Positions 1 through 64,000 of a stretch of 64,000 nt of DNA are shown here, one piece after another. The position numbers were made by a program, and so were the translations under genes. This DNA comes from a virus: the IMG/VR virus record IMGVR_UViG_3300042197_001007; one strand, 5' to 3'. Numbering within the stretch: position 1 is the stretch's first letter; every line of letters begins with the position of its first letter. The notes under the pieces are model-generated. The model was not told where the DNA came from, did no database searches, and worked only from the letters and a program-made list of their open reading frames with translations.

Positions 1-706
1 CTTTCGACTTGGACAAATATATGATAGTCGATGCTGCGTACTTTAGTCCAGTACCACCACCCATTTCTTTTTGTGGCACATACGATCCGATCACATCATA
101 AGTATGGTTGGTCACGATCATGGGAACATTTGCTTGCCCAAGTTTTAGGGTCAGCACACGGAAAGCACCTTTGATTAGTTGTGATTTAGTCATGTCACGA
201 ACTTGCTTGTCGTTGGCAACATCTTCCATCTCTTTGGTGGTAGAAAGCATACCAAGACTATCCAGGACAAACATCAACGGTTGACGTTCATCTTTTGGTT
301 CTTTGAGGTACTTGTCAAGAATACGAACTGCTTGTGTTCTAAACTCTTCAATTGTTCCGACAGGAAAGATTACCATACGCTTACTATCAATCCCACGACT
401 TTCAATCATATCGCGGGAAATAGCAGACTCACTTTCAAAGTAAATGACGCCACCATCAGGGTTAGCATTAAGAAAACTGCGAACGAGAGACAAAGCAAAA
501 AATGTTTTTCCAGTGCTTGTTTCCCCAGCCAGTGCGGTGACTTTGTTAGATGGGATCCCACCAAAGATAGATCCACTAACCAGTGCGTTAAAAATGAAAG
601 AACCCGTATCAACAAAAGTAGTAATGTCACCAGCGGCAACACCATCACTAACCAGAGCAGCATACTCATTGCCACTGTCTTTAATAACTGAATCTAAAAA
701 TCCCAT
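1..706 (-). CDS. uvsX: UvsX RecA-like recombinase (3' end runs off window)
   Basis: Missed by the ORF track. Manual translation from ATG at 706 gives [22 protein letters not shown]...[12 protein letters not shown] (Walker A)...FVLDSLGML...TNHTY...[11 protein letters not shown]. Lies after gp43 as in T4-like cyanophages. Confidence 0.95.
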
Positions 707-864
707 TGTTTTGCCTCATCTTCGTACATATTAACATAAGAATAGTTGTTGCTCATCATTTTAGCAAATGCTCTGGCAGTTTCATACTCCTCAAAGCACT
801 TGATGCTATCTGGACCAATCTGCCCAACAACATGATTGGTCCAACTCACAACCCAGACATTCAT
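694..864 (-). CDS. Hypothetical protein, 56 aa
   Basis: Manual translation [60 protein letters not shown] overlap with the gp43 stop; fills the gap to uvsX. Confidence 0.7.
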
Positions 865-3362
865 TCAAAGAAGCTCCCAATCGTAACTACTTTCTCGTGT
901 TTCCATCCAATACATTCTAACACATTTTTGAGTGGTTCAAGAAAAGACTTTTCAAATTGTGTTTGATAGTCTACATATTTTTCAAGACCAAACTCCTGTG
1001 GTAACTCACCAAAGAAACTAATACAGTTCTCGTGAATTGTATTGGGGGTTTTAAGATACATAAACTTGATCTTTTCTCCCTCTTGAATAAGTTGATGCTT
1101 GTGTTCAATCTTATGTTTTTTGACATAATGATTATAAAGCAGAGCACCTCTTACATGAATGGGGGTTCCTTTTCTGTAAATTTCTGTGGGGTGACGATAC
1201 TTTGCCAAATTGTTAACTCCTCTGGGGAAGGCAACTTCTGAATAGGGTCGCTTTCTGGTTTCATCACGGACAACATTGATGAAATTGATGAGTTCATCAT
1301 TTGTCTTGCCGATAATAATCTTGAAGGCTTCATACAATTTGTCTCTGAAATATGCCGGAGTTGAAGATCTGGCAGTTTCAAGACCCATGATTTTCATCTT
1401 TGGGTCGGCATATCTAACACCTTCACTATCCCATACATTGAGAATGTAACGCTTCTTTGCTGTCCAGATGCCACGGTCGGCAATGTTCTCCCGTTTCATC
1501 TGCATCTTCTGATCATACGCATTCATATAATCAGCTAGTTCTTGATAGGACTTTTCAATGAAAGGTTCAATCTGTGTCTGACATGCCTTGTCAAGAAAAG
1601 AAACGATCTTTGCTTTCTCTGGCAATTTGTCGCCAAAGACATTTTGAACAAGAGCATCAAGACACAGATAAATGCTATCAGTATCAGAAGCAATCACATA
1701 ATCAACGTCACCAGTCTTCAACACCTTATTTAGATATTGGTTCATTTTGTTCTCAATCCAACGAATTGAGAGCTGACCAGATAAGGTGATCGCTTCAGCA
1801 TTTGCTAACTTATAATAACGGAAGTGCTCGTTACCGATAGCACCATAGGCAGAGTTCAGAGAGATCTTCTTTGCCATCTGAATGTTATTGTATCTGGCAA
1901 TATCTTTCATGAGTTCCACGGTGGGTGTCTTCTCATACTGCTGTTTAGCAGCAAGCATTTTCTTCTTGTAGATGACACGACCATCATACATTTTCTGCAT
2001 CATCTGAGGTAGGAACCCGTGAACGTCTTTGCGATACTGTGCTCCATTAGCGGCGACACAATGATCTCCCTCAATCTTTACTTTTTTATTCAAAAGATCA
2101 TCAACGTTTGCTCCAGAGTGTCTCTCGTCTAACAAAGTCTCGGGGGAAATATTGTACTGCATGATCAAGTGCGGATACAGACTATTAAGGTCAAAAGAAA
2201 CAACCCAGTCATAAAAACCAGGAATAGGTTCTTTCACATATGCTCCAGCATACTTGGCATCCTTAACAGCTTCCTTTTTGGGAGGAATAGCAATCTTGCG
2301 CTTCAGTAGTTCAACAAAAATGTAATTGTCCCACATGCGAACTTGTGAGAAGACATCTTCATAATTTACTTTGGCGTCATATGCCATAGTAAACGCCAAA
2401 TCAAGAAGCTTCATCTTGTCATCTAATTGATCTACAAGGCGAACGTCATGAATGTTGTATTCAATAAACTTCTGCCAGTCGTTTTCGTAGAACTCTTTGA
2501 ATGTATCAAATTCACTGTGATCCAGTTTGTTGGCACCAAGTTCTACAAAAGCAATATGATCAAGACGATAACTCTCTTGGTTTGTATAGGTGAATTTTTT
2601 ATACAACTCAAGATAATCCAATGTAGAAATGCCAAGAGTATCCACAGCAAACTGCTTACGACCTTTGATAAAGATCTCTCGTTGAGACACAAGTTTCCAA
2701 GGAGAAAGAAGTTTAACGTATTTGTCTCCAAGCAAACGTTCAATGCGATTACAAATATATGGCATGTCAAACAACTGAACATTCCATCCAGTAATCACGT
2801 CTGGATAGTTTGTTTGCCAATAATCAAGAAAAGCAGATAGCATACTCTCTTCTTGACGAAAATGCATGTAGTCAACCATCGGATCTTTATTATCAAATGG
2901 TCTCGCACCCCATACAGTAATGCGACCAGTGAAGCTATCTTTGATAGAGATTGCGAGGATCTCTTGATCAGCAGATGCTACATCAGGAAATCCATTCTCT
3001 GCTGAAGTCTCAATGTCAATCGTGAATACACGGATCTTGCTACTATCAAACTTAATCTCATCCTCTGGATGTTCTTCGGCAATGTATTGATATAGAAATC
3101 TGGTGTTGCCGTGAATTTGAAAATCTTCTACTTGATCATACTTTTTTACAAAGTCTCTCGCCTCAGAAATAGATCCAAACTTATGTGGTTCTACGCAATG
3201 ACCCTCAAGAGTTCTCCACTCAGAATAATTTTTTGTAGGGAGGTATAACGTAGGATTAAAAGGAACCCTAACGCTATACCTCGCTTCTGTACTTTTACCA
3301 CATTCATAACCACGCACCAGCAATCGGTTGCCAGCTTGTTCAACATTAGTGTAAAACTTCAT
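861..3362 (-). CDS. gp43: Family B DNA polymerase
   Basis: Exo motif DIET; SFDLNSLYP, KISLNSAYG and SDTDS polymerase motifs; 833 aa, uninterrupted. Confidence 0.99.
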   Translation of the reverse strand: MKFYTNVEQAGNRLLVRGYECGKSTEARYSVRVPFNPTLYLPTKNYSEWRTLEGHCVEPHKFGSISEARDFVKKYDQVEDFQIHGNTRFLYQYIAEEHPEDEIKFDSSKIRVFTIDIETSAENGFPDVASADQEILAISIKDSFTGRITVWGARPFDNKDPMVDYMHFRQEESMLSAFLDYWQTNYPDVITGWNVQLFDMPYICNRIERLLGDKYVKLLSPWKLVSQREIFIKGRKQFAVDTLGISTLDYLELYKKFTYTNQESYRLDHIAFVELGANKLDHSEFDTFKEFYENDWQKFIEYNIHDVRLVDQLDDKMKLLDLAFTMAYDAKVNYEDVFSQVRMWDNYIFVELLKRKIAIPPKKEAVKDAKYAGAYVKEPIPGFYDWVVSFDLNSLYPHLIMQYNISPETLLDERHSGANVDDLLNKKVKIEGDHCVAANGAQYRKDVHGFLPQMMQKMYDGRVIYKKKMLAAKQQYEKTPTVELMKDIARYNNIQMAKKISLNSAYGAIGNEHFRYYKLANAEAITLSGQLSIRWIENKMNQYLNKVLKTGDVDYVIASDTDSIYLCLDALVQNVFGDKLPEKAKIVSFLDKACQTQIEPFIEKSYQELADYMNAYDQKMQMKRENIADRGIWTAKKRYILNVWDSEGVRYADPKMKIMGLETARSSTPAYFRDKLYEAFKIIIGKTNDELINFINVVRDETRKRPYSEVAFPRGVNNLAKYRHPTEIYRKGTPIHVRGALLYNHYVKKHKIEHKHQLIQEGEKIKFMYLKTPNTIHENCISFFGELPQEFGLEKYVDYQTQFEKSFLEPLKNVLECIGWKHEKVVTIGSFFE

Positions 3363-3631
3363 TCAGACTTTGGCGGATCAACTTTGAGCAGATAGACAGC
3401 AAGTAGTTTGCTGTTTGGATTGACAAGTGTGGTGATGTCAGAAGACCTGACAATCACCTCACGATCATTTGAATGGCGAGGCCATGGATATATCTCTCCA
3501 TCACATTCTACCACATATGGTTCTCGTAGAACACAGTCGGGGTCACCTATTGAAGTGGCACCCTCAACCTCCTCTACTTGAGCGATAATCCACTCATTCG
3601 CCAGCTTCAGTAGGTTCGCTGTTGTCTCCAT
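3359..3631 (-). CDS. Hypothetical protein, Sm-like paralog C
   Basis: ATGA overlap with gp43 start; shares L-x-L...EPY...W-P-x-S...P pattern with the two upstream ORFs. Confidence 0.8.
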   Translation of the reverse strand: METTANLLKLANEWIIAQVEEVEGATSIGDPDCVLREPYVVECDGEIYPWPRHSNDREVIVRSSDITTLVNPNSKLLAVYLLKVDPPKSE

Positions 3632-3977
3632 CCTGTTTTACCTCAAAGAAAAGTTGTTCATCCGTAAGTCCATACTCTTTTAACTTGAGTACATAATTAT
3701 CAAGAATATTGTTGTCAGGATAAACAACACTAATGATATGTTCACCGCTCAAGCGATGCTCCTCAATTGGACTGTATGGGCACCATCTTTCATATTGAAT
3801 AGGAACAGTTCCATCTTCATTTGGAGATCCAAGACTTAGAGCATATGGATACAACATTCTATATCCAACTACTTTATCATCATCTCCCTTAACTTCACCA
3901 AACATACACAGAACTCTTTCCGCAGTGGTAAGAGTTACAATGCGAATTCCATGATTAGTCTTCAGTTGCTCTGTCAT
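3594..3977 (-). CDS. Hypothetical protein, Sm-like paralog B
   Basis: 127 aa; IVTLTTAERV...YPY...WCPYS pattern. Confidence 0.85.
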   Translation of the reverse strand: MTEQLKTNHGIRIVTLTTAERVLCMFGEVKGDDDKVVGYRMLYPYALSLGSPNEDGTVPIQYERWCPYSPIEEHRLSGEHIISVVYPDNNILDNYVLKLKEYGLTDEQLFFEVKQDGDNSEPTEAGE

Positions 3978-4302
3978 TTTCTAGTTCCTTCTTCTGGGTG
4001 ATTTTATTTTCATAAGCTTTTTGTAGTCCCGGTTCAGGACTACTGATTGTCATAACACAATCATACGGAATTTTAAACATGGTATCTGGAGAATATGGGT
4101 TCCACTTGCTAAAGCGAACTTGATATTCCATTCCATGTGCTTCTGTTAGATACTGAGGTGTAGTGCCATCCAGACTTAAAACATAAGGTTCGTCCATCAA
4201 AAGACAAATTCCTTTTTTATTATCGTCTTCACCATCAAAGACTTCTTTAAGTTCTGTAATGACACGATCCCCCGTCTTAAGTGTAACGATTGATACTGCC
4301 AT
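3955..4302 (-). CDS. Hypothetical protein, Sm-like paralog A
   Basis: 115 aa; IVTLKTGDRVI...EPY...WNPYS pattern; directly below a sigma70-like promoter. Confidence 0.85.
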   Translation of the reverse strand: MAVSIVTLKTGDRVITELKEVFDGEDDNKKGICLLMDEPYVLSLDGTTPQYLTEAHGMEYQVRFSKWNPYSPDTMFKIPYDCVMTISSPEPGLQKAYENKITQKKELENDRATED

Positions 4303-4323
4303 AGTTAATAGTTATTTGATATT

Positions 4324-4352
4324 AGTTTAGCATCAAAAAGGGGCACCGTCAA
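4324..4352 (-). promoter_or_regulatory. Host-type sigma70 promoter for the Sm-like trio, gp43 and uvsX
   Basis: TTGACG-17 nt-TAAACT with TG extended -10. Confidence 0.8.
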
Positions 4353-4359
4353 GTGCCCC
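4335..4359 (-). terminator. Intrinsic terminator after hsp20
   Basis: GGGGCAC-ttgacg-GTGCCCC followed by TTTTT. Confidence 0.8.
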
Positions 4360-4365
4360 GAATAT

Positions 4366-4770
4366 TTAGAACCACTTCTTTCTCTTTTGTTTCTCCGGAA
4401 GTTCTTTTCTCAACACAATTGTTAAAAGACCATCTTTAAAATCTACACTCTCAACTTCTACATCTTCCGCCATTTGCCAATTACGAGTAAATGACCTTTG
4501 AGAAATTCCCTTATGCTGATACTTGCGTTCTTTTTCTTCCTTTGATTTTTGAGCAGATACTGTTAGAACATGTCGTTCAGTTGCGACCTCAATATCTTCT
4601 TTTGTAAATCCTGCCAAAGCGACCTCAAGTATGGTTCTGCCATCATCTCCGTTAACCACGTTGTACAGAGGATAACTATATCCATTTCCCGCAATAGCTT
4701 CAAGTCTTCTGAATGTTTCATCTAATCCAATAGAATGTGGTGTATATGTTTCCCAATTAAATGTTACCAT
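4366..4770 (-). CDS. hsp20: Small heat shock protein (alpha-crystallin domain)
   Basis: YPLYNVV...LEVALAGF...HKGISQRSFTRNW...DGLLTIVL; AGGA Shine-Dalgarno upstream. Confidence 0.96.
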   Translation of the reverse strand: MVTFNWETYTPHSIGLDETFRRLEAIAGNGYSYPLYNVVNGDDGRTILEVALAGFTKEDIEVATERHVLTVSAQKSKEEKERKYQHKGISQRSFTRNWQMAEDVEVESVDFKDGLLTIVLRKELPEKQKRKKWF

Positions 4771-4816
4771 TGTCCTAAAAAAGCGACGTTTACATGTGAC
4801 CCGTTAGGCATCACAT
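4771..4816 (-). promoter_or_regulatory. Two-hairpin 5' leader of hsp20, ROSE-like RNA thermometer candidate
   Basis: Hairpin 1 ATGTGAT(G)CC-TAAC-GGGTCACAT. Hairpin 2 GTC(G)CT-TTTTT-AGGAC sequesters the SD and has a bulged G in a UCGCU motif. Confidence 0.6.
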
Positions 4817-4837
4817 TAATAATTATATACCAAACAT

Positions 4838-4865
4838 AAAAAATGGGGATCGTAAAAACCCCCAT
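4838..4865 (-). terminator. Intrinsic terminator after regA
   Basis: ATGGGGgtt-tttac-gatCCCCAT followed by a T run. Confidence 0.7.
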
Positions 4866-4877
4866 GAATACTACGGT

Positions 4878-5303
4878 TTATTCGCCAACTACCTTTTTTC
4901 TGCCAATATTATATTTGCTTTCCAAAGTCCATTCATCCTTTTCCTTGAAAGCAAGCACTTTAATTTGATTAAGAGGAGCTAGATCACTAATTTTTTCTGG
5001 TGTAACCACAGTAACCAATCCCCAATCGCTAAGCAACTGGATAATACGATTACGACGTTGAAGATCATTCAAAGAAAAGTTTGTGTTTTTTCCATCAAGG
5101 GCAAACAACTCTTTAAAATGAACAATATAATACTTACCTTGCTTATGAAGAATATGGCAAGATTGATAAATTTTCTTTTCTTTGCGTGAAGCAACACCAA
5201 TCCTGGTTAAAGTTTCTCGTACCTTTAGAAAATCATCAGGTTCTCCAAGAAGTACTTCAACCATGTCTGATTGTTTCCACTGGATTTCAGTTTCTGCGGT
5301 CAT
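4878..5303 (-). CDS. regA: Translational repressor RegA
   Basis: DFLKVRETLTRIG...YQSCHILHKQGKYYIVHFKELF is the RegA signature. ATG at 5303 chosen over the upstream GTG. Confidence 0.97.
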   Translation of the reverse strand: MTAETEIQWKQSDMVEVLLGEPDDFLKVRETLTRIGVASRKEKKIYQSCHILHKQGKYYIVHFKELFALDGKNTNFSLNDLQRRNRIIQLLSDWGLVTVVTPEKISDLAPLNQIKVLAFKEKDEWTLESKYNIGRKKVVGE

Positions 5304-5685
5304 TCTTTCCACCTTTATCTAACACTTTTTTAATATGATCTAACTGATCCTTTGTGAGAACCCTAAGTGCCTGTAGAGCTTTATCGTCATTATAACCATA
5401 ATACTCTTTGACTACATCAAGATAATCAATCGAATCTTTTTTTGCCCAGGGAGAAAATCTCTTTCTAGGTTTGAGACTATTTAGTAAGAAATCATACTGA
5501 AGTTTCTTTGGCAGATGAGAGTTCTTATTCATCTCATTCGCAAACAGTATAGTGTCAGTAAAGGAACTAAGGCAGCGATTAATAATATATGGTGGATATG
5601 CTTTCTCAGCATCAATATCATCTTCAAGAATGTTTTTCTTGGATTGATTGATGCTGTAAAGATAATCCTTCAGTTGATATGTCAT
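5287..5685 (-). CDS. gp62: Clamp loader small subunit
   Basis: YPPYIINRCLS...KPRKRFSPWAKK...EYYGY; upstream of regA. Confidence 0.93.
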   Translation of the reverse strand: MTYQLKDYLYSINQSKKNILEDDIDAEKAYPPYIINRCLSSFTDTILFANEMNKNSHLPKKLQYDFLLNSLKPRKRFSPWAKKDSIDYLDVVKEYYGYNDDKALQALRVLTKDQLDHIKKVLDKGGKNDRRN

Positions 5686-5825
5686 TTAAATACGGCAGTT
5701 ACATTCACAACCTTGGCGGTCGGGTTGCGAGCAAGAGCGGTGACACGGGCATCTTGATAGTTTGCCGCCTCAACGACCTCATCGAAAACACGACCATTGA
5801 CGTAGAGTTGAACTTTAATTTTCAT
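5682..5825 (-). CDS. Hypothetical protein, 47 aa
   Basis: Manual translation MKIKVQLYVNGRVFDEVVEAANYQDARVTALARNPTAKVVNVTAVFK; AAGGA SD-like site upstream; ATGA overlap with gp62. Confidence 0.75.
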   Translation of the reverse strand: MKIKVQLYVNGRVFDEVVEAANYQDARVTALARNPTAKVVNVTAVFK

Positions 5826-6699
5826 AGTTGTAAAGGACGAGTTCCTTGCGTTCTGCTTGATCTATTGTATAGGACCCGACCGAGCGCATCGTGTAGGTAT
5901 GTGCAAATTCTCCAACTGTCCACTCCTTGAACCGCTCCCTCACGAGGTTGGAGCTATTGTATGAGACCAGTTGAGAGCAAGCAAACTCATCGCAAGTAGT
6001 AGCAAACTTATCGTGATCAAATCCTTTGTGCATTGATCCTTTATTCCCATAGAGATTATCCTTAATGTCGTAAGGAGGATCAAGATAAACAAATACATCT
6101 TTGTAGTTTGACAACAAACTTTCGTATGAATAGTTAGTAATCTTCCAATCTTTAATTAGATTACCATACTCTGGAATTTTCTCAATGTTATTCATAGAGA
6201 AGTTGCTGACACTTGCTTGTCCAGAAAAAGAAGAACTTTCAGTCAGTCCAGAAAAGCTACACTTATTGATAATATAAAAAGCAACCGCACGATAGAAATC
6301 TTCTGCTTCTGGGTGATTGAGTTGGATCTTCATTTCATTGAAGAGTTCTCTACCTTTTTCATAATATGCTTCCAGTTCTGCTGGAGTAGCATCACTTTTG
6401 TCTGGTACATCTCCAAGATCTTCTTTGTATCTTTTCAGACACTCATAGAGTTCTTTTGGATCATCACGAAGAACAGACCAGAAAGTGTATAGAGGATTAT
6501 ACAGATCGTTCACCCAGATTTGAATTCCAGGATAACGCTTGGTAACTTCAAGTGCTACGGAACCACCACCAAGGAAAGGTTCACGAAACTCTCGGTAACC
6601 TTCCAGATCTGGCATAAACTGAAAAAGTTTTGGAAGTGCTCTACTCTTCCCGCCCGGATAGCGCAATGGTGTTTTCAGGGATTTCAAAGTCTGGGGCAT
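5815..6699 (-). CDS. dam: DNA adenine methyltransferase (Dam/D12 class)
   Basis: PLRYPGGKSR, motif I EPFLGGGSV, motif IV DPPY. Confidence 0.95.
   Translation of the reverse strand: MPQTLKSLKTPLRYPGGKSRALPKLFQFMPDLEGYREFREPFLGGGSVALEVTKRYPGIQIWVNDLYNPLYTFWSVLRDDPKELYECLKRYKEDLGDVPDKSDATPAELEAYYEKGRELFNEMKIQLNHPEAEDFYRAVAFYIINKCSFSGLTESSSFSGQASVSNFSMNNIEKIPEYGNLIKDWKITNYSYESLLSNYKDVFVYLDPPYDIKDNLYGNKGSMHKGFDHDKFATTCDEFACSQLVSYNSSNLVRERFKEWTVGEFAHTYTMRSVGSYTIDQAERKELVLYNYEN
5864..5920 (-). promoter_or_regulatory. Palindromic early-type box plus -10 (copy 3)
   Basis: GACAGTT-ggag-AATTTG, 34 nt, then TACAAT; inside the 3' end of dam. Confidence 0.55.
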
Positions 6700-6883
6700 G
6701 ATATTTAAGGTACTCTCTAAAAGTAAGTTTCATTTCTTTCTGCGTCATACCACAATGTTTGGCAGCAGCAGGTAAGGTCATTTTAGCACGAAAGAGAGCT
6801 TCATTTGCTTCTCTCACGTTATCTGGATTTGTTTTTACTGGAACATCATATAGGTCCCATTTACTAATTTTGAATTGGTTCAT
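6641..6883 (-). CDS. Hypothetical protein, possible HTH
   Basis: 80 aa; ATGA overlap with gp44 stop; TLPAAAKHCGMTQKEM resembles a helix-turn-helix. Confidence 0.7.
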   Translation of the reverse strand: MNQFKISKWDLYDVPVKTNPDNVREANEALFRAKMTLPAAAKHCGMTQKEMKLTFREYLKYHAPDFEIPENTIALSGREE

Positions 6884-7824
6884 TTAAACTCGCAACTCAT
6901 CATAATCTCAGTCAAACAAGCAAGAAGATTAACTTCTTGATCAGGAACAATTGTGATGTCTCGCATGTATTTTGCGATGATCAAAACTGCTTCTGGAATA
7001 GAAGCTGGTTTCAAAACCTCATACAAACTATCATAGACCTTACGCATGATCATACTGGGATCGTTATCCAGATGTTGAACAACCCAGTTCTTCACCGTAG
7101 TAAATTCTTTCTTCTTCAATGAAGTGAGTAGAGTGTCCAGATTGACATCAGCAACATCAACAAGAATAGCGGAACTGATAGCGCCAGTCGCAGCATAACG
7201 CTGGCATTCGTTGATGAGACGGCGCCAGTCTGGGTAATATCTTTTGATGAGTTTGGCAAGGACTTTATCTTCATATTCAACTTGTTCGTGGGTGAGAATA
7301 GTTTTAAGACGAGTAAAAAACTCTCCCTGAAGTTGAATTGCCTGATCTGGTTTGATCCTGAAATCCACGACTGTGCATCGGGAATGGAGAGGTTCAATAA
7401 TCTTGTTGATGAAGTTACAGGTGAAGATGAAGCGACAATTGCCATGGAACTCCTCCACGGCGGTCCTGAGGGACAGTTGAACGTCGTTGGTGGTGTTGTC
7501 TGCCTCATCAATGATAACGACCTTGTGGGACGCCCCAGAGGTCAGAGAGATCGTTGTGGCGAACTGACGGACCCGATTGCGTACCGTATCCAGAAACCGC
7601 CCCTCGTCCGAACCGTTAATGACGATATAGGAAGCCCCGATCTCATGACATAACGCTTTGGCAATTGTGGTCTTTCCGACACCAGCAGTGCCAGTAAGCA
7701 GAAGGTTAGGGATTTCTTCTTGTGCGACAAATCCTTTGAATACATCTTTAATACTTTCAGGAAGAATACAATCCTCAACACACGAAGGACGGTATTTTTC
7801 CACCCACAAAAACTCTTTACTCAT
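6880..7824 (-). CDS. gp44: Clamp loader AAA+ large subunit
   Basis: LWVEKYRP, GTAGVGKTT, IIDEAD, PLHSRC. Confidence 0.98.
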   Translation of the reverse strand: MSKEFLWVEKYRPSCVEDCILPESIKDVFKGFVAQEEIPNLLLTGTAGVGKTTIAKALCHEIGASYIVINGSDEGRFLDTVRNRVRQFATTISLTSGASHKVVIIDEADNTTNDVQLSLRTAVEEFHGNCRFIFTCNFINKIIEPLHSRCTVVDFRIKPDQAIQLQGEFFTRLKTILTHEQVEYEDKVLAKLIKRYYPDWRRLINECQRYAATGAISSAILVDVADVNLDTLLTSLKKKEFTTVKNWVVQHLDNDPSMIMRKVYDSLYEVLKPASIPEAVLIIAKYMRDITIVPDQEVNLLACLTEIMMSCEFK

Positions 7825-8156
7825 TCCAATTCTCGCATAACAATTTGTTTTACAATGTCAGTGGCATTCAGTTCTGCCCTCATATATTCTACACCATCTT
7901 CTGGTCTGGTGTGATCTCCGCAAGTAAAGATGTCACAAACTGCTGTGCCATTCTCTGGCCAAGTATGAATACTGATGTGACTTTCAGCAAGCATAGCAAA
8001 AGCGGTAACTCCTTGTGGTTCAAACTTATGTGACTTTAAAACAAGCAAAGTAGATTTACAGTACTTTGCTGCTTGAAAAAGTACATCTCTGATAAAACCT
8101 TCGTCGTCAAGGTCATCAGCAGCACACCCCTTCAGGGTAAAAAGAATGTGTTTCAA
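7821..8156 (-). CDS. speD: S-adenosylmethionine decarboxylase-family pyruvoyl proenzyme
   Basis: FEPQGVT...LAESHISIHTWPE...CDIFTCG; ES autocleavage site intact. Confidence 0.92.
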   Translation of the reverse strand: MKHILFTLKGCAADDLDDEGFIRDVLFQAAKYCKSTLLVLKSHKFEPQGVTAFAMLAESHISIHTWPENGTAVCDIFTCGDHTRPEDGVEYMRAELNATDIVKQIVMRELE

Positions 8157-8159
8157 TCG

Positions 8160-8825
8160 TCATGGCTCCAACGCAATATAGTATTTAAGGTCCAAATTCT
8201 GATTTGTCCATTCGGAAATCAAATGTTTGGATATTTTAACAACGTAGTCACCAGGGAACAGACGGATGTTTTCAATCTTAACGTCCAATGAATAATCGCC
8301 AGTACAATCACCAGAAATGGATTGCTCGTAAGTATTGCTGGTATCATTCTCTTTGTCACGAAGGATGAGTTTGATTTGATTGTCTTCGCTCTGGAAAGTC
8401 AGATCAGGAAGACTATAGACAGCAGATGCTTTTTGAAGAGAAAGAAGATCTTCACCAGTAATGTTGAACTGGATATCAGCACCAGGAAACTTTACATTCT
8501 TTTCGGGTGCCGACTTCAGCGTAATCTCTGGATCAGAAAAATAGTAACGAGCAGACTTGCCGCCACCACGAATATTAACAAAGTCGCTGGAAGAGAATTC
8601 CAGTTCAGGATTGTTAAACAGAGAGATGCCAGAAAGAAACTGACTGAGATCATAAATTGCGAAGTCCATCGGAAATACTTCTTCGCTTGAGAACGCTGCC
8701 AGAATGTTTTCCGCATTGCTGATAGTGCGTACTGTGCTTCCTTCTCGGAATACGATGGAGGAATTGATAGTGGAGAAGTTCTTAAGGACATCAAATGTCT
8801 TCTTAGATAGGATTACTTTACTCAT
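8160..8825 (-). CDS. gp45: Sliding clamp
   Basis: LKNFSTINSSI...FAIYDLSQFL...YYIALEP. Confidence 0.96.
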   Translation of the reverse strand: MSKVILSKKTFDVLKNFSTINSSIVFREGSTVRTISNAENILAAFSSEEVFPMDFAIYDLSQFLSGISLFNNPELEFSSSDFVNIRGGGKSARYYFSDPEITLKSAPEKNVKFPGADIQFNITGEDLLSLQKASAVYSLPDLTFQSEDNQIKLILRDKENDTSNTYEQSISGDCTGDYSLDVKIENIRLFPGDYVVKISKHLISEWTNQNLDLKYYIALEP

Positions 8826-9109
8826 CGGTTGTAGTCTTCACGGGTAGCATTTTTGTCATTGAAGTGTAGAAGGAGCACAGCATAATGTAGCACCTTCATA
8901 ATGTCAAGGCGAGCACTACCTTTCTTGTCATACCGAGAAGCATATTTAAGAATATTGCTACGGCAGAAAGGTTCTCCATCACCACAAGCTGCGATTAGAT
9001 CCAAAGTTTGAATTTGGTCATCACCGGCAGAGTAATGCTGTTTATAAGTGTTCGCAATATAGTCACGCAGTTCTTCAATGATTGCGTCTTCATTGTACTT
9101 AAAGTTCAT
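8822..9109 (-). CDS. DUF3310-like protein
   Basis: QHYS...QTLDLI...FCRSNILKYASRYDKKG...DIMKVLHYA pattern. ATG at 9109 overlaps the upstream stop. Confidence 0.75.
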   Translation of the reverse strand: MNFKYNEDAIIEELRDYIANTYKQHYSAGDDQIQTLDLIAACGDGEPFCRSNILKYASRYDKKGSARLDIMKVLHYAVLLLHFNDKNATREDYNR

Positions 9110-9282
9110 TCTGTCCAAATGTGTTCAATATTATCATGGTAGCATTCTTCAAGGTTCCCGTCAAGGTCCTTGACAAATAATTTCATACCCTCGCCACCAA
9201 GGATACGAACGGTCTTGCCGCTTTTGAGAACGGCAAGACTATTCACATAACCGTGAAATTCATCAGAACGGATCACTGGCAT
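9106..9282 (-). CDS. Hypothetical protein, 58 aa
   Basis: MPVIRSDEF... preceded by GGAGG SD. The longer ORF-track start lies inside the AAA gene. Confidence 0.75.
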   Translation of the reverse strand: MPVIRSDEFHGYVNSLAVLKSGKTVRILGGEGMKLFVKDLDGNLEECYHDNIEHIWTE

Positions 9283-10387
9283 TCTCTTCCTCCTTGGTTT
9301 CAACCTTAGCATCAATCTTATCATACAGTTCGATGAAAGATTGCTTGGTCTCATCATCAAAACGATTGACACAGACCTTGATGGCTTTGATACGATCCTG
9401 CCAGATGGCATAGGCACGGATGATGTGAACCAAGCGACGAGTGCTGATCACTTCATCAATACCACCATCACGGAAGGTTTTACGGATGATATCTGCCCAG
9501 TTGGCAAGGTTCTCACAGAACTCTTCATCCACGGCATTCAGAGCAGCAGATGCTTTCTTGAGAATGGTGGTCTCTACAGTCACGGTAGGATAGTCTTGCT
9601 CAAAGGTGAGAGCAAAACGCTCAAGGAAAGCTTCGTTGAGAACATTGGTGCCGATGAAGCGTCCATCCTCAGAACCCTTGCCCTTGGTATTGGCAGTGGC
9701 GAAGATGTTGAAACCAGCAGCAGGTTGGATGAACTTGCCAATCTTCTTCAGGAAGACACCCTTGCCTTCAAGAATAGATTGGAGACACAGGATCTTGTTG
9801 GATGCCAGGTCAACCTCATCCAGCAACAGAATAGCACCGCGCTCAAGAGCTTCGATCACAGGACCGTTGTGCCACACAGTCGCACCATTCACCAGACGGA
9901 AACCACCAATCAGGTCATCCTCGTCAGTCTCAATAGTAATATTCACACGGATCAGTTCTCGCTTGAGTTGAGCACATGCTTGCTCAACAGAGAAAGTCTT
10001 ACCGTTACCAGACAGACCAGTGATGAAGGTAGGATAGAACAGACCAGATTGAATGATCTTCTTTACATCAGAGAAGTTCCCGAACGGGACATAATTAGCA
10101 TCTTTGTCAGGAATAAGGTTCTGAACTTCCCGAACGGGAACAGGAATAGCAGGAGCAGCAGCAGGAGCATTATACACTTGCTCAAGCTTCTCCTGAACAG
10201 TCAGGTTCCAAGTGCCACGTTTCACATAGAAGTCACGCAGTCGCTTGGTAGCAGTAGCATAGGTGATGCCAAAGACACCACAAGCATCTTGAACCTGGGC
10301 AGCATTGATATCGTTACCAAAGTTGCTGGACAGGTACGAAGTCAGTTGCTCGGTAGTCACGTCAGATTTGGCAGGCATGGAAGTCAT
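9263..10387 (-). CDS. MoxR/CobS-like AAA+ ATPase
   Basis: Walker A GLSGNGKT, Walker B LLLDEVD, NEAFLERF sensor, ISTRRL. Start trimmed to lie below the -10 at 10403-10408. Confidence 0.92.
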   Translation of the reverse strand: MTSMPAKSDVTTEQLTSYLSSNFGNDINAAQVQDACGVFGITYATATKRLRDFYVKRGTWNLTVQEKLEQVYNAPAAAPAIPVPVREVQNLIPDKDANYVPFGNFSDVKKIIQSGLFYPTFITGLSGNGKTFSVEQACAQLKRELIRVNITIETDEDDLIGGFRLVNGATVWHNGPVIEALERGAILLLDEVDLASNKILCLQSILEGKGVFLKKIGKFIQPAAGFNIFATANTKGKGSEDGRFIGTNVLNEAFLERFALTFEQDYPTVTVETTILKKASAALNAVDEEFCENLANWADIIRKTFRDGGIDEVISTRRLVHIIRAYAIWQDRIKAIKVCVNRFDDETKQSFIELYDKIDAKVETKEEENASDPF

Positions 10388-10402
10388 TTCGTTGATGAAC
10401 TT

Positions 10403-10458
10403 AGTATAGGGCATACGGGTCGGTTTGGCGTCAGACCCAGGACGGTTTGCGAAGTGGC
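10403..10458 (-). promoter_or_regulatory. Palindromic early-type box plus -10 (copy 2)
   Basis: GCCACTT-cgca-AACCGTC, 33 nt, then TATACT; no canonical -35. Confidence 0.65.
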
Positions 10459-10940
10459 ATACGCAGATAGTTGGATGCCACCCATGGTTTGCTGGCAATA
10501 TACCTTTTGTATGCCGTAAAGGTATCAATGCTACTATCTAATTTATAGAGATCTGGCATAGCTCTGGCAAATGGAGTTACACTGGTGATCTTACCTTTAG
10601 GGAAAAGATAATATGCTTCCAGCAAAGTGTTGTAGCAAGAATGAAACTTGCCATAGCGAACGGAGTATTCATCGCATAAATTCATACCCCATTTGATCAA
10701 CCAGTAGGCATTGTCAATAGTTTCTGCTGCCCATTTAGTACATGGGTGATTACGAAAGGCACCTTTCTCTGTGCGATATGCGATACCATCAGCTTTGTGA
10801 ATTGGTCCGTAATTATGATACCACTTGGATGCCACGATGGATAACATCTGGCAACACTCAAGTGGCATCTTTACGATATGTTTATCTGGCAAACAAATGG
10901 CACTCTCGGCAGGAAATGGCGAGGTGACAAAGATGTTCAT
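10431..10940 (-). CDS. Pyrimidine-dimer glycosylase/DenV-related (Pyr_excise-like) protein
   Basis: MNIF...LPDKHIVKMPLECCQML...HPCTKW pattern. Confidence 0.7.
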   Translation of the reverse strand: MNIFVTSPFPAESAICLPDKHIVKMPLECCQMLSIVASKWYHNYGPIHKADGIAYRTEKGAFRNHPCTKWAAETIDNAYWLIKWGMNLCDEYSVRYGKFHSCYNTLLEAYYLFPKGKITSVTPFARAMPDLYKLDSSIDTFTAYKRYIASKPWVASNYLRMPLRKPSWV

Positions 10941-13087
10941 GCGACATACTCCACGAAAGAATTAAGAAGTTTTTTGTTGGTGGATTTAGAATTCAGCATC
11001 TTTTTAAATGCTTTCGTAATATCACCTTTCTTGGCACCGTACTCTACATCAAAAGCAGAGGTTTCGTCAAGAGAGTTGTTACTAATGGCATACAAAGCAG
11101 TAAACGATTTGGGATGAGGAATGATGGCAGACTTTTCTTTTTTCCACTGCTTCTGAATTTCACCATAGTAAGCAACGTCGGCATACGAGCAGACAAAGTT
11201 AGAGAGTTGGGAACCAGAAAGAATACGGAAACCCAACACATTCACGCCAGGGTTACGGTCACGCAGTTGCTGAATGAAGGTATTGGTATTACCTTCCCAT
11301 CCTTCAAATGGCATATAAACACGACCGGTCTGACGATCACGAAGGCGAACGCCACTATCAAGACGGCGGGGGCGCACATAAGAACGATCGCGGTATTCAT
11401 CATAGAACTTGCGACCATAGGCAATCTGACAAGCTTCACCATCAGAAAGAATACAGACATTCACTTTCTGAAGATCGTTCTGTTTCTTAAACTGTGGAAT
11501 GATGTAGTTAAGCATGATGATGCCCTCATTCAGAGGAGTGCCAGACAAACCAAGACCGGTGGTAGCACTGTAGTAAGTGTGGTAGGTATAGGTGTATGCT
11601 TCTCGGAAAAGATTACGGCACATACGCTCATAGTCCTTACCGTTAGAACGAGAAGAAACAAAGTTTACCAGATGGAACATACCTTTCTGGAGATAGATTT
11701 TGTTCTCGTGACAACCGGCGGAAGAGAAATATTCATCATTAGAGATGTACGGATCTCTACCTTCCTTGGCACGACGAACACAGAAGTAATCGTTCGTGAA
11801 AGCATACACTTCAAACGGGATCTGAACTTTCTTACAGAAGGCAGTAAGGTTCAGAAGTTGTTTGACAGTAGCAAAGATCTCACGCTGCATGGATCCAGAC
11901 CAGTCAAGCAGAAACAGCAGACCATGGTTCTTACCGTCAGGAAGGATCGTAACCTTCTTGAAGATATCTTCGTTATAAAGATAAGTATGAAGCTTGGTGG
12001 TATCAAGAACACCAGTCTTAGAGACACCAGCACGAGCATAAGCATCAGCAGACTTACGGCATTCAAACTCCTTCACAAGATAATTCACTTCTTTCTGTGA
12101 TTGCTTACGGAAAGAAAGGTAATCTTGATCTACTTCATCAAAAGCAGTAGCAGGCAGATGATCATTAGCTTCGCGCTGTTCATCAATCCAGTCATGAACT
12201 TCGGTCCAGTCAGCAATATAGTCTTCAAGGACTACGCTATCGGGGATCTCAACATATAGAGTGTTGTTGCTACTATACCCAGTCAAACGCTCAGCAGCAC
12301 GATCAAAGGCATCTTGAGTTTGAGAACACTCATCGTCACCTTCATCACCAGCAGCATCGGCATCCTCACCTTTCGGTTGAGTAGCACCACCAGTTTGCTG
12401 ACCCTGCTGATCAGAGTTGCTGGAAGGTTGGTCTTCGTCAGCATCACCCTCGGTTTCATCATCACCCCCAGATTGGGTCATATCACCCCCACCTTGAGTG
12501 GTTTGCTCAACATCAACGTTGGCATCTACTTTCTCTTGTTCTTTCTCTTGCTTGCTGAAGTTATAAACATCAACAGCAATCTGAAGAACTTCATCAAAGC
12601 TCTCTGCTTCTTCGGTACGAGCAACAAACACTTGCTCATCAACAGAGAAAGGAATGAAGGCACCAGCACCAATCTTGAAGTGAAGATTAATACGGTCAAT
12701 CAAGCTATAAGTATTCAGATCATCACCAGCAATATCAAAGAAATCCTGGGCATTCAGTTCTTGATAACCACCAGCAAAAGATTTACGCAGACCAGGATAC
12801 TTACGCTTCATCAGCTTCTCAATACGAGCATCCTCAATCACGTTGATGAAGTCTTTAGGGCATTCTGCCTTGGCAGTCCAATCCTCGTTGGGGGTGAAGA
12901 GAGCGTGTCCCACCTCATGACCCACCAGCATATCATATACGATGCTGGAAGCACGGTCCCAGTTTGGGAGGGTCAGCACACGGGTCTCAACGTTGAAGGA
13001 CGCTGTAGGGCAGTTACGGTGCTCTACAACGAGGTTTTCAGTAGCGAGCAGGCGGGCAAGGTTGCCCTTGATTTCTTGGCGGGTCAT
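10937..13087 (-). CDS. HExxH metallopeptidase plus VWA domain protein (CobT-like partner of the AAA ATPase)
   Basis: GHEVGH and EDARIE; acidic linker; MIDAS DWSGS, GTPL and ILSDGE. Start at MTRQEIKG, below the -10. Confidence 0.88.
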   Translation of the reverse strand: MTRQEIKGNLARLLATENLVVEHRNCPTASFNVETRVLTLPNWDRASSIVYDMLVGHEVGHALFTPNEDWTAKAECPKDFINVIEDARIEKLMKRKYPGLRKSFAGGYQELNAQDFFDIAGDDLNTYSLIDRINLHFKIGAGAFIPFSVDEQVFVARTEEAESFDEVLQIAVDVYNFSKQEKEQEKVDANVDVEQTTQGGGDMTQSGGDDETEGDADEDQPSSNSDQQGQQTGGATQPKGEDADAAGDEGDDECSQTQDAFDRAAERLTGYSSNNTLYVEIPDSVVLEDYIADWTEVHDWIDEQREANDHLPATAFDEVDQDYLSFRKQSQKEVNYLVKEFECRKSADAYARAGVSKTGVLDTTKLHTYLYNEDIFKKVTILPDGKNHGLLFLLDWSGSMQREIFATVKQLLNLTAFCKKVQIPFEVYAFTNDYFCVRRAKEGRDPYISNDEYFSSAGCHENKIYLQKGMFHLVNFVSSRSNGKDYERMCRNLFREAYTYTYHTYYSATTGLGLSGTPLNEGIIMLNYIIPQFKKQNDLQKVNVCILSDGEACQIAYGRKFYDEYRDRSYVRPRRLDSGVRLRDRQTGRVYMPFEGWEGNTNTFIQQLRDRNPGVNVLGFRILSGSQLSNFVCSYADVAYYGEIQKQWKKEKSAIIPHPKSFTALYAISNNSLDETSAFDVEYGAKKGDITKAFKKMLNSKSTNKKLLNSFVEYVA

Positions 13088-13108
13088 CGGTTTTTTGCTG
13101 ATGTGATA

Positions 13109-13165
13109 AGCATAGCAAGAGGGGCACCCCCTTGGAGGCACCCCTATTCCAGTTCAGAAACTGTC
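13109..13165 (-). promoter_or_regulatory. Palindromic early-type box plus -10 (copy 1)
   Basis: GACAGTT-tctg-AACTGG, 34 nt, then TATGCT with TG extension. Confidence 0.65.
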
Positions 13166-14874
13166 TCTTGGATCACGGAGAAGTTCTTTTCCTTCACCGC
13201 TGTCAGCGTTCTGTCAAACTTTCCTTCCAGTTGTTCTCTGTGAGAAATGACATAAACATTTGTTTTTTCATCAAAGTTACGAAGGATCCATCCAAGATCA
13301 CTGCCACCCTGTTGATCCAAAGAACTATCAAAGATCTCATCTAAGATTAGAAGATTAGTATCCACGCTATTCTTAAGTTTAGCAATAGAACGCCAAGTAA
13401 GCAACAGAGCAATATCAATTCTAGCTTTCTCTCCTTCGCTGAAACTATCATAGGAAAACACATCACGGTATCTGGATTTGATGATCTCTTCAAAGTTTTC
13501 ATTCAGTGTGAAATTCACATAGAAATCCATACGTTGAAGATATTGATTGATCAATTGGTTCATCGCTGGGAGATAGGTTTTGATAATCCTTGTCTTGATC
13601 CCGTTGTCTTTCAACAACTGCGATGCTACCAACAGTGTATCACGTTCTTTCTTGTAGTCAGCAAAAGTCTTGGTCAAATCTTTTTTATTTGTAACAAGTC
13701 CTTCAAGTTTGACAAACTCTGCTTTCTTGTCTGGGTTCGTTTCTTCCAGTTCTTTGATCTCAGTTTCTATATCACTGATTGCTTTTCGTATGGAAGTAAT
13801 CTGATAATTCGCCTGAGTAATAGAAGAGTTGAAGCCAAGTATAATTTTTGATAATCTTGAGAATTCATTTTCTCGTTCCTCTTCTTTTGCGATAGCATCT
13901 AAAAGATCTTGAACACCAGTCTGAAGATTATTTAATTCTCCTTCTCCCTCAGTGATTTTACTCTGTCTAAATTCTTCACTCAGATCTTGAGTACAAGTAG
14001 GACACACATGATTATCAGTGAAGAAGGCATGTTCTTTCTGACAAGATGAAAGTTTTGATTGAATTTTGAAGAGAAAATTGTTTAACTTCTTTAACTTGGA
14101 AGAAGAATTTGATAGGTCTTCCATTTCTTTAGAATGTTTTTCAACTTCAGAAGTCAGACGCGCAATCTCATGATGCTGTGTGTTTTCATCTTCTAACAAT
14201 ACAGCAATCTTATTCTGTTTGCGGTCAATCTCTTCTTTGGTCTTCTTCTCCAGTTCCAGCATATAGTTTTTCTGGAGCTCAATCTTCTCTTCCAGAAGGT
14301 GAAGTTCGTAGTCAAGGTTCTTGATCTCATCATTGTTCTCTCTGACTTTATCCTTGAGAAGAATATTCATGGTAGAGAACACCTGAATGTCAAGAATGTC
14401 TTCAATGATTTCACGACGTTGTGCCAGAGGCAAACGCATAAAGGGAACAAATGTTGAGGATCCAAGCACCACAATCTGGGTGAAAGATTTGTAATTCAGT
14501 TTGAGAACGTTTTGTTCAAAGTTCTTTTGCTGATCGACAACTGTACTTTCTTGGTTCCACAACTGATCATTACAGTAGATCTCGAATTTATTTGGTTTGA
14601 TCCCACGAACCACTTTGTAATCATTCTTGCCGATGCTAAATTCAATTTCGGTAAGACAGTCTTTTTCGTTGATACTATTAACCAGCAGTGGCTTGTTGAT
14701 CTTACGAAATGGTTTGCCAAATAAAGCAAAAGTAAGAGCATCCAAAATGGTACTCTTACCAGCTCCGTTAGAACCGATGATTAGATTTGTTTTTGCTCCA
14801 GTAAGGTCAACTTCACTAAAGACGTTGCCGGTGCTTAAAAAGTTTTTCCAGCGAATTTTTTTAAAGATAATCAT
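13144..14874 (-). CDS. gp46: Recombination endonuclease ATPase subunit (Rad50/SbcC-like)
   Basis: GSNGAGKST, CPTC zinc hook, FSEGE signature, LILDE. Confidence 0.98.
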   Translation of the reverse strand: MIIFKKIRWKNFLSTGNVFSEVDLTGAKTNLIIGSNGAGKSTILDALTFALFGKPFRKINKPLLVNSINEKDCLTEIEFSIGKNDYKVVRGIKPNKFEIYCNDQLWNQESTVVDQQKNFEQNVLKLNYKSFTQIVVLGSSTFVPFMRLPLAQRREIIEDILDIQVFSTMNILLKDKVRENNDEIKNLDYELHLLEEKIELQKNYMLELEKKTKEEIDRKQNKIAVLLEDENTQHHEIARLTSEVEKHSKEMEDLSNSSSKLKKLNNFLFKIQSKLSSCQKEHAFFTDNHVCPTCTQDLSEEFRQSKITEGEGELNNLQTGVQDLLDAIAKEEERENEFSRLSKIILGFNSSITQANYQITSIRKAISDIETEIKELEETNPDKKAEFVKLEGLVTNKKDLTKTFADYKKERDTLLVASQLLKDNGIKTRIIKTYLPAMNQLINQYLQRMDFYVNFTLNENFEEIIKSRYRDVFSYDSFSEGEKARIDIALLLTWRSIAKLKNSVDTNLLILDEIFDSSLDQQGGSDLGWILRNFDEKTNVYVISHREQLEGKFDRTLTAVKEKNFSVIQETVSELE

Positions 14875-15134
14875 TCTAAATCATCAGGTGGGATCAAAAA
14901 ATCATCGGGGGTTATGATAGAGAACTTCTGTCCTCTCTCTTGACATGCCCCTATTATAACATGATCGTCAATCTCTACGATCTGCATCGGGGGGTAATCC
15001 GGATCTTCTTGTAACATTAATAAGTATCTGTCGGCATCATCTTCTTCTTGAAAAATTGGTATGATGCGATCGTCTTCTTCGTCAAAGATAGAATAAACGC
15101 CATCAGGATGATTTTCTAACGTTACAATATACAT
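14871..15134 (-). CDS. DUF3110-like protein (cyanobacterial family)
   Basis: FQEEDDADRYLLML..DYP...C...IITPDDFLIPP resembles DUF3110 as recalled. Confidence 0.65.
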   Translation of the reverse strand: MYIVTLENHPDGVYSIFDEEDDRIIPIFQEEDDADRYLLMLQEDPDYPPMQIVEIDDHVIIGACQERGQKFSIITPDDFLIPPDDLE

Positions 15135-15135
15135 T

Positions 15136-16176
15136 TCAGACAACGTTACAACTTTCAATATATAGAGATCTCATTAACTTTTTGAGATCTGATTTGCTGA
15201 CTGACATTTCAACCTCATCAATATACTCATTGAGAAGCGTAAGTGTGTCTTTTGTTGAGATATCAAGATCTTCTTGATTGTCCTCACCAACAAGATTTTC
15301 AATGATCTTCACATCATGAACACCTATGTTGTAAAGACGATCAACCAGTGTTTCAAACATTTGGTAGTCTTTCTTTTCGTTGACAATGATCTTGATGTAC
15401 TTGTCTTTATAATCAGACACATCTTGTTTGTTGTAGTCTGTTTGTGTGTCGTCGTAGGTAATCTTTTCAAAGATTTCAAACGGGTTAGGGATAAACTTAA
15501 GTTTATCAGTTTCAGTTTCGTAAATATGAAATCCACGGGTGTCCTTATAATCATTCCAATACATTTGATAAGGATTGCCAAGATATTGGATGTTTCCTTT
15601 TTTGGAGCGGTGATGAAAATGTCCAGACCAGACGCGACTAAAACGATGAAATAGTTTAGGATCCATGCCATGATCCATCTTCATTCCTGGTGTAACTTCA
15701 AATCCATCCAGCTCAAGATGACCGCAACAAATATCAGCATCAACTCGTTCAAGTAACCCCAAGATCAAATCACGGTTCTCTGAGTTGATCCAAGGTAACA
15801 TCAGAAACTTCTTTGATCCAAAACCAACACGCTTTGGTTCAGAGTAGATGTAAATGTTTTTGTAATCCTTCAGCAGAAGTTCTGGTGAGTTAATCTTATT
15901 AGTATTCTTGTAATAAGTACAGTGATTACCAAGAAGCATATGAACATCGTAATTCTTTAGACGTTCAAAGTAATTCTCACGAACACGATGAAACGTATTG
16001 AAATCCATAGACTTGCGATTGTCAAAGGTATCGCCAAGATCAATCACAGCACATACCTTTTCTTTCTCTAAGGTTGGAAAGAATACTTCATCGTAGAACT
16101 TCTGAAAGTAATTCCAAAATGCCAGAGATCCTTTGCGACCATCAAGGTGTTGATCAGTGATTAGTGCTACTTTCAT
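15136..16176 (-). CDS. gp47: Recombination endonuclease nuclease subunit (Mre11/SbcD-like)
   Basis: ITDQHL, DLGDTFD, LGNH, SGHFH, YLGNPY. Confidence 0.98.
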   Translation of the reverse strand: MKVALITDQHLDGRKGSLAFWNYFQKFYDEVFFPTLEKEKVCAVIDLGDTFDNRKSMDFNTFHRVRENYFERLKNYDVHMLLGNHCTYYKNTNKINSPELLLKDYKNIYIYSEPKRVGFGSKKFLMLPWINSENRDLILGLLERVDADICCGHLELDGFEVTPGMKMDHGMDPKLFHRFSRVWSGHFHHRSKKGNIQYLGNPYQMYWNDYKDTRGFHIYETETDKLKFIPNPFEIFEKITYDDTQTDYNKQDVSDYKDKYIKIIVNEKKDYQMFETLVDRLYNIGVHDVKIIENLVGEDNQEDLDISTKDTLTLLNEYIDEVEMSVSKSDLKKLMRSLYIESCNVV

Positions 16177-16273
16177 AATGAGTTCTAATAATTTTGAAGA
16201 CCATTCTGATTTTGTTTGGATTTAATTCTCTTAACTTACGGATTGTTGCCAAGTCCAATTCAAAATCTTTCAT
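16154..16273 (-). CDS. Hypothetical protein, 39 aa
   Basis: Manual translation MKDFELDLATIRKLRELNPNKIRMVFKIIRTHYESSTNH; ATGA overlap with gp55 stop. Confidence 0.5.
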   Translation of the reverse strand: MKDFELDLATIRKLRELNPNKIRMVFKIIRTHYESSTNH

Positions 16274-16776
16274 CGGTTCATTCTGGTTTCAATGCTTTCT
16301 TTAATCGTTCCCATATCAGAATAAGATGCGTTCATACCAGTCATTGTACCATCAAATGTATCGGTATGCATGACTTCATCATATCCTGATCTTTCAAGAA
16401 TTTTTCCTTTAATTTCAAGCTGCTTTTTCTCCTTTTGAATACGACGGAGAAAAGCATAGTAGATAATCTGAGTAAAATAAGCAAACGGATTGGCTGATTT
16501 CTCTGGATCAAAATTATCAATGTACTGTAAACAATTTTCAATTCCGTCGCAAATCATATCCTCGCGGAACATGTAATTGACAAAGTTTGGTTTATAAGAT
16601 AAGTGAGTGGCAATCTTAAGAAAGCATTCCCCTAAGTAATTTGTTACTCTGGGGCGAGGTTTCCCTGCTTCCTTGGCAGCAATAACCTTCCGACGATATT
16701 CAGATATCGCGGCAAGAAACTCCTTATTGTTAACGTAGTTCTCTGTTTTTTTCTTGGTCATTACTGCTGTGATCAC
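16270..16776 (-). CDS. gp55: Late transcription sigma factor
   Basis: YVNNKEFL...NFVNYMFREDMICDGIENC...NPFAYFTQIIYYAFLRRI. Confidence 0.98.
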   Translation of the reverse strand: MITAVMTKKKTENYVNNKEFLAAISEYRRKVIAAKEAGKPRPRVTNYLGECFLKIATHLSYKPNFVNYMFREDMICDGIENCLQYIDNFDPEKSANPFAYFTQIIYYAFLRRIQKEKKQLEIKGKILERSGYDEVMHTDTFDGTMTGMNASYSDMGTIKESIETRMNR

Positions 16777-16800
16777 GGTTTTCTCACATTATCTGTATCA

Positions 16801-16829
16801 AGTATAGCATTACGATGGTCAATTGTAAA
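16801..16829 (-). promoter_or_regulatory. sigma70-like promoter of gp55
   Basis: TTTACA-17 nt-TATACT with TG extended -10. Confidence 0.85.
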
Positions 16830-16835
16830 GGGGGC

Positions 16836-16864
16836 TTGACACAACCTCAGAAACCCAGTACAAT
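16836..16864 (+). promoter_or_regulatory. sigma70-like promoter on the plus strand, antisense to the uvsW operon
   Basis: TTGACA-17 nt-TACAAT; no plus-strand gene downstream. Confidence 0.65.
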
Positions 16865-16897
16865 AACTCTGTCAAGGGTTCAAGGGAATTAAAGCTT

Positions 16898-17296
16898 TTA
16901 ACTTTTCTTATAGATATCTTCTAAAGATTTTTTCATTTCCTTTATTGATCCGAGATATCCAGATTTACGGGGGAGTTTGTTAGCTCCGTTAACAAAACTT
17001 TTTCCACTTTCAAATCTGTTTAGGCTCTTTTCGTAAAATTCTAAAATTGTTTCTTCAATTTCAGACATTGTAAGAATGTGATCTCTACGAACCACAAACA
17101 TCTGGTCAAAAGTTGCTGATACCCATTCTTTAAGAACAAATCCAGTAACTTCTAACTGCCCTTTCTTTTGTTTAGCTGTTTCTACTAACAGTGGTCTATC
17201 TAATAAAAGTTTATCTTCTTCTGGCATATAACAAACTTTTGAAATAATTTCTTCGCCAGATACTAATTTAATAGTCGCATAAAATTCTTCTTCCAT
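16898..17296 (-). CDS. Hypothetical protein, Sm-like paralog D
   Basis: IKLVSGEEIISKV...RPL...EW...DHI pattern related to the ORFs at 3359-4302. Confidence 0.85.
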   Translation of the reverse strand: MEEEFYATIKLVSGEEIISKVCYMPEEDKLLLDRPLLVETAKQKKGQLEVTGFVLKEWVSATFDQMFVVRRDHILTMSEIEETILEFYEKSLNRFESGKSFVNGANKLPRKSGYLGSIKEMKKSLEDIYKKS

Positions 17297-17298
17297 AT

Positions 17299-18768
17299 TT
17301 AATTTGCGCGTAGATTTACTTTGATTACCTCATACTTAAAGTTTTCTTCATTGTAAATATTAACTCGTTCGTTGAGGTGTTTAAGAGTATAATTTTGTCC
17401 ACCAATATCATCAGCAATATCATATAATGTTGCCATGTCTTTTCCTTCTCCCTTTCGTAAAACCCTACCAATTGATTGAAGGTTTCTAATTCTTGATTTG
17501 CTTGGAGAAGCAAAAATAATATTGTGTAATCTTTTGATGTTAATACCAGTAGAGAAAGTTCCGTATGAAGCAATAATTACAGCATTATTTTCATTCTCGG
17601 TAATTTGTCTGACTTGCTCTCTATCCTCTACATCTGTTCCGCCGTGGACAAAAAATATTTTTCGTGACGGATCAACTGTCTTATTTATTAAATCAAAAAG
17701 TGGTTCACCGTGTTTCTCAATATAGTTGAATAGCACAAGTGTATTACCTTCAATATCTTTTACAAGATTTTTAATCAGATTATTTCTTCCCTTGTGCGAT
17801 ACAAGATAATCAATTTCATCATGATAGCTTTCAAAGTATTGCGGAGCATGTTTACAAAGCAACACTTTAATCCTAAATTTAGATAGATAACCTGACTTGA
17901 TCAGATCATCAGTCTTTGTCACACGCTCACAATCACCAAACAAACCTTCCAAAACCCACTTGTGTGTTTTACTGCCATCAAGGGTTCCAGTAAAACCAAA
18001 TCTATATTTCGCATTATGAAGTTTTGTCATAATACCAGTGAGTGATTTAGATTTGAATAGATGAGCTTCATCCCCAATCACACAATCAAAATCATCAAAG
18101 TATCTTTTAGGAAACTTATAGATTGATTGCCAAGTTGAAATGATAATGGGTTTATCAGTATTCTTATCTTTACCAGAGTAAATCTTATGAACATAATCAT
18201 CCGCATTCCAACCGTAATCCTTAAAGTCATTGACCATCTGTTCTACGAGGGACGTAGTAGGGACGATGATCAACGTTTGCTTGTCGGTAGCAGTATAGTA
18301 TCTGACGAGGGCATAGATCATCAAAGACTTCCCAGATCCAGTAGGAGAAAGAAGTAATTTACGATTATTCTTAATCGCTTCATAAACAGCAGTGTATTGA
18401 TACTCCCTTGGTTTAATTCCATCTCTGGTAATTTTGTCCATGAAAGTTTTGATGCCAGCAATAGAAACAAAGTCGTTTGTTTCAGTAACATCTCCATACC
18501 AATCATTCTTTTCATACTGTATTGTGTACTGACGTTCTTCTGCCCACACCTGAAGGTGCTTCATCAGTCCACCATACAGTTCACCAGTTCCTGGAGAATA
18601 AAGACGAATAGTTCCATCCCAGTATTTGTAACGTGGATTTTTCTTCAGAAACTTTGCTTCGGGAACTTCAAATGTAAAATAATCCGAGAGCTCCATGTGA
18701 ACATGAGGCTCTGCGGACTGGATAGTAACGTATACTTCGTTCTTCTTCTTTACAGATAGGAGGGTCAT
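17299..18768 (-). CDS. uvsW: SF2 DNA/RNA helicase UvsW
   Basis: SPTGSGKS, DEAH, TGT, QSIGRVLR. Start at MTLLSV by TAATG overlap with uvsY. Confidence 0.97.
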   Translation of the reverse strand: MTLLSVKKKNEVYVTIQSAEPHVHMELSDYFTFEVPEAKFLKKNPRYKYWDGTIRLYSPGTGELYGGLMKHLQVWAEERQYTIQYEKNDWYGDVTETNDFVSIAGIKTFMDKITRDGIKPREYQYTAVYEAIKNNRKLLLSPTGSGKSLMIYALVRYYTATDKQTLIIVPTTSLVEQMVNDFKDYGWNADDYVHKIYSGKDKNTDKPIIISTWQSIYKFPKRYFDDFDCVIGDEAHLFKSKSLTGIMTKLHNAKYRFGFTGTLDGSKTHKWVLEGLFGDCERVTKTDDLIKSGYLSKFRIKVLLCKHAPQYFESYHDEIDYLVSHKGRNNLIKNLVKDIEGNTLVLFNYIEKHGEPLFDLINKTVDPSRKIFFVHGGTDVEDREQVRQITENENNAVIIASYGTFSTGINIKRLHNIIFASPSKSRIRNLQSIGRVLRKGEGKDMATLYDIADDIGGQNYTLKHLNERVNIYNEENFKYEVIKVNLRAN

Positions 18769-19241
18769 TATTGTCCATTGATAAACTTTTCCCACTCAAT
18801 GGCACTCTTGATCTGAAAACCTCTATTGGAAATTTGACGCATGACTTGATCTAACCAGTAAAGCATCTGGTCTAAGTATTTGATCTTTGCCTCAAGGTTA
18901 ACAATATCATCGTCTGCCTCAAGATAAGTTTTCATTTTTTCTGAAGTCTTTATGCTTGACCCGAATGGTTTAGAGGCGTAAGTCTTTGCGTCTGCCTCAC
19001 CAGAATAATACTCACGTTTCTCTTTAACCAACTTTCGGATCTCAAACTCTAACGAAGTTTTGATCTGAGAAATGTCAGTGTAATGGTTTAAGTATTTATT
19101 ATGTTGAAAAGGGATGTCTAACGCAAGTTGCCCCAGATCTGTGGTATACTGTTTGTTCTTGAACTGGAAATCTACTGCGCTATCTTCTGCCCATTCTTCT
19201 CTTAATTTTTCAAATTTATTACGAAGATTTTCAAAATTCAT
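18768..19241 (-). CDS. uvsY: Recombination mediator UvsY
   Basis: Helical protein ending RGFQIKSAIEWEKF; position between gp3 and uvsW. Confidence 0.88.
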   Translation of the reverse strand: MNFENLRNKFEKLREEWAEDSAVDFQFKNKQYTTDLGQLALDIPFQHNKYLNHYTDISQIKTSLEFEIRKLVKEKREYYSGEADAKTYASKPFGSSIKTSEKMKTYLEADDDIVNLEAKIKYLDQMLYWLDQVMRQISNRGFQIKSAIEWEKFINGQ

Positions 19242-19756
19242 AAGGGTTTCATATTTTTGTTCAAGATGAAAAATCGCTGATGCTTGAATGTAACTTCAGC
19301 TGTGATATAATCCACATCTGTCATTGTAGCATTGAATTCAAGACCAGACAATGACACAGGAAAAATATTTTCAAACGATACAATAAATGCTGGATTGTAG
19401 GCAGAAGTTACAATGTGTAATTGAGCATTGCTGTATTCTTCTTCTGGTGGAGTGTCGGCATCATCATCTGCTCTACCGTTCTGACGCATCCACTTGTGAA
19501 TTGAATAGTAATTCTTCAGATCTTCATCAACAATAAATTGTACAGTAAAATCTCCAAAGTTTACACCACCACCAGGAATAATTGGTAGATTGCGAAAGCG
19601 TGTTGAATATTCAATCGTTGGCATATTAATGTCGGGAACGTTTGCTCTTTGACAAAAGAAATCAGTTCCTTCAAATTTTTCCAACTTTAGGAGATAACCA
19701 ATAGGATTTAAAAAATTCCTGTTCGTAGGTTGCTCCTTATACCATTTAGCAGACAT
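19238..19756 (-). CDS. gp3: Tail tube terminator/completion protein
   Basis: NFLNPIGY...FFCQRANVPDI...IVDEDLKNY..IHKW...FPVSLSGLEF. Confidence 0.92.
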   Translation of the reverse strand: MSAKWYKEQPTNRNFLNPIGYLLKLEKFEGTDFFCQRANVPDINMPTIEYSTRFRNLPIIPGGGVNFGDFTVQFIVDEDLKNYYSIHKWMRQNGRADDDADTPPEEEYSNAQLHIVTSAYNPAFIVSFENIFPVSLSGLEFNATMTDVDYITAEVTFKHQRFFILNKNMKPL

Positions 19757-19770
19757 GTCAACTTCCCAAG

Positions 19771-19908
19771 CTATACCATATTTATTCTTTGAAATAAAGG
19801 CATCTCACAAGCATCTTCCCATTCTGGTTCATACAATGGACAAGGTTCTTCCATTAGTACATCGTTTTTGATTTTTATGATTTGTTCGTATAGTTGATCA
19901 AATTCCAT
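19771..19908 (-). CDS. Hypothetical protein, 45 aa
   Basis: Manual translation MEFDQLYEQIIKIKNDVLMEEPCPLYEPEWEDACEMPLFQRINMV. Confidence 0.6.
   Translation of the reverse strand: MEFDQLYEQIIKIKNDVLMEEPCPLYEPEWEDACEMPLFQRINMV
19779..19785 (-). promoter_or_regulatory. Late promoter for gp3
   Basis: ATAAATA about 25 nt above the start codon. Confidence 0.7.
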
Positions 19909-19909
19909 T

Positions 19910-20077
19910 TTAAGAGTGATATTCGTTTATAAAATCTAAGAGTTCATTTAGAACCCATTGTGCTCCTGCTTTTTTATCTTCTGAGCAATTGAAGCATATT
20001 TCATTGTTATGTAGAGATGTTTTTAACTTATAAATTTTGCTTTGAATATCAACCTTAGACAGGCGACCTCTTGACAT
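19910..20077 (-). CDS. Hypothetical protein, 55 aa
   Basis: Manual translation MSRGRLSKVDIQSKIYKLKTSLHNNEICFNCSEDKKAGAQWVLNELLDFINEYHS. Confidence 0.65.
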   Translation of the reverse strand: MSRGRLSKVDIQSKIYKLKTSLHNNEICFNCSEDKKAGAQWVLNELLDFINEYHS

Positions 20078-20108
20078 TGGAGATTATTGAATGCTAAATC
20101 TATTTAAT

Positions 20109-20134
20109 AAAAAAGGGACCCCTCTCGGGGTCCC
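20109..20134 (-). terminator. Intrinsic terminator after gp23
   Basis: GGGACCCC-GAGA-GGGGTCCC followed by TTTTTT. Confidence 0.92.
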
Positions 20135-20156
20135 CAGTATTAATGTGTGAATTAAC

Positions 20157-21602
20157 TCACATTAGGTTAGCAACACGTACTCTTCTGTAGTACTGGTTGC
20201 GGTTTGCGGTTAGAGCTTCAGCATCTGGAGTGCCATTCGACTGAACGACGAATGGGTTAGCAACCATACCGTAACGGGTCTTGAAGCCAATCTTTGGCTG
20301 GAAGGTGTCAGGGTCAATGCTGCGTAGCATCTGGAGGGGAACATATGGGCAGTAGAATAGTCCTGCGTCATATGGAGAAGAACCCTTGTAACCAACAACA
20401 TAGTAGTGAGTGTTGGAAACGTTTGCCGAATAAGGATCAACGTAGACCTTAATTCTGCCGTTCATGGTTCCGACAAGGAGGTTACCGGTGTCATCTACTT
20501 CACCGATCTGAGGACCACCAGCTCCGGATAGACCAGAGGTATAGTCAAGAGTTCCGCTCATTGCGAGAGCAGAAGCAACGTCAGCAGAAGTGATGATGAA
20601 GTTGCCCTTTCCTCTACGAGTTTGCTGAGCAATAGCGTTAGCATCGCGCTCAACTTGGAACATAAGACCCTTGAACTTCTCAACTGACCAACGACCATTG
20701 CTGTCAACGTCAAGGTCAAATACGCCTGCGTTAGCAACATTGTTCTGAGCACCGCTCTTAGCAATGGTGTATACAGTACGTACAACCTCACGGTTGATTT
20801 CAGCAAGGATCTCGCTGGAGAGAAGGTTAGCAAGCTCTTGCTCAGCGTCAAGACCATGGATTGCCTTAAGGTCTTGTGCTAGCTCAAGAGTGTACTCTGC
20901 CTTGAGTGCTCTGGTCTTAGCAGTAACGGCAGTCTTCTCGATGCTGAAGGTCATCTCGTTGAAGAGAGTTGCTCCAGAACCAAGAGTTTCAGCAACGTTA
21001 CGAGCCATAGCAGTTGTGCCACGCTCATAGTTACCAGCAGTTGTACCACCACCAGTTGTATCGTTTAGAAGACCTGGGTTAGCATCGGTAGTACCACCGT
21101 CGCCAAGAGGATATACGTCATCGGTTCCGAGTGGATCGTTGTCGTAATCAGCAGGACCTCTTGAAGAAGCAGAGAAGTTGCTATCTGGCTCGTTGTAGAG
21201 AGCTTCACGACCAGCACGGAGGCTAGCGTCGTTCTCAGCCTGATAGTGTGACTTCATTGCGAAGATTAGTCCAGTAGGACCGGTCATTGGTTGAACACCG
21301 CAGATGTCATAAGCAACGAGGTTAGGCATTGCTCTGCGGATTAGGGAGATCATGACAGGATCGAAACCTGCGAGACCACCAGTTTTGGTGTCGAGACCTG
21401 AACCTGAAAGTGCGTTGGTTCCAATGGCACCAGCACTGTTGATGGTTTCAGTCATCATACCACGCTCTTCGCGTAGTGACTTTTCTGTGTTTTCTAAGAG
21501 AACAGCGGTAACAGCCTTTCTATAGTTGTCTTTGATGGCACCAGCGCCTTCGTGACCTAGAACAGGTGACCACTTTTCTGTTAGAGCTTTAGCGTTAAAC
21601 AT
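20157..21602 (-). CDS. gp23: Major capsid protein
   Basis: LIRRAMPNLVAYDICGVQPMTGPTGLIFAM, KAEYTLELAQDLKAIHG, FQPKIGFKTRYG. Confidence 0.99.
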   Translation of the reverse strand: MFNAKALTEKWSPVLGHEGAGAIKDNYRKAVTAVLLENTEKSLREERGMMTETINSAGAIGTNALSGSGLDTKTGGLAGFDPVMISLIRRAMPNLVAYDICGVQPMTGPTGLIFAMKSHYQAENDASLRAGREALYNEPDSNFSASSRGPADYDNDPLGTDDVYPLGDGGTTDANPGLLNDTTGGGTTAGNYERGTTAMARNVAETLGSGATLFNEMTFSIEKTAVTAKTRALKAEYTLELAQDLKAIHGLDAEQELANLLSSEILAEINREVVRTVYTIAKSGAQNNVANAGVFDLDVDSNGRWSVEKFKGLMFQVERDANAIAQQTRRGKGNFIITSADVASALAMSGTLDYTSGLSGAGGPQIGEVDDTGNLLVGTMNGRIKVYVDPYSANVSNTHYYVVGYKGSSPYDAGLFYCPYVPLQMLRSIDPDTFQPKIGFKTRYGMVANPFVVQSNGTPDAEALTANRNQYYRRVRVANLM

Positions 21603-21635
21603 TTGTTTGCTCCGGAAAGAAATTTGGATTTATTA

Positions 21636-22793
21636 TTATGACCAGCGGTTAAGTGCTTGGAGATATGCTGCCATTACTGGAGTTACCTCTTGACCTTCTA
21701 CTGGGGTTTCGTCAGCAGCATCACTAGGAATTGTGATTGTTTCTTTGAAATATGACTCCTTGATAGTCTTCACTTTCTTGGAGAAATCTTCTTCTGAAAC
21801 AAATTCAATGCCCTCAGCAAGTGCGGCGAGTTTTTCCTTCTGAGTGTCTGCGAGACCTTCTGACACAACGGACAGAATATTGATTTTGGCAGCCTCATTC
21901 AGGCGGTTTTGTAATTTCACGTTCGCCTTAACCTGTTCGTCCAGGCGCTCTTCCATCTCACGAATCTGATCAACCATACCTTCTACTACTTCAACTTTTT
22001 CATCAGGAATAGAGATATAGTGCTCTTCAAAGAGATTCTTAAGACCTGCGATGAAGTCTTCAGTAATCTCATTTCTGATACCACGGTCAATGGCGACTTG
22101 GTTCTCTTCCATCCACTGACCAATGGCGTAGTTCACAGTGCCGTTAACTTCTTCAGATAGTTCTGCTTTGGCAGTCTCTACCTGCTTGTCAAGTTCGTTA
22201 GCAAAGTGCTCTACAAGTCTGTCGTACTCTTCAGAAATTTTTGCCTTTACAGCAGCTTCAAAGATTGTCTTTGCTTTATCGGCAAACTCTTCTGAGAGTT
22301 CTGTTCCCTCAAGGAGGGCATTGATATCATCGGAAACATCAAGATCTTCAAATGAAGGCTTGATTGGGTAAGTAACTGCTCCACCCATCTTAGTTCCATA
22401 GGCAACCTCAACACCAACGGTTGGTTGAGTTCCTTGATCACCAGCATCTTTCTTAGAAGAAAGTTGAGGATCACCTGAAATCTGAGAGATAGGCGCTGCT
22501 GCTTTTGCTCCAGGATTTTCTTCACCATCTTCATTATCGCTATGAAGTGGACCAGAAGAAGAACCGCCAAGATCAGTTGCTGCCTTTTGACCAGGAGCTA
22601 CTGATGGTTGAACGGTTGGCATAGGATCCTTTCCGCCAGCTTTAGCAGTCTGTGCGTCAGAAACCTGAGAAGGATCGCTGCCAGCACCAGGGATCACAGA
22701 CGCGGAAACTGTTGGCATTGGATCGCCAGCTTCCAAAATGATATCTTGCTTAGCAACAAACTCCTCAAACTTTTCGTTTAGCATATCTGACAT
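21636..22793 (-). CDS. gp22: Prohead core scaffold protein
   Basis: ELSEEFADKAKTIFEAAV...; acidic coiled coil upstream of gp23. Confidence 0.95.
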   Translation of the reverse strand: MSDMLNEKFEEFVAKQDIILEAGDPMPTVSASVIPGAGSDPSQVSDAQTAKAGGKDPMPTVQPSVAPGQKAATDLGGSSSGPLHSDNEDGEENPGAKAAAPISQISGDPQLSSKKDAGDQGTQPTVGVEVAYGTKMGGAVTYPIKPSFEDLDVSDDINALLEGTELSEEFADKAKTIFEAAVKAKISEEYDRLVEHFANELDKQVETAKAELSEEVNGTVNYAIGQWMEENQVAIDRGIRNEITEDFIAGLKNLFEEHYISIPDEKVEVVEGMVDQIREMEERLDEQVKANVKLQNRLNEAAKINILSVVSEGLADTQKEKLAALAEGIEFVSEEDFSKKVKTIKESYFKETITIPSDAADETPVEGQEVTPVMAAYLQALNRWS

Positions 22794-22834
22794 TTGAGTT
22801 TACCCCTTTAATTTCCTTATGATTAATCTAAAAT

Positions 22835-22841
22835 TATTTAT
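22835..22841 (-). promoter_or_regulatory. Late promoter for gp22/gp23
   Basis: ATAAATA upstream of gp22. Confidence 0.7.
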
Positions 22842-22845
22842 TAAT

Positions 22846-23490
22846 TCAAATATTTGAGAGAAAGTCTTCAAACACTTTGAGGACCTTCTCTTCTAATTTG
22901 CGGCTTGATGCCTCATCAATATATTTACGATATTTATCAAGTTTCGCTTCTTTTAAAATACCGTTTTCCCAAATCCATTCTTTTCCTTCCATGATGCCAT
23001 TGACAAAAGCATCTGGTGCTGAAGGATCTGCTACAATATCAGCAGCAGTAGTTAGCATGAAGTCGTCGCGGACAATCGCAATATCTTCTCTCTTATCAAT
23101 GCTTCCCATACCACGAGAAGAAACTCCAAGTTGAACTCCTTCTTCTAAGAGTGATCTTGCGATCCTTCCCATTGGAGTATCAAGAATTTGTGCCTTACCG
23201 TAGAAGTTGTGACCTTCTGCTCTCAATTCTGTAATTCTATGAGATACTCTATCTAAGTTTACAGTTGGTCCATCTGGGTGACCAAGTTCTCCAAGAGCTC
23301 TCTTAGTTTTTACATATTCTTCAGTATATCTTTCAACTTCTCTATTGAGAATGTCAAAAGGATACATACGACCATTACGGTTCTTTAGTTCAGATTGAAG
23401 AAAAACTCCCTCAATATACAGGAGTTTTTTTCCATCTTTCTCTTCTGTGAGAACTTTTACGTCCTCAATCTGTTCCGTTATCAGTTTCAT
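22846..23490 (-). CDS. gp21: Prohead protease
   Basis: MKLITEQ...NRNGRMYP...GELGHP...GVSSRGMGS...DPSAP. Confidence 0.97.
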   Translation of the reverse strand: MKLITEQIEDVKVLTEEKDGKKLLYIEGVFLQSELKNRNGRMYPFDILNREVERYTEEYVKTKRALGELGHPDGPTVNLDRVSHRITELRAEGHNFYGKAQILDTPMGRIARSLLEEGVQLGVSSRGMGSIDKREDIAIVRDDFMLTTAADIVADPSAPDAFVNGIMEGKEWIWENGILKEAKLDKYRKYIDEASSRKLEEKVLKVFEDFLSNI

Positions 23491-23686
23491 CTGTAGTTTC
23501 TTTGGTAGGTTCTTCGGTAGGTTCATCAAAAAATGTATCTGCTACAATCTGCTTATACTGTGCCATCGCATCAGATGCTCTGGCAAAAAGCAAATCGTGA
23601 ATAGCATCAATTGCTGATGCCCTATCACTGTCGTTGATTTTGTTTACAATATCAACCACACCAGTTTCTTGATTATTTTCAGACAT
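23465..23686 (-). CDS. Small acidic protein, probable prohead core component (gp67/68 position)
   Basis: Lies between gp20 and gp21 with its own ATAAATA upstream; function inferred from position only. Confidence 0.6.
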   Translation of the reverse strand: MSENNQETGVVDIVNKINDSDRASAIDAIHDLLFARASDAMAQYKQIVADTFFDEPTEEPTKETTDETDNGTD

Positions 23687-23706
23687 GATATTAAGACAAT
23701 ATATGT

Positions 23707-25410
23707 CTATTTATTGTTTTCTGATGTTTTCGGTTGTGCTTTCGCTCTTTCCATCTCTCTTTCCATATTGGCATCCGCAGCTTCTTGTTCTCTGGCAGCA
23801 CTATCATCTGCTTGAATACCTTGTAATTCTGGACCAAACGCAGTGTTTTGTTGCTGCATTGTATCCATCATATTTGTCTGGACTGGATCAACAGCAAGAC
23901 CAGATGCGATCTCTCCCTTTATCTGCTTATCAATTTCCTTGAATTCTTTTTCAGTTTGATTGAGAATATTCTTACGAATGTATTCAACAGAGAAATACTT
24001 ACCAGCAAAAGGATCCATCTGTGTAACAATAGCAACACGCTGGTTCATCATTTCAATTTGCTTTAGTTCATTGAAATGATTATCAAACAAGAAGTCATAT
24101 TGAATATGCTCCTTCATGTCATCCCAATCTTCTGGTGAGATTACACCTTTAAGAATTAATTGGGTCTTGAGAATATCTTGGAATAGTTCGCTGAAACGCT
24201 TGCGGAGACGACCGATAAACTTAGCAAACTTGAGTTCATCCCTGAGAACCTCTGTGGTCTTACCAAGATTAAACCCCTTGTTGTCATCCGTAAGGCGGGA
24301 AGGTGGTAGGTTGAGTGAGTTGTAAAGTTTCTTTTTGAAATACTCAACATCCTTGAGCTCACCAAGGTTTTGACCGCCAGGGAGTGTAGTGATCTCAGTT
24401 CCTCTGCCACCTTCACGACGAGGTAACCAGAAGTCCTCAAGCATTGACATATGCTTTTTATCATCGCGCATCTCTCCAGTGTTAGCATCATAAACAAGCT
24501 TATTTCTGTAACGAGACATTACATCACGAAGGTATTGCTCTGCTTTTACCTTTGGAAGATTGCCTACATCAATGTAAAAAATTCTACGTTCTGGTGCGCG
24601 TGACAATCTGTAGATTACCAAACTATCTTCAATCATTCTGAGTTGATTGAGAGATTTGATTGCTTTATGAAGGAAGCTCAACACCATTCTTTTGTTAAGA
24701 TCCTGAAGTCCAGATGTAACAAAAGTAATCGCATCAGTTGAGATCTTAACTCCTTGTGAAAGAGACATATCTCCAATTGGTCCAAGAACACCGCCTTGAT
24801 AAAAACCCTTTGGATTGAAGAGATAATAATCAACAAATGTGCCATACTCATATTCAAGTGCTGTTCCTTTTATCGCAGCACGAGTAAGACTATCTTTTGC
24901 TTTGTTGTCTAATTTTTGGCGAACTTTTTTGATCTTCAGTGGATCAATGTAGCGAAGTTCTAAAATTCCTTTTTTAGGATTGTCTAAATCTATAACTTTA
25001 TGATAAAATAAACGACCATCAATATACCAATTACGCACAATCTCATGTGCTCTATTGTCAAAATTTAGAAGTTTTTTGATGTGATCAAATTCATTTCTGA
25101 TCTTATTCTTTACACCAGAACCAACTTCTAAATTATCAAGATTGATTTCTACTGGACTGTCGTGAGCATCACTGACAACAAACTCATTCACAACTTCATC
25201 AACGGCACTATCAACTTCTGGATGAAGAGCCATATCACGATATCTATGAATGAGATCATACTCGTTACGAGCAGAATGATCTGTATCTACATATGTTCCG
25301 AAATAACCACCAGCAGCAACGGCGATGGGTTCGTCAGCAGAAGGAGGCACAGGGGACTGACCCTTCTGTGCCTCCTTGCGATTAATTTGGAAGCCAAATA
25401 GTTGACTCAT
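23707..25410 (-). CDS. gp20: Portal vertex protein
   Basis: HPEVDSAVDEVVNE, IYRLSRAPERRIFYIDVGNLPK, LEDFWLPRREGGRGTEI. Confidence 0.99.
   Translation of the reverse strand: MSQLFGFQINRKEAQKGQSPVPPSADEPIAVAAGGYFGTYVDTDHSARNEYDLIHRYRDMALHPEVDSAVDEVVNEFVVSDAHDSPVEINLDNLEVGSGVKNKIRNEFDHIKKLLNFDNRAHEIVRNWYIDGRLFYHKVIDLDNPKKGILELRYIDPLKIKKVRQKLDNKAKDSLTRAAIKGTALEYEYGTFVDYYLFNPKGFYQGGVLGPIGDMSLSQGVKISTDAITFVTSGLQDLNKRMVLSFLHKAIKSLNQLRMIEDSLVIYRLSRAPERRIFYIDVGNLPKVKAEQYLRDVMSRYRNKLVYDANTGEMRDDKKHMSMLEDFWLPRREGGRGTEITTLPGGQNLGELKDVEYFKKKLYNSLNLPPSRLTDDNKGFNLGKTTEVLRDELKFAKFIGRLRKRFSELFQDILKTQLILKGVISPEDWDDMKEHIQYDFLFDNHFNELKQIEMMNQRVAIVTQMDPFAGKYFSVEYIRKNILNQTEKEFKEIDKQIKGEIASGLAVDPVQTNMMDTMQQQNTAFGPELQGIQADDSAAREQEAADANMEREMERAKAQPKTSENNK
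23708..23714 (-). promoter_or_regulatory. Late promoter
   Basis: ATAAATA at the gp20 stop. Confidence 0.65.
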
Positions 25411-25439
25411 AATTACTTATTCAACTCTGTTAGTCAAAC

Positions 25440-25446
25440 TATTTAT
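25440..25446 (-). promoter_or_regulatory. Late promoter for gp20
   Basis: ATAAATA about 30 nt above the start codon. Confidence 0.7.
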
Positions 25447-26033
25447 CAGACTACTGGAAGCGCGGAAACTCCCTGTCTTGTTCCTGGTTGAGCAGTGAAG
25501 TACGAATACTGCCACTCAACGGTGAATTCTTCAATCTGATCATTGCTATCATAAGCAATGTCAATTTGAGAAACGTTGGTTGGGAAGCAATACTTGAGAG
25601 TATATGATCTGAGAATAGCTCCCTCTTCGCTGGCATCTTTTTCCAGTTGCTTGACAGAAAGATCTGCCATGTAACCAGTAGAGTTGTTAGGAACGAAAAG
25701 TGGTGCTGTGTTTGCTTCGTGTGTATTGATGCTGTTTGCCCACTGCTCAAAGAACGAACGGAGTTTGAAATCCTTATCGTTGAAGAATGTGGTAGTCCAA
25801 GTATCAAAGGTGCGATCACCTGCGATCTTAACTGTTCTTCCACGGAAAGGAACTTCGATAACACCCAAGTTTGAACCTGGGAGTGCCGCTGACTTACAAA
25901 GTAGATTTGTAAGATTTTGATCTTCGGTTTGCTTTGAAAGTGTAGCAGGGAACTGAACGTCGATCAGGAACATATTGGGCTTTACGCCCTGACCGATAGT
26001 TTGTAGAAACTGACTTACGTTTGATAATGCCAT
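25446..26033 (-). CDS. gp19: Tail tube protein
   Basis: CKSAALPGS...VPFRGRTVKIAGDRTFDTW...IEEFTVEWQY. Confidence 0.97.
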   Translation of the reverse strand: MALSNVSQFLQTIGQGVKPNMFLIDVQFPATLSKQTEDQNLTNLLCKSAALPGSNLGVIEVPFRGRTVKIAGDRTFDTWTTTFFNDKDFKLRSFFEQWANSINTHEANTAPLFVPNNSTGYMADLSVKQLEKDASEEGAILRSYTLKYCFPTNVSQIDIAYDSNDQIEEFTVEWQYSYFTAQPGTRQGVSALPVV

Positions 26034-26071
26034 TAGTGGTTACCTCTGTGATGTTTATGTTCTATTACTAA

Positions 26072-28255
26072 TTATCTACCAATTACTTCCGAGAAGGAAA
26101 CGCCCGTTCTGGTAGCAGTTACTGTCACAGTAACATAATTGATTGAGCGGGTTGGCTTGAGGTAGAGTTCAGCAACAAACTCATTTCTATCAATGACTTC
26201 TGGAGTATTGTTTGTTTCGTCACAAACAACGAGGAAGTCAGTTACACCTCTACGTGCTTGAACTTCTGACAAGTAAGAAGAAATTGAAGCAGTGAAGTTA
26301 CTACGGGTTGTGCTATCGTTTTGCTCAAAGAGTACTCCTTCAGCAAGACCCTTAACTCTCTTCTCAACATTGAGGAATAGACGACGAACGTTAATTCTGT
26401 CAAATGCTGATGGCGAAGCGAGAGCAGTCTTATCTCCAAAGAGAACAGGACCAGAACCAGGAAGTGAAACGATTGGGTTAATTCTATTGCTGTAAAGATC
26501 GTCTCTTTGTGCCTTGTTAGGATTGAAAGCAAGCTTTACAACATTCTGAATTCCACCGCGATTTAGACCAGCTGGTGAATACCAGTCATCTAAAATTGCT
26601 GAAGTTGAAACACAAACACCAGCAACATCGCCATTACAACCGATGTAACGATACTTGTCGTTGAAACGATCGTAGGTATACTTGACGCCACTATCAAAAA
26701 CAACATATGAGCTAGAAGCAATGTTGTCAAAGAATGCGATTGTATTTGAAAGTTGTGTTGCTGGAGTAATCGCAGCACCACCAGAAGTAGCTACCTGATT
26801 ACCAACATATGGCGAGAGGAAAGCAACACAATCCTTTCTGCTATTTGCGATAGCAGCAACTGCTTGTGCCTTAGCAATGGTATCAGTTTCGTTGCTCATT
26901 GAACCACCCATTAGAACAAAGTCAATCTGGGTTTCTTCTGTATCAAGGAAAGCATCGTATGCTGCTTGAATTTCTCCGGAACTGTATGCGTAATCATCAA
27001 GACCACCCGATAGAGTTCCACCAGCAGTTTGAAGAATTCTTGATAGTTCTTTTGGAGCACCAGAAGTTGCTGCGTATGAAGCAGCAGTTCCACCAGGATT
27101 TTCACCAGCAGTTGTGATCTCAGCAGAAGTTAATTCTTGACCAGCATAAATGTAGTTTGAAAACTCATTGATTGCTGACTTCCAGTATGTTGAATTTCCT
27201 TCTGGTGACTTAGCATCAGAGATCTTTGAAAGATATGTGAAACGCTCAACAACTGTGTTGTCTCTCTCATCAATTACAGCAACATGAACTTCGTCATATG
27301 AAATATAACGCTCTGCTGCCCAAGGTGAAGTGCCAGGACGAGGACCGATTGCCTTGAATGCTAAACCTGTAGATCCAATTACTTCAGCATTCCAATCAGA
27401 ATTGGTATATGCTGAAACTGTAGATGCTACGGTAACAACTGTAGCAGCATCAAATGTTAGATCGTTTGCTGGAGAAGCTCCACCCAAAGCGGTTCCAAGA
27501 ATTGTGAAAGTGTCTCCAACAGCATATCCAGATCCACCACCAGATACGGTAACAGTGTATGCTGTAGCAGAACGAGAGATATTAAATGTTGCTCCAGTTC
27601 CAGCAGCACTATCGGTTGTATAAGCAACGTTGGTATAAGAAGCAGATCCAGCAGCAGCAGTTCCATTAACCGAATTGGTTGTTAGAATTTTTCCTGTTGG
27701 AATTGATGTTGGTACTGCGCTTCCTTTTACGATAGTGAAGTTATTAGCATCAACAACATCATAGACTTCGTGAGCAACACCAGCGTTATCTGTAAAAGTG
27801 CCACCAACTGAAAGACCGTGACTTACTTTTGCTACCTTGTAATCGGCACCGCGATCAAGGATAACTACACGATAGTAATTCCCTTCGGTTCCCGCATAGC
27901 GAGCAAGGAATTTTTCTGTTGTAACACCAGCATCAAATGCGTCTTTGTCGGAAACAAGAACACCTGTGCCACTCTTGGTTGCGTTCTTTACGGTTGTTGC
28001 TGCGCGAAGAACAGCAAGCTGTCCTCCATAGCGTAGAAACTCTGCTGCGACCAACCAATCGGAAGCATTAGCCTCGTCTGGTGTTCCGAAAGTATCAATT
28101 AGTTCTCTTTCTGAATTTACGTTAATTACTTTGCCTACTGGTCCAGTGCGGAATGTTGAAGCAAAAGCAGCACGGATAGCGAGTGCTCCTGTAACAACGG
28201 CATTGGATAAATCACGCTCTTTAATAACAACACCAGGCGAGACTTGACTTGCCAT
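26072..28255 (-). CDS. gp18: Tail sheath protein
   Basis: SPGVVIKERD...WYSPAGLNRG...SAFDRINVRRLF. Confidence 0.98.
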   Translation of the reverse strand: MASQVSPGVVIKERDLSNAVVTGALAIRAAFASTFRTGPVGKVINVNSERELIDTFGTPDEANASDWLVAAEFLRYGGQLAVLRAATTVKNATKSGTGVLVSDKDAFDAGVTTEKFLARYAGTEGNYYRVVILDRGADYKVAKVSHGLSVGGTFTDNAGVAHEVYDVVDANNFTIVKGSAVPTSIPTGKILTTNSVNGTAAAGSASYTNVAYTTDSAAGTGATFNISRSATAYTVTVSGGGSGYAVGDTFTILGTALGGASPANDLTFDAATVVTVASTVSAYTNSDWNAEVIGSTGLAFKAIGPRPGTSPWAAERYISYDEVHVAVIDERDNTVVERFTYLSKISDAKSPEGNSTYWKSAINEFSNYIYAGQELTSAEITTAGENPGGTAASYAATSGAPKELSRILQTAGGTLSGGLDDYAYSSGEIQAAYDAFLDTEETQIDFVLMGGSMSNETDTIAKAQAVAAIANSRKDCVAFLSPYVGNQVATSGGAAITPATQLSNTIAFFDNIASSSYVVFDSGVKYTYDRFNDKYRYIGCNGDVAGVCVSTSAILDDWYSPAGLNRGGIQNVVKLAFNPNKAQRDDLYSNRINPIVSLPGSGPVLFGDKTALASPSAFDRINVRRLFLNVEKRVKGLAEGVLFEQNDSTTRSNFTASISSYLSEVQARRGVTDFLVVCDETNNTPEVIDRNEFVAELYLKPTRSINYVTVTVTATRTGVSFSEVIGR

Positions 28256-28290
28256 TTTTTTACCTCTTAGATATCAAATTTATCTAAAAG

Positions 28291-28297
28291 TATTTAG
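28291..28297 (-). promoter_or_regulatory. Late promoter for gp18
   Basis: CTAAATA upstream of the start codon. Confidence 0.65.
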
Positions 28298-28334
28298 AAA
28301 TTTGATTACTTCAAATGGGGAAACCGCGCATGAA

Positions 28335-28559
28335 CTACCAGTCAGGATATGCCCACAAAGTTTTCTCAGCTTTTTTAGCATTGGATACCCGTTTTTTGGT
28401 ACATTCCTTACACTCATATGAGTATGCCGATGGGAATATTTTCTTGTGCTTCCTGATCAAATAATACCCATCTATTAAGTCTTTTGTCTGCCCACAAACT
28501 CGGCAAGTTCTTTCTACAAATAATAAGTGTTCTAATGAAAACTGTTCATCTAATTCCAT
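28335..28559 (-). CDS. Small CxxC...CxxC zinc-ribbon protein
   Basis: CRVC and CKEC pairs; TAATG overlap with gp17 stop. Confidence 0.75.
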   Translation of the reverse strand: MELDEQFSLEHLLFVERTCRVCGQTKDLIDGYYLIRKHKKIFPSAYSYECKECTKKRVSNAKKAEKTLWAYPDW

Positions 28560-30211
28560 TAGTAATTCCACATGTAACTGACTTGTTCTTGAGTATTACC
28601 ATACTCCCATAGAGTTCCATCAGCATCAACGAATGTATTATCTCCCAATCCATCGTCAATAAATCCGAAAGGTGCCATGTCCTGTTCAATTTGATTTCTT
28701 TGTTCTTCATAGATACGACGACGAACATCTTGGTCTGTCATCTCTTTGAAGTATTCCTGCATGACCAACCACGCAAAAAGAACCAGACACATCACAAGGT
28801 CATCATGATATCCTTCGTCTGCTTCCCATGCCATCTTCTTCTGGATGAATGTAGTGAGCTCTTGTAGGATCTCAAAATCACCAAACATTAATTTATCTTC
28901 TTCAATAATTGCTTTGAGATTGGCGCAACCCAATTTCTTAACTGTCACACTCATCTTCACACCAAGTTGAGTTTTGGTTCCAGAGAAACCAGTTCCAACA
29001 ATTTGCCCTGCCCTACCTCTCATGGCACACATCAGAACATTGGGATACTCTAAATCGTAGTTCAATGTAGCAGCAATACTATCACCAATATCGTTAACTT
29101 CTACTAAGATATATGGTAAATTGTATTCCTTCGCTACTTGTAAGATTACCGAGGGAAACAGTACAGGTTTAATCTCATTATTTCTGTACTTTGCCACGAT
29201 CTTATACGGCAATGTGGTGATATCAAACACGACAAAAGCACTGTAGTCGCCACCAATTCCTCTGGCAACATCAACAGTAATAATGTATTCGTGATCTTTT
29301 TGTACTCTTTCGTGAATATCAAGTCCTGCATTGGATGTAATTGGGTCAGAAAATGGTATGTTTTGAAGCTTGGATGGACTGATAAGCGTATCAGCAGAAC
29401 CAAGGAAATCACATTCAAACTCTTGTGCGAACTGTCTGGCAGATGTATTCTTGAGTGTCTCTTCTTTCCATTTAGCATCTCTACCAGGAACTTGAGACCA
29501 ATGAACCTCATTCATTACATAACCATTCTTTCCGTTCTTAGCATCCATCCACATCTTGTAGAAGTGGTTCATGCCATTCGGCGTTGAAATGATTATGACT
29601 TTTGTGCTCTTACCAGAAGTAATAGTAGGATAAACAGAGGCAAAGAATTGCTCCGCAACATGGTTTGGAACGAAAGCGAATTCGTCGAGGAACAAGATAT
29701 TAAAAGACATGCCTCGGACAGCAGACGCAGATGTAGAAGATGCCAGAATTTTTGATCCATTTTCAAGTTCGACATTACCTTTGTTCCAAACAACTACACC
29801 GTGCTGCATCCACTTTGGTAAGTTCTCATAAGCAAGTTGAAGTCTGCTTAAGAGTTCCCTTGATGTGGAAGCCTTGTTAGCCAGAATGCCAATATTAACG
29901 CTATCAAAGAATATTGCGTAATAAAGCAGATAAGCAACAACCGTAGTGGATTTTCCGGTTTGTCTTGGGAGTTTTGCGATGCTAAATCTGTTTTTATGGA
30001 AGTCTCTTAAAATCTTCTTTTGAAAATCATACATCTCAAATGGCACCAAGCCTTCATCAAGAGAGATAATCTTAATATAGTTCTCAGCAAAATAGACTGG
30101 ATCATTTTTACACTTGATCCATTCATTGATTTGTTTCTTGGTGAAGTTAATGGGAGTTCCTACTTTCTTTAAGTTAGGATTACCCAAATAGACATCATTA
30201 CCAGCTGCCAC
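28559..30211 (-). CDS. gp17: Terminase large subunit
   Basis: PRQTGKST, FLDEFAF, STPNG, DVARG nuclease motif, HDDLVM. Confidence 0.99.
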   Translation of the reverse strand: MAAGNDVYLGNPNLKKVGTPINFTKKQINEWIKCKNDPVYFAENYIKIISLDEGLVPFEMYDFQKKILRDFHKNRFSIAKLPRQTGKSTTVVAYLLYYAIFFDSVNIGILANKASTSRELLSRLQLAYENLPKWMQHGVVVWNKGNVELENGSKILASSTSASAVRGMSFNILFLDEFAFVPNHVAEQFFASVYPTITSGKSTKVIIISTPNGMNHFYKMWMDAKNGKNGYVMNEVHWSQVPGRDAKWKEETLKNTSARQFAQEFECDFLGSADTLISPSKLQNIPFSDPITSNAGLDIHERVQKDHEYIITVDVARGIGGDYSAFVVFDITTLPYKIVAKYRNNEIKPVLFPSVILQVAKEYNLPYILVEVNDIGDSIAATLNYDLEYPNVLMCAMRGRAGQIVGTGFSGTKTQLGVKMSVTVKKLGCANLKAIIEEDKLMFGDFEILQELTTFIQKKMAWEADEGYHDDLVMCLVLFAWLVMQEYFKEMTDQDVRRRIYEEQRNQIEQDMAPFGFIDDGLGDNTFVDADGTLWEYGNTQEQVSYMWNY

Positions 30212-30234
30212 AATAAATCACAGTCACTACTTGA

Positions 30235-30241
30235 TATTTAT
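30235..30241 (-). promoter_or_regulatory. Late promoter for gp17
   Basis: ATAAATA about 25 nt above the start codon. Confidence 0.7.
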
Positions 30242-30450
30242 GGATGGTCTTCGTCAAGTTCCTTCAATCTCTTCTCCCATGTAACGCCACCTTCTTTACC
30301 ACGGCAGGGATTAATACAAGTATCATCACCAAGTTTATTACATACTAACCCCGCCAGGTCAAGTTCGTTGCCTGGCTTGTTTGTTCCCGTCCAGTAGTGC
30401 TGATCATTGATCCAATTAGCACCACACTTAGGGCAGGTCTTCGTGTTCAT
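30238..30450 (-). CDS. Cys-rich hypothetical protein, 70 aa
   Basis: CPKC plus three further Cys; ORF track. Confidence 0.75.
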   Translation of the reverse strand: MNTKTCPKCGANWINDQHYWTGTNKPGNELDLAGLVCNKLGDDTCINPCRGKEGGVTWEKRLKELDEDHP

Positions 30451-30658
30451 TTTCGTAATTTGCGAGGAACTTTTTGAAATCGGTTGTGTCTCTCACAAGT
30501 TGCCTCTTGAGTTTCCAACCCATCCATCTCATCTGAACTCTTACAAACGCATAGCGTAGTTGAAGATCAGCATAAGCAAAGAGTTTCATAGTTTCCTCAA
30601 TCCCAGCATATGCTACCAGGATCGCAAAAAACACAACAATGAAATAAGTCCCGTACAT
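30428..30658 (-). CDS. Hypothetical membrane protein, 76 aa
   Basis: N-terminal hydrophobic span YFIVVFFAILVAYAG. Confidence 0.75.
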   Translation of the reverse strand: MYGTYFIVVFFAILVAYAGIEETMKLFAYADLQLRYAFVRVQMRWMGWKLKRQLVRDTTDFKKFLANYENEHEDLP

Positions 30659-30754
30659 ATGTAACTCTCTGCTACATTCATTATAAGATATGTAGGAAAA
30701 AATAGTGTTACAATATGTTAAGATTTAATAAGAATAACTTTACACTTGTATAAA

Positions 30755-30877
30755 TTATTCTTCCTCTTTTTTTCTATGGATGTATTGAATACCAAGAATA
30801 GGAACTACGATAACTCCAAATCCGCATAATCCTAACCAGATTTGACTTTCTGCTAAATGTTCAATGAGGGTAAGCAT
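30755..30877 (-). CDS. Small single-TM peptide, 40 aa
   Basis: Manual translation MLTLIEHLAESQIWLGLCGFGVIVVPILGIQYIHRKKEEE. Confidence 0.65.
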   Translation of the reverse strand: MLTLIEHLAESQIWLGLCGFGVIVVPILGIQYIHRKKEEE

Positions 30878-30950
30878 TTGTAAGTCCCCAGTAAATGAAA
30901 AATGCTATAGCGGAAAAAAGCACTATAGCATTGAAGATTGTATTATTCAT
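30861..30950 (-). CDS. Small single-TM peptide, 29 aa
   Basis: Manual translation MNNTIFNAIVLFSAIAFFIYWGLTNAYPH; overlaps both neighbours. Confidence 0.6.
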   Translation of the reverse strand: MNNTIFNAIVLFSAIAFFIYWGLTNAYPH

Positions 30951-31095
30951 CGTTTGTGGAATATTGTTCCAAATATGTTTTGAGTTTCCCTACAAGTTCA
31001 TTGTATTCATCCCAAATATACTCAGATCCTGTACTATCTTTATAAAGTTCGCAGGCAAGAATAAGCCTCACTACATCTTCTTCTTTCAGTCTCAT
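30943..31095 (-). CDS. Hypothetical protein, 50 aa
   Basis: Manual translation MRLKEEDVVRLILACELYKDSTGSEYIWDEYNELVGKLKTYLEQYSTNDE. Confidence 0.7.
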   Translation of the reverse strand: MRLKEEDVVRLILACELYKDSTGSEYIWDEYNELVGKLKTYLEQYSTNDE

Positions 31096-31155
31096 TTTCA
31101 TTTGAGAGATCTCAAAACTAATTATAATAATTTAAATTTTATCGGCGGGTGTTTG

Positions 31156-31587
31156 TCAGCAATTCCACGCACGAAGCGATTTGTTGATCCTGCTATCTGG
31201 ATCTCTGGCAGTTTTCTTACTGGTGAGCTTTGATTTCATGCCCTTCATTCTGGCACAAAATGACGCCCTGCGGGGATTTCCAACTTTCTTTGAAGGTGCC
31301 TTAAGGTCGCTTCCAGGATTAGCTCTTTCATATGACTTTCTACCTTTCTCGTTGAGACCACCATTCTTGTTTTGACCCTCCTTTCGTGTCCAAGCAGCTT
31401 CGTCTAATTCTACCTCTTCTTTCTTGACTGACTTGATGGGAACAGCAAAACGATCCCATGCTTTCTCTCCATAGGAACATTCACTTCTGGTCTCTGGTTT
31501 TTGACAGAGCTTACAGAAACGCTTTTCTTCTTGCTCTTTTTTCTTTGCTTCTTCAGCAAGATGTTTGATTTCTTTAAAGTTTTTCAT
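31156..31587 (-). CDS. DUF6321-like basic protein
   Basis: C-terminal GGLNEKGRKSY...RRASFCARMKGM...DSRINKSLRAWNC; N-terminal CxxC; TAATG coupling. Confidence 0.8.
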   Translation of the reverse strand: MKNFKEIKHLAEEAKKKEQEEKRFCKLCQKPETRSECSYGEKAWDRFAVPIKSVKKEEVELDEAAWTRKEGQNKNGGLNEKGRKSYERANPGSDLKAPSKKVGNPRRASFCARMKGMKSKLTSKKTARDPDSRINKSLRAWNC

Positions 31588-32978
31588 TAGTAAATCTCCC
31601 TCCATTGGATAGTAGCGGCAGCATTAGCAGTAGCATTACTAGCAGTACTAATAGTTTTTACAGCAATAACAAACACTTCGGAATTTGTCGAGTCTAAATT
31701 CTGAACGATAATATTTTTCTTCGCCGTCGTTAGACCACCAGATGCCACTGGAGTTAGTGAGTTTGGTGATGCTCCAGCAGTTACGATGCCAGCAGCAAAT
31801 ACATCAACACTTCCAGTAATTGCTTCAGCATTTACACAATATTGAACACCACTATCATCATCAGCATCGGTCCAAGTCAAAGTGCCACCATTTAAAGATG
31901 TAGTTAATTGACTGGCATTTGATAGTTTGATTAACTCATAATAGCAATCACCAGATTGAGCAAAAATACCAATCGTGTTTGGTCTTACACTAATTCTATT
32001 TGGATAACCTTTGAAATCATTTTTCAGACGAATTGCCATTAGAGGAAATCTTGTTCCCCCAGGAGCAATACTTGTTCTGATTGCTGGAGAAGTAACCGCC
32101 CAGTCAATACCACTTTCAACATATCCACCTTCAGACATTACTGTAGAACAAATCTGATCCATAGATCCACCAGTAGTTGTTCCAGTATTTCTAATCTCGC
32201 ATCTTACTGGGAGATTGGGATTTGACATATAAACTTCTGATAGTTCGTTGGAGCAGTAGTATTCATGTGCTAAAACAATCTGACCATCATGAACAAATCC
32301 ACAGCGAATTCTACCAACTCCAAGCCACTGGAAGTCAATATAAACTAGTTGAGTTTTTGAAGTATTGATATTGAACTTGGAAGGACCAGTTCCATCACAA
32401 GGATCAATATTCCATTCTGATTGAGGAACTCTTCTCTTGTAATTTCCTACTGTTGCTTCACTAGCACTACCGATAGTATAAGAACGAACTACAAAATTGA
32501 GTGTGCCGTTGTTTGTTCCGTTAGCAGTAGCACCACCAACTTGCTCGAAGTAAATGCCATCTCTATCATCAAAGTATCCAGTTCTCTTGGTTACATTCTG
32601 CTGGGCGTAACCAAAGCACACAGAACTGAAGATAACTTGTGATTTGCCTGGTTGGTAATGATGATAGAACTTTGTTTGATGGACAGCACTAGAAGCAGTA
32701 TTGGATGTTGTAGTCATCGTGGCAGCTGCTTTGTTGGTGGTAAATTGAATATCACCGCCATTTGCTTTTACATCAAGAAAGTTTGGGTCAATCGCATAGA
32801 TGTGCTTATAGTCACCAAGAGTAAATGTCTCGGCAACTCTCAAACGACCAAAGGCATCAGTAGCAGTTGCTCCAGTTCCAGCAGTAAGTTTGCCGAAGTT
32901 ATCGGCAATCATAACTACTTCAAAGTTTGTTTTTTCCTGCGGTAGGAAATCTTCGTAGTGTTTACTATACTGTGCCAT
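31587..32978 (-). CDS. Hypothetical beta-rich protein, 463 aa (possibly virion-associated)
   Basis: Long ORF; DAFGRLRV and IDFQWLGVGRIRCGF segments; no motif assignable with confidence. Confidence 0.85.
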   Translation of the reverse strand: MAQYSKHYEDFLPQEKTNFEVVMIADNFGKLTAGTGATATDAFGRLRVAETFTLGDYKHIYAIDPNFLDVKANGGDIQFTTNKAAATMTTTSNTASSAVHQTKFYHHYQPGKSQVIFSSVCFGYAQQNVTKRTGYFDDRDGIYFEQVGGATANGTNNGTLNFVVRSYTIGSASEATVGNYKRRVPQSEWNIDPCDGTGPSKFNINTSKTQLVYIDFQWLGVGRIRCGFVHDGQIVLAHEYYCSNELSEVYMSNPNLPVRCEIRNTGTTTGGSMDQICSTVMSEGGYVESGIDWAVTSPAIRTSIAPGGTRFPLMAIRLKNDFKGYPNRISVRPNTIGIFAQSGDCYYELIKLSNASQLTTSLNGGTLTWTDADDDSGVQYCVNAEAITGSVDVFAAGIVTAGASPNSLTPVASGGLTTAKKNIIVQNLDSTNSEVFVIAVKTISTASNATANAAATIQWREIY

Positions 32979-33256
32979 TATGCTAATACTGCGGTATTGG
33001 TTTCATCATAACGTTGATAATCAGCAGGAGTTCTAACAGTATTATCGTAGTTCCTTGCTTGAAATGTGCCGGGTGTTCTCACCGTATTATCATAATTTCT
33101 GGCAACATAATCACCGTTGAAATCTTTGTATTGAAATGCCGTCCAACCCTCGGTACTATTGAATACATCAATAGTAGTTGAAGCAGGTTGTGTTACTAAT
33201 GGATCACAATTTATGTCATTTCTGACATAGTTTGTATTAGTTGTTGGAACCGACAT
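32978..33256 (-). CDS. Hypothetical protein with internal repeats, 92 aa
   Basis: ARNYDNTVRTP occurs twice exactly; ATAAATA upstream at 33276-33282. Confidence 0.8.
   Translation of the reverse strand: MSVPTTNTNYVRNDINCDPLVTQPASTTIDVFNSTEGWTAFQYKDFNGDYVARNYDNTVRTPGTFQARNYDNTVRTPADYQRYDETNTAVLA
33003..33104 (-). repeat. Coding repeat ARNYDNTVRTP x2 plus a degenerate third copy
   Basis: Identical at protein level, synonymously diverged in DNA (approximate bounds). Confidence 0.75.
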
Positions 33257-33274
33257 TTTCCGACCACATATATT

Positions 33275-33484
33275 TTATTTATTTCTATGAAATCCTTCCG
33301 GTTCTGTCGCATGGATCCAATCTTTTAATGATCTAACGTAGTCTCTTAATTTTTCTGCTTGAATTTCGTGAAACCTATCGCCGGTTTCTATGTAAATTTG
33401 TGTGTGGAGATCTGCGCCATCTAAACACCTCTTAATGATAGGGTTCCACGGTTCCCTAAACGAGGTATTCCATTCGCGTGGCAT
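33275..33484 (-). CDS. Hypothetical protein, 69 aa
   Basis: ORF with ATAAATA at 33511-33517 upstream. Confidence 0.8.
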   Translation of the reverse strand: MPREWNTSFREPWNPIIKRCLDGADLHTQIYIETGDRFHEIQAEKLRDYVRSLKDWIHATEPEGFHRNK

Positions 33485-33513
33485 ATAAAGTTGTCACAAC
33501 GGTAACAACTTAT

Positions 33514-33927
33514 TTATCTTTTGTTGCCACCCATCTGTTTGAGCATCTTCTGTAGCTCTGTGGTGCTGCCAACAAACATCGCATTGTTTGTAACATTTGT
33601 GACCTTCTTGTTCTCCGCATCAAGATCTTTCATTTTCTTCTGAAGATCTACAAGCTTGTCAGTCATGTCTGCTACCTGCTTCATGGCGTTCACAGCGACT
33701 TCATACGCTCTTGGGTGCCCACTCTCCTGTGCGACCTCTAAAGCGCCTTGTACCGCCTCCTGACCCTTGCTGATGAGGTTGTATAATTCTCCTCTCGTAT
33801 ATTCATAATCTTTTAATCTATCTTGAAGAGGATCAATGCTTTCAACGACCTCTTTTTTTGGCAAGCATTCAACATCCTGAACTTCAATGTTCAGAATGTT
33901 TTCCATGTTTTTTTCTAAGTCTTCCAT
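33514..33927 (-). CDS. gp16: Terminase small subunit
   Basis: DYEYTRGELYNLI...SGHPRAYEV...NNAMFVGSTTELQKML. Confidence 0.96.
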   Translation of the reverse strand: MEDLEKNMENILNIEVQDVECLPKKEVVESIDPLQDRLKDYEYTRGELYNLISKGQEAVQGALEVAQESGHPRAYEVAVNAMKQVADMTDKLVDLQKKMKDLDAENKKVTNVTNNAMFVGSTTELQKMLKQMGGNKR

Positions 33928-33929
33928 AA

Positions 33930-34733
33930 TTAATAGATCGTAATACCTTCATTAAATCCAAAATCATCATCAGCAGTTACAATTGCTGTATCAGCCGCAT
34001 CTACATCATTATCACCATCAAGGTCTGTAGTGGCAACAGGAGTATATGTTCTGGTAATTGCTCTTCTGTTGACAGCAGCATCACCAACGGTCTCGTGAAT
34101 GATTGCCTGCCTGATGATGTCAGAAGTGCTGTATGGACCATAGAAGTATGTTCTGGCAGTAAATCTTAAAGTGTAGACAATAAATCTACGCTGCATGTAG
34201 TCATCTTCCCACTCATCTTCATACGAGATATCATTTAATACGATGGCAACATCTTTCTTTTCATTCATATCTGGGATCATATTCAACGTCACAGAAAATG
34301 ATGGTTGGAAATATGGAATGATTTGTTCAACAATTTGTAGCGCATCATCTTGTGACTTTGCGATGATACCAAGATCAAAGTTCATGTTATAAGGAACAGG
34401 AACATACTGAACTCTGACTTCATCACCATCATTGTTGATGACTGTCTTATACTTTTGAATTGGAGATGTTTTACGGGAAGCATCATATTCAATGCCAGTC
34501 ATCTCAAAATATAAACGTGGCAATGTGATCGCTACCTTTCTGCCAACCTCTGGATTTTGTTCTAAGCGAGCAAGAAACTTTTGCTTTGGACCATAAGCCA
34601 AAGGAACTTTCTCTTCCTCTAATACATCACCGTTTGCTGGATTTTTCTTTCTCAGTGTGATGTTGTTAAAAAGAGTTCCAAACGCAATGATGTTCTTGCG
34701 CGTGATTTCGTTGTAAAAATGAGATCCTAACAT
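33930..34733 (-). CDS. gp15: Tail sheath stabilizer/completion protein
   Basis: HFYNEITRK..IAFGTLFN, VPLAYGPKQKF, QIIPYFQPSF. Confidence 0.96.
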   Translation of the reverse strand: MLGSHFYNEITRKNIIAFGTLFNNITLRKKNPANGDVLEEEKVPLAYGPKQKFLARLEQNPEVGRKVAITLPRLYFEMTGIEYDASRKTSPIQKYKTVINNDGDEVRVQYVPVPYNMNFDLGIIAKSQDDALQIVEQIIPYFQPSFSVTLNMIPDMNEKKDVAIVLNDISYEDEWEDDYMQRRFIVYTLRFTARTYFYGPYSTSDIIRQAIIHETVGDAAVNRRAITRTYTPVATTDLDGDNDVDAADTAIVTADDDFGFNEGITIY

Positions 34734-35617
34734 CAGATGCTACCTGTATAATTTCCAAATTCACCAAATGGATTTTTTTCAGTCCAATTTATGATATTAT
34801 CAGCTTCGTCTTCAATTTCTCTATTTTGATCGTATTCGCTGTTTGTATTATTTAGAGTGTCAAATGATCCAAGAACCCATACAGCATTACTATCATCGCC
34901 AGTAATTGTTTCAGTCGCTACAAAAGTTCCTGTTCGATTGATGACCTGAAGAGTTCTGGTAGCAGCAGTCCAAGACTTAACTGTAGCTTCTGTATTGCTT
35001 GTTCCGCCAGTGACCAACTCACCCACAGTAAATGTTCCAGTACCACCTGTATTCATTACCAACGATATCGCAGAACTGAATAGTGTTTCTATCTCATCAA
35101 TATCAGCAATACCGGTATCAATGAGATCATTTCCAACCTCATAGATCTCAGCAGTTATAATCAGAAACTGAATTTTACCAAACTGATAGAATGGAGTTTC
35201 TCTTTCTACAAATTTGATTTCGTAGATATCCTTTGTGAGAGGGAAATACAAAAGATCTCCTTCGTTTGGTCTTCCAGGAACAGTGAGCGTTGGAGTGTAT
35301 TGTGCTTCCGCCTGGTCCCATCTTCTGGAAGAAACAATAAATTTTACTTCATCAGTAATACGAATGCCAAACTTACTGATGAATTCTGATTGAGCACCAA
35401 AACCTTCTACATTCTGTAGAAGCATCTCTACTTGAAATTGATCTTGATACTTAGAATAGATAACATCATCAAGTGTGTTATCTCTAAGAATAGTCCTCGG
35501 TAGATAATAGATATCTGTTCCGAACAGCTTGATCTGTTCGTCAGCAAGATCCTGTGCCAGGTTCTGTTCTCCTGGGTGACCTTGATAGTAGGTAGGAAAA
35601 TAAGGACTGGTAGGCAT
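34733..35617 (-). CDS. gp14: Neck protein
   Basis: EQIKLFGTDIYYLPR, RPNEGDLLYFP, C-terminal NPFGEF. Confidence 0.95.
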   Translation of the reverse strand: MPTSPYFPTYYQGHPGEQNLAQDLADEQIKLFGTDIYYLPRTILRDNTLDDVIYSKYQDQFQVEMLLQNVEGFGAQSEFISKFGIRITDEVKFIVSSRRWDQAEAQYTPTLTVPGRPNEGDLLYFPLTKDIYEIKFVERETPFYQFGKIQFLIITAEIYEVGNDLIDTGIADIDEIETLFSSAISLVMNTGGTGTFTVGELVTGGTSNTEATVKSWTAATRTLQVINRTGTFVATETITGDDSNAVWVLGSFDTLNNTNSEYDQNREIEDEADNIINWTEKNPFGEFGNYTGSI

Positions 35618-35618
35618 C

Positions 35619-36419
35619 TTATCCGATCATATCCATAGGTGGTTCGGCATACTTACTGAGGACTTCACTCTCTATCTTTTCAATTTCACCAATCGCATCC
35701 TCATACAACTGCCTACCATTTAATGTTAATCCACCAGGCAATTGAACATTATTGTATTTGATGAGGTTCTGCCCCCACTGCTTTTTCATAAGGGCAGTGG
35801 CATAACGCTTCACAAACATATCATTGTACATTTCAGTAGCATCATTTGGATTGACAAGACGGTGTGCTTCAATCAACAACCACTGACCTTCTTGTAGAAA
35901 ATCCTTATCCACATCAAGATACAAACGATCACGACGCATCGTGTATCTAAACTGTTGAAATGATCCATTGTTCAAAACCATATCCAGAGTTTCCAGATAT
36001 TGTTTTGTCATATAATAATTCAGAATGTCAAGTGATCCAAAAGCATAGAGGTCATTAAGGAAGATCTGATATTCAATACCAAATAAATTACTGCGAATGC
36101 TATTTCCAACCACTCCAAACACTCTGCTAACACCCACGACATGATCTGGAATTGGAATATAATTTGTTGCCTCTTCCCAATTTGTAGTTCCATTCGTGGT
36201 TGTAACTTCACCTTCCAATCTTGTCTTATCATCAGCATTAATTTCGTGTCTTAGGTAGCAACGCTCCATACCGTTATAGCAGTTCTCTTGGAAGAACTGA
36301 ATAGTATCATCAATAACGTTACTGACCTGCTCATCATCAATGTTAATCTGAAGGACAGGTTCACCAAGCTGCCTCTTACAGTATGTGATGAGTTCGGATC
36401 GTGAGCTTGGTTTTGCCAT
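35619..36419 (-). CDS. gp13: Neck protein
   Basis: YCKRQLGEPVLQINID, KKQWGQNLIKY..VQLPGGLTLNG. Confidence 0.96.
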   Translation of the reverse strand: MAKPSSRSELITYCKRQLGEPVLQINIDDEQVSNVIDDTIQFFQENCYNGMERCYLRHEINADDKTRLEGEVTTTNGTTNWEEATNYIPIPDHVVGVSRVFGVVGNSIRSNLFGIEYQIFLNDLYAFGSLDILNYYMTKQYLETLDMVLNNGSFQQFRYTMRRDRLYLDVDKDFLQEGQWLLIEAHRLVNPNDATEMYNDMFVKRYATALMKKQWGQNLIKYNNVQLPGGLTLNGRQLYEDAIGEIEKIESEVLSKYAEPPMDMIG

Positions 36420-36426
36420 TAGACAC

Positions 36427-36464
36427 AAAAAATCCCTTCATACCTATTTAGTAAGAAGGGATTT
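36427..36464 (-). terminator. Terminator after the 2OG oxygenase with the gp13 late promoter in its loop
   Basis: AAATCCCTTC...GAAGGGATTT stem plus T run; the loop carries TAAATA. Confidence 0.65.
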
Positions 36465-36467
36465 AAT

Positions 36468-36992
36468 CTAAATGTAGTTTGTATTTATTAAAACTCTTGA
36501 TTTATTTTTTGATGGAGAATGACCAGTATGAGGTATATCACCAGAAAAAACTAATAATCTATTTTCTACTGGTTCGACTTCTTGTAATACATTATCATTC
36601 AAATCATATAATAATGTATTACCATCACTATCATTTAAATAAAAAATAGTGGTAATATTATCAATTTCTTTTGGCAAATCTATATGAATTTCGTGTCTAT
36701 ATTTATTTGGATTATAAACAGTCATATCAATCCTAGATCTTAAAATTTGATTTTTATTCGTTTTTTCTTGTATTTGATATAAAAGACCTTTTAACAAAGT
36801 AGCGGGATAAGTATTTTGGAAATTTCCATGATCGCAAATTCCGATACTAAATCCAAAAGATTGAATATTTTCTTCAGTATTTCCATACGTCATTGATGGC
36901 ATATACGTCCACTGAGCATTTCCACCAATAAAATAATTTTGAATATCTCTCAGATAATTTTTTGATATTAAATTGTCATATACTTCAATCAT
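36468..36992 (-). CDS. 2OG-Fe(II) oxygenase superfamily protein
   Basis: HxD (HID), TTIFYLNDSDGNT, distal His (PHTGHSP), 2OG-binding Arg (RVLIN). Confidence 0.88.
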   Translation of the reverse strand: MIEVYDNLISKNYLRDIQNYFIGGNAQWTYMPSMTYGNTEENIQSFGFSIGICDHGNFQNTYPATLLKGLLYQIQEKTNKNQILRSRIDMTVYNPNKYRHEIHIDLPKEIDNITTIFYLNDSDGNTLLYDLNDNVLQEVEPVENRLLVFSGDIPHTGHSPSKNKSRVLINTNYI

Positions 36993-37180
36993 TACGAAGG
37001 TTCAGAGGCAGTTTCTTCTTCTGCTGCTGGTTCTTCTAGGAGACTTAGAGTTTCTAGACCACCTTGTAACTTAAGCTTGTATTCTTTTGCTTTAGTGAGG
37101 TTTTCTTCTAGTTCAGCAATTTGCTTATCAGTAGTAGCAATTTGCTCTTCGAAATTTTTCTTTAGTGCTGCGGGATCCAT
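36992..37180 (-). CDS. Small coiled-coil protein
   Basis: Heptad-like LKKNFEEQIATTDKQIAELEENL; ATAAATA at 37209-37215. Confidence 0.8.
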   Translation of the reverse strand: MDPAALKKNFEEQIATTDKQIAELEENLTKAKEYKLKLQGGLETLSLLEEPAAEEETASEPS

Positions 37181-37221
37181 AGTTATCACAAGTAATGGTG
37201 TGTACGATTATTTATTATACC

Positions 37222-37590
37222 TCAATTTGGATGATGTAATGCTATAGCATTTTTAATATAATTCAAAGATCTGATTTTAAAAATCGTATCCTCATCTTCC
37301 CCACCATAAACAATATCTTCTGTTGTTGTATATTCTTCCAAATCAATTTCTTTGTTATGTAATTTGTTGGCAATTTCTAAAAATATTGCTGCTTTTTCGG
37401 AAACAAATTCATTCTCTTGATTGACTAGTTTTTCGATATTTTGTATGTATTTTACATATGTTTTTACAGCACCATTACGACGACTTACAATTTCGTTATA
37501 TTCATCCTCTGTAATATCAATATTATACTTACCTTTTCTGTAATTAATAATTAAATTAAATTCTTCTTCTGTGAGATCTATATTAATCAT
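37222..37590 (-). CDS. AT-rich hypothetical protein, 122 aa
   Basis: ATGA overlap with the upstream gene; internal repeat NIDLTEEEF/NIDITEDEY. Confidence 0.7.
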   Translation of the reverse strand: MINIDLTEEEFNLIINYRKGKYNIDITEDEYNEIVSRRNGAVKTYVKYIQNIEKLVNQENEFVSEKAAIFLEIANKLHNKEIDLEEYTTTEDIVYGGEDEDTIFKIRSLNYIKNAIALHHPN

Positions 37591-38567
37591 CTTACATACA
37601 CCTCTACTCTAGCGGATCTATTGAAACCAGTTACGTTTTGACAGCATCCAATAAAATCACCAGCAGAATAATTAACCTGACCTTGCTGTGTACCAGTCAT
37701 ACCAATACCGCCAGCAACGTCATCACTTCCTTGGTTTCCATTTGGCCAAAGACCGCCTCCATTTTCGTTCCAACCAAATCCCCAACGAACTCTTGCTAAG
37801 TTTTGATCATTGGAATAATTAAATCCATAAAATCTAACGTCTGTTTGTCTTGAAAATTGACCAATACCACAGAAGTTATTAGCATCACGAATAAAATATT
37901 CATTAGCAGTATTAAAGAGACTTGTTAATGTAATTCTGGTTCCACTTTGCCAAAAATTATTTTCTAACCAAATGTGACCTCTGCTTGTATTAAAACATCC
38001 AGAGTTAGCACCAAGGTCTGGCCAAACTGCTAATAGATCTTTAGCAGCAAATCTATTAAATGTTTCAAATTTGGCGTCTCCATCTGAGGTATTATAAGCA
38101 GTTTCATTTAAAGTATTAGTGCTTGTCCAATAACTAGATCCAAAACTAAAAGTAGTTCCTCTAGTTGCTTTCATTGCCATCATCCATCCACCACCATCAA
38201 ATCCACTATCCATAATACAATAAATTTGTTTTGGACCGACAGTAGGTAAGTTAATCCAGTAAATACCATCTGTAGCACTTGGTTTTACTGTTTTTATTGC
38301 TGCTGCCGAATCTGCTGCTAAAGCTGATGTGGATCCATCTTTAACAGCCGCTGCGCCGCTAGTAGCTATAGGAGCTAAATCTGCTCCAGCGGATTGCCAT
38401 TTGTATCCATTATCGGGATTTCCAAAATAAATTTGAACCTCCTGAATAGTTGAATTAAAAATCAGCATTCCCGCTTCTGGAGTTAAAGCATCTCTCTGTG
38501 CTGTGGTAAAAACTGGTAATCTTAATCTTTCCGTTGAGACTAAAGATGATACATTTATTCTAGACAT
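37587..38567 (-). CDS. Fibre-tip/adhesin protein with fibrinogen-C-like domain
   Basis: DGIYWINL...IYCIMD...GGGWMM is a FReD-type motif; N-terminal LRLPVFTTAQR module. Confidence 0.75.
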   Translation of the reverse strand: MSRINVSSLVSTERLRLPVFTTAQRDALTPEAGMLIFNSTIQEVQIYFGNPDNGYKWQSAGADLAPIATSGAAAVKDGSTSALAADSAAAIKTVKPSATDGIYWINLPTVGPKQIYCIMDSGFDGGGWMMAMKATRGTTFSFGSSYWTSTNTLNETAYNTSDGDAKFETFNRFAAKDLLAVWPDLGANSGCFNTSRGHIWLENNFWQSGTRITLTSLFNTANEYFIRDANNFCGIGQFSRQTDVRFYGFNYSNDQNLARVRWGFGWNENGGGLWPNGNQGSDDVAGGIGMTGTQQGQVNYSAGDFIGCCQNVTGFNRSARVEVYVR

Positions 38568-38580
38568 ATCTATTAAATTC

Positions 38581-39336
38581 CTACACCTTATTTAATCTTA
38601 AACGATACATAGCCCACCCACCTCTTGATCCAGTATTTGGATAAGCAACAGGAGATGACTGGTTATCAACACCTTTGATCATATACCACTGATAACCATA
38701 ATTATTTGGATTAAATGTTCTAGTGTAAACCGTACAATCACTACTTCCTCCACCAGATCCACCAAAATGTGCTCTTCCTAGATGTGTCCAATTACTTTCT
38801 GTGGTGTAATTTGCTGCTGTAATAGCATTATTACTTCCAAAAAAGTCTACGTTACCAATAGCATTAATATGAGTTTGCCAATTAATCTGATTTAATACCT
38901 TTCCTTTTGTATCTGTAGTAACTTGGATAGCATGATACATTGGCCACCACGCTGGAACTTGGTGACCAGAGTGATAACAGAATTGATTACCACCAGGACA
39001 ACCAGAAGAATATGATAGTTTTGTTGCTCCTTGGTTTGCTCCTTGGTTATCTGTATTTAAAGTATACTGAAGCATACTATTATTAGTAAATCCCGTTATA
39101 TTACTTCCATCAGCACCCTGAGAAATAGACCATCCTTTTCCTCCACCTGTATCTGCTGGAGTTTGCTGAACTGTTTGCCAAGCAGTTCCAGTATAGACTT
39201 CAATGTTTCCTATAGTAGAATTATAGATTAATAACCCTGCTACTGGAGAAGATAGAGCACTTCTTTGAGCTGTTGTGTAAACAGGTAATTTTAATCTATC
39301 TGTAATATTAATGATTTCAGCGTTTATAGTAGACAT
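38581..39336 (-). CDS. Fibre-tip/adhesin protein with discoidin/galactose-binding-like C-terminus (tentative)
   Basis: Same N-terminal LKLPVYTTAQR module; C-terminal beta domain with FFGSNN...NWTHL...YQWYMIK. Confidence 0.65.
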   Translation of the reverse strand: MSTINAEIINITDRLKLPVYTTAQRSALSSPVAGLLIYNSTIGNIEVYTGTAWQTVQQTPADTGGGKGWSISQGADGSNITGFTNNSMLQYTLNTDNQGANQGATKLSYSSGCPGGNQFCYHSGHQVPAWWPMYHAIQVTTDTKGKVLNQINWQTHINAIGNVDFFGSNNAITAANYTTESNWTHLGRAHFGGSGGGSSDCTVYTRTFNPNNYGYQWYMIKGVDNQSSPVAYPNTGSRGGWAMYRLRLNKV

Positions 39337-39344
39337 AATAGCAA

Positions 39345-40202
39345 TCAGTTAGTAGCAAATTTTGTTTTTAGAGAAGTATAATTTGATTGTACTTCAGTAT
39401 CAGTTAAGCGACGATTATAAACAGCAAAAAATTTAATATCTCCCCACCATTGAGAAGCATTATTTACATCGGTATTTCCATTATGATAAGCACCAATAGA
39501 TCCAAAACCTCTATTATATCTAGCGCTAGAATTATTAATTGTCCCTCTTTGTACACCATTTACATTGAGATCATATGTTGGAGAATCGCTTGTAGCGTTC
39601 CATCTCCAACACAGTACATCAAATGTATTGGTAGAATATCCTGGCAAGGATTGCTGAGAATAACCAGTGCCGATAAACCCAGCACCATCATTATCGTACA
39701 TGCCAATATTCCAACCACCAGACTGAATAATTACATGGTGATCACTAGAATATGATCTAGTTAATGTTCTCCATTCTGCTGTACTATTTTTAACTCTAGT
39801 TACAGCAACATAGGTAACATCACCAGATAATGAAATATCACTACTATTTTTAGCACAACCGTAACTTCCATTAAAATCAAAATATTTTCCACTAGAATTA
39901 TAAGCAGTGGAATTAACATTAAAGTTATTACCAGCACCACTCAGGTCATACCATACTCCTCCAGATCCTGGATATGAAGTGGCCTCACTAGCATCTAGTC
40001 TTAGAATTAAATTACTCGTAACAGCAAGACCACCTTTAGTGTCACCTATCCAATACCATTGAGTTCCATCAAAATACTTTAAACGTCCATTTACATACAC
40101 CAATTCCCCAATAGTACCATCTCCTGGGTCATTATCCAAAACAGGAATGACAAGACCAGAAGAAGGATTTATATTACCAGCTGTTAATTTTGAAGTTGCC
40201 AT
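39345..40202 (-). CDS. Fibre-tip/adhesin protein with LamG/ConA-like domain
   Basis: NLILRLDAS...SYPGSG.VWYDLSG.GN...WGDIKFFAVYNRRLT..EVQSNY. Confidence 0.8.
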   Translation of the reverse strand: MATSKLTAGNINPSSGLVIPVLDNDPGDGTIGELVYVNGRLKYFDGTQWYWIGDTKGGLAVTSNLILRLDASEATSYPGSGGVWYDLSGAGNNFNVNSTAYNSSGKYFDFNGSYGCAKNSSDISLSGDVTYVAVTRVKNSTAEWRTLTRSYSSDHHVIIQSGGWNIGMYDNDGAGFIGTGYSQQSLPGYSTNTFDVLCWRWNATSDSPTYDLNVNGVQRGTINNSSARYNRGFGSIGAYHNGNTDVNNASQWWGDIKFFAVYNRRLTDTEVQSNYTSLKTKFATN

Positions 40203-40211
40203 ATTTATTCT

Positions 40212-43200
40212 TTATACTATATTCCAAGTACCACCAGTTTGAACTGTCACTGTAACTCCACTATTTATAACTATAGACCCAGATGATAAAGTGTTTGCTC
40301 CATTTGGAATAGTAACATTTTCCGAAACATTATTTCTATTTGATTTAAATATACCAAAACTGTCTAACCATTGTCTATCGCCATTAGCATAAAGAACAGA
40401 ATTATTTACTCCACTACTGAAGTTTGTTCCCTGAATATTTAAACCATTATTTCCAGATCCACCAACTTGTAAAGTCCAAGTAGGATCAGCAACACCAATT
40501 CCAACACGAGACAATCTATGAATGTCTGTTCCATTTGTGGATTGAGTCCATCTCGAAGTAACGAATGGTAGATTATTTTGATAAACAGTACCATTGATAT
40601 TAATGTTACCTTGGACATTAAGTTGGTAATTTACAGTAGCGCCTGTAGCAGTGCTGCTAAATGTAGTTGTACCAAGACCAACTCTACTTGTAGAACCCTG
40701 AATTGCTAACGCTGGAGTTGTTGCCCATGTTGACCCACCAGCAGCAGTAGAAGGTGTAATCTCAAAAATATCATTACCAACTAACTGGTTACCAATTCTA
40801 AAGTTTCTAAAACCAGAAGAACCAAGGAACAACATAGATGCTCCAGAGTTATCAGAAGCATCACGGATTTCTAATGAAGTTGAAAACCTACCTTTTCCAG
40901 AAACATCTAGATTGTATCCAGTAGAAGGAGTTTTACGAATGCCAACTTCTCCAGTTTGAATTAATCTTAGTGATTCATTATTTTGAGTTCCCAAAGCAAG
41001 TCCATATTCAGAACCTTCTGGGTTAAACTCAATATAAGCTTGATCTGTTACATCAATTCTTTGTTGAATTCTAGTTGAAGCAGATCTCCAATCTGTGAAA
41101 GTTGTATTGAACTTTCTATTATAGATCAATAATCTACTGTAATTTGATACTGCTGCTTCAAATGAAGCAAGATACAATTTGCTTTCATCTGTAGAACCAA
41201 GAGTTCCACCATATACCTGAAGTTTGCTATTTGTGGATGCTGCTGTGCTTGGCACCAATCCAATACCAACAAGATTATCTGTAGATTGTACATATAATGT
41301 GTTTGTATCTACTATAAGATTGGCAGTTAATGTAGTATTACCAGTAACTCCAAGAGTTCCAGAAACACTTAGGTTACTTCCAGCACCAGTTAGGGTTAGC
41401 GAACCAGTCATAGTGTCGCCAGCTTTCAGAACGTTTGCTGAAGCAGCACCAGTTAGATTTGCTGTGATTGTTCCAGCAGCAAAGTTACCAGAAGCATCAC
41501 GAATAACAGCAGTTGAAACAACATTTGTGCTGTTGAATGTTACGTTACCAGCGTTCCAGATTGTATTGCCATTTAGAGTAAATCCATTAGCATTTACTAC
41601 CTTGACATCCAGAGTACCGCTGGAAGTTGATCCATTACCACCAGTAGCTACGATAGCAGCATTATAGGTAGCAGCAAGTGTTGATGAGTTGAAGTATAGT
41701 CCAGGTGAAGATGCCTGACCATCTTTTCTACCAAGTCTTAGATTGGCAGTTCCACCATCGCTCTCAAGAGTAGCAGCAACGAATGATCCATCTGGAATAC
41801 CATCAGCATTAGAATCTAATGTAGCAATACTAAAGTCTCTAAATGCTTTTTTGTTTGATGTAATACCAATACTAGTTGCGCCAATAAAATTACCAGTTGT
41901 TAAAGTACCAGTAATAATTGTATAGTTATTAAAAGGATCATTCGTATCATTATTTACAGTAACATCTGTAATTGAAATAACACCAGTTCCCTGATCTAGA
42001 GAATTGTAAAGATTAACTGTCAATCCAGGTAGGAAAGGTGATGCCGTTAAAGTTTCATCTGGAATATAAATTCTATATCTTGGTTGTCCAGTAAATGATA
42101 AAACTCTTACTGTGTCTTGAAAATCTTTTCTGGTTTGATACGATGGCAAACGATTATCACTTAAAGTTCCAAAATTCATATTGATGGCATTCTGGAACCA
42201 AGTGCCTTGACGATTATCAAGTCTATCGGCATCAAGACCAGTACCAGGACCATCATTTAGAGAAGTCCAAACCTTAGCCCAAGAACCAAATGTATCAACC
42301 GCAGTTCCAGAACCACGTAACCACATGTTATCGTTGTCTGTAAATGCTAATTGTTTTACACCACCATCTACAGTAAATCCAGATCCGCCAGGTCTGATAG
42401 AAAGAACAATATTTTTTGTACCACCATCAGACAAACCATTGGCAGAATTATTTCTTGTATCAGCAACAATACCAACAGAGAAAGCATTTGGGGAAGGATT
42501 TGATGTTGGGTTTGTTGTATTTGAAAGAAGACGAATTGTATTACCAGACTGACCAGAAATACTAATGTTATATGTTCCAGATAGTCTATCTACAGATACT
42601 GTACCAGAGTTTAAGTTTGAAGCATTTAGATAGTAAGAACCTTGTGCTCCATCAAGAAGGTCAGCATCAAGACCACTATCAGCACCTGTCTTGAGAACAA
42701 TAGAACCATTACCAGATTGACCAATCAGGAATTGAGATTTTTTAAATCTGGCAACACCAATTGTACCAAATTCATCTGCTGAAATTGTAAGATCAGTTAC
42801 TCTCTGAATATCAAGAGATGTATTGGCATATTGTCTGCTAACAGTATTAATTTTAGCAGCAAGAACAAGTCCAGATCCACCGCCAATTTCTGCTGGAGCT
42901 GATGAAACGTTAAAGTCTGCTGTATATCCTGTTCCAGAACTTGTAACAGTTACTTCTGTTACTGCTCCATTGGTAACAATAATATTGGATCTTAGTCCAG
43001 TTCCAGATCCACCAGATAGTGGAACATCAAAATATTGTCCATTTGTAAATCCACTTCCTCCGCTAGCAATTACAACGTTATCAACAAATCCTCCCTGTGT
43101 AAATGATGATTCAAATACAAGAGGAGAGGCACCTCTTCTAAATTCAATAATTGTTCCAGCAGCAAGAGTTGATGTTAAAGGATTATTCAGTGCTACTGTT

Positions 43201-46200
43201 GTAATACCAGCAGAAGTAACAACACCAGAAATGTTGGTATTTGCTTGAATTCCTGTAATATTATTGACTACTTCGTGACCAACTAATGTATTAGAGTTAG
43301 TAGTAAACAGTAGTTGCGAAGATCCACTGTTTGCCTGCGAGAATAATTTAGCGAAATATCTACTCTCTGCTCCCTTAATTGATTGGACAACTGGAGCATA
43401 TGCTTGATCTCCTCGAAGGAATGTGAAGGAGTTAGCAGCGTCTGAGTTATTTGCTAATCTTGATGTGGCAATAACACCAGACGTAATATCAGAAGCAGCA
43501 ATCTGGTTAGTGGAAAGAGATACCCAATTGTTATTATTTGAAGCAGAAGTATTTACAACTCTATTGATGTTAATAGTTTCTGCTGGGATGTCACTTGACT
43601 GAATTGTGTCGGTTTCAGTTATCTTAATGTTATTAACAATATTTCCATACAATCTGCTTTCAATTAAAGCAACACCAGTTGCTTGTGTTCCAGCACCAGA
43701 TGGAGCAGAAAATGTCACTGTTGGTGGAGTTGTGTATCCTTTACCACCTCTAAATCCATTAAAGATTTGAATTGTAACAGTAACAACTTGACCATTAGCA
43801 ATTGTACATGTTGCTGATGCTGGTACAGAACCTGCCTGTGGAGTTCCTCCAGTAATTGTAATTACTGGAGCAGATGTGTATCCAGATCCTGGATCTGTAA
43901 TATTAATCTGATAAACTACACCTTGACGATATTCTGTTGCTTGAATTTTACCACCAGAAATACTACCAGTAAATACATCATTAGCAGTGAATTGTAGAGT
44001 TGGATCCACATTGAATGAAACAAATAAACTCGCATTGTCATTATTCAGAATGTATGAAGCAGATGTATCTTGTTGAATAGCAATATCTCCAGCAAGAGCA
44101 CCTTCAATCGCAAGACGAGCTGCCTGATCCGCAACAGTAAAGACACTGAATGGTCTGAGTGGTGGGATCTGATCAATAGAGATCTTACCACTGTCCGTAA
44201 GTTCTACAAGCGCCCTAGGAACAGCGTTTGTGGAGTATGGTTTATTGATGTATGGACCGAGGTTATTTGTGATATAGTCCCTAACTGCTTTCTGAGTTGG
44301 CAGTTTGGAGTCGGTTGAGTTAGCACCGCCAAGAGTATTAGAAGCGTCAAATCCAGTAACAACAACGTCTCCACCTTTCAGTTTGAGGAATTCAACTTCT
44401 GAGATGGTAACCGTACCAGTAAAGGTAATATTACCAGTTCTGTTTTCAATTCTTGCGAATGTACCAACCTTAAAGTCTCCAAGTTCATCAGTACCAGAAA
44501 CATATGTTCTACCATAGTTTTCGGAAACTTGTTCATATGCCTCAATTTTGACACCGCCATTTTCTGGTAGAGCATTATAGTTTGTACCAGATCCAGCAAA
44601 TTCCCAAGTGTGTGATGATGAATTGACAATAGATGGACGACGCAATCTAATTGTTTTACCAGTCAAAGTAGAATTAGAAACTGCTTGTCCAGTAGCAATT
44701 GACTTAAATTCTGCTGGACCACCAGATCCTGATTCAATTGTTACTTGAGCAGAGAAAGGAGGTCCAACTGTTACTGCTCCAACTGTATCAATATAATACT
44801 CAATTTCTGGATTTACGTTTTCATATCCATCAATTTTGACAACATAGTGCTCAAGTGGTTCTCTTCCAAGACCATCAATAGTGAAGATAGTTCTTCCAGT
44901 TGGAGTAGAAGAAACATTGGTAATTGTTCCAACGTCAAAAGAATAAGCAAAACTATTGTATCCAGTTGCTCTCAAAGCAAAGATACCAAAGTTGGTAGCA
45001 GAGTTTGTAATAGAAGCATATCCACCACTTTCTGCTAACACACCATCAGTACAGAAAATAACGAATACAGAAACTAACTGTACATAACCATCATTGATAA
45101 TTCTGTATCCAGTTCCACCAAATGAAACAATGGTGAAAGCAGCAGCAACCATTGACTTACCCTGATTTGGGAAAGTAGCAGAACCATCAAGTTCTAGACC
45201 AGGGAATGGGCAGTTTGGTTGTTTGACTTTAGATCCATCAATAAGAGCACCGCCTCCACCTAAGAATGAGATTACCGATGCGTTTTGTGTATATGGAGAA
45301 GCTTCAATAATTGGATAATCATCATAATCTGAACGTGGAGTATAAATTACACCATCTGCGTCATAAATTGTACTATCTGGATAAGTTACAATTCCAACTG
45401 TACTATACAAAGTACCAAAGTTTTTAGTCGTTGCTCCAGGAGCAATAGTACCATCTAAAATATCTTCTAGAAGTGTAAATGAAGTTGTGATTGAAGAAGC
45501 AACGTTAGCACAAAGAGGACTTTCTGATGACAGTAGGATATTCCAATCTTCATATTTTGGTATTGGTGAAGTTAGAGCAGATGTAACTGGGTTGTAGATA
45601 ATAATAGTTCCATTTGCTAGGGCACTTACAAATGTGTGAGTTGCTCCAGATGCTGTTCCAGCATCTCCAACATTAACTGTAACAGTGGTATTTCCACCAG
45701 CAGTTGATACATTGGTGATTGTTAAACTCTTACCATAGTTACGATCTGTTGGTGTTGGACTTGCTAGATTTCCACCACTACCAGAAGTACAACTGAATGT
45801 TAATGCTCCTTCTTTAAAGGCAAGTCTATGGGCAGTTGTAACTGGAGTTGTTGGGTTTGGGAAAGTAACTGTTAGAACACCAGTTGTTGCGTTGTATGTA
45901 GCACCAGTTGGAGTTCTTGTTGCTACTGTACCACCACTCCAGTTACGAATTGCCTGAATGGTTAAATCTCTTACTTGATTGAAAGCATAGATTGTTTCAT
46001 CTCTTTGTGCTTCTGGAATTCCAGTAAGTACTGTGTTTGTAAAATATGATTCGGCAGCAGTAACAATACCAGCATTTCCACCAAGAACGAGATCTCTTAA
46101 CAAACCATCAATGATATAGTTAATGTCTCTACGGCACTTGCTTTCGTTTAGATTTGATAAACCAAGTGATGGATATTGTGTTTTAGTTGCTAGATATGCT

Positions 46201-49200
46201 TGATCTGCGATTAGATCTCTGTTTCTGGCAATTAGATAAGCACCATCTAGATAAGTTCCAGAAGCATTATTTGTGAGAACATCAACAAACAGATATGATA
46301 GTGTATTAATAGCAGATGCTACGTTAGCACATGCTGGTGATACCAAATCATCAATTACAGTTGGATCAAAGTAACGTGTGACTGAAGAATACTGTGGAGT
46401 GTAAATTGGATCAGAAGGAGCTCCATTTTTGGTTCTCCACTTTCTCATCGCATAGATTGCTAACTCTCTGGCATATTCAATAGCACGAACAGTTTGAATA
46501 ATCTCGTAATCTACAAGATCAATTTGCCCAGCAGAAATATATTTCTTTGCCGCATCAATTACATTGTAGTTACTTCCAAATTCCAAATCTCTACAAATAG
46601 CATTTAGGAAGTGACCGATGTCTCTGCGGCACTTAGCATCGCTTACTGGAATATTAAAGCTTGGATACGTCTTTTGAGTTGTTACTCCATTTATAACGCA
46701 ACTAACAACAATACCAGCAAGTCTTACGACACTATCCTCTACTAGAGAAGCAACTGGAATTGATGTTGTAATCGTTGCTTCTCCAGTAACAACATTATCA
46801 TATGTAAAACCAGTTATATTGTAAGCAGTTCCATTAAATGTTACTGTACCACCACTTACATAAGTATGTGCGAATGATGATGGTCCTAGATATATTTTAA
46901 ATTGAACACCACTAATTCCATATACAGGGAAATATTCTCTCTTAAATTGATCATTGATTTTTCTTACAACTTCATCAGCGATGAAGTCAATATTGTTTCT
47001 AATCTGTAAGCAAGCATCTTGGTATCTTCTTGCTACTGGAGTTGCGACTGGGAATTTGTTTGGTGAGTTTAGTAGAGATAGAGTAATTGATTTTGAATAT
47101 GATTTTACATTAGCAAACTGACCTGGATCAAAGTTTGAATCAAGAGTTACTGTAGTTTTCTTTGGAATGACAAATCTTCTCGCTCTACCATCAGCATCTT
47201 CAATAACTTTGTAAATTCTTTGTTTTCCATTTAGAAATGAAAGATCTGGTGATGATGTTGGAAGGTTTGAAATAAAGATTTCCTGACCTTCTTTAAAGTT
47301 ATGAGTATTTTGTCTTCCAACCAGAGCATTTGTATAGAATACAATACCACCAAGATCTTCTGGTGTTCCATAATCTCCAAAACCACCAGTAGCAACTTCT
47401 GGATCACCTTGTTTTGAGAAATCAATTCTTACAATTGGTAAAGCGGAAGTTACATCTTCATTTATGAATACTACTTCTCCTTCTGCTCTGATGGAAATAA
47501 TATCAGTTGAAATAAATTCGTATGCTGCTCTTAAAAATGTGAATACTGCGGTTCCATTCGTAACAGCACCAGTAGTATGAGATGGAGCAGAAGATGCTGA
47601 AGTACCAGCAGTTGTTATAGTATAAACATTATCACCAGTCCAAACCAACTGTCCTAATGTATAAGCAGTATTTGGAGCAAAACTTACCGAACCAATACCA
47701 CCATATTGGAATGTTTCACCCGCATTAAAGCTACCGCTAATAACAGTAAAATCAACAGTACCATTTACATAAGCACTAGCTCCAGTAGTTCTAGTAAATG
47801 TTACATCGGTCAAAAGACCAATAGCACCAGTATTAACACCTCTTACTCTTTGTCCAGCCGTTAATTGAGATAATCCAGTGTTAGTTTGATAGGTAGCACG
47901 GAATTTTTCTGGACCAAAAATTTGATGACCAACTGGGAAATCAACTCCATAATCACCATTTGCTGTTACATCAATCTCAATACGCTGTTTGTCATCAAAG
48001 ACCATCGCGTAATCCCAAGTGGCGACTGGATCACCATTAGAATCAACTTTATCTCTATATGTGACACCAGTTACGTAGTTTTTGTCTCCAAACTTAAAGA
48101 TGTGCTTACGTGGATTATTTGGTCTAATAATAACAAGACGTAAGTTATCACCAACAACTGAAGCATCTGGAGGAAGTGAAATTGGGTTGTCTTCTACATA
48201 ATCACCACCAGAAACAACAATTGTTTCCTTTACTCCTGGAGTTGTCCAAGCTAATTGTGCTGCTTTTTTGATAGTTCTAACTGGATTAACAGCAGAACGA
48301 CCATCATTTAAATCAGAACCAATTTGTTCTGAAACGTAAATGCGACCACCAACGTCATTTGTAGCAAGATTGAGAACGTATTCTGTAGTAGCAATTTTAT
48401 CTGACTTATCACCAAATGATGGAGTAATAGATCTTGGGAAAATTCCTGCTTGACCACCCTGATTGAAATATGGTCTATTTGAATCAACAGCTCTAATACC
48501 AATATGTTTTAACTGAACCTCTCCATTCAACTCAATTCCATCTGTATGTTGTGGAGGAGTTGATCCAAGAGTTCCAGTATTTAATGCTTGATAAACATTT
48601 GTATTATGATAACGATATTGATTTTGCTGTATGATAACTCCCGCAGCCCATGGAGTACCACCAGAGTTCAAGTATGTTTTTAAATTTGGTGCTCTAAACT
48701 GAGCATCTGGAGTAACAAAATTGTCAATATCAAGATTTAGAATTCTTGCCGTATCAGAAATGATAGAAGTGGATGTTCTGATAGCACCATTAATATCAAG
48801 TTCAAAATCAACAGTATCAAGAAAAGCAGTCGCAGCAGCTCCTTGTCCATTACCACCAGTAATAGTTACAGAAGGAGCAGATGTATATCCACGCCCAATA
48901 TTATCAACCAAGATTGCTACGACAGATCCATCACTAATTACAGCAGAAGCAAGAGCCTGTACTCCACCATTTGGAGGTGCCGATAAAGTAACTGTTGGTT
49001 GTAATGTGTATCCAGAACCTTGTGATGTTACAACAATTCTGTCAATTCTATTACCAGTTCTATTAATACCAATGCGAGGCAAAGTAGTTACTGAGTCAAG
49101 TTGTGCTCTTAGAACCTCTTTTTCATTAGATCCAGAACCAGAACGAATCGTTAATTCATTACTACCGATTAGAGAAGGATTAGTAGCTTTGATTTGTTCT

Positions 49201-49226
49201 CTATCGGAATTAAACTGAAAACTCAT
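40212..49226 (-). CDS. Giant modular tail fibre/virion protein, 3004 aa
   Basis: GSGY repeats, ATTEYV, LDADLLDG and KAGDTMTG fibre motifs; split beta-helix; two globin-like CRRD domains; late promoter ATAAATA at 49265-49271. Confidence 0.9.
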   Translation of the reverse strand: MSFQFNSDREQIKATNPSLIGSNELTIRSGSGSNEKEVLRAQLDSVTTLPRIGINRTGNRIDRIVVTSQGSGYTLQPTVTLSAPPNGGVQALASAVISDGSVVAILVDNIGRGYTSAPSVTITGGNGQGAAATAFLDTVDFELDINGAIRTSTSIISDTARILNLDIDNFVTPDAQFRAPNLKTYLNSGGTPWAAGVIIQQNQYRYHNTNVYQALNTGTLGSTPPQHTDGIELNGEVQLKHIGIRAVDSNRPYFNQGGQAGIFPRSITPSFGDKSDKIATTEYVLNLATNDVGGRIYVSEQIGSDLNDGRSAVNPVRTIKKAAQLAWTTPGVKETIVVSGGDYVEDNPISLPPDASVVGDNLRLVIIRPNNPRKHIFKFGDKNYVTGVTYRDKVDSNGDPVATWDYAMVFDDKQRIEIDVTANGDYGVDFPVGHQIFGPEKFRATYQTNTGLSQLTAGQRVRGVNTGAIGLLTDVTFTRTTGASAYVNGTVDFTVISGSFNAGETFQYGGIGSVSFAPNTAYTLGQLVWTGDNVYTITTAGTSASSAPSHTTGAVTNGTAVFTFLRAAYEFISTDIISIRAEGEVVFINEDVTSALPIVRIDFSKQGDPEVATGGFGDYGTPEDLGGIVFYTNALVGRQNTHNFKEGQEIFISNLPTSSPDLSFLNGKQRIYKVIEDADGRARRFVIPKKTTVTLDSNFDPGQFANVKSYSKSITLSLLNSPNKFPVATPVARRYQDACLQIRNNIDFIADEVVRKINDQFKREYFPVYGISGVQFKIYLGPSSFAHTYVSGGTVTFNGTAYNITGFTYDNVVTGEATITTSIPVASLVEDSVVRLAGIVVSCVINGVTTQKTYPSFNIPVSDAKCRRDIGHFLNAICRDLEFGSNYNVIDAAKKYISAGQIDLVDYEIIQTVRAIEYARELAIYAMRKWRTKNGAPSDPIYTPQYSSVTRYFDPTVIDDLVSPACANVASAINTLSYLFVDVLTNNASGTYLDGAYLIARNRDLIADQAYLATKTQYPSLGLSNLNESKCRRDINYIIDGLLRDLVLGGNAGIVTAAESYFTNTVLTGIPEAQRDETIYAFNQVRDLTIQAIRNWSGGTVATRTPTGATYNATTGVLTVTFPNPTTPVTTAHRLAFKEGALTFSCTSGSGGNLASPTPTDRNYGKSLTITNVSTAGGNTTVTVNVGDAGTASGATHTFVSALANGTIIIYNPVTSALTSPIPKYEDWNILLSSESPLCANVASSITTSFTLLEDILDGTIAPGATTKNFGTLYSTVGIVTYPDSTIYDADGVIYTPRSDYDDYPIIEASPYTQNASVISFLGGGGALIDGSKVKQPNCPFPGLELDGSATFPNQGKSMVAAAFTIVSFGGTGYRIINDGYVQLVSVFVIFCTDGVLAESGGYASITNSATNFGIFALRATGYNSFAYSFDVGTITNVSSTPTGRTIFTIDGLGREPLEHYVVKIDGYENVNPEIEYYIDTVGAVTVGPPFSAQVTIESGSGGPAEFKSIATGQAVSNSTLTGKTIRLRRPSIVNSSSHTWEFAGSGTNYNALPENGGVKIEAYEQVSENYGRTYVSGTDELGDFKVGTFARIENRTGNITFTGTVTISEVEFLKLKGGDVVVTGFDASNTLGGANSTDSKLPTQKAVRDYITNNLGPYINKPYSTNAVPRALVELTDSGKISIDQIPPLRPFSVFTVADQAARLAIEGALAGDIAIQQDTSASYILNNDNASLFVSFNVDPTLQFTANDVFTGSISGGKIQATEYRQGVVYQINITDPGSGYTSAPVITITGGTPQAGSVPASATCTIANGQVVTVTIQIFNGFRGGKGYTTPPTVTFSAPSGAGTQATGVALIESRLYGNIVNNIKITETDTIQSSDIPAETININRVVNTSASNNNNWVSLSTNQIAASDITSGVIATSRLANNSDAANSFTFLRGDQAYAPVVQSIKGAESRYFAKLFSQANSGSSQLLFTTNSNTLVGHEVVNNITGIQANTNISGVVTSAGITTVALNNPLTSTLAAGTIIEFRRGASPLVFESSFTQGGFVDNVVIASGGSGFTNGQYFDVPLSGGSGTGLRSNIIVTNGAVTEVTVTSSGTGYTADFNVSSAPAEIGGGSGLVLAAKINTVSRQYANTSLDIQRVTDLTISADEFGTIGVARFKKSQFLIGQSGNGSIVLKTGADSGLDADLLDGAQGSYYLNASNLNSGTVSVDRLSGTYNISISGQSGNTIRLLSNTTNPTSNPSPNAFSVGIVADTRNNSANGLSDGGTKNIVLSIRPGGSGFTVDGGVKQLAFTDNDNMWLRGSGTAVDTFGSWAKVWTSLNDGPGTGLDADRLDNRQGTWFQNAINMNFGTLSDNRLPSYQTRKDFQDTVRVLSFTGQPRYRIYIPDETLTASPFLPGLTVNLYNSLDQGTGVISITDVTVNNDTNDPFNNYTIITGTLTTGNFIGATSIGITSNKKAFRDFSIATLDSNADGIPDGSFVAATLESDGGTANLRLGRKDGQASSPGLYFNSSTLAATYNAAIVATGGNGSTSSGTLDVKVVNANGFTLNGNTIWNAGNVTFNSTNVVSTAVIRDASGNFAAGTITANLTGAASANVLKAGDTMTGSLTLTGAGSNLSVSGTLGVTGNTTLTANLIVDTNTLYVQSTDNLVGIGLVPSTAASTNSKLQVYGGTLGSTDESKLYLASFEAAVSNYSRLLIYNRKFNTTFTDWRSASTRIQQRIDVTDQAYIEFNPEGSEYGLALGTQNNESLRLIQTGEVGIRKTPSTGYNLDVSGKGRFSTSLEIRDASDNSGASMLFLGSSGFRNFRIGNQLVGNDIFEITPSTAAGGSTWATTPALAIQGSTSRVGLGTTTFSSTATGATVNYQLNVQGNININGTVYQNNLPFVTSRWTQSTNGTDIHRLSRVGIGVADPTWTLQVGGSGNNGLNIQGTNFSSGVNNSVLYANGDRQWLDSFGIFKSNRNNVSENVTIPNGANTLSSGSIVINSGVTVTVQTGGTWNIV

Positions 49227-49273
49227 TGTACTATCCAGCCTCTGCCGTAGGTTTTATTCTTTTCTATTTATCA

Positions 49274-49783
49274 TCAAGTCCAAGTGATGCTCACTACTTT
49301 CACATAAACGACCCACTTGATATTAATTGTTGTGCCTGCTCTTACTGTAGAATAACTATATCTGTTAGATGCCCCACTATCAAAAGGTTCTATTGTCCAA
49401 TTTTGACCTTCTGGAATACTATCTTTGATAATAGTGGTCATTGAAGATAACTCTTGAACTGCTCCAGCAGATCCTACCGAAACAGCACTCTCAATTTTTG
49501 ATGATAAGTGACCTCCACCAGTATCATTCACAGCAACAATATTTGCTGTGATAAAATTAATTGTATTTGATGGCAATATAATTTGAGAACCAACATCATC
49601 CAATGAAAGAACAGATGTATTAATTCCCCTTAAAACATAATAAGATGTTGAACTATCTTGATAAAAAGAATTCTTAATCTCTAAAGAATTCGCATTCTTG
49701 ATATCTTTTTTATCATTAACTAATGTGGTATTTCCAACAGAAAATCCACCAAATGAATCTAATGTTTGTAAATTTGATGCCAT
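49274..49783 (-). CDS. Virion structural protein (beta-rich), 169 aa
   Basis: Lies between two fibre genes; function inferred from position. Confidence 0.75.
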   Translation of the reverse strand: MASNLQTLDSFGGFSVGNTTLVNDKKDIKNANSLEIKNSFYQDSSTSYYVLRGINTSVLSLDDVGSQIILPSNTINFITANIVAVNDTGGGHLSSKIESAVSVGSAGAVQELSSMTTIIKDSIPEGQNWTIEPFDSGASNRYSYSTVRAGTTINIKWVVYVKVVSITWT

Positions 49784-49785
49784 TT

Positions 49786-52700
49786 TTACCTCTTGATGAT
49801 GTTACTGATAACAGTCACTTTTACTACATTTCCAGTGGATAGAGAAGTATTGAGTGTGAATGTAACACGAACGTTGTTGCTAGCGTTAAAATCAAAAACA
49901 CAAGAGATTAACTCAGCACCAGTCTTAACATTACCAAAATCGGTAAAGAATATATCAGTACCTTTATCTATAACAGAATATTCAATAAACTCTTTATCAC
50001 CTGTTGTTTCATTATGAGCAATAATTTGTACTTTGGAAGAAGTGTGTAATGCTGGATCATATAATACTGTATTTCCAGAATTAACAGTTCCACGAGTAAG
50101 AGTAACTTTTGTTGTTGATATTTTGTAATCAGCAATTTCTAATTCCTTGAGTTCATTATCAAATACTTTTACTCCATTATAAACACCTGTTCCAAATCCT
50201 AAGTTATAATAAATGTCACCGGTGTCTGATAATCTCAAAAGAGGATCATTTGTTAATCCACTGGAAAGTCCAAGATCTAAATTGTCTTTCGTTGTAGAGA
50301 TAAAAGTGCTGGTTAACGAAGATGTGTCAATAGAAGCTGCTGAACTATTGAATGTAATCAGTTGAGCATCTAGGTTTAGAGTATTTGACGTTACAGAAGT
50401 AATAGTATCAATTGTATCTAATTGAATATTATTTTCTGTAACTCTTAATGTGTTACTGCCGTTGTTGTAAAAATATAAAATGTTTTCATTGGAACCAGCA
50501 GAAAGTTCTGGAATAATATATGTGTTACCATCAACATCACGAACACCTCCAAGAGAAGACCAGTTAGTTCCGTCATAACCTTCATATTGAGAAATCGTTG
50601 TATTAAATCTAACTGAACCCTGTATTGGAGCTCCTCTTCCATTAGTATCTCCAACTGGGAGAACTAATGAAGTAGCAGCATCAATTGTTACTTTTTTACC
50701 TGTGTTTGGTCTAATTAGTAAATCATTTACTTTTGTGGAAATTACATTGGTTGATAGTGTCAATTCATCATTTACAACCAATGATGTTCCACCAAGAGGA
50801 GCAACTCTAAGTTCCGAAATTTCTTCAAATGTTAGTGGTGATACAGCAGAAACAAAAAATCTTAGTGTTGCTGTTCCATTAGTAAAATTAGTTCCAGTAG
50901 TACTTGTTGGCTCATTACCAGAAGTTCCCGTTGTTCCTCCAGTTATAACCTTATAAATGTTATTTCTGTATTTTAGATATTCACCAGTAGTGACAGGTGT
51001 GCTCGCATTCCAATTTACATAAGAAGGAGCAGATACATTTATAGATCTTACTTTCTTTACATTTACAAACTCTTGATATTCTGGTGTAAATTTAACTGTA
51101 TTGATGTTATCGTTATAAAACCATAATGTATTATCATTAGATCCTATTGTTAATTCTGCTGTAATATAAGTATTTCCATCTAGATCTCTCACACCTCCAA
51201 GAGAAGACCAAGAAGAAGTTGTACCACTATAACCTTCATATTGATTAGTATCAGTATTAAATCTAATAGCCCCACTTTCTGCTAAAGCAGATGGTCTTTG
51301 AGAAGTATTACCAGATGGAATTACAATCGCCGTTGAAGATGAAACTTTTGTTACTCTATTTGATGGTGGAGTTAGTGTTATATCTGTTCCAGCAGAAGTA
51401 GAAATAATTCCATCATTTATTGATAGTTTATCATTTATATTCAGAGTTCCTGTGGTTTTTATTTGACCAGTTGTAGTGATATTTCCAGTAATGTTTGCTA
51501 TTGACACAGCACCAATTGTAGTATCGGCACTTAAATTTAAAGAAGACGCAGAAACATTAATAGATCCAGATGTCCCTGAATTTATATTTGTTACAACCAA
51601 ATTTTCTGTTTCGATATCATCAGATAAGATATTTTCTGAAGTGATATCATCAATAATTGCTGAAGATCCAATGAAAGATTCTGCCGTTATAAATCCTGTG
51701 CTAACTTCTGCTTGAATAATATCTGTAGAATCAATTGATGTTGCTGTGGCAATAAAGTTAGATCCAAATATTTTTGGATTTACTGGATTTATTGTAATAA
51801 CTGCCTCATTTAAATCTTCTCCTCCTTCATCTTCGTGACCAGAAGTAGAGCAATAATAGTATAAAGTTGGCGTAGTTTCTGTTACCCTTATTCTAAGATA
51901 TGAAGAAGTTTTTTCTACTCCAGTGAGATATTCTACTCCTTTAAAATCTAAAATTGTAGATCCTGATACAGTAGGATTTTTATCTAAAATAATAGTTGTC
52001 GAATTTAAAACACTGCTTACTTTTGTTGAAGTTTCTAGAACACCAGATCCAGATCCAATTTGAGAAACAACTTCCATTCCTGGAAGAATACCAGTACTGT
52101 TAGTAACGATAATTTGATTTGATGAGGTGGATAACGTGGTTGATATATTTTGAATTAAACTAGGACTATTTGGACCATCTCTAAATTGACTTAGTGAAAA
52201 TCCATGTCCAGTTAAAGAAGGATCAGTTATATTAAATTGATATGTATCACCAACATACAAAGTCAAATCTGGAGTAATTATTCCATCTATAAAGAACCTT
52301 TCAATAAATTCTGCTGTACTGACGGTAAAACTAGTACTCTGTCCTTGTTTTATAATCGTATCTCCAGGAGAAAGACCAAGAGATCCATATATTTGTTCTA
52401 TAATTATGTAAGATAAATTGGAACCAGAAGTCTCTACAGCGTATATTTCTCCTAATATTGGCTGAGCTCCACCACCACCAGGAGTAAATTGAATATTATC
52501 ACCGACCTGAAAATAACTTGCCGAAATAGTTTGGACAAAAGTAATTTTTTGTACATTTGCTAATGTAACATTTTTTATTATTGGTTGTGTTAAATCTTCT
52601 GGATTTACTGTCAATTCATCATTAGTAGAATATCCATTTCCACCATCAAGTATTGAAATAAATTCAATAGCACCTAAAGATTGTATTGTATATTCAAAAT

Positions 52701-54651
52701 TTACTGTTGGATTTCCATATGGTTTTGTAAATGTTAGAACAACAGGTCCAGCTAAAGATGGTGATGGAGACAGAGTTATAGTATTTGTTGAAGAATCTAT
52801 AGCACTGACTGTAGTATTATTTGCTAATACTCCACTACCAGAAGTTTTTGTTACTATAGATCCAACAAGAATTCCACTGGTGGATGATACAACAATTTTA
52901 TCTAAATCTTCAACTGAACGGAAATTAAGAGTTGAGATACCAGAAGTTGAAGGATTTGCCGATAAAGTTATTTGAGTTAAACTATCTACTGATAATACTG
53001 TAGTTCCAGAAGAAATAAATCCTATATCTGTTATTCCAGTATTTGTTACTGTCATTCCAGCAATAATTCCAGTAGTATCGGGAAGAGCAACTATTGGAGA
53101 TGCCGAATCTAATGTTGCAGAAATTCCTGTCACTTCCCCTTTCAAATCTGAACTTATTCCAGTAATTGGAGTTCCAGAAATTGAAAGTGTATCATTTATA
53201 GCATAACCAGTTCCTTTGGTTACAAATTGTAAATTTCTTATTTTTCCTGGTTGACTGCTAATTCTATATTGAAATCCAGATCCAGATCCGCCAACAGAAG
53301 AATTATTAAATGATAAAGTATCATTGCTTAAGTAGTTTAATCCAATTGATTTTACTGTTACCGACTGAATAGTTCCATTAAAAGTAATAGAGTTTATTGT
53401 ATAAACAAATCCAGATCCATTGTTATCAATATCAATATCGCCAGGATAAATTTCTACAGTATCATTTACTTTGTATTTCTCTCCAGTAGAAGTAAAAGAT
53501 ACACTAGAAACAGATCCTGATGCTACTACAACAGTTCCTGTTAATGATTTACCATATCTTCCAGTTGTTCCACTTGAAATATTAATTATACCACCCATTC
53601 CATTATGAACAGAACAATCATATCTAATTGCTTCTGTTGGAGTAGATATATCAATTACCAAATAAACACATGCTCCAGCAGTTCCAGCAGTTCCTTTTGT
53701 AATAACTGTATAGTAATTTGAATTTAATGATCCACCAGAAGAAGTTTCAAAAATTAGAGGATGTCCAGAAACTGAAGGATCGGAAATATCAAATTTATAT
53801 GTATTTCCTTTTGAAAGAGTTAATGTTTGTTGTGTTGTTCCATTTATTCTATAAACTTGTGCTGGAGGAGGAGTTCCTGGATTGGTGATTGTGGTTACTG
53901 TGTAAGTTGTTGTCGGAACATTTAAAAATTGAATATTATTATATGTTCCATCAGTATAACCAGATCCAGCAGTAATAGTTCCAGTAATAGAAGATTCTCC
54001 AGTAATCACAATATCAGCTGTCGCTCCTGTACCGTTACCACCAGTTAATGGTACATCATAAAAAGTTCCTGGTGGATAACTAGTGCCAGCATTTAAAACA
54101 GAACCAGTAATACCATCTACAGTAAAAGAAATAGTGGATTGTGATCCAGAACCAGATGTAGTTGTTGGAATTACACTATAAGATCCTGGAGCATAATTTG
54201 ATCCTTGATTAGTTACAGACCCAGTAAAAGAACCAACAGTAATAGAAGCAATAGCTCCATCTCCAGTTCCACCAAGAAGAGATATATTTGTATAAATTCC
54301 TGGATCATAATTTGATCCAGAATTTGTCAATATCAATCCATTTGTAGTTAAAATCTTTTTTTGAATTATAATATCTTTATAAGAGGATAAAGATGTATCA
54401 GAAATATCAAATATTTTTTTTGAATTTGCTACAAATCCTAATGTGCTTATAGTTGGTTTATAAATTCCAAGCGATGGATCGGATACAAATGACAGAGATG
54501 GTACAGTACGTGTACCATCTCCAAGTTTTAAATTGCCAGTTGAAAGATCACTTCCGCCAGCGGTGATGCTAAAAAGAGTAGATCCTATCTGATTAATCTT
54601 TTGCCTTTGTTGCTCAAAGGTATCAGTTCTAGCGACTTGAATTGCTGGCAT
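49786..54651 (-). CDS. Large modular fibre/baseplate-associated protein with two cupredoxin-like domains, 1621 aa
   Basis: TDTFEQQRQKIN N-terminus, GSGY repeats, WSSLGGVRD.DGNTYI x2, YDCSVHNGM and YYYCSTSGH motifs. Confidence 0.88.
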   Translation of the reverse strand: MPAIQVARTDTFEQQRQKINQIGSTLFSITAGGSDLSTGNLKLGDGTRTVPSLSFVSDPSLGIYKPTISTLGFVANSKKIFDISDTSLSSYKDIIIQKKILTTNGLILTNSGSNYDPGIYTNISLLGGTGDGAIASITVGSFTGSVTNQGSNYAPGSYSVIPTTTSGSGSQSTISFTVDGITGSVLNAGTSYPPGTFYDVPLTGGNGTGATADIVITGESSITGTITAGSGYTDGTYNNIQFLNVPTTTYTVTTITNPGTPPPAQVYRINGTTQQTLTLSKGNTYKFDISDPSVSGHPLIFETSSGGSLNSNYYTVITKGTAGTAGACVYLVIDISTPTEAIRYDCSVHNGMGGIINISSGTTGRYGKSLTGTVVVASGSVSSVSFTSTGEKYKVNDTVEIYPGDIDIDNNGSGFVYTINSITFNGTIQSVTVKSIGLNYLSNDTLSFNNSSVGGSGSGFQYRISSQPGKIRNLQFVTKGTGYAINDTLSISGTPITGISSDLKGEVTGISATLDSASPIVALPDTTGIIAGMTVTNTGITDIGFISSGTTVLSVDSLTQITLSANPSTSGISTLNFRSVEDLDKIVVSSTSGILVGSIVTKTSGSGVLANNTTVSAIDSSTNTITLSPSPSLAGPVVLTFTKPYGNPTVNFEYTIQSLGAIEFISILDGGNGYSTNDELTVNPEDLTQPIIKNVTLANVQKITFVQTISASYFQVGDNIQFTPGGGGAQPILGEIYAVETSGSNLSYIIIEQIYGSLGLSPGDTIIKQGQSTSFTVSTAEFIERFFIDGIITPDLTLYVGDTYQFNITDPSLTGHGFSLSQFRDGPNSPSLIQNISTTLSTSSNQIIVTNSTGILPGMEVVSQIGSGSGVLETSTKVSSVLNSTTIILDKNPTVSGSTILDFKGVEYLTGVEKTSSYLRIRVTETTPTLYYYCSTSGHEDEGGEDLNEAVITINPVNPKIFGSNFIATATSIDSTDIIQAEVSTGFITAESFIGSSAIIDDITSENILSDDIETENLVVTNINSGTSGSINVSASSLNLSADTTIGAVSIANITGNITTTGQIKTTGTLNINDKLSINDGIISTSAGTDITLTPPSNRVTKVSSSTAIVIPSGNTSQRPSALAESGAIRFNTDTNQYEGYSGTTSSWSSLGGVRDLDGNTYITAELTIGSNDNTLWFYNDNINTVKFTPEYQEFVNVKKVRSINVSAPSYVNWNASTPVTTGEYLKYRNNIYKVITGGTTGTSGNEPTSTTGTNFTNGTATLRFFVSAVSPLTFEEISELRVAPLGGTSLVVNDELTLSTNVISTKVNDLLIRPNTGKKVTIDAATSLVLPVGDTNGRGAPIQGSVRFNTTISQYEGYDGTNWSSLGGVRDVDGNTYIIPELSAGSNENILYFYNNGSNTLRVTENNIQLDTIDTITSVTSNTLNLDAQLITFNSSAASIDTSSLTSTFISTTKDNLDLGLSSGLTNDPLLRLSDTGDIYYNLGFGTGVYNGVKVFDNELKELEIADYKISTTKVTLTRGTVNSGNTVLYDPALHTSSKVQIIAHNETTGDKEFIEYSVIDKGTDIFFTDFGNVKTGAELISCVFDFNASNNVRVTFTLNTSLSTGNVVKVTVISNIIKR

Positions 54652-54844
54652 TTTTGATTAACTCTCTAAGTAAAGTTTTGATCTCAGAAACTTCATTCTT
54701 CAACATATTTATGTCTTCTAATGCGGAACTGAGGTGTTTTGATTTACGTCTCGCATCAATCGCAGAATCGTCCAAATTTAAGATAGCACCAGTCTTTTCA
54801 TCTCTGACAAGACCATCATGACCAGAAACCTTTGTATAATTCAT
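54629..54844 (-). CDS. Small protein, 71 aa, with C-terminal coiled coil
   Basis: KVSGHDGLVRD..TGAILN; sits between baseplate and fibre genes. Confidence 0.8.
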   Translation of the reverse strand: MNYTKVSGHDGLVRDEKTGAILNLDDSAIDARRKSKHLSSALEDINMLKNEVSEIKTLLRELIKNASNSSR

Positions 54845-54853
54845 ATGCGGAAA

Positions 54854-57800
54854 TCAGAATGAAGCAACAGCACGAATGTCTTGGATTTTTGGAACATATG
54901 CTGGATCAACAGATTTCATAACAATCTTAATAGCAAAGGATGAATATTCTGGTAGGTTTGAAACACTGTATTTGAACTCTTGATATGACGACTGCTTTTC
55001 TGTAGTTCCGGAAATTGAATTTTCACTTGAAGCAATTTCAAGAGTATCTGGTTCTCCATCGGTATTGAAATATACCCAGTCAATATCGTCAAAGTTCTCC
55101 TGACTTGATGCTTTCTTGTATCTGTAGAGAACTTGAATGTTCTTAACATCTTTTACGTTAGCGGTCAAACGAACATCAATAGAAGTTGCTGGATTGTTGA
55201 TAGAGATTTCTTTTGTCACATACTTAGCAACAGCAGAGCTATTCTTTGAAGTGTTGTCGGAGACATAATCAATTCCGTTGGTATATGTAATTGATTTTAC
55301 TTCTAAGAATGAAGCTTCGTCATTTGCTTGATTTGGATACTTGATAAAATCACCAACTCTAAAGATATCAGAGATCTGGTCAGCAACATCAGCATTGCGA
55401 TTGAATGCTGCATTATCAATAATTCTTCCAAAGAAATCATCAAGAATTGGATGTACATCAACTCTCACGATTAGTTCTTGTGTCTTGTTGTTCCACAATA
55501 CAGTTTTACCAGTAATAATATTATCATAAGTTTGTAAAATTACTGATGGGTTGCGAGCAATAATTGTAGAAGCATCAGCAATTGAAACAAGAATTTGTGA
55601 TGGGTTGGAATCAATAACTACGTTGGTTAGGGATAATTGATTGCCCAATGTTACTCCTTCTCCTCTTTGGAAGAATTGACTTGTTTTTACACGAACCCAA
55701 ACATTGTTCCCACTTACCTTAGCAATTGTTCCAGTTGCTTTTGTAGTCTCACCTGTTATTGTTTGATTGGATTGAATTTGAGTACCAGCATTTCCAGATA
55801 GTTCAAATCTATAGACCGGGTAGAACTCAATGATTTGATCTCTTCTACCATATCTATCTTCCTTACCAGATGCCGCTTCAACTCTATTTGATACCGTCTT
55901 CACACATGCGCTAGACAAATCAATTACGGGAGAGAGATATGACCTTGTAGAAGATAGTGTCATCTTATAAGTTAATGATCTATCAACACTGTTTAAGGTT
56001 TCATTAATCTGAGAAACAATCACTTTCTGATTGGTGAAGTAATGTGGCTCATTTAGGAAAGTCTTTTCATAATCTGTTTGTGAATATGAAGTATAATTTG
56101 TTGTTGAAGAATCAACAGGGATGATATCTGTTGTTTTTACAAATGTATCAAGTTTGGTTCCAGTAATTGTTAGATAATGAATTTGTGGGTATAGAATTTC
56201 ATACTTTCTGTTGTATGTAGCATATACATTAGATCCTCCTCCAATAGCATTTCCTGATGCTTTTGAAATTGATCTGATATTGTAGCTATCAATTCCAGAA
56301 TTGCTTACCTGGAATAAAGTTGTATTCAAAATATCCGATGTAATTCCAGCAACTTCTTCCGCACTTCTATAAAATACATATGAATCTCCAAAACCTTCAA
56401 ATCCATTATCTCTGTGATTTACTTTGATAATACTATTATTGTTTTTGAATAGTTTTGAAGTTGCGTTTGTATTCGCACTCGCGTTGGTTTCAAATGGATT
56501 TGATCCTAGTAATTCATATCCAAGATTTCTATTTGTCAATAAAAGTTCTGCTGGTCTGCTGATATTAAATTCTGCTCTATAAAGTTTAAACTTAAGATCC
56601 TCAAAGATGTCTTCAGTCCAGTTATCAATATTTTGTGATCTATAAACCGAACCAAGAGATGGTTGTGTTGTGATAACGGTACTTGTTGATATATCAATTT
56701 CTCCCAAGCGAGAAGCCCATAGTTCATAGTCAACAGAATCTGTTTCTACAACCAAAGCATATTCTGTATCATTCTGTAAATAAACTGGATACTCAAAATC
56801 AAATCTTGTTGGAATGGTTGAATTTGTAACTCCAACGGTATCGGTTGCTACACCCATAACAACAGCAGGGGTATCAATCTCAATGAATGTTTCAATTTCA
56901 CATCCACCCGCTCCATTACCAACTCCCTTAACCACAACAGATGGTGGATCAGTATATCCAAAACCAAATAGCGAAATCTCGGCGTTGTAGATCTTTCCGT
57001 TTGATACTTCAATACGAGCAGTTGCTACAGATCCACCAGGAAGTTGTGGACTTTCAATGGTTAGAATTGCGCTACTGTAATTTTGTCCTGGGTTTTTAAT
57101 TCTGATATCCGATAACTTTCCACTATCTTTAGCAATAGTTAATTTTAGATCTGTGCCATCCGTAGCATTTGCTAAAGTAACCGATGGAATAATTAGATCT
57201 TCATTTTGCTTGAATGATTTGCCATTATGATTACCAAGAACTACAGTATATACTTGTTCGTTGGTTAGTGAATATCTTCCAGATGTTGATGCTGTAAGTT
57301 CTACGCCGTTCTTATCAATAATTTTTAATATTGGACCACTAGCAGAAGAACTTGCTCCAGTAACGAGTTCTCCTTGAGTGACAGAAACATTTCCATTTGC
57401 GTAACACTTCAGGAATGTATTTGGATTTAGAACTTTTTCAGAACCTGGGATAACATTTTTTCCTGGCTTTCCAGATACAACGTCAGTCAAATATACCTTG
57501 ACTGGAATATTGCTACTCTTCTTAGAGAAGAATAGGTCTAGACCAGTAGTAAATAATCCACCATCGTAGTTTTCAATTTTGAAAGTTTGTGCCAAAGGAT
57601 TTGGACGTAGTGGGTTATCAGTATTACTATCAATGACTTGAACTCCTTCATTTGATTTGAAGTAAGATGGTCTGGTTGATACGATGCTAGCAGGATTTTC
57701 TGGTAGCAATCCAGTAGCATAATACTTAACTTCAGCATAGGTATCCACTGTATCTTTCGGAGCATCGGAACCACTTGAAGTAAATCTGAAGGTCAGCACT

Positions 57801-60800
57801 CCAGTTGTGAGACGAATTTCTTCTCCTGTTGTATCATAATCAATCGTATTGACATCTCCTGTCCAAGTCGCATTTTCTCTTGGAGGAACACCAGCAGGAA
57901 CTAAAATTAAACCACTGGCATTACCATTTTCATCTGTTACAATGTCTCCATTGAACGATGAAAGAGAGTTACCAGCAGTACCAGTAAATCTTAGGTCTGG
58001 ATTTACCCAACGATTTACATTTCTTCCTTCTAAGAATACATTTACTTTCGTATTTGGCTTTAATCTTCTAATTACATATCTTACTGGAACACTACGAGTG
58101 AAGAAAGACAACGCAGTAGATACAAGGTTGCCATTAACCGATTTTGTCTGTACACCCTTTCCAACATCATTATTCTGAGGACTAATATTTGAAGAGCTTG
58201 CTGTTGAAGCCATGGAGACCGCAGACGTTGCTTGCTGTGTATTAACTTCTCCAAGCGAATTGATTGAAGTAAATGCTGGAGCAGTACCAACCCAATTCAC
58301 AATGAATGAATTGTGTAAACTAGAGAAACTTTCTTTTGAATCATCCTTTGCCAAGAAAATGTTGAATAAACTGGTGTTCGTGTCAACTACAACTGGATCA
58401 ATGGATTGATCGTACCAGTGATCAATGTTTGGAGAAATTTCTGCGTCTCCAACATATTGAATAACAACAAATGGATTTGGATTTAGTTTCTTGGAAGCAA
58501 AAGAGTTACCAAGTAATTCTAAATTGGTGTATGGTAATGTAATAACACTGCCCGACTTTTTATATCCAGCAACAGATCTTTGATCTTCTCTGGTATTAAC
58601 TTCTCTTAAAAGAATGGAATCTTCCTTGGACTGTGGACGAAGAACAGATTGCTGACTGTCAACAGCACAGCGATAATCTAATGATGATAGATTACCAACT
58701 CTATGAGTTTCAAAGTTATCAACAAAAAATCCACTCTTAAATCTATCTAAACCAATTTCATCCTTGACCTGCATATTGAGGGCTTGCTGCTCAAGGATAC
58801 TGAGAGTTGTGTAATACTCCAGACGCTCAATACGCTTTTCAAGTTTTCCAATATCTCTCATCGTATATCTACGATTGTCTACTGGAGTAACTCTTACATC
58901 TTTGCTTGTCTTTGTGTATGCTGGAACATAGACATAGAAGAGAGAAACAGCATCATCAACGGAATCTGGTTTTGATGGGTTGAGGGAAGAATTTCCTTCT
59001 TTGACAAAAAATTCTCCACGCTTATTCAAGAAAATGCCATCAATACGATCAAGATACTGAACCTGACTAAATGAAAATGTATAATCAATGTTTGGATCTG
59101 GAGCAGGAGTTGCCGCAATCACAGAACCAGATCCAGAGAACTGTCCAGATGTAATCTCTAATGACGAGACATCTTGGTAACCAGCAATAATAGCATTGTT
59201 ATCTACTTTTGGTCTAAAATCTAAAACGTTTTTTAATTCAAGATTTCCGTGAACAGACGAATTGAATGCTGGTATTTCGTCCTCACCAACTCCAGCTTCA
59301 TGTAGGTAACTGTCAATTGTACAGAAGTCTCCCTGAGAATGCTCAAAGTAATCAAATGCGATTAAGATTTGACCCGAAGTTGGTTCAAATCCTGGTTTTA
59401 AAACAATTCTAGAAACATCATAGATCGTGTCTCTTTGACCATCATCAAATGTAAATCTTGATGTAACATCAGTTCCAGAGATAAGATTACCAGCACTGTC
59501 CACGTCAGGTGGTTGAGTGCTAGTTCCCTCATAAACGTATCTTAATTTAAATGCGTCAGAGTAAGAAAGAACTTCAACAACTTCATTGTCATAATCAGTA
59601 CCTCTAAATGGAAGAACTCTATCTCCAGAAGAGTTCACCACAATTCTCTTATTTCTAACCACAGTCTTTAATCTTGGTTTAGCATTGCTTACTTCAAGAG
59701 TTGCGGTTAGTTTTAACTTTGGAAACGTTCCATTTGAAGGAATTGTTCCAAAATATGTCGAAGGAAGATTTAAACTAATACTTCCAGAAGTTAAACCGCT
59801 TGCTGTATCAGTTGAAGATGAAATTTCAATCGCATCTGGATCAATGTAAATAATATCCCCGTTTTGAATATTTGGAGCATCACCTCTATTCAAAACAGTG
59901 ATGATGAAATTACTTTCAGTGAATGCTGAAAATCTTTGTGTTCCGAAAGGCAATTGAGCAGCAAATGTAATTGTTCCACCACTAGCAGAAGCGGTAGTAA
60001 CAAAATCTCTTCTGAAATAATATTTGATTTTTGTGTCGTCCCCACCAGCAGAAATTTTTTCTACTTGCTTGCTTCCGGTTGGGAATAGTAAAGTTCCGGA
60101 ATTTGGGTTTTGTAGTTTTGGTCTCAAACGTACAATACTGGTATTGCTAACATCTCCAGGAAGAACAGTATCTAGATAAACCCTTGTCTTAGAAGATCCA
60201 GATGGTTTTGTTGCGTATTGAACAATTGCTCTAACCAGATTATTATCTACATCAGAGAATTGAACCATATCTCCCTGTACTAACAGTGAGCTAGCATCAG
60301 CACTAAAACTGGTTGATTCGATGAAATCATAACCCTGCGAACCAAAGAATGTAAAATCAGTTACAGATTTAATTTCTGAAAAATCTTGATCATCAATTAG
60401 GACATCGGCACTAAATGCGTTTGCGTTTCCGGATCCATATCTACAACCAATTGATTTAACATTCTGTGGAGTGTATGTAACAACAGCGTCTCTGAATAAG
60501 ACAGGGACAATTGCTGCGCCAGCATTTGGAGGTGTTGCTCCATCTGGATTTTTTACACTTACTGCTGGTGGTTGAGAATATTCAACATTAAGGGCACTTC
60601 TATTATTAATAATAGCTTTGTATACTTTTCCATCACCAGTCAAAGATAATTGTACTTTGGATGAATCAAATTCTAAACCATTAATAATGATTGTTGCTCC
60701 AGCAGAATAACCGAGACCTCTATTCTGAATAATAAAATGAGAAATGGTATTTTCCCTGGCAATCTTGATTGTGTTGCCAGATTCATCCCTAATCGTTTCT

Positions 60801-62950
60801 CCTGGTAAAAATCTTCCTGATAGTGTCTTTACAAACAGGAGATTACTTGTAGTGTATACACCAGACGCAGTGCCCTCTACAACGCCATATGCGCCGCTAG
60901 TAAGACCGAACACGTACTTTCCTTCATCAAAAGCGTCGGCGCCTGTTATAACCGATTCTAAAGTAATCTTCGTAAAGAATTGGGGATCAAAGTAAGAAAA
61001 TCCAAAAATAGAATTGTAAGCAGAAGATCCTCTAGAAAGACGACCTTTTGATAAAATGATATCAGAATCTGAGTTAAATCCAGGTCCTCTTTTCTGTAGA
61101 TAAAAATTACTTGGTTTTACTTTGCCAACGACTGGGGTAATGGTTTGGCGATAATCAACAATAAATCCAAATTCATTGTCATCACTTTGAGCATCATTCT
61201 CTGACAAGAATAATCTTCTTCTAAATTCACTATCTCCATTATCATATTCTAGAAGCAATAACTCTAATTCATCCTTTGGACCAACAACAGTAAGTTCCAA
61301 GAATTGAACCGATACGGATGGATTGATCAGTGGCTTATTAACAGTTGCGTATGATAGAGAAGTAAATCTTCCAACAGATGTTGGCGATCCTACATCGCTT
61401 CTTGACTTGATATAATACAATGTTCCGATCAAATTCTGGAAAGTGCCGTCAGTGATGGAACCAATTAATGTGGTTGTGCTACTTACCTGAATAGTAATCG
61501 TTTTGATAGCATCATTAGAATTAAAAATCAGTCCTCTTCTATTGAGAGTTTGTCTGTGATCTGATGGAAGTTCTGTATTGTTTAATCCAATAGATCCATC
61601 ATTAAAACTGGAGTATAGAAATACATCTGGGTATGCTGTAAGATCTGCCCCCTCTTTGTTTAATGGGACGCTACCAAATACGTTAGTAACACTAAAGGTT
61701 GGCAAACCCTTTGATTTTAATGTTACGTTATCACTACTAAGACTTTCTCTTGCTTTGTTAATTTCAAGATATTTTGTTTCTTTATTGACGATTTCGTATC
61801 CCTTGATATATGCTTTACCAGGACCAATACTAGCAATCATCTTGCGCGAAGCTTCGCCAGAGGTAATTCCATTGAACAACCCAAACTCATCAGCAGAGTA
61901 TATACCTCTGTTACCATCTTTTTGAGCATACTCTCGGACATCAATGGAGAAATTATCTACAACATAATCTCCACTTTCATCAAAGGTTCTTCTTGCTAGT
62001 GTTTCTTCTAGAAGATTGTAATCAGTTGGTGATACTTTCTTTTGAATAACTCCTCTTGAAACAGTTAGGAGTTGAATAAAGTTTTTATCTGTAATTGCGT
62101 TTAGATCAAACTCTTTTAGTGAAAGAGAAATTTTTAATCTGTGTGCGCCAGGAGCAGTATAATTTGAAGATCCAATCGCATTATCATATAAAGAATTATC
62201 TTCTTCTGGAGTTACAATTTGCTCATTAATGACAAAACCAACCTTAGCGGATGGTTTATCATAATACTCTTCAATTACAAGAAGATCAGCATCATTCCTT
62301 ACAAAATATCCATTAACAAAATAAATTCCTTCTTCTACCTTTACAGCAGAAGCATATCCCATTGCTGGACTTTCTAAAGAAGTAATTTCTCCAGTGTCTG
62401 GATTTGTAACACTAATGCTTGTTGGAAGAACGCTACCATCGGTTCCAACGACCAGCAGGGGAGTGTTAACACCATCAACGACTTCTAGTGTCTCACCCTG
62501 CCTAAAAGTCTCTTCTGTGGTTGAATTACCACTTGTTAAGTAATTTACAAAAATAGTATCAGCAGAAAATTCTGTTGCTTCTTTGGTTGCTAGAATTGTT
62601 CCAATAACACCAGAAGTTAAACCAATCAGTTGTTGTCCAACTAGTTGTGAAATATCATATTTTTTGTAAACAATATCGTTTCCTTCGCTTACTGCTACTT
62701 CAGAAACAGATGATAGTTTAACGTAGTCTAATTTTGTGTTAAGACCAACCTCACCGGGGATAACCATTTCTCCTTGCTTGAAAGCATATTTTCCAAAGCT
62801 TTCAATTTGATTTTGGAGAGTTGATTGTAATTGTGTTAATTCCCTGCCTTGAATAGAGTAACCAGGACGAAAGAGAATCTTGTAAAAATTCTTTTTCTCA
62901 TCAAAGTCCTCGTAGTAAGGATTTACGTTAAGGTTGGTCTTCTGTGGCAT
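54854..62950 (-). CDS. Giant baseplate/virion protein, DUF4815 (VrlC-like), 2698 aa
   Basis: NLNVNPYYEDFD...LFRPG..IQGRELTQLQS, APGAHRL, RRTFDESGDY, IEILERLEYY-type and DRFKSGFFVDNF segments; CTAAATA at 62987-62993. Confidence 0.88.
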   Translation of the reverse strand: MPQKTNLNVNPYYEDFDEKKNFYKILFRPGYSIQGRELTQLQSTLQNQIESFGKYAFKQGEMVIPGEVGLNTKLDYVKLSSVSEVAVSEGNDIVYKKYDISQLVGQQLIGLTSGVIGTILATKEATEFSADTIFVNYLTSGNSTTEETFRQGETLEVVDGVNTPLLVVGTDGSVLPTSISVTNPDTGEITSLESPAMGYASAVKVEEGIYFVNGYFVRNDADLLVIEEYYDKPSAKVGFVINEQIVTPEEDNSLYDNAIGSSNYTAPGAHRLKISLSLKEFDLNAITDKNFIQLLTVSRGVIQKKVSPTDYNLLEETLARRTFDESGDYVVDNFSIDVREYAQKDGNRGIYSADEFGLFNGITSGEASRKMIASIGPGKAYIKGYEIVNKETKYLEINKARESLSSDNVTLKSKGLPTFSVTNVFGSVPLNKEGADLTAYPDVFLYSSFNDGSIGLNNTELPSDHRQTLNRRGLIFNSNDAIKTITIQVSSTTTLIGSITDGTFQNLIGTLYYIKSRSDVGSPTSVGRFTSLSYATVNKPLINPSVSVQFLELTVVGPKDELELLLLEYDNGDSEFRRRLFLSENDAQSDDNEFGFIVDYRQTITPVVGKVKPSNFYLQKRGPGFNSDSDIILSKGRLSRGSSAYNSIFGFSYFDPQFFTKITLESVITGADAFDEGKYVFGLTSGAYGVVEGTASGVYTTSNLLFVKTLSGRFLPGETIRDESGNTIKIARENTISHFIIQNRGLGYSAGATIIINGLEFDSSKVQLSLTGDGKVYKAIINNRSALNVEYSQPPAVSVKNPDGATPPNAGAAIVPVLFRDAVVTYTPQNVKSIGCRYGSGNANAFSADVLIDDQDFSEIKSVTDFTFFGSQGYDFIESTSFSADASSLLVQGDMVQFSDVDNNLVRAIVQYATKPSGSSKTRVYLDTVLPGDVSNTSIVRLRPKLQNPNSGTLLFPTGSKQVEKISAGGDDTKIKYYFRRDFVTTASASGGTITFAAQLPFGTQRFSAFTESNFIITVLNRGDAPNIQNGDIIYIDPDAIEISSSTDTASGLTSGSISLNLPSTYFGTIPSNGTFPKLKLTATLEVSNAKPRLKTVVRNKRIVVNSSGDRVLPFRGTDYDNEVVEVLSYSDAFKLRYVYEGTSTQPPDVDSAGNLISGTDVTSRFTFDDGQRDTIYDVSRIVLKPGFEPTSGQILIAFDYFEHSQGDFCTIDSYLHEAGVGEDEIPAFNSSVHGNLELKNVLDFRPKVDNNAIIAGYQDVSSLEITSGQFSGSGSVIAATPAPDPNIDYTFSFSQVQYLDRIDGIFLNKRGEFFVKEGNSSLNPSKPDSVDDAVSLFYVYVPAYTKTSKDVRVTPVDNRRYTMRDIGKLEKRIERLEYYTTLSILEQQALNMQVKDEIGLDRFKSGFFVDNFETHRVGNLSSLDYRCAVDSQQSVLRPQSKEDSILLREVNTREDQRSVAGYKKSGSVITLPYTNLELLGNSFASKKLNPNPFVVIQYVGDAEISPNIDHWYDQSIDPVVVDTNTSLFNIFLAKDDSKESFSSLHNSFIVNWVGTAPAFTSINSLGEVNTQQATSAVSMASTASSSNISPQNNDVGKGVQTKSVNGNLVSTALSFFTRSVPVRYVIRRLKPNTKVNVFLEGRNVNRWVNPDLRFTGTAGNSLSSFNGDIVTDENGNASGLILVPAGVPPRENATWTGDVNTIDYDTTGEEIRLTTGVLTFRFTSSGSDAPKDTVDTYAEVKYYATGLLPENPASIVSTRPSYFKSNEGVQVIDSNTDNPLRPNPLAQTFKIENYDGGLFTTGLDLFFSKKSSNIPVKVYLTDVVSGKPGKNVIPGSEKVLNPNTFLKCYANGNVSVTQGELVTGASSSASGPILKIIDKNGVELTASTSGRYSLTNEQVYTVVLGNHNGKSFKQNEDLIIPSVTLANATDGTDLKLTIAKDSGKLSDIRIKNPGQNYSSAILTIESPQLPGGSVATARIEVSNGKIYNAEISLFGFGYTDPPSVVVKGVGNGAGGCEIETFIEIDTPAVVMGVATDTVGVTNSTIPTRFDFEYPVYLQNDTEYALVVETDSVDYELWASRLGEIDISTSTVITTQPSLGSVYRSQNIDNWTEDIFEDLKFKLYRAEFNISRPAELLLTNRNLGYELLGSNPFETNASANTNATSKLFKNNNSIIKVNHRDNGFEGFGDSYVFYRSAEEVAGITSDILNTTLFQVSNSGIDSYNIRSISKASGNAIGGGSNVYATYNRKYEILYPQIHYLTITGTKLDTFVKTTDIIPVDSSTTNYTSYSQTDYEKTFLNEPHYFTNQKVIVSQINETLNSVDRSLTYKMTLSSTRSYLSPVIDLSSACVKTVSNRVEAASGKEDRYGRRDQIIEFYPVYRFELSGNAGTQIQSNQTITGETTKATGTIAKVSGNNVWVRVKTSQFFQRGEGVTLGNQLSLTNVVIDSNPSQILVSIADASTIIARNPSVILQTYDNIITGKTVLWNNKTQELIVRVDVHPILDDFFGRIIDNAAFNRNADVADQISDIFRVGDFIKYPNQANDEASFLEVKSITYTNGIDYVSDNTSKNSSAVAKYVTKEISINNPATSIDVRLTANVKDVKNIQVLYRYKKASSQENFDDIDWVYFNTDGEPDTLEIASSENSISGTTEKQSSYQEFKYSVSNLPEYSSFAIKIVMKSVDPAYVPKIQDIRAVASF

Positions 62951-63008
62951 TGTACCTCGCCAATAATACTAGCATTCTCGTTGAAGTATTTAGCGAAGTT
63001 TTGAAAGA

Positions 63009-64000
63009 TCAGAACTCAATTACGAGTTTGATATCTTCAATTTGGTCAGGTGCGCGAGTGATGAGACGACGGTTCTCAATATAGATTACTTCACCTGAAT
63101 TATTCTTAACTTCTGGATTTGCCAATCCATTGCTAAACGTAGAACCAAGGAGAGAAGAACTATATGAAGTATTTACAGTTCCAGAAGCACTAGACAACTG
63201 ACCAGTGATTGCGTTAGCTCCATTGCTCTCAAATGCTCTCACAACACCAGAATCGGTGTGAGCATCGTTTGTTTGAATGTACTTAAGAACACCCGCAGTC
63301 GTTGAACCAGAATCAAGGGTCCAAGAAACGACAGTACCATAAGCAGTACCACCAGTTACAGTTTGTTGAATTCTTTCGTCAGGAATATAATCGGCAGTAG
63401 CTCCACTGATCTTAACTGCTCTTAGACCAGAGAGGGTATCCGCTGTAGAGAAAGTTGTTGTTCCAAAGTTTTGTGGATCCTTAAGAATACCAATTCTACG
63501 GAAATCGTTATCAACTGGGAAGTCACCAGAACCTTCAGCATAAGTTAGACGAATGTTCGTCATAACTCTCTTAGCATTGAGTTCTTCCTCATGGTCACTG
63601 CCATGACCACCAAGAGGAGGAAGAATTGCCTCAATAGCACCCTTCCAACCGCTTGACGTGGCAACAGCAGTTGTCAAACCAACATTGCTGAATAGGTTTC
63701 CGTTCCCAAGAAGAACATTGGCATAAGTGTATCCAGATCCTCTTGCTTCAATTTCTGCTGAGGTAATAGTACCGCTTCCATTTGTTACAAACTTAACAAT
63801 ACCACCTGTTCCATCACCTTTAATTGATGTGTAGAGGGTTTGTGAAGCAGGAAGACCAGATCCAGCATCTTCAATAGTTACTACATCAATTGCTCCGTCA
63901 ACTGCTGCTGCTACCACTGCTTGGCGCGAAGAGTTTGATGGAAGAACAATTGGCATAAAATCCGATGAAAGGAATCTTAGAACATCATCGGTGGGCATTG
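63009..64000 (-). CDS. gp8: Baseplate wedge subunit (5' end outside window)
   Basis: LRFLSSDFMP...GHGSD..EEL.AKRVM...NDFRRIGILKDP...SGEVIYIENR.LITR..DQIEDIKLVIEF. Confidence 0.9.
   Translation of the reverse strand, partial: MPTDDVLRFLSSDFMPIVLPSNSSRQAVVAAAVDGAIDVVTIEDAGSGLPASQTLYTSIKGDGTGGIVKFVTNGSGTITSAEIEARGSGYTYANVLLGNGNLFSNVGLTTAVATSSGWKGAIEAILPPLGGHGSDHEEELNAKRVMTNIRLTYAEGSGDFPVDNDFRRIGILKDPQNFGTTTFSTADTLSGLRAVKISGATADYIPDERIQQTVTGGTAYGTVVSWTLDSGSTTAGVLKYIQTNDAHTDSGVVRAFESNGANAITGQLSSASGTVNTSYSSSLLGSTFSNGLANPEVKNNSGEVIYIENRRLITRAPDQIEDIKLVIEF

What the first reader, a model, noticed from the sequence alone, without database searches (positions are those of the whole stretch)
4771..4816. 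ROSE-like RNA thermometer in front of the phage hsp20
Seen: the leader folds into two hairpins. The second is GUC(G)CU-UUUUU-AGGAC directly before AAUG, pairing the AGGA SD with a UCGCU strand that carries an unpaired G. Established: ROSE thermometers of proteobacterial small heat-shock genes use a U(U/C)GCU motif with a bulged G opposite the SD in the last of 2-4 hairpins. Inference: the phage controls its chaperone by temperature at the translation level. I do not know of this being described in a cyanophage.
Basis: partly seen in the sequence, partly recalled or inferred. Interest (0 to 1): 0.72.

Follow-up and report, generated by a model that had tools for sequence, protein, structure and literature searches.

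The report
ROSE-type RNA leader on cyanophage hsp20
The small heat-shock gene of this T4-like ocean cyanophage has a short two-hairpin mRNA leader that hides its ribosome-binding site as the ROSE RNA thermometers of proteobacterial ibpA genes do; every related phage examined keeps it, so chaperone output is probably set at translation by temperature, though this is untested.

Summary
On the minus strand, 4816-4772 folds into hairpin 1 (4816-4794) and hairpin 2 (4787-4772). Hairpin 2 pairs UCGCU, with a bulged G at 4784, to AGGA two bases before the hsp20 AUG.

In this one sequence the motif is within chance: 13 hits in the window against about 7 expected. Comparison makes it real.
- 111 distinct hsp20 leaders from cyanophages, pelagiphages, a Methylophilales phage and Pseudomonas phage PA5oct keep both hairpins.
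- Hairpin 1 covaries strongly. The closing pair of hairpin 2 switches G-C to C-G, and the loop between its fixed arms varies from 3 to 8 nt.
- An RNA-only pattern scan of viral contigs gave 113 evaluable hits, all followed by hsp20.
- The best Rfam match is ROSE_3, the short Pseudomonas ibpA thermometer, but below threshold (16.9-24.9 bits against 43).
- A model built from cyanophage leaders alone finds the leaders of ibpA-like genes in marine Alphaproteobacteria.
- The protein is IbpA-like and keeps the arginine that E. coli IbpA needs to repress its own mRNA.

Verdict: a new, viral member of the ROSE-like family. Masking of the ribosome-binding site is well supported. The response to temperature, and any self-repression by Hsp20, are untested. 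I found no paper describing it. Earlier runs of this scan reached the same reading on at least 18 other genomes.

The parts
4878..5312 (-). regA (translational repressor), the gene upstream; context only
   Evidence: PF01818, E 1.6e-43
4836..4865 (-). Intrinsic terminator after regA: 9-bp stem at 4865-4843, then a U run
   Evidence: Terminator scan; sequence
4822..4829 (-). -10-like box TATATAAT (TATAAT at 4827-4822), which puts the transcript start at about 4817-4814, the foot of hairpin 1
   Evidence: Sequence. In 98 of 109 related leaders a TAAATA or TATAAT-type box lies 0-6 nt before the core of hairpin 1. The start site itself is inferred, not mapped.
4794..4816 (-). Hairpin 1: seven pairs including U4810.G4800, bulged G4809, CC/GG, tetraloop UAAC
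   Evidence: Fold. Compensatory changes in 3-4 pairs. Same stem/bulged-G/CC/loop/GG design as hairpin I of the RF02523 and RF00435 consensus.
4788..4793 (-). Single-stranded linker GUAAAC
   Evidence: Fold; linkers are A/C-rich and 6-11 nt in most relatives
4772..4787 (-). Hairpin 2: anti-SD GUCGCU (4787-4782, bulged G4784), loop UUUUU, SD-like AGGAC (4776-4772)
   Evidence: Fold. Arms are fixed and the loop varies from 3 to 8 nt. The closing pair is G-C in 42, C-G in 63 and U.G in 5 of 111 leaders. All cells of this helix are paired in A6.
4366..4770 (-). hsp20, an IbpA-like small heat-shock protein of 134 aa; AUG at 4770-4768
   Evidence: PF00011. Best NCBIfam match is IbpA, 6e-23. 32% identity over the full length to E. 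coli IbpA. The Arg93 equivalent is present.
4340..4359 (-). Intrinsic terminator 6 nt after the hsp20 stop codon; hsp20 is therefore a transcription unit of its own
   Evidence: Terminator scan

Best explanation
hsp20 is a self-contained transcription unit: terminator, -10 box, a leader of about 46 nt, the coding sequence, terminator. The mRNA probably starts at the foot of hairpin 1. Hairpin 1 is stable and temperature-insensitive; it likely guides folding and protects the 5' end. Hairpin 2 is marginally stable. It pairs the conserved U(C/U)GCU strand, with one bulged G, to the AGGA(C/G) ribosome-binding sequence directly before the AUG, so the 30S subunit is largely kept out. Warming shifts the equilibrium towards the open form and raises Hsp20 synthesis, as in ROSE-type RNA thermometers. 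The closest match is the short two-hairpin ibpA thermometer of Pseudomonas.

Shown here: the structure, its conservation and covariation, its exclusive link to hsp20, its likeness to ROSE models, and the IbpA-like nature of the protein.

Inferred: the transcript start, occlusion of the ribosome, and the response to temperature.

The gene and its leader probably entered marine T4-like phages together from a proteobacterial ibpA. Self-repression by Hsp20 binding to the leader, as in E. coli IbpA, may act on top of this.
For: - Fold as described.
- 42 close and 49 broader leaders: 96% and 95% of cells paired, against 27-58% when partners are slid. 4 and 7 pairs respectively have changes on both sides.
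- 111 distinct leaders: hairpin 2 pairs are kept, with G-C/C-G/U.G at the closing pair and C-G/U.G at pair 3. Loop length is free.
- The MFE fold at 25 C holds at least 4 of 5 hairpin 2 pairs in 87 of 109 leaders.
- Hairpin 2 dG at 25 C has a median of -2.7 kcal/mol, and -6.7 if the bulged G is removed. In Pseudomonas that deletion locks the thermometer shut.
- ROSE_3 is the top Rfam family at this exact place in the window and in S-SM2, ME01 and P-RSM1.
- The phage-built model R2 finds the leaders of ibpA-like genes in marine alphaproteobacteria at E 1e-6 to 3e-8. In the one such genome searched whole, that leader is the only significant hit.
- An RNA-only pattern scan gave 113 evaluable hits, all followed by hsp20.
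- The window holds a single copy: 86 bits, next best 9 bits.
- The protein is IbpA-like.
Against: - No experiment exists on temperature response or on the transcript start.
- Rfam scores are far below the gathering score, and one relative (L051) gave no ROSE hit at all.
- Covariation in hairpin 2 rests on few independent events; it largely separates clades.
- In the window's clade AGGA is only 2 nt from the AUG, too close for a normal SD.
- Only 12 of 47 genes in the window have an SD core, so translation in this system may depend little on SD.
- Predicted opening with temperature is modest. The probability that all four AGGA bases are free rises from 0.004 at 15 C to 0.026 at 37 C, and an alternative fold with the coding region appears at 15 C and below.
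- Ocean temperatures change slowly, so the ecological use of a heat switch is unclear.
Confidence: 0.68

Rival explanations
1. The leader is mainly the operator for self-repression. Hsp20 oligomers bind the structured 5' UTR and block translation until unfolded or assembling proteins titrate them away. The signal would then be client load during infection rather than temperature.
For: E. coli and other gamma-proteobacterial IbpA proteins repress their own translation through the ROSE-type 5' UTR. This needs Arg93, a positive charge at 97 and an aromatic residue at 34 (PMC10474464). The window's Hsp20 has the Arg93 equivalent. So do 115 of 133 distinct phage Hsp20 proteins; position 97 is positive in 130 and position 34 aromatic in 129. 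Both hairpins carry a similar bulged-G module, YGCY opposite RGG.
Against: 18 phage proteins, many in the window's own clade, have Lys at that position, which is inactive in E. coli. They still keep both hairpins unchanged. No binding data exist for any phage Hsp20. This reading is compatible with the thermometer rather than exclusive of it.
Confidence: 0.35
2. The structure is a fixed expression-setting device. A 5' stem-loop stabilises the mRNA and a weak hairpin damps translation to a constant low level, with no physiological sensing.
For: Any hairpin over a ribosome-binding site lowers translation. The predicted change with temperature is modest. Hairpin 1 at the extreme 5' end fits the known role of 5' stem-loops in transcript stability, which is discussed for Pseudomonas.
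Against: Selection keeps a bulged, marginally stable hairpin (median -2.7 kcal/mol) rather than a simply weaker binding site or a tighter stem. The same design is a proven thermosensor in proteobacteria.
Confidence: 0.2
3. The conserved sequence is a DNA site, a Pho box for host PhoB, as was proposed for the same stretch upstream of S-PM2d hsp20.
For: PMC10976474 lists ATTCAAACTCGCTTAAATA upstream of S-PM2d hsp20 as a putative Pho box. That stretch is the linker plus the anti-SD strand of this element.
Against: The same paper reports that this fragment did not bind PhoB and that the gene did not respond to low phosphate. The A/T loop that would carry the TTAA core varies freely, while the GC-containing arms are fixed and hairpin 1 covaries as RNA.
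Confidence: 0.02
4. The leader is an operator for the phage translational repressor RegA, which is encoded immediately upstream.
For: regA lies directly upstream in the window. By general knowledge, T4 RegA binds A/U-rich initiation regions.
Against: The element is equally conserved where hsp20 is not next to regA (P-SSM4, S-SM1, P-RSM1, ACG-2014d). It is also conserved before cellular ibpA-like genes, in loci where no regA is seen. The conserved bases are the G/C-containing arms, not the A/U stretch.
Confidence: 0.05

Closest known systems
Short ROSE-like RNA thermometers of Pseudomonas ibpA (Rfam ROSE_3, RF02523; Krajewski et al. 2013, PMC3669281)
   Same: Two hairpins in the 5' UTR of an ibpA-class gene. 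Hairpin I is stable and carries GAU-G(bulge)-CC...GG-GUC. A short single-stranded linker follows. Hairpin II pairs U(U/C)GCU with the SD and bulges one G. The AUG is left outside the stem.
   Different: Hairpin II has 5-6 pairs in the phages against about 8 in the model. Scores are 16.9-24.9 bits against a gathering score of 43. The element is carried by viruses of cyanobacteria, SAR11 and OM43. In the window's clade the SD-like box is AGGAC, only 2 nt from the AUG.
Classical ROSE elements of alpha-proteobacterial hsp genes (RF00435)
   Same: The U(U/C)GCU anti-SD with a bulged G. Hairpin I has the same stem/unpaired G/CC/tetraloop/GG design (consensus shown).
   Different: They have three to four hairpins and a longer last stem that also pairs the AUG region. 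A divergent alpha-proteobacterial ROSE-like leader (Sneathiella, L283) scores only 40.4 against 45 bits, which shows how narrow these models are.
E. coli ibpA leader (ROSE_2, RF01832) with IbpA self-repression (PMC10474464)
   Same: CUCGCU...AGGAG pairing before an IbpA-type gene. The protein residue needed for mRNA binding is conserved in most phage Hsp20 proteins.
   Different: Its upstream hairpins differ: model R2 does not find it, and the MFE fold of its leader shows no hairpin of the bulged-G/CC type. Self-repression is untested for phage proteins.
Cyanobacterial hsp17-type thermometers (Synechocystis)
   Same: They control the translation of a small heat-shock gene in the host phylum.
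   Different: They are described as a single short hairpin (cited). The absence of the U(U/C)GCU bulged-G motif is from my own knowledge. The phage element is of the proteobacterial type, not the cyanobacterial one. Leaders of marine Synechococcus hosts were not examined here.

Membership tests
ROSE-like RNA thermometers | Lies in the 5' UTR of a small heat-shock (ibpA/hsp20-class) gene | tested here: met
   The leader at 4817-4771 lies directly before hsp20. The protein's best match is IbpA. All 113 evaluable RNA-pattern hits are followed by hsp20.
ROSE-like RNA thermometers | Two to four hairpins, the last one holding the SD | tested here: met
   Two hairpins by MFE. Some relatives have a third hairpin at the 5' end. 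87 of 109 leaders fold hairpin 2 at 25 C.
ROSE-like RNA thermometers | U(U/C)GCU anti-SD strand with one bulged G opposite the SD | tested here: met
   UCGCU at 4786-4782 with bulged G4784. 190 of 197 phage loci match the motif; the other 7 have CUGUCU, which can still bulge a G.
ROSE-like RNA thermometers | Base pairing supported by covariation | tested here: met
   Hairpin 1 has several pairs changed on both sides. Hairpin 2 has G-C/C-G/U.G at its closing pair and C-G/U.G at pair 3, resting on few independent events.
ROSE-like RNA thermometers | Reaches the Rfam gathering score of ROSE, ROSE_2 or ROSE_3 | tested here: not met
   ROSE_3 scores 16.9 bits in the window and 21.8-24.9 in three relatives, against 43. 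There was no hit in L051. A divergent alpha-proteobacterial ROSE-like leader (L283) also falls short, 40.4 against 45.
ROSE-like RNA thermometers | Found by a model from the other side (reciprocal detection) | tested here: inconclusive
   The phage-built R2 finds ibpA-like leaders of marine alphaproteobacteria at E 1e-6 to 3e-8. No Pseudomonas seed sequence could be obtained. A class-level sample of 151 genomes held no ROSE_3 hit over the cut-off.
ROSE-like RNA thermometers | Heat melts the last hairpin and allows 30S binding and translation | not testable with these tools
   There is only an energy-model estimate: the probability that AGGA is free rises about 6-fold from 15 to 37 C.
IbpA-type self-repressed leader | The protein keeps Arg93, a positive residue at 97 and an aromatic residue at 34 | tested here: met
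   The window's Hsp20 has R, R and Y at these positions. Arg is present in 115 of 133 phage proteins and Lys in 18.
IbpA-type self-repressed leader | The protein binds its own 5' UTR and lowers translation | not testable with these tools
   No data exist for any phage Hsp20.
Pho box (PhoB site) | Binds PhoB and confers a response to low phosphate | not tested
   Not tested here. The published test on S-PM2d was negative: no PhoB binding and no response to low phosphate (PMC10976474).

The most novel reading that the evidence does not exclude
The leader is a dual sensor carried by a virus. Heat opens hairpin 2, and in addition phage Hsp20 binds the two bulged-G modules of its own mRNA and is titrated off by unfolded or assembling proteins. 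Chaperone supply would then track both sea temperature and the protein-folding load of the infection. Because nearly all T4-like cyanophages and pelagiphages sampled carry it, this would be a widespread temperature-dependent control in ocean virus-host dynamics.
Probability: 0.25. Interest if true: 0.78.

Novelty: new member of a known kind. Interest (0 to 1): 0.6.

Why it matters
RNA thermometers of the ROSE type are known from proteobacterial chromosomes. I found no report of one in a virus or in the cyanophage hsp20 gene, which is a core gene of the very abundant T4-like cyanophages. If it works as its bacterial relatives do, these phages, and relatives that infect SAR11 and OM43, adjust a chaperone by temperature or folding stress without any transcription factor. 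That bears on how infection yield responds to ocean warming. It also explains a conserved sequence that had been taken for a Pho box and failed that test. Finally, it shows that the gene moved into phages together with its regulatory RNA, into hosts whose own small heat-shock thermometers are of another type. The element is short and easy to test with reporter fusions.

Tried and rejected
- Rfam on 20 whole loci (64 kb) lost the weak ROSE hits because of the stricter filters. L051 alone gave no ROSE hit.
- MAFFT on diverse leaders misaligned the 3' arms (A5). I used alignments fitted by the covariance model instead (A6).
- The search for related loci with a nine-protein alignment had no stretch conserved enough to search with.
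- The window's own assembly is not held, and a taxon name cannot serve as a search centre.
- A class-level search for ROSE_3 from a marine gamma-proteobacterial handle found nothing over the cut-off. The reciprocal test on Pseudomonas seed sequences therefore could not be run.
- The Syn9 transcription-start paper is not in the library.
- Pfam and PHROGs gave nothing for the small ORF that sits between leader and hsp20 in some phages.
- Rejected readings: Pho box (published negative gel shift); RegA operator (the element is kept where regA is absent); chance (conservation, and the exclusive link to hsp20).

Full report
**What is there.** The window is a T4-like cyanomyovirus. Its nearest named relative is S-RSM4, at 79% nucleotide identity over this stretch. 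The minus strand reads clamp-loader genes, regA (4878-5312), hsp20 (4770-4366) and onward to the DNA polymerase. An intrinsic terminator follows regA (4865-4843 plus a U run), and another follows hsp20 six bases after its stop codon (4359-4340). Between them lie a -10-like box, TATATAAT (4829-4822), and the leader. hsp20 is therefore a transcription unit of its own.

**The fold.**
- Hairpin 1 is 4816-4794: seven pairs including a U.G, bulged G4809, CC/GG and loop UAAC.
- Hairpin 2 is 4787-4772: GUC(G)CU, UUUUU, AGGAC, ending 2 nt before the AUG.

**Is it more than chance?** Not in this one sequence.
- The whole leader is no more stable than shuffled versions (z about -0.6).
- The motif U(U/C)GCU-N2-9-AGGA occurs 13 times in the window against about 7.4 expected. 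Only this copy abuts a start codon.

The case rests on comparison. I collected hsp20 loci in four ways.
- From IMG/VR with three protein queries.
- From named phage records.
- From prokaryote genomes.
- With a pattern drawn from the RNA alone, independently of the protein.

**Conservation and covariation.** 190 of 197 phage loci match an anti-SD/SD template, which gives 111 distinct leaders.
- Hairpin 1 covaries freely. The pair next to the U.G is A-U in 59, U-A in 48 and G-C in 1; the next pair out is G-C in 87, A-U in 17, C-G in 3 and U-A in 1. The bulged G and CC/GG are constant, and the loop is any tetraloop.
- Hairpin 2, from the closing pair inwards:
  - closing pair: G-C in 42 (the window's clade, GUCGCU/AGGAC), C-G in 63 (most cyanophages, CUCGCU/AGGAG), U.G in 5;
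  - pair 2: U-A in 110;
  - pair 3: C-G in 100, U.G in 11;
  - the bulged G;
  - pair 4: C-G in 111;
  - pair 5: U-A in 107.
- The loop between the fixed arms of hairpin 2 runs from 3 to 8 nt of variable A/U-rich sequence.
- On the two alignments, 96% and 95% of cells are paired, against 27-58% when partners are slid. 4 and 7 pairs have changes on both sides.
- One caveat: the double change in hairpin 2 mostly separates clades, so it reflects few events.
- At 25 C the unconstrained MFE fold holds hairpin 2 in 87 of 109 leaders and hairpin 1 in 107.

**Spread and specificity.**
- The same leader stands before hsp20 in Prochlorococcus and Synechococcus phages of many genera, in Pelagibacter phage HTVC008M, in Methylophilales phage Melnitz and in Pseudomonas jumbo phage PA5oct.
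- A model built from the window's clade finds one copy in the window, at 86 bits; the next best hit is 9 bits.
- The RNA-only pattern scan returned 120 viral stretches, of which 113 could be evaluated. In 101 the leader is followed directly by hsp20. In 12 a small ORF of 61-98 aa comes first and hsp20 follows it closely (10 nt later in L308, the one locus read in full).

**Relation to known families.**
- Against all 4227 Rfam families, ROSE_3 (RF02523) is the best minus-strand hit at exactly 4817-4765 (16.9 bits). It is also the top hit at the same place in S-SM2, ME01 and P-RSM1 (24.9, 24.6 and 21.8 bits). All are below the gathering score of 43.
- The alignments show shared GAU-G-CC...GG-GUC in hairpin I, shared ACUCGCU and shared AGGAG. 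The phage hairpin II is shorter.
- The two-hairpin ROSE-like ibpA thermometer of Pseudomonas has a heat-stable, G-C-rich hairpin I. Its hairpin II carries U(U/C)GCU, melts with heat and is locked shut by removing the bulged G (PMC3669281).
- The classical ROSE consensus has the same hairpin I design, and a divergent alpha-proteobacterial ROSE-like leader (L283) misses its threshold too (40.4 against 45 bits).
- The phage protein is IbpA-like. Its best NCBIfam match is IbpA, and it shares 32% identity over the full length with E. coli IbpA.
- Among genomes that carry the YPPYN peptide pattern used for the scan, the closest cellular homologues are SAR11 and other marine Alphaproteobacteria. Their genes have two- or three-hairpin leaders of this kind.
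- Model R2, built from cyanophage leaders only, finds three of these cellular leaders at E 1e-6 to 3e-8. In the one such genome searched whole, the hsp leader is the only significant hit.

**How it most likely works.**
- The -10-type box sits at a fixed short distance before hairpin 1 in 98 of 109 leaders. It is TAAATA, the T4 late-promoter type, in 55 of them, and TATAAT in this window. The transcript therefore probably begins at the foot of hairpin 1.
- Hairpin 2 is marginal, with a median of -2.7 kcal/mol at 25 C. Removing the bulged G would give -6.7. That is the balance expected of a melting switch.
- The model predicts about a 6-fold rise in free AGGA from 15 to 37 C.
- I infer occlusion of the initiation region at low temperature and opening with heat. 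None of this has been measured.
- In this clade AGGA lies 2 nt from the AUG, and only 12 of 47 genes in the window have an SD core. The hairpin may block the start region as such rather than a classical SD.

**Other readings.**
- E. coli IbpA represses its own mRNA through the ROSE-type leader, and this needs Arg93 (PMC10474464). The window's protein and 115 of 133 phage proteins keep that Arg, so self-repression is plausible.
- However, 18 proteins with Lys at that position keep the leader unchanged. The leader is therefore not maintained for that purpose alone.
- A published 'Pho box' upstream of S-PM2d hsp20 is the linker plus anti-SD strand of this element. It did not bind PhoB, and the gene did not respond to low phosphate (PMC10976474).
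- A RegA operator is unlikely. The element persists where regA is not adjacent, and before cellular ibpA-like genes where no regA is seen nearby.

**Novelty.** Full-text searches found no paper linking RNA thermometers or ROSE to cyanophage hsp20. Earlier runs of this scan reached the same reading on at least 18 other genomes. I treat that as agreement, not as evidence. It is a new viral member of a known family. The thermosensing and any self-repression remain to be tested.

Noticed in passing
L307, L308, L318, L327, L336, L338, L341, L369, L370, L384, L408, L416 (for example L308:9561-9785): In 12 viral contigs the ROSE-type leader is followed first by a small ORF of 61-98 aa with no Pfam or PHROG match. 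hsp20 follows closely (its conserved motif 335-448 nt past the leader; 10 nt after the small ORF in L308). The leader seems to drive a two-gene operon there.
   Followed up: partly
L086 (S-CAM1), L051, L055, L064, L113, L145, L172: Three-hairpin variants. An extra G/C-rich hairpin followed by CCCUU..ACGCCA precedes hairpin 1, and the -10 box lies further upstream.
   Followed up: no
L017:1437-1506 and L004:1450-1506: Two natural variants. In L017 hairpin 1 is replaced by an unrelated hairpin and the anti-SD is UUGCU. In L004 the regA reading frame runs straight into the 3' half of hairpin 1, so the terminator, promoter and 5' arm are missing. That is either a deletion or an assembly join.
   Followed up: no
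L068:1312-1383: A tRNA gene (56.6 bits) lies about 70 nt upstream of the hsp20 leader in this relative.
   Followed up: no
L091 (GenBank MG065686.1, 'UNVERIFIED: Campylobacter phage A18a'): The record contains the E. coli ibpA locus with its ROSE leader, 100% identical to E. coli chromosomes. This is probably host or contaminant DNA in the record.
   Followed up: yes
L210 (NZ_RMVE01000006.1, Nonlabens xiamenensis, 188 kb contig) and L211 (Euryarchaeota MAG TMED129): Both assemblies hold a cyanophage-type hsp20 with the full leader (R2 E 1.6e-17 and 8.5e-13). These are probably phage contigs included in the assemblies.
   Followed up: no
window 4760-4771, minus strand: The start codon can pair in a mini-hairpin, AAUG-GUAA-CAUU. 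Below about 15 C the energy model prefers a fold of the U run with downstream UUGGGAA. This is specific to the clade and probably not meaningful.
   Followed up: partly
L192-L199 (pelagiphage-like contigs): The anti-SD reads CUGUCU instead of CU(C/U)GCU. It can still pair with AGGAG if the G one position earlier is bulged, so the bulge has shifted while the hairpin is kept.
   Followed up: no

Follow-up and report, generated by a model that had tools for sequence, protein, structure and literature searches.

A marine virus of cyanobacteria has, in its giant tail-fibre protein, two helical repeats that are homologous to phycobiliproteins (PBPs) and belong with them to the bilin-binding globin lineage; we put the probability of this homology at about 95%. 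The window, that is, the whole stretch of viral DNA analysed, is 64,000 nucleotides long, and the fibre is its ORF P0001 (Table 1). P0001 matched the PHROG family phrog_5342, 'tail fiber protein', with an E value of 0, and, judging by the ORFs around it, it belongs to the baseplate/fibre module, the virus being a T4-like cyanomyovirus. Each repeat is, as modelled, a predicted six-helix PBP core (A, B, E, F', G, H) without the X/Y dimerisation hairpin, forming a bead-like module of the fibre. No bilin genes were seen in the window, in which the Pfam scan covered ten ORFs upstream of the fibre and the fibre itself, and seven neighbours of the fibre were compared with PHROGs only.

Table 1. Features of the tail-fibre ORF, in coordinates of the window
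Feature	Residues	Position	Strand	Basis
Tail-fibre/virion structural ORF P0001, host of both PBP-like domains	3004 aa	40212..49226	-	ORF list and translation
PBP-like domain 1 (helices A-B, beta insert, E, F', G, H)	732-986	46269..47033	-	AF2, hhalign and domain HMM matches
Beta-rich insert 1, B-E loop of domain 1	765-854	46665..46934	-	strands at AF2 model positions 35-124
C866-R-R868-D869 motif, domain 1, equivalent of Cys84/Arg86/Asp87	866-869	46620..46631	-	position; PC-alpha alignment
Second Cys, N-terminus of last helix of domain 1	966	46329..46331	-	position and AF2 model
PBP-like domain 2 (helices A, B, E, F', G, beta insert, H)	992-1258	45453..46253	-	AF2, hhalign and profile A1
C1031-R-R1033-D1034 motif, domain 2	1031-1034	46125..46136	-	aligned on PE-alpha K-C-x-R-D
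Beta-rich insert 2, G-H loop of domain 2	1102-1211	45594..45923	-	strands at AF2 model positions 372-481
Second Cys, N-terminus of last helix of domain 2	1239	45510..45512	-	position and AF2 model

Relationship to phycobiliproteins

An earlier note on this DNA had described two related repeats with four cysteines, and in the fibre translation Cys 866, 966, 1031 and 1239 and the motifs quoted with them all lie where it placed them. The repeats represent one helical domain in duplicate, and a beta-rich insert interrupts each copy. Comparison of domain 1 with domain 2 by blastp gave an E value of 6e-14 on the central block, with the first and last blocks collinear, and the same helix order occurs twice in the AF2 model of the fibre region. 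Insert 1 is missing from the more distant orthologues L024-L028, and insert 2 is absent or different in L003-L010 and L024-L028. Weak structural matches to a CopC-like beta-sandwich were also obtained for some part of this model.

The resemblance to PBPs goes beyond chance, as phmmer, profile searches and hhalign all pointed to these proteins. A single sequence compared by phmmer with all PDB sequences gave just four matches, all of them PBP alpha subunits (E 0.058). With profile A1 (11 sequences), hmmsearch of the PDB returned 105 matches, the best 60 of which were all PBPs (best E 1.1e-6), and the CxRD motif fell on Cys84/Arg86/Asp87; with the broader profile A2, PBPs accounted for 33 of the 35 matches. 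Alignment of the phage domain with PBPs by hhalign gave probabilities of 96.6% (E 6e-10) and 93% (E 3e-7). Within the fibre, domain 2 with its insert removed aligned with PBP alpha at a probability of 96.7% (E 3.7e-10, 100 columns) and domain 1 at 85% (E 6e-6, 101 columns). At the profile level the relationship is statistically significant. PF00502 scored 12.2 bits on the fibre (E 0.18), under its gathering score of 22.2, and NCBIfam CpeA, for which the cut-off is 225, reached 17 bits. Strong sequence similarity is confined to helices B-E.

The structure predicted for a compact copy of the domain without templates (pLDDT 93.3) has six helices and is globin-like; a fold of another kind, which the earlier note had named as grounds for refutation, was not what the prediction gave. 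PBPs were found throughout the listed top Foldseek matches of this model to the PDB (TM ~0.6, E 4e-3). In a VIA-align comparison with 48,161 chains, the top eight were PBPs or ApcE (Z 14.3, rmsd 2.6 over 140 residues), standing 3 Z units above other globins with the whole domain aligned. Domain 2 of the fibre gave a local Foldseek match to 5aqd_A (26% identity, rmsd 3.3 over 108). The N-terminal X/Y hairpin, which had not been evident by eye either, is absent: the alignments start past it, at PBP residue 31-33 by structure and 33-36 by hhalign.

PBP subunits (CpcA/B, CpeA/B, ApcA/B; PF00502) share with the phage domain the globin-like six-helix core, the K-C-x-R-D of helix E on Cys84/Arg86/Asp87, the L-D-A-A..L..N...I...A helix before it, the P-x-L loop, and the G-G that follows helix E. 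Alpha subunits are nearest by sequence, and PE beta and allophycocyanin by structure. The phage domain differs in that it lacks the X/Y hairpin, replaces PBP Arg93 and Tyr97, is embedded in virion proteins rather than being a free subunit, scores below the PF00502 gathering threshold, and has a bilin that is putative. The core-membrane linker ApcE (Z 13.2-13.8; 4xxi_A, 7eyd, 7sc7) likewise holds a PBP-like domain within a large multidomain protein and tolerates a loop insertion. ApcE attaches its bilin autocatalytically and is therefore a precedent for lyase-free loading, at a Cys that is not known to be in the Cys84-equivalent position. ApcE belongs to the phycobilisome, in the cytoplasm, and has a single domain of this kind, whereas the phage domains are virion-borne, repeated and equipped with a canonical CxRD.

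CXRD is a recognised bilin-attachment motif, and BBAG-1 and BBAG-3, which carry it, bind several bilins without lyases (PMC10151467). The BBAGs are PBP paralogues of non-photosynthetic bacteria, encoded beside genes for heme oxygenase (HO, hemO) and ferredoxin-dependent bilin reductase (FDBR) (Rockwell, Martin and Lagarias 2023; PMC10151467); jumbo-phage relatives of our domain likewise occur in hemO+FDBR genomes without photosynthesis genes. Compared by description only, BBAGs are small stand-alone cellular proteins from conserved operons, whereas the phage domains belong to structural proteins and are not neighbours of the bilin genes. Globin-coupled sensors, the RsbR N-domain and the globin domains of photocobilins share the general sensor-globin fold (Z 9-11), and photocobilins bind bilin too, but they score lower in structure, give no sequence signal and lack the CxRD motif context.

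The Cys-x-Arg-Asp site

Among orthologues of domain 1, the Cys and Asp of the motif are invariant and the Arg at +2 becomes Gln in L016-L022; in domain 2, K, C, R and D are all invariant. Across the family (~1,530 copies), the conservation of Cys is 96%, that of Arg 95% and that of Asp 99%. The claim that both bilin-attachment cysteines are present proved right for one of the two only: the first, in C-x-R-D, is family-wide, whereas the second is specific to a subfamily, being conserved in the orthologues of this fibre and present in ~7% of copies family-wide. Cys966 is kept in L001-L022 and not in L024-L028. Cys1239, within P-x-C-A-x-[VI], is kept in most orthologues, was not seen within the compared stretch of L019-L022, and falls on beta-Cys153 only in a low-probability hhalign alignment (26%). 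What stands of the earlier interpretation is the homology, the globin-like fold and the Cys84/Arg86/Asp87-equivalent triad, on which profile, hhalign, AF2 and VIA-align evidence agrees.

The members of the triad tend to be lost together. Arg and Asp are both kept in 47% of Cys-less copies versus 96.7% (p 3e-26), and in only 16% of copies in which F, Y or W replaces the Cys, while 80-88% of the latter still have the scaffold residues D+14, N+20 and Y+30. Joint loss of the triad with persistence of the scaffold suggests a ligand site, and at the level of sequence the conserved, co-lost triad points to one. As 79% of compact units have no further Cys, an intradomain disulfide is excluded. In PBPs, contacts between Asp13 and Arg93 help to build the alpha-beta monomer; the position aligned with Arg93 is Asp in 77% of phage copies. 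D+14 and Y+30 are near-invariant in the phage domain but foreign to PBPs, which suggests a possible remodelling of the pocket.

The same residues bear on whether the domain is instead an exapted structural module, a captured PBP or BBAG globin domain that now acts as a chromophore-free helical bead or spacer, its Cys, Arg and Asp serving the fold (for example as salt bridges or a buried Cys). We regard this as a real possibility, at odds clearly below even. Near-invariant D+14, GGN and Y+30, all missing in PBPs, suggest a re-engineered core, and the domain behaves like a generic repeat, with variable loop inserts and, in giant phage proteins, tandem arrays of up to 34 copies. However, the triad is dispensable for the fold, because scaffold and domain persist after its loss. 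Its three members were lost jointly, and a lone, 96%-conserved, unpaired Cys in each domain of an extracellular protein has no easy structural explanation.

Distribution of the domain and of bilin genes

The domain is a widespread virion module and defines an unannotated family of at least 786 clusters at 50% identity. Copies sit inside virion proteins of 1,000-7,900 aa, frequently arranged in tandem and carrying beta inserts in their loops. Among cultured phages, tblastn found the domain in cyanophages only; uncultured jumbo phages are also full of it. Co-occurrence with bilin genes, which the earlier note had suggested as a check, was found in part. All three near-complete hemO+FDBR phage genomes (G004, G052 and G053), which have no psbA, carry the domain, and the two also occur together in G021, G054 and G060. 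In G004 the domain proteins lie ~120 kb from the bilin genes, not adjacent to them. Cultured heterotroph-infecting relatives of these three phages have neither the domain nor hemO+FDBR, and FDBR was not found in three domain-bearing genomes that are 53-72% complete (G002, G003 and G078). On the other hand, P-SSM2 and the Pelagibacter phage (pelagiphage) Mosig have bilin reductase genes and no domain, so those genes serve another role at least there, and no CpeT was found in the jumbo-phage genomes. S-PM2 and S-CAM1 carry the domain and no FDBR, and their hosts are bilin-rich.

Bilin genes without the domain in some phages, the domain with no bilin genes found in others, and the failure to find a lyase in jumbo phages speak for a structural module. 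A neutral spacer, however, predicts neither the cyanophage-only distribution among cultured phages nor the three-of-three result for near-complete hemO+FDBR genomes.

Rather improbable is a functional site for something other than a bilin, be it another small molecule, a metal, or intermolecular Cys disulfide or thioether cross-links that stiffen the fibre or bind partners. Triad conservation and coupled loss argue for a site without identifying its ligand, the globin fold binds varied ligands (the next-best structural matches, at Z 9-11, are to heme sensor globins and to the non-heme globins of RsbR), and some subfamilies have additional Cys at +10-14 and +90-104. Yet K-C-x-R-D-[IV]-G, the preceding L-D-A-A..N...I helix and the P-x-L loop match PBPs specifically and not heme globins, the ~1,530-copy residue profile shows no conserved His that could ligate heme, and the hemO+FDBR co-occurrence points to bilins. 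A chance or convergent likeness, a helix-loop-helix with K-C-x-R-D that has no common ancestry with PBPs, is very improbable: the unmet Pfam threshold, the weak Foldseek E and middling Z scores of a kind common among helical folds speak for it, but three independent lines agree, namely the best 60 of 105 profile matches (E to 1e-6), hhalign (E 4e-10 to 6e-10) and structure, where the template-free model ranks PBPs above all other chains.

A possible pigment in the virion

Bilin occupancy of the fibre domains is plausible, at slightly below even odds. During folding of the fibre inside the infected cell, each domain would take up a linear tetrapyrrole, joined by a thioether to the Cys, with Arg and Asp holding the propionates and pyrrole nitrogens as in PBPs. 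Its source would be the host, which in Synechococcus makes phycocyanobilin or phycoerythrobilin, or, where the host has none, the phage heme oxygenase and bilin reductase. Attachment might be autocatalytic, as in ApcE and BBAG-1/3, or be aided by a host or phage lyase, and the released virion would then bear pigmented fibre and baseplate proteins. The likeliest use would be light sensing that conditions adsorption; alternatively, the pigment might be photoprotective or simply a ligand that stabilises the fold.

The functional half of the earlier reading (a bilin-bearing virion, light-gated adsorption, and a substrate for T-type lyases) is something we infer. Triad conservation, coupled loss, hemO+FDBR co-occurrence and adsorption behaviour give the bilin reading indirect support, and it is weakened by P-SSM2 and Mosig and by the jumbo phages without CpeT.

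Adsorption of some cyanophages takes place only in light and does not depend on host photosynthesis, by a mechanism that is an acknowledged open question (PMC6628666). In a comparison of five phages only, P-HM1, P-HM2 and S-PM2, which adsorb in light only, have the domain, whereas P-SSM2 and P-SSP7, which adsorb in the dark, lack it. Light-gated adsorption through the domain is nevertheless unlikely on present odds. We give a similarly low chance to the fuller proposal that the virion carries its own bilin photoreceptor, in which light absorbed by chromophorylated fibre and baseplate domains would gate adsorption. The purpose of phage heme oxygenase and bilin reductase genes, including those of phages with non-phototroph hosts, has been called 'still enigmatic' (PMC11480375).

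Our literature search found no paper describing a PBP-like domain in a phage fibre. To our knowledge, PBPs and BBAGs have so far been described solely as pigment proteins of cells. A version that is conserved, lacks X/Y, keeps the attachment site intact and forms part of fibres and baseplates in phages would be the first candidate for a virus-particle chromoprotein, and it makes two matters testable: the light-only adsorption of cyanophages, and the purpose of phage heme oxygenase and bilin reductase genes. If the proposal is true, a virion photoreceptor would explain why S-PM2, P-HM1, P-HM2 and similar cyanomyoviruses depend on light for adsorption, a long-standing puzzle, and the hemO+pcyX/pcyA cassettes of uncultured jumbo phages without photosynthesis genes would serve, at least partly, to pigment the tandem arrays of the virion. 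Even if the domains are empty, an antenna-protein fold has been captured as a virion building block, and an unannotated domain family is defined.

Genome setting and the two repeats of the fibre

The window is a portion of a T4-like cyanomyovirus genome. Upstream of the ORF encoding the fibre protein (P0001) lie the genes for DNA polymerase gp43, clamp loader gp44, clamp gp45, gp46/47 and UvsW, and baseplate-wedge and giant virion-protein genes occur on both sides of it. The nearest isolates by tblastn were Synechococcus phages S-CAM4, Sf-CH1b and S-RIM44, with 56-60% identity across the region. No match to PF00502, the Pfam phycobiliprotein family, was found in the nearest record to the window, a 46-kb fragment (G001). 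PHROG matches at P0001 residues 275-405 were consistent with an N-terminal fibre domain. Coordinates are collected in the table. Among the replication genes, the AAA_5 / CbbQ_C product is similar to the CobS-like ATPase commonly found in cyanomyoviruses; the long ORF antisense to it is probably spurious.

Coordinates of features in the window and in related phage genomes
Feature	Coordinates	Strand	Observation
Fibre protein P0001, 3004 aa	window 40212-49226	-	PHROG phrog_5342 'tail fiber protein', E 0
Domain 1 of P0001	residues 732-986		
Domain 2 of P0001	residues 992-1258		
Insert 1 (domain 1)	window 46665-46934		beta-rich
Insert 2 (domain 2)	window 45594-45923		beta-rich
Possible carbohydrate-binding module, upstream of the domain pair	residues 516-545 (window 47590-47679)		weak CBM_5_12 match, E 0.5, 10.9 bits
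AAA_5 / CbbQ_C protein, 421 aa	window 9263-10528	-	amid replication genes
Antisense long ORF	window 9341-10519	+	no Pfam family match
Heme oxygenase/bilin reductase pair, jumbo phage G004	L127:44-3345		phage Hsp20 and ClpS upstream, CsgF and CsgG (curli secretion channel) homologues downstream; gene set unusual for a phage
hemO+pcyX, Pelagibacter phage Mosig	L214:1-3681		adjoin ferrochelatase, endonuclease V and three 2OG-Fe(II) oxygenase genes, just upstream of neck genes
Prolyl 4-hydroxylase gene and tRNA gene cluster, S-CAM1	L029:4422-5021		directly upstream of a 3,700-aa ORF with phycobiliprotein-like copies

An earlier note had described two phycobiliprotein-like repeats within the fibre, with Cys at residues 866, 966, 1031 and 1239. 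Its motifs and all four cysteines were where it had placed them, and the two repeats proved to be related, the central block matching by blastp at E 6e-14 with the N- and C-terminal blocks collinear with it. An AF2 model of residues 731-1262, built with 20 orthologues as input (mean pLDDT 65.7), contained the same set of six helices twice. In this model a beta-rich insert separates the second from the third helix of domain 1, and another precedes the last helix of domain 2. Insert 1 was absent from the more distant orthologues (L024-L028) and insert 2 from many orthologues; the inserts are therefore accessory. For part of the model, Foldseek returned weak matches to a CopC-like beta-sandwich (probability 0.9-0.97, TM about 0.35), which may fall within the inserts.

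Likeness to phycobiliproteins in sequence and fold

In the Pfam scan of P0001, PF00502 scored 12.2 bits, short of its cut-off of 22.2. A single-sequence phmmer search of 177,635 PDB sequences gave four matches, all phycobiliprotein alpha subunits, with both repeats contributing and K-C-x-R-D falling on Cys84/Arg86/Asp87. With a profile of 11 sequences from cyanophage copies (A1), 105 PDB matches were obtained, the best 60 of which were all phycobiliproteins, both alpha and beta (top E 1.1e-6). A broader profile of 73 copies (A2) gave a weaker top E-value than A1 (0.0019), and 33 of its 35 matches were phycobiliproteins. When compared by hhalign with an alignment of 11 phycobiliprotein subunits annotated on cyanobacterial plasmids (A3), A1 scored a probability of 96.6% (E 6e-10) and A2 93.1% (E 3e-7, 92 columns). 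With the inserts removed, domain 2 of the window aligned to phycobiliprotein alpha at 96.7% (E 3.7e-10, 100 columns) and domain 1 at 85% (E 6e-6).

Beyond CxRD, phycobiliproteins and the phage domain have in common an L-D-A-A..L..N...I...A helix, a P-x-L loop and G-G after helix E, and the alpha subunits are the closer by sequence. In the phycobiliprotein alpha-beta monomer Arg93 pairs with Asp13; the position matching Arg93 is Asp in most phage copies.

A compact copy (the first row of A2) was modelled with AF2 without templates, at pLDDT 93.3 and pTM 0.87. The top PDB matches listed by Foldseek were all phycobiliproteins; TM was about 0.6 across 150-160 columns, and the E-values were weak (4e-3 at best). 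When the model was compared with 48,161 representative chains by VIA-align, eight phycobiliprotein or ApcE chains ranked highest, the best being PE beta residues 31-184 (Z 14.3, rmsd 2.6 over 140 residues), followed by globin-coupled sensors (Z 11.4), photocobilin (11.1) and RsbR (10.9). This ranking, and a match that begins at PE beta residue 31, therefore identify the domain as the phycobiliprotein globin core without the N-terminal X/Y helix hairpin. Foldseek matches to the two-domain model of the fibre region (532 residues, pLDDT 65.7) were mostly global and of low probability; phycobiliproteins were matched only locally, at probability 1.00. In the ESM Atlas search all scores were under 0.8.

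A virion repeat with a conserved Cys-x-Arg-Asp site

With a threshold of E<=1e-3, a phmmer search of 1.84 billion representatives found 786 clusters. Of the 150 clusters listed, almost all were proteins of about 1,000-7,900 aa, carrying up to 34 matched stretches, and motif spacing peaked at 100-115 and 130-170 residues. Cys was conserved in 96% of about 1,530 copies, Arg(+2) in 95% and Asp(+3) in 99%, as were Asp(+14) in 99%, Asn(+20) in 81% and Tyr(+30) in 98%. The domain is thus a module that is repeated within virion proteins. It occurs in PHROG families annotated as tail fibre, short tail fibre, baseplate wedge or virion structural protein, and is present in P-HM1 gp7. In BFVD, many Synechococcus phages and uncultured Caudovirales have fibre and structural proteins with the same fold; none of these entries was annotated as phycobiliprotein-like. 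In one metagenomic array protein (P0021), residues 3-275 share 36% identity with a structural protein of PA5oct-type Pseudomonas jumbo phages; this N-terminal domain also matches Vibrio phage 2.275.O, and the repeat part matches cyanophages only.

Among copies with Cys (n=1,471), Arg was retained in 96.7% and Asp in 100%. Where Cys was missing (n=57), Arg and Asp were both retained in only 47% (Fisher p 3e-26, a value that overstates independence, as the copies are akin to one another). Arg and Asp were both retained in 16% of the 25 copies where Phe, Tyr or Trp replaces Cys, while in those copies Asp+14, Asn+20 and Tyr+30 stayed at 80-88%. The triad therefore behaves like a single functional unit that the domain can do without, and the remaining invariants behave like scaffold. 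CXRD is known as the bilin-attachment motif of phycobiliproteins and of the bilin biosynthesis-associated globins BBAG-1/3, which load bilin without lyases (PMC10151467).

These results show that the domain is homologous to phycobiliproteins and that its Cys-x-Arg-Asp site is intact and under selection. Chromophore binding is the best-supported candidate mechanism, with a rough probability of 0.45. Its main rival, that this virion repeat is an empty structural module, is a real possibility that falls well short of likely. Intradomain disulfides (C866-C966, C1031-C1239) were rejected as the family-wide reason for Cys retention, as 79% of 1,043 compact units have no Cys besides the motif Cys, although a disulfide may exist inside the window fibre's own subfamily. 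The motif Cys makes up 48% of total Cys in the giant proteins.

The earlier note had also proposed a second bilin-attachment Cys. In the AF2 model the last helix of each domain has this Cys (C966 or C1239) at its N-terminus. The surrounding P-x-C-A-x-[VI] context is kept among fibre orthologues and occurs in only some 7% of units across the family. When hhalign was run against beta subunits alone, C1239 fell on beta-Cys153 at 26% probability. The proposed second attachment site counts as a lead rather than a finding.

Distribution, bilin supply and light-dependent adsorption

Searches of 50,697 phage records by tblastn returned 315 records with the window region and 291 with a P-HM1 gp7 copy. 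All were Synechococcus phages (the majority), Prochlorococcus phages or 'Cyanophage' entries, plus one marine single-cell virus. About nine copies are spread over two giant ORFs in S-PM2; S-CAM1 has roughly five to eight and P-HM1 six. Neither profile detected the domain in P-SSM2 or in P-SSP7, a podovirus.

Arrays were abundant in IMG/VR contigs, some of them from jumbo phages without psbA. One such genome, G004 (330 kb, 93% complete), has seven domain copies and an overlapping pair of genes for heme oxygenase and ferredoxin-dependent bilin reductase (FDBR). Its capsid protein shares 67-71% identity with those of Vibrio phage 2.275.O, Sinorhizobium phage Phosso, PA5oct and Erwinia phage pEa_SNUABM_19, in which neither the domain nor FDBR was found. 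The domain is therefore not a trait of all PA5oct-type jumbo phages, and the Pseudomonas and Vibrio matches of P0021 lend that idea no support, being confined to its N-terminal 275 residues. Among the 11 largest contigs of the closest uncultured relatives of G004, eight carried the domain (2-24 matches each); the fragments are no more than 53% complete, and none extends to the FDBR region.

When FDBR was searched for first, the other two near-complete genomes with the gene also had the domain (G052, 85% complete, six matches; G053, 100%, three), as did the FDBR-bearing fragments G054 and G060. In three further genomes with the domain (G002, G003 and G078, 53-72% complete) FDBR was not found, and no CpeT was detected in the jumbo genomes. 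Bilin genes do not strictly predict the domain: it is absent from Pelagibacter phage Mosig, which has hemO+pcyX, and from P-SSM2, which has FDBR. Phage bilin genes clearly serve other purposes too. For every domain-bearing phage with a known host or complete genome, bilin could plausibly come from a phycobilisome-rich host or from the phage's own heme oxygenase and FDBR. In phages of non-phototrophs, hemO/FDBR genes are 'still enigmatic', and BBAG-type globins have been named as one possible partner (PMC11480375).

P-HM1 and P-HM2 are reported to fail to adsorb in the dark, unlike P-SSM2 and P-SSP7 (PMC6628666). The domain is present in all three light-dependent adsorbers (P-HM1, P-HM2 and S-PM2) and in neither dark adsorber, a match across five phages that we regard as a lead only.

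Literature searches found no published description of the domain. As the X/Y hairpin is absent and the Pfam score lies below threshold, it falls outside the light-harvesting phycobiliproteins in the strict sense, and is best classed as a new branch, carried on virions, of the lineage of bilin-binding globins.
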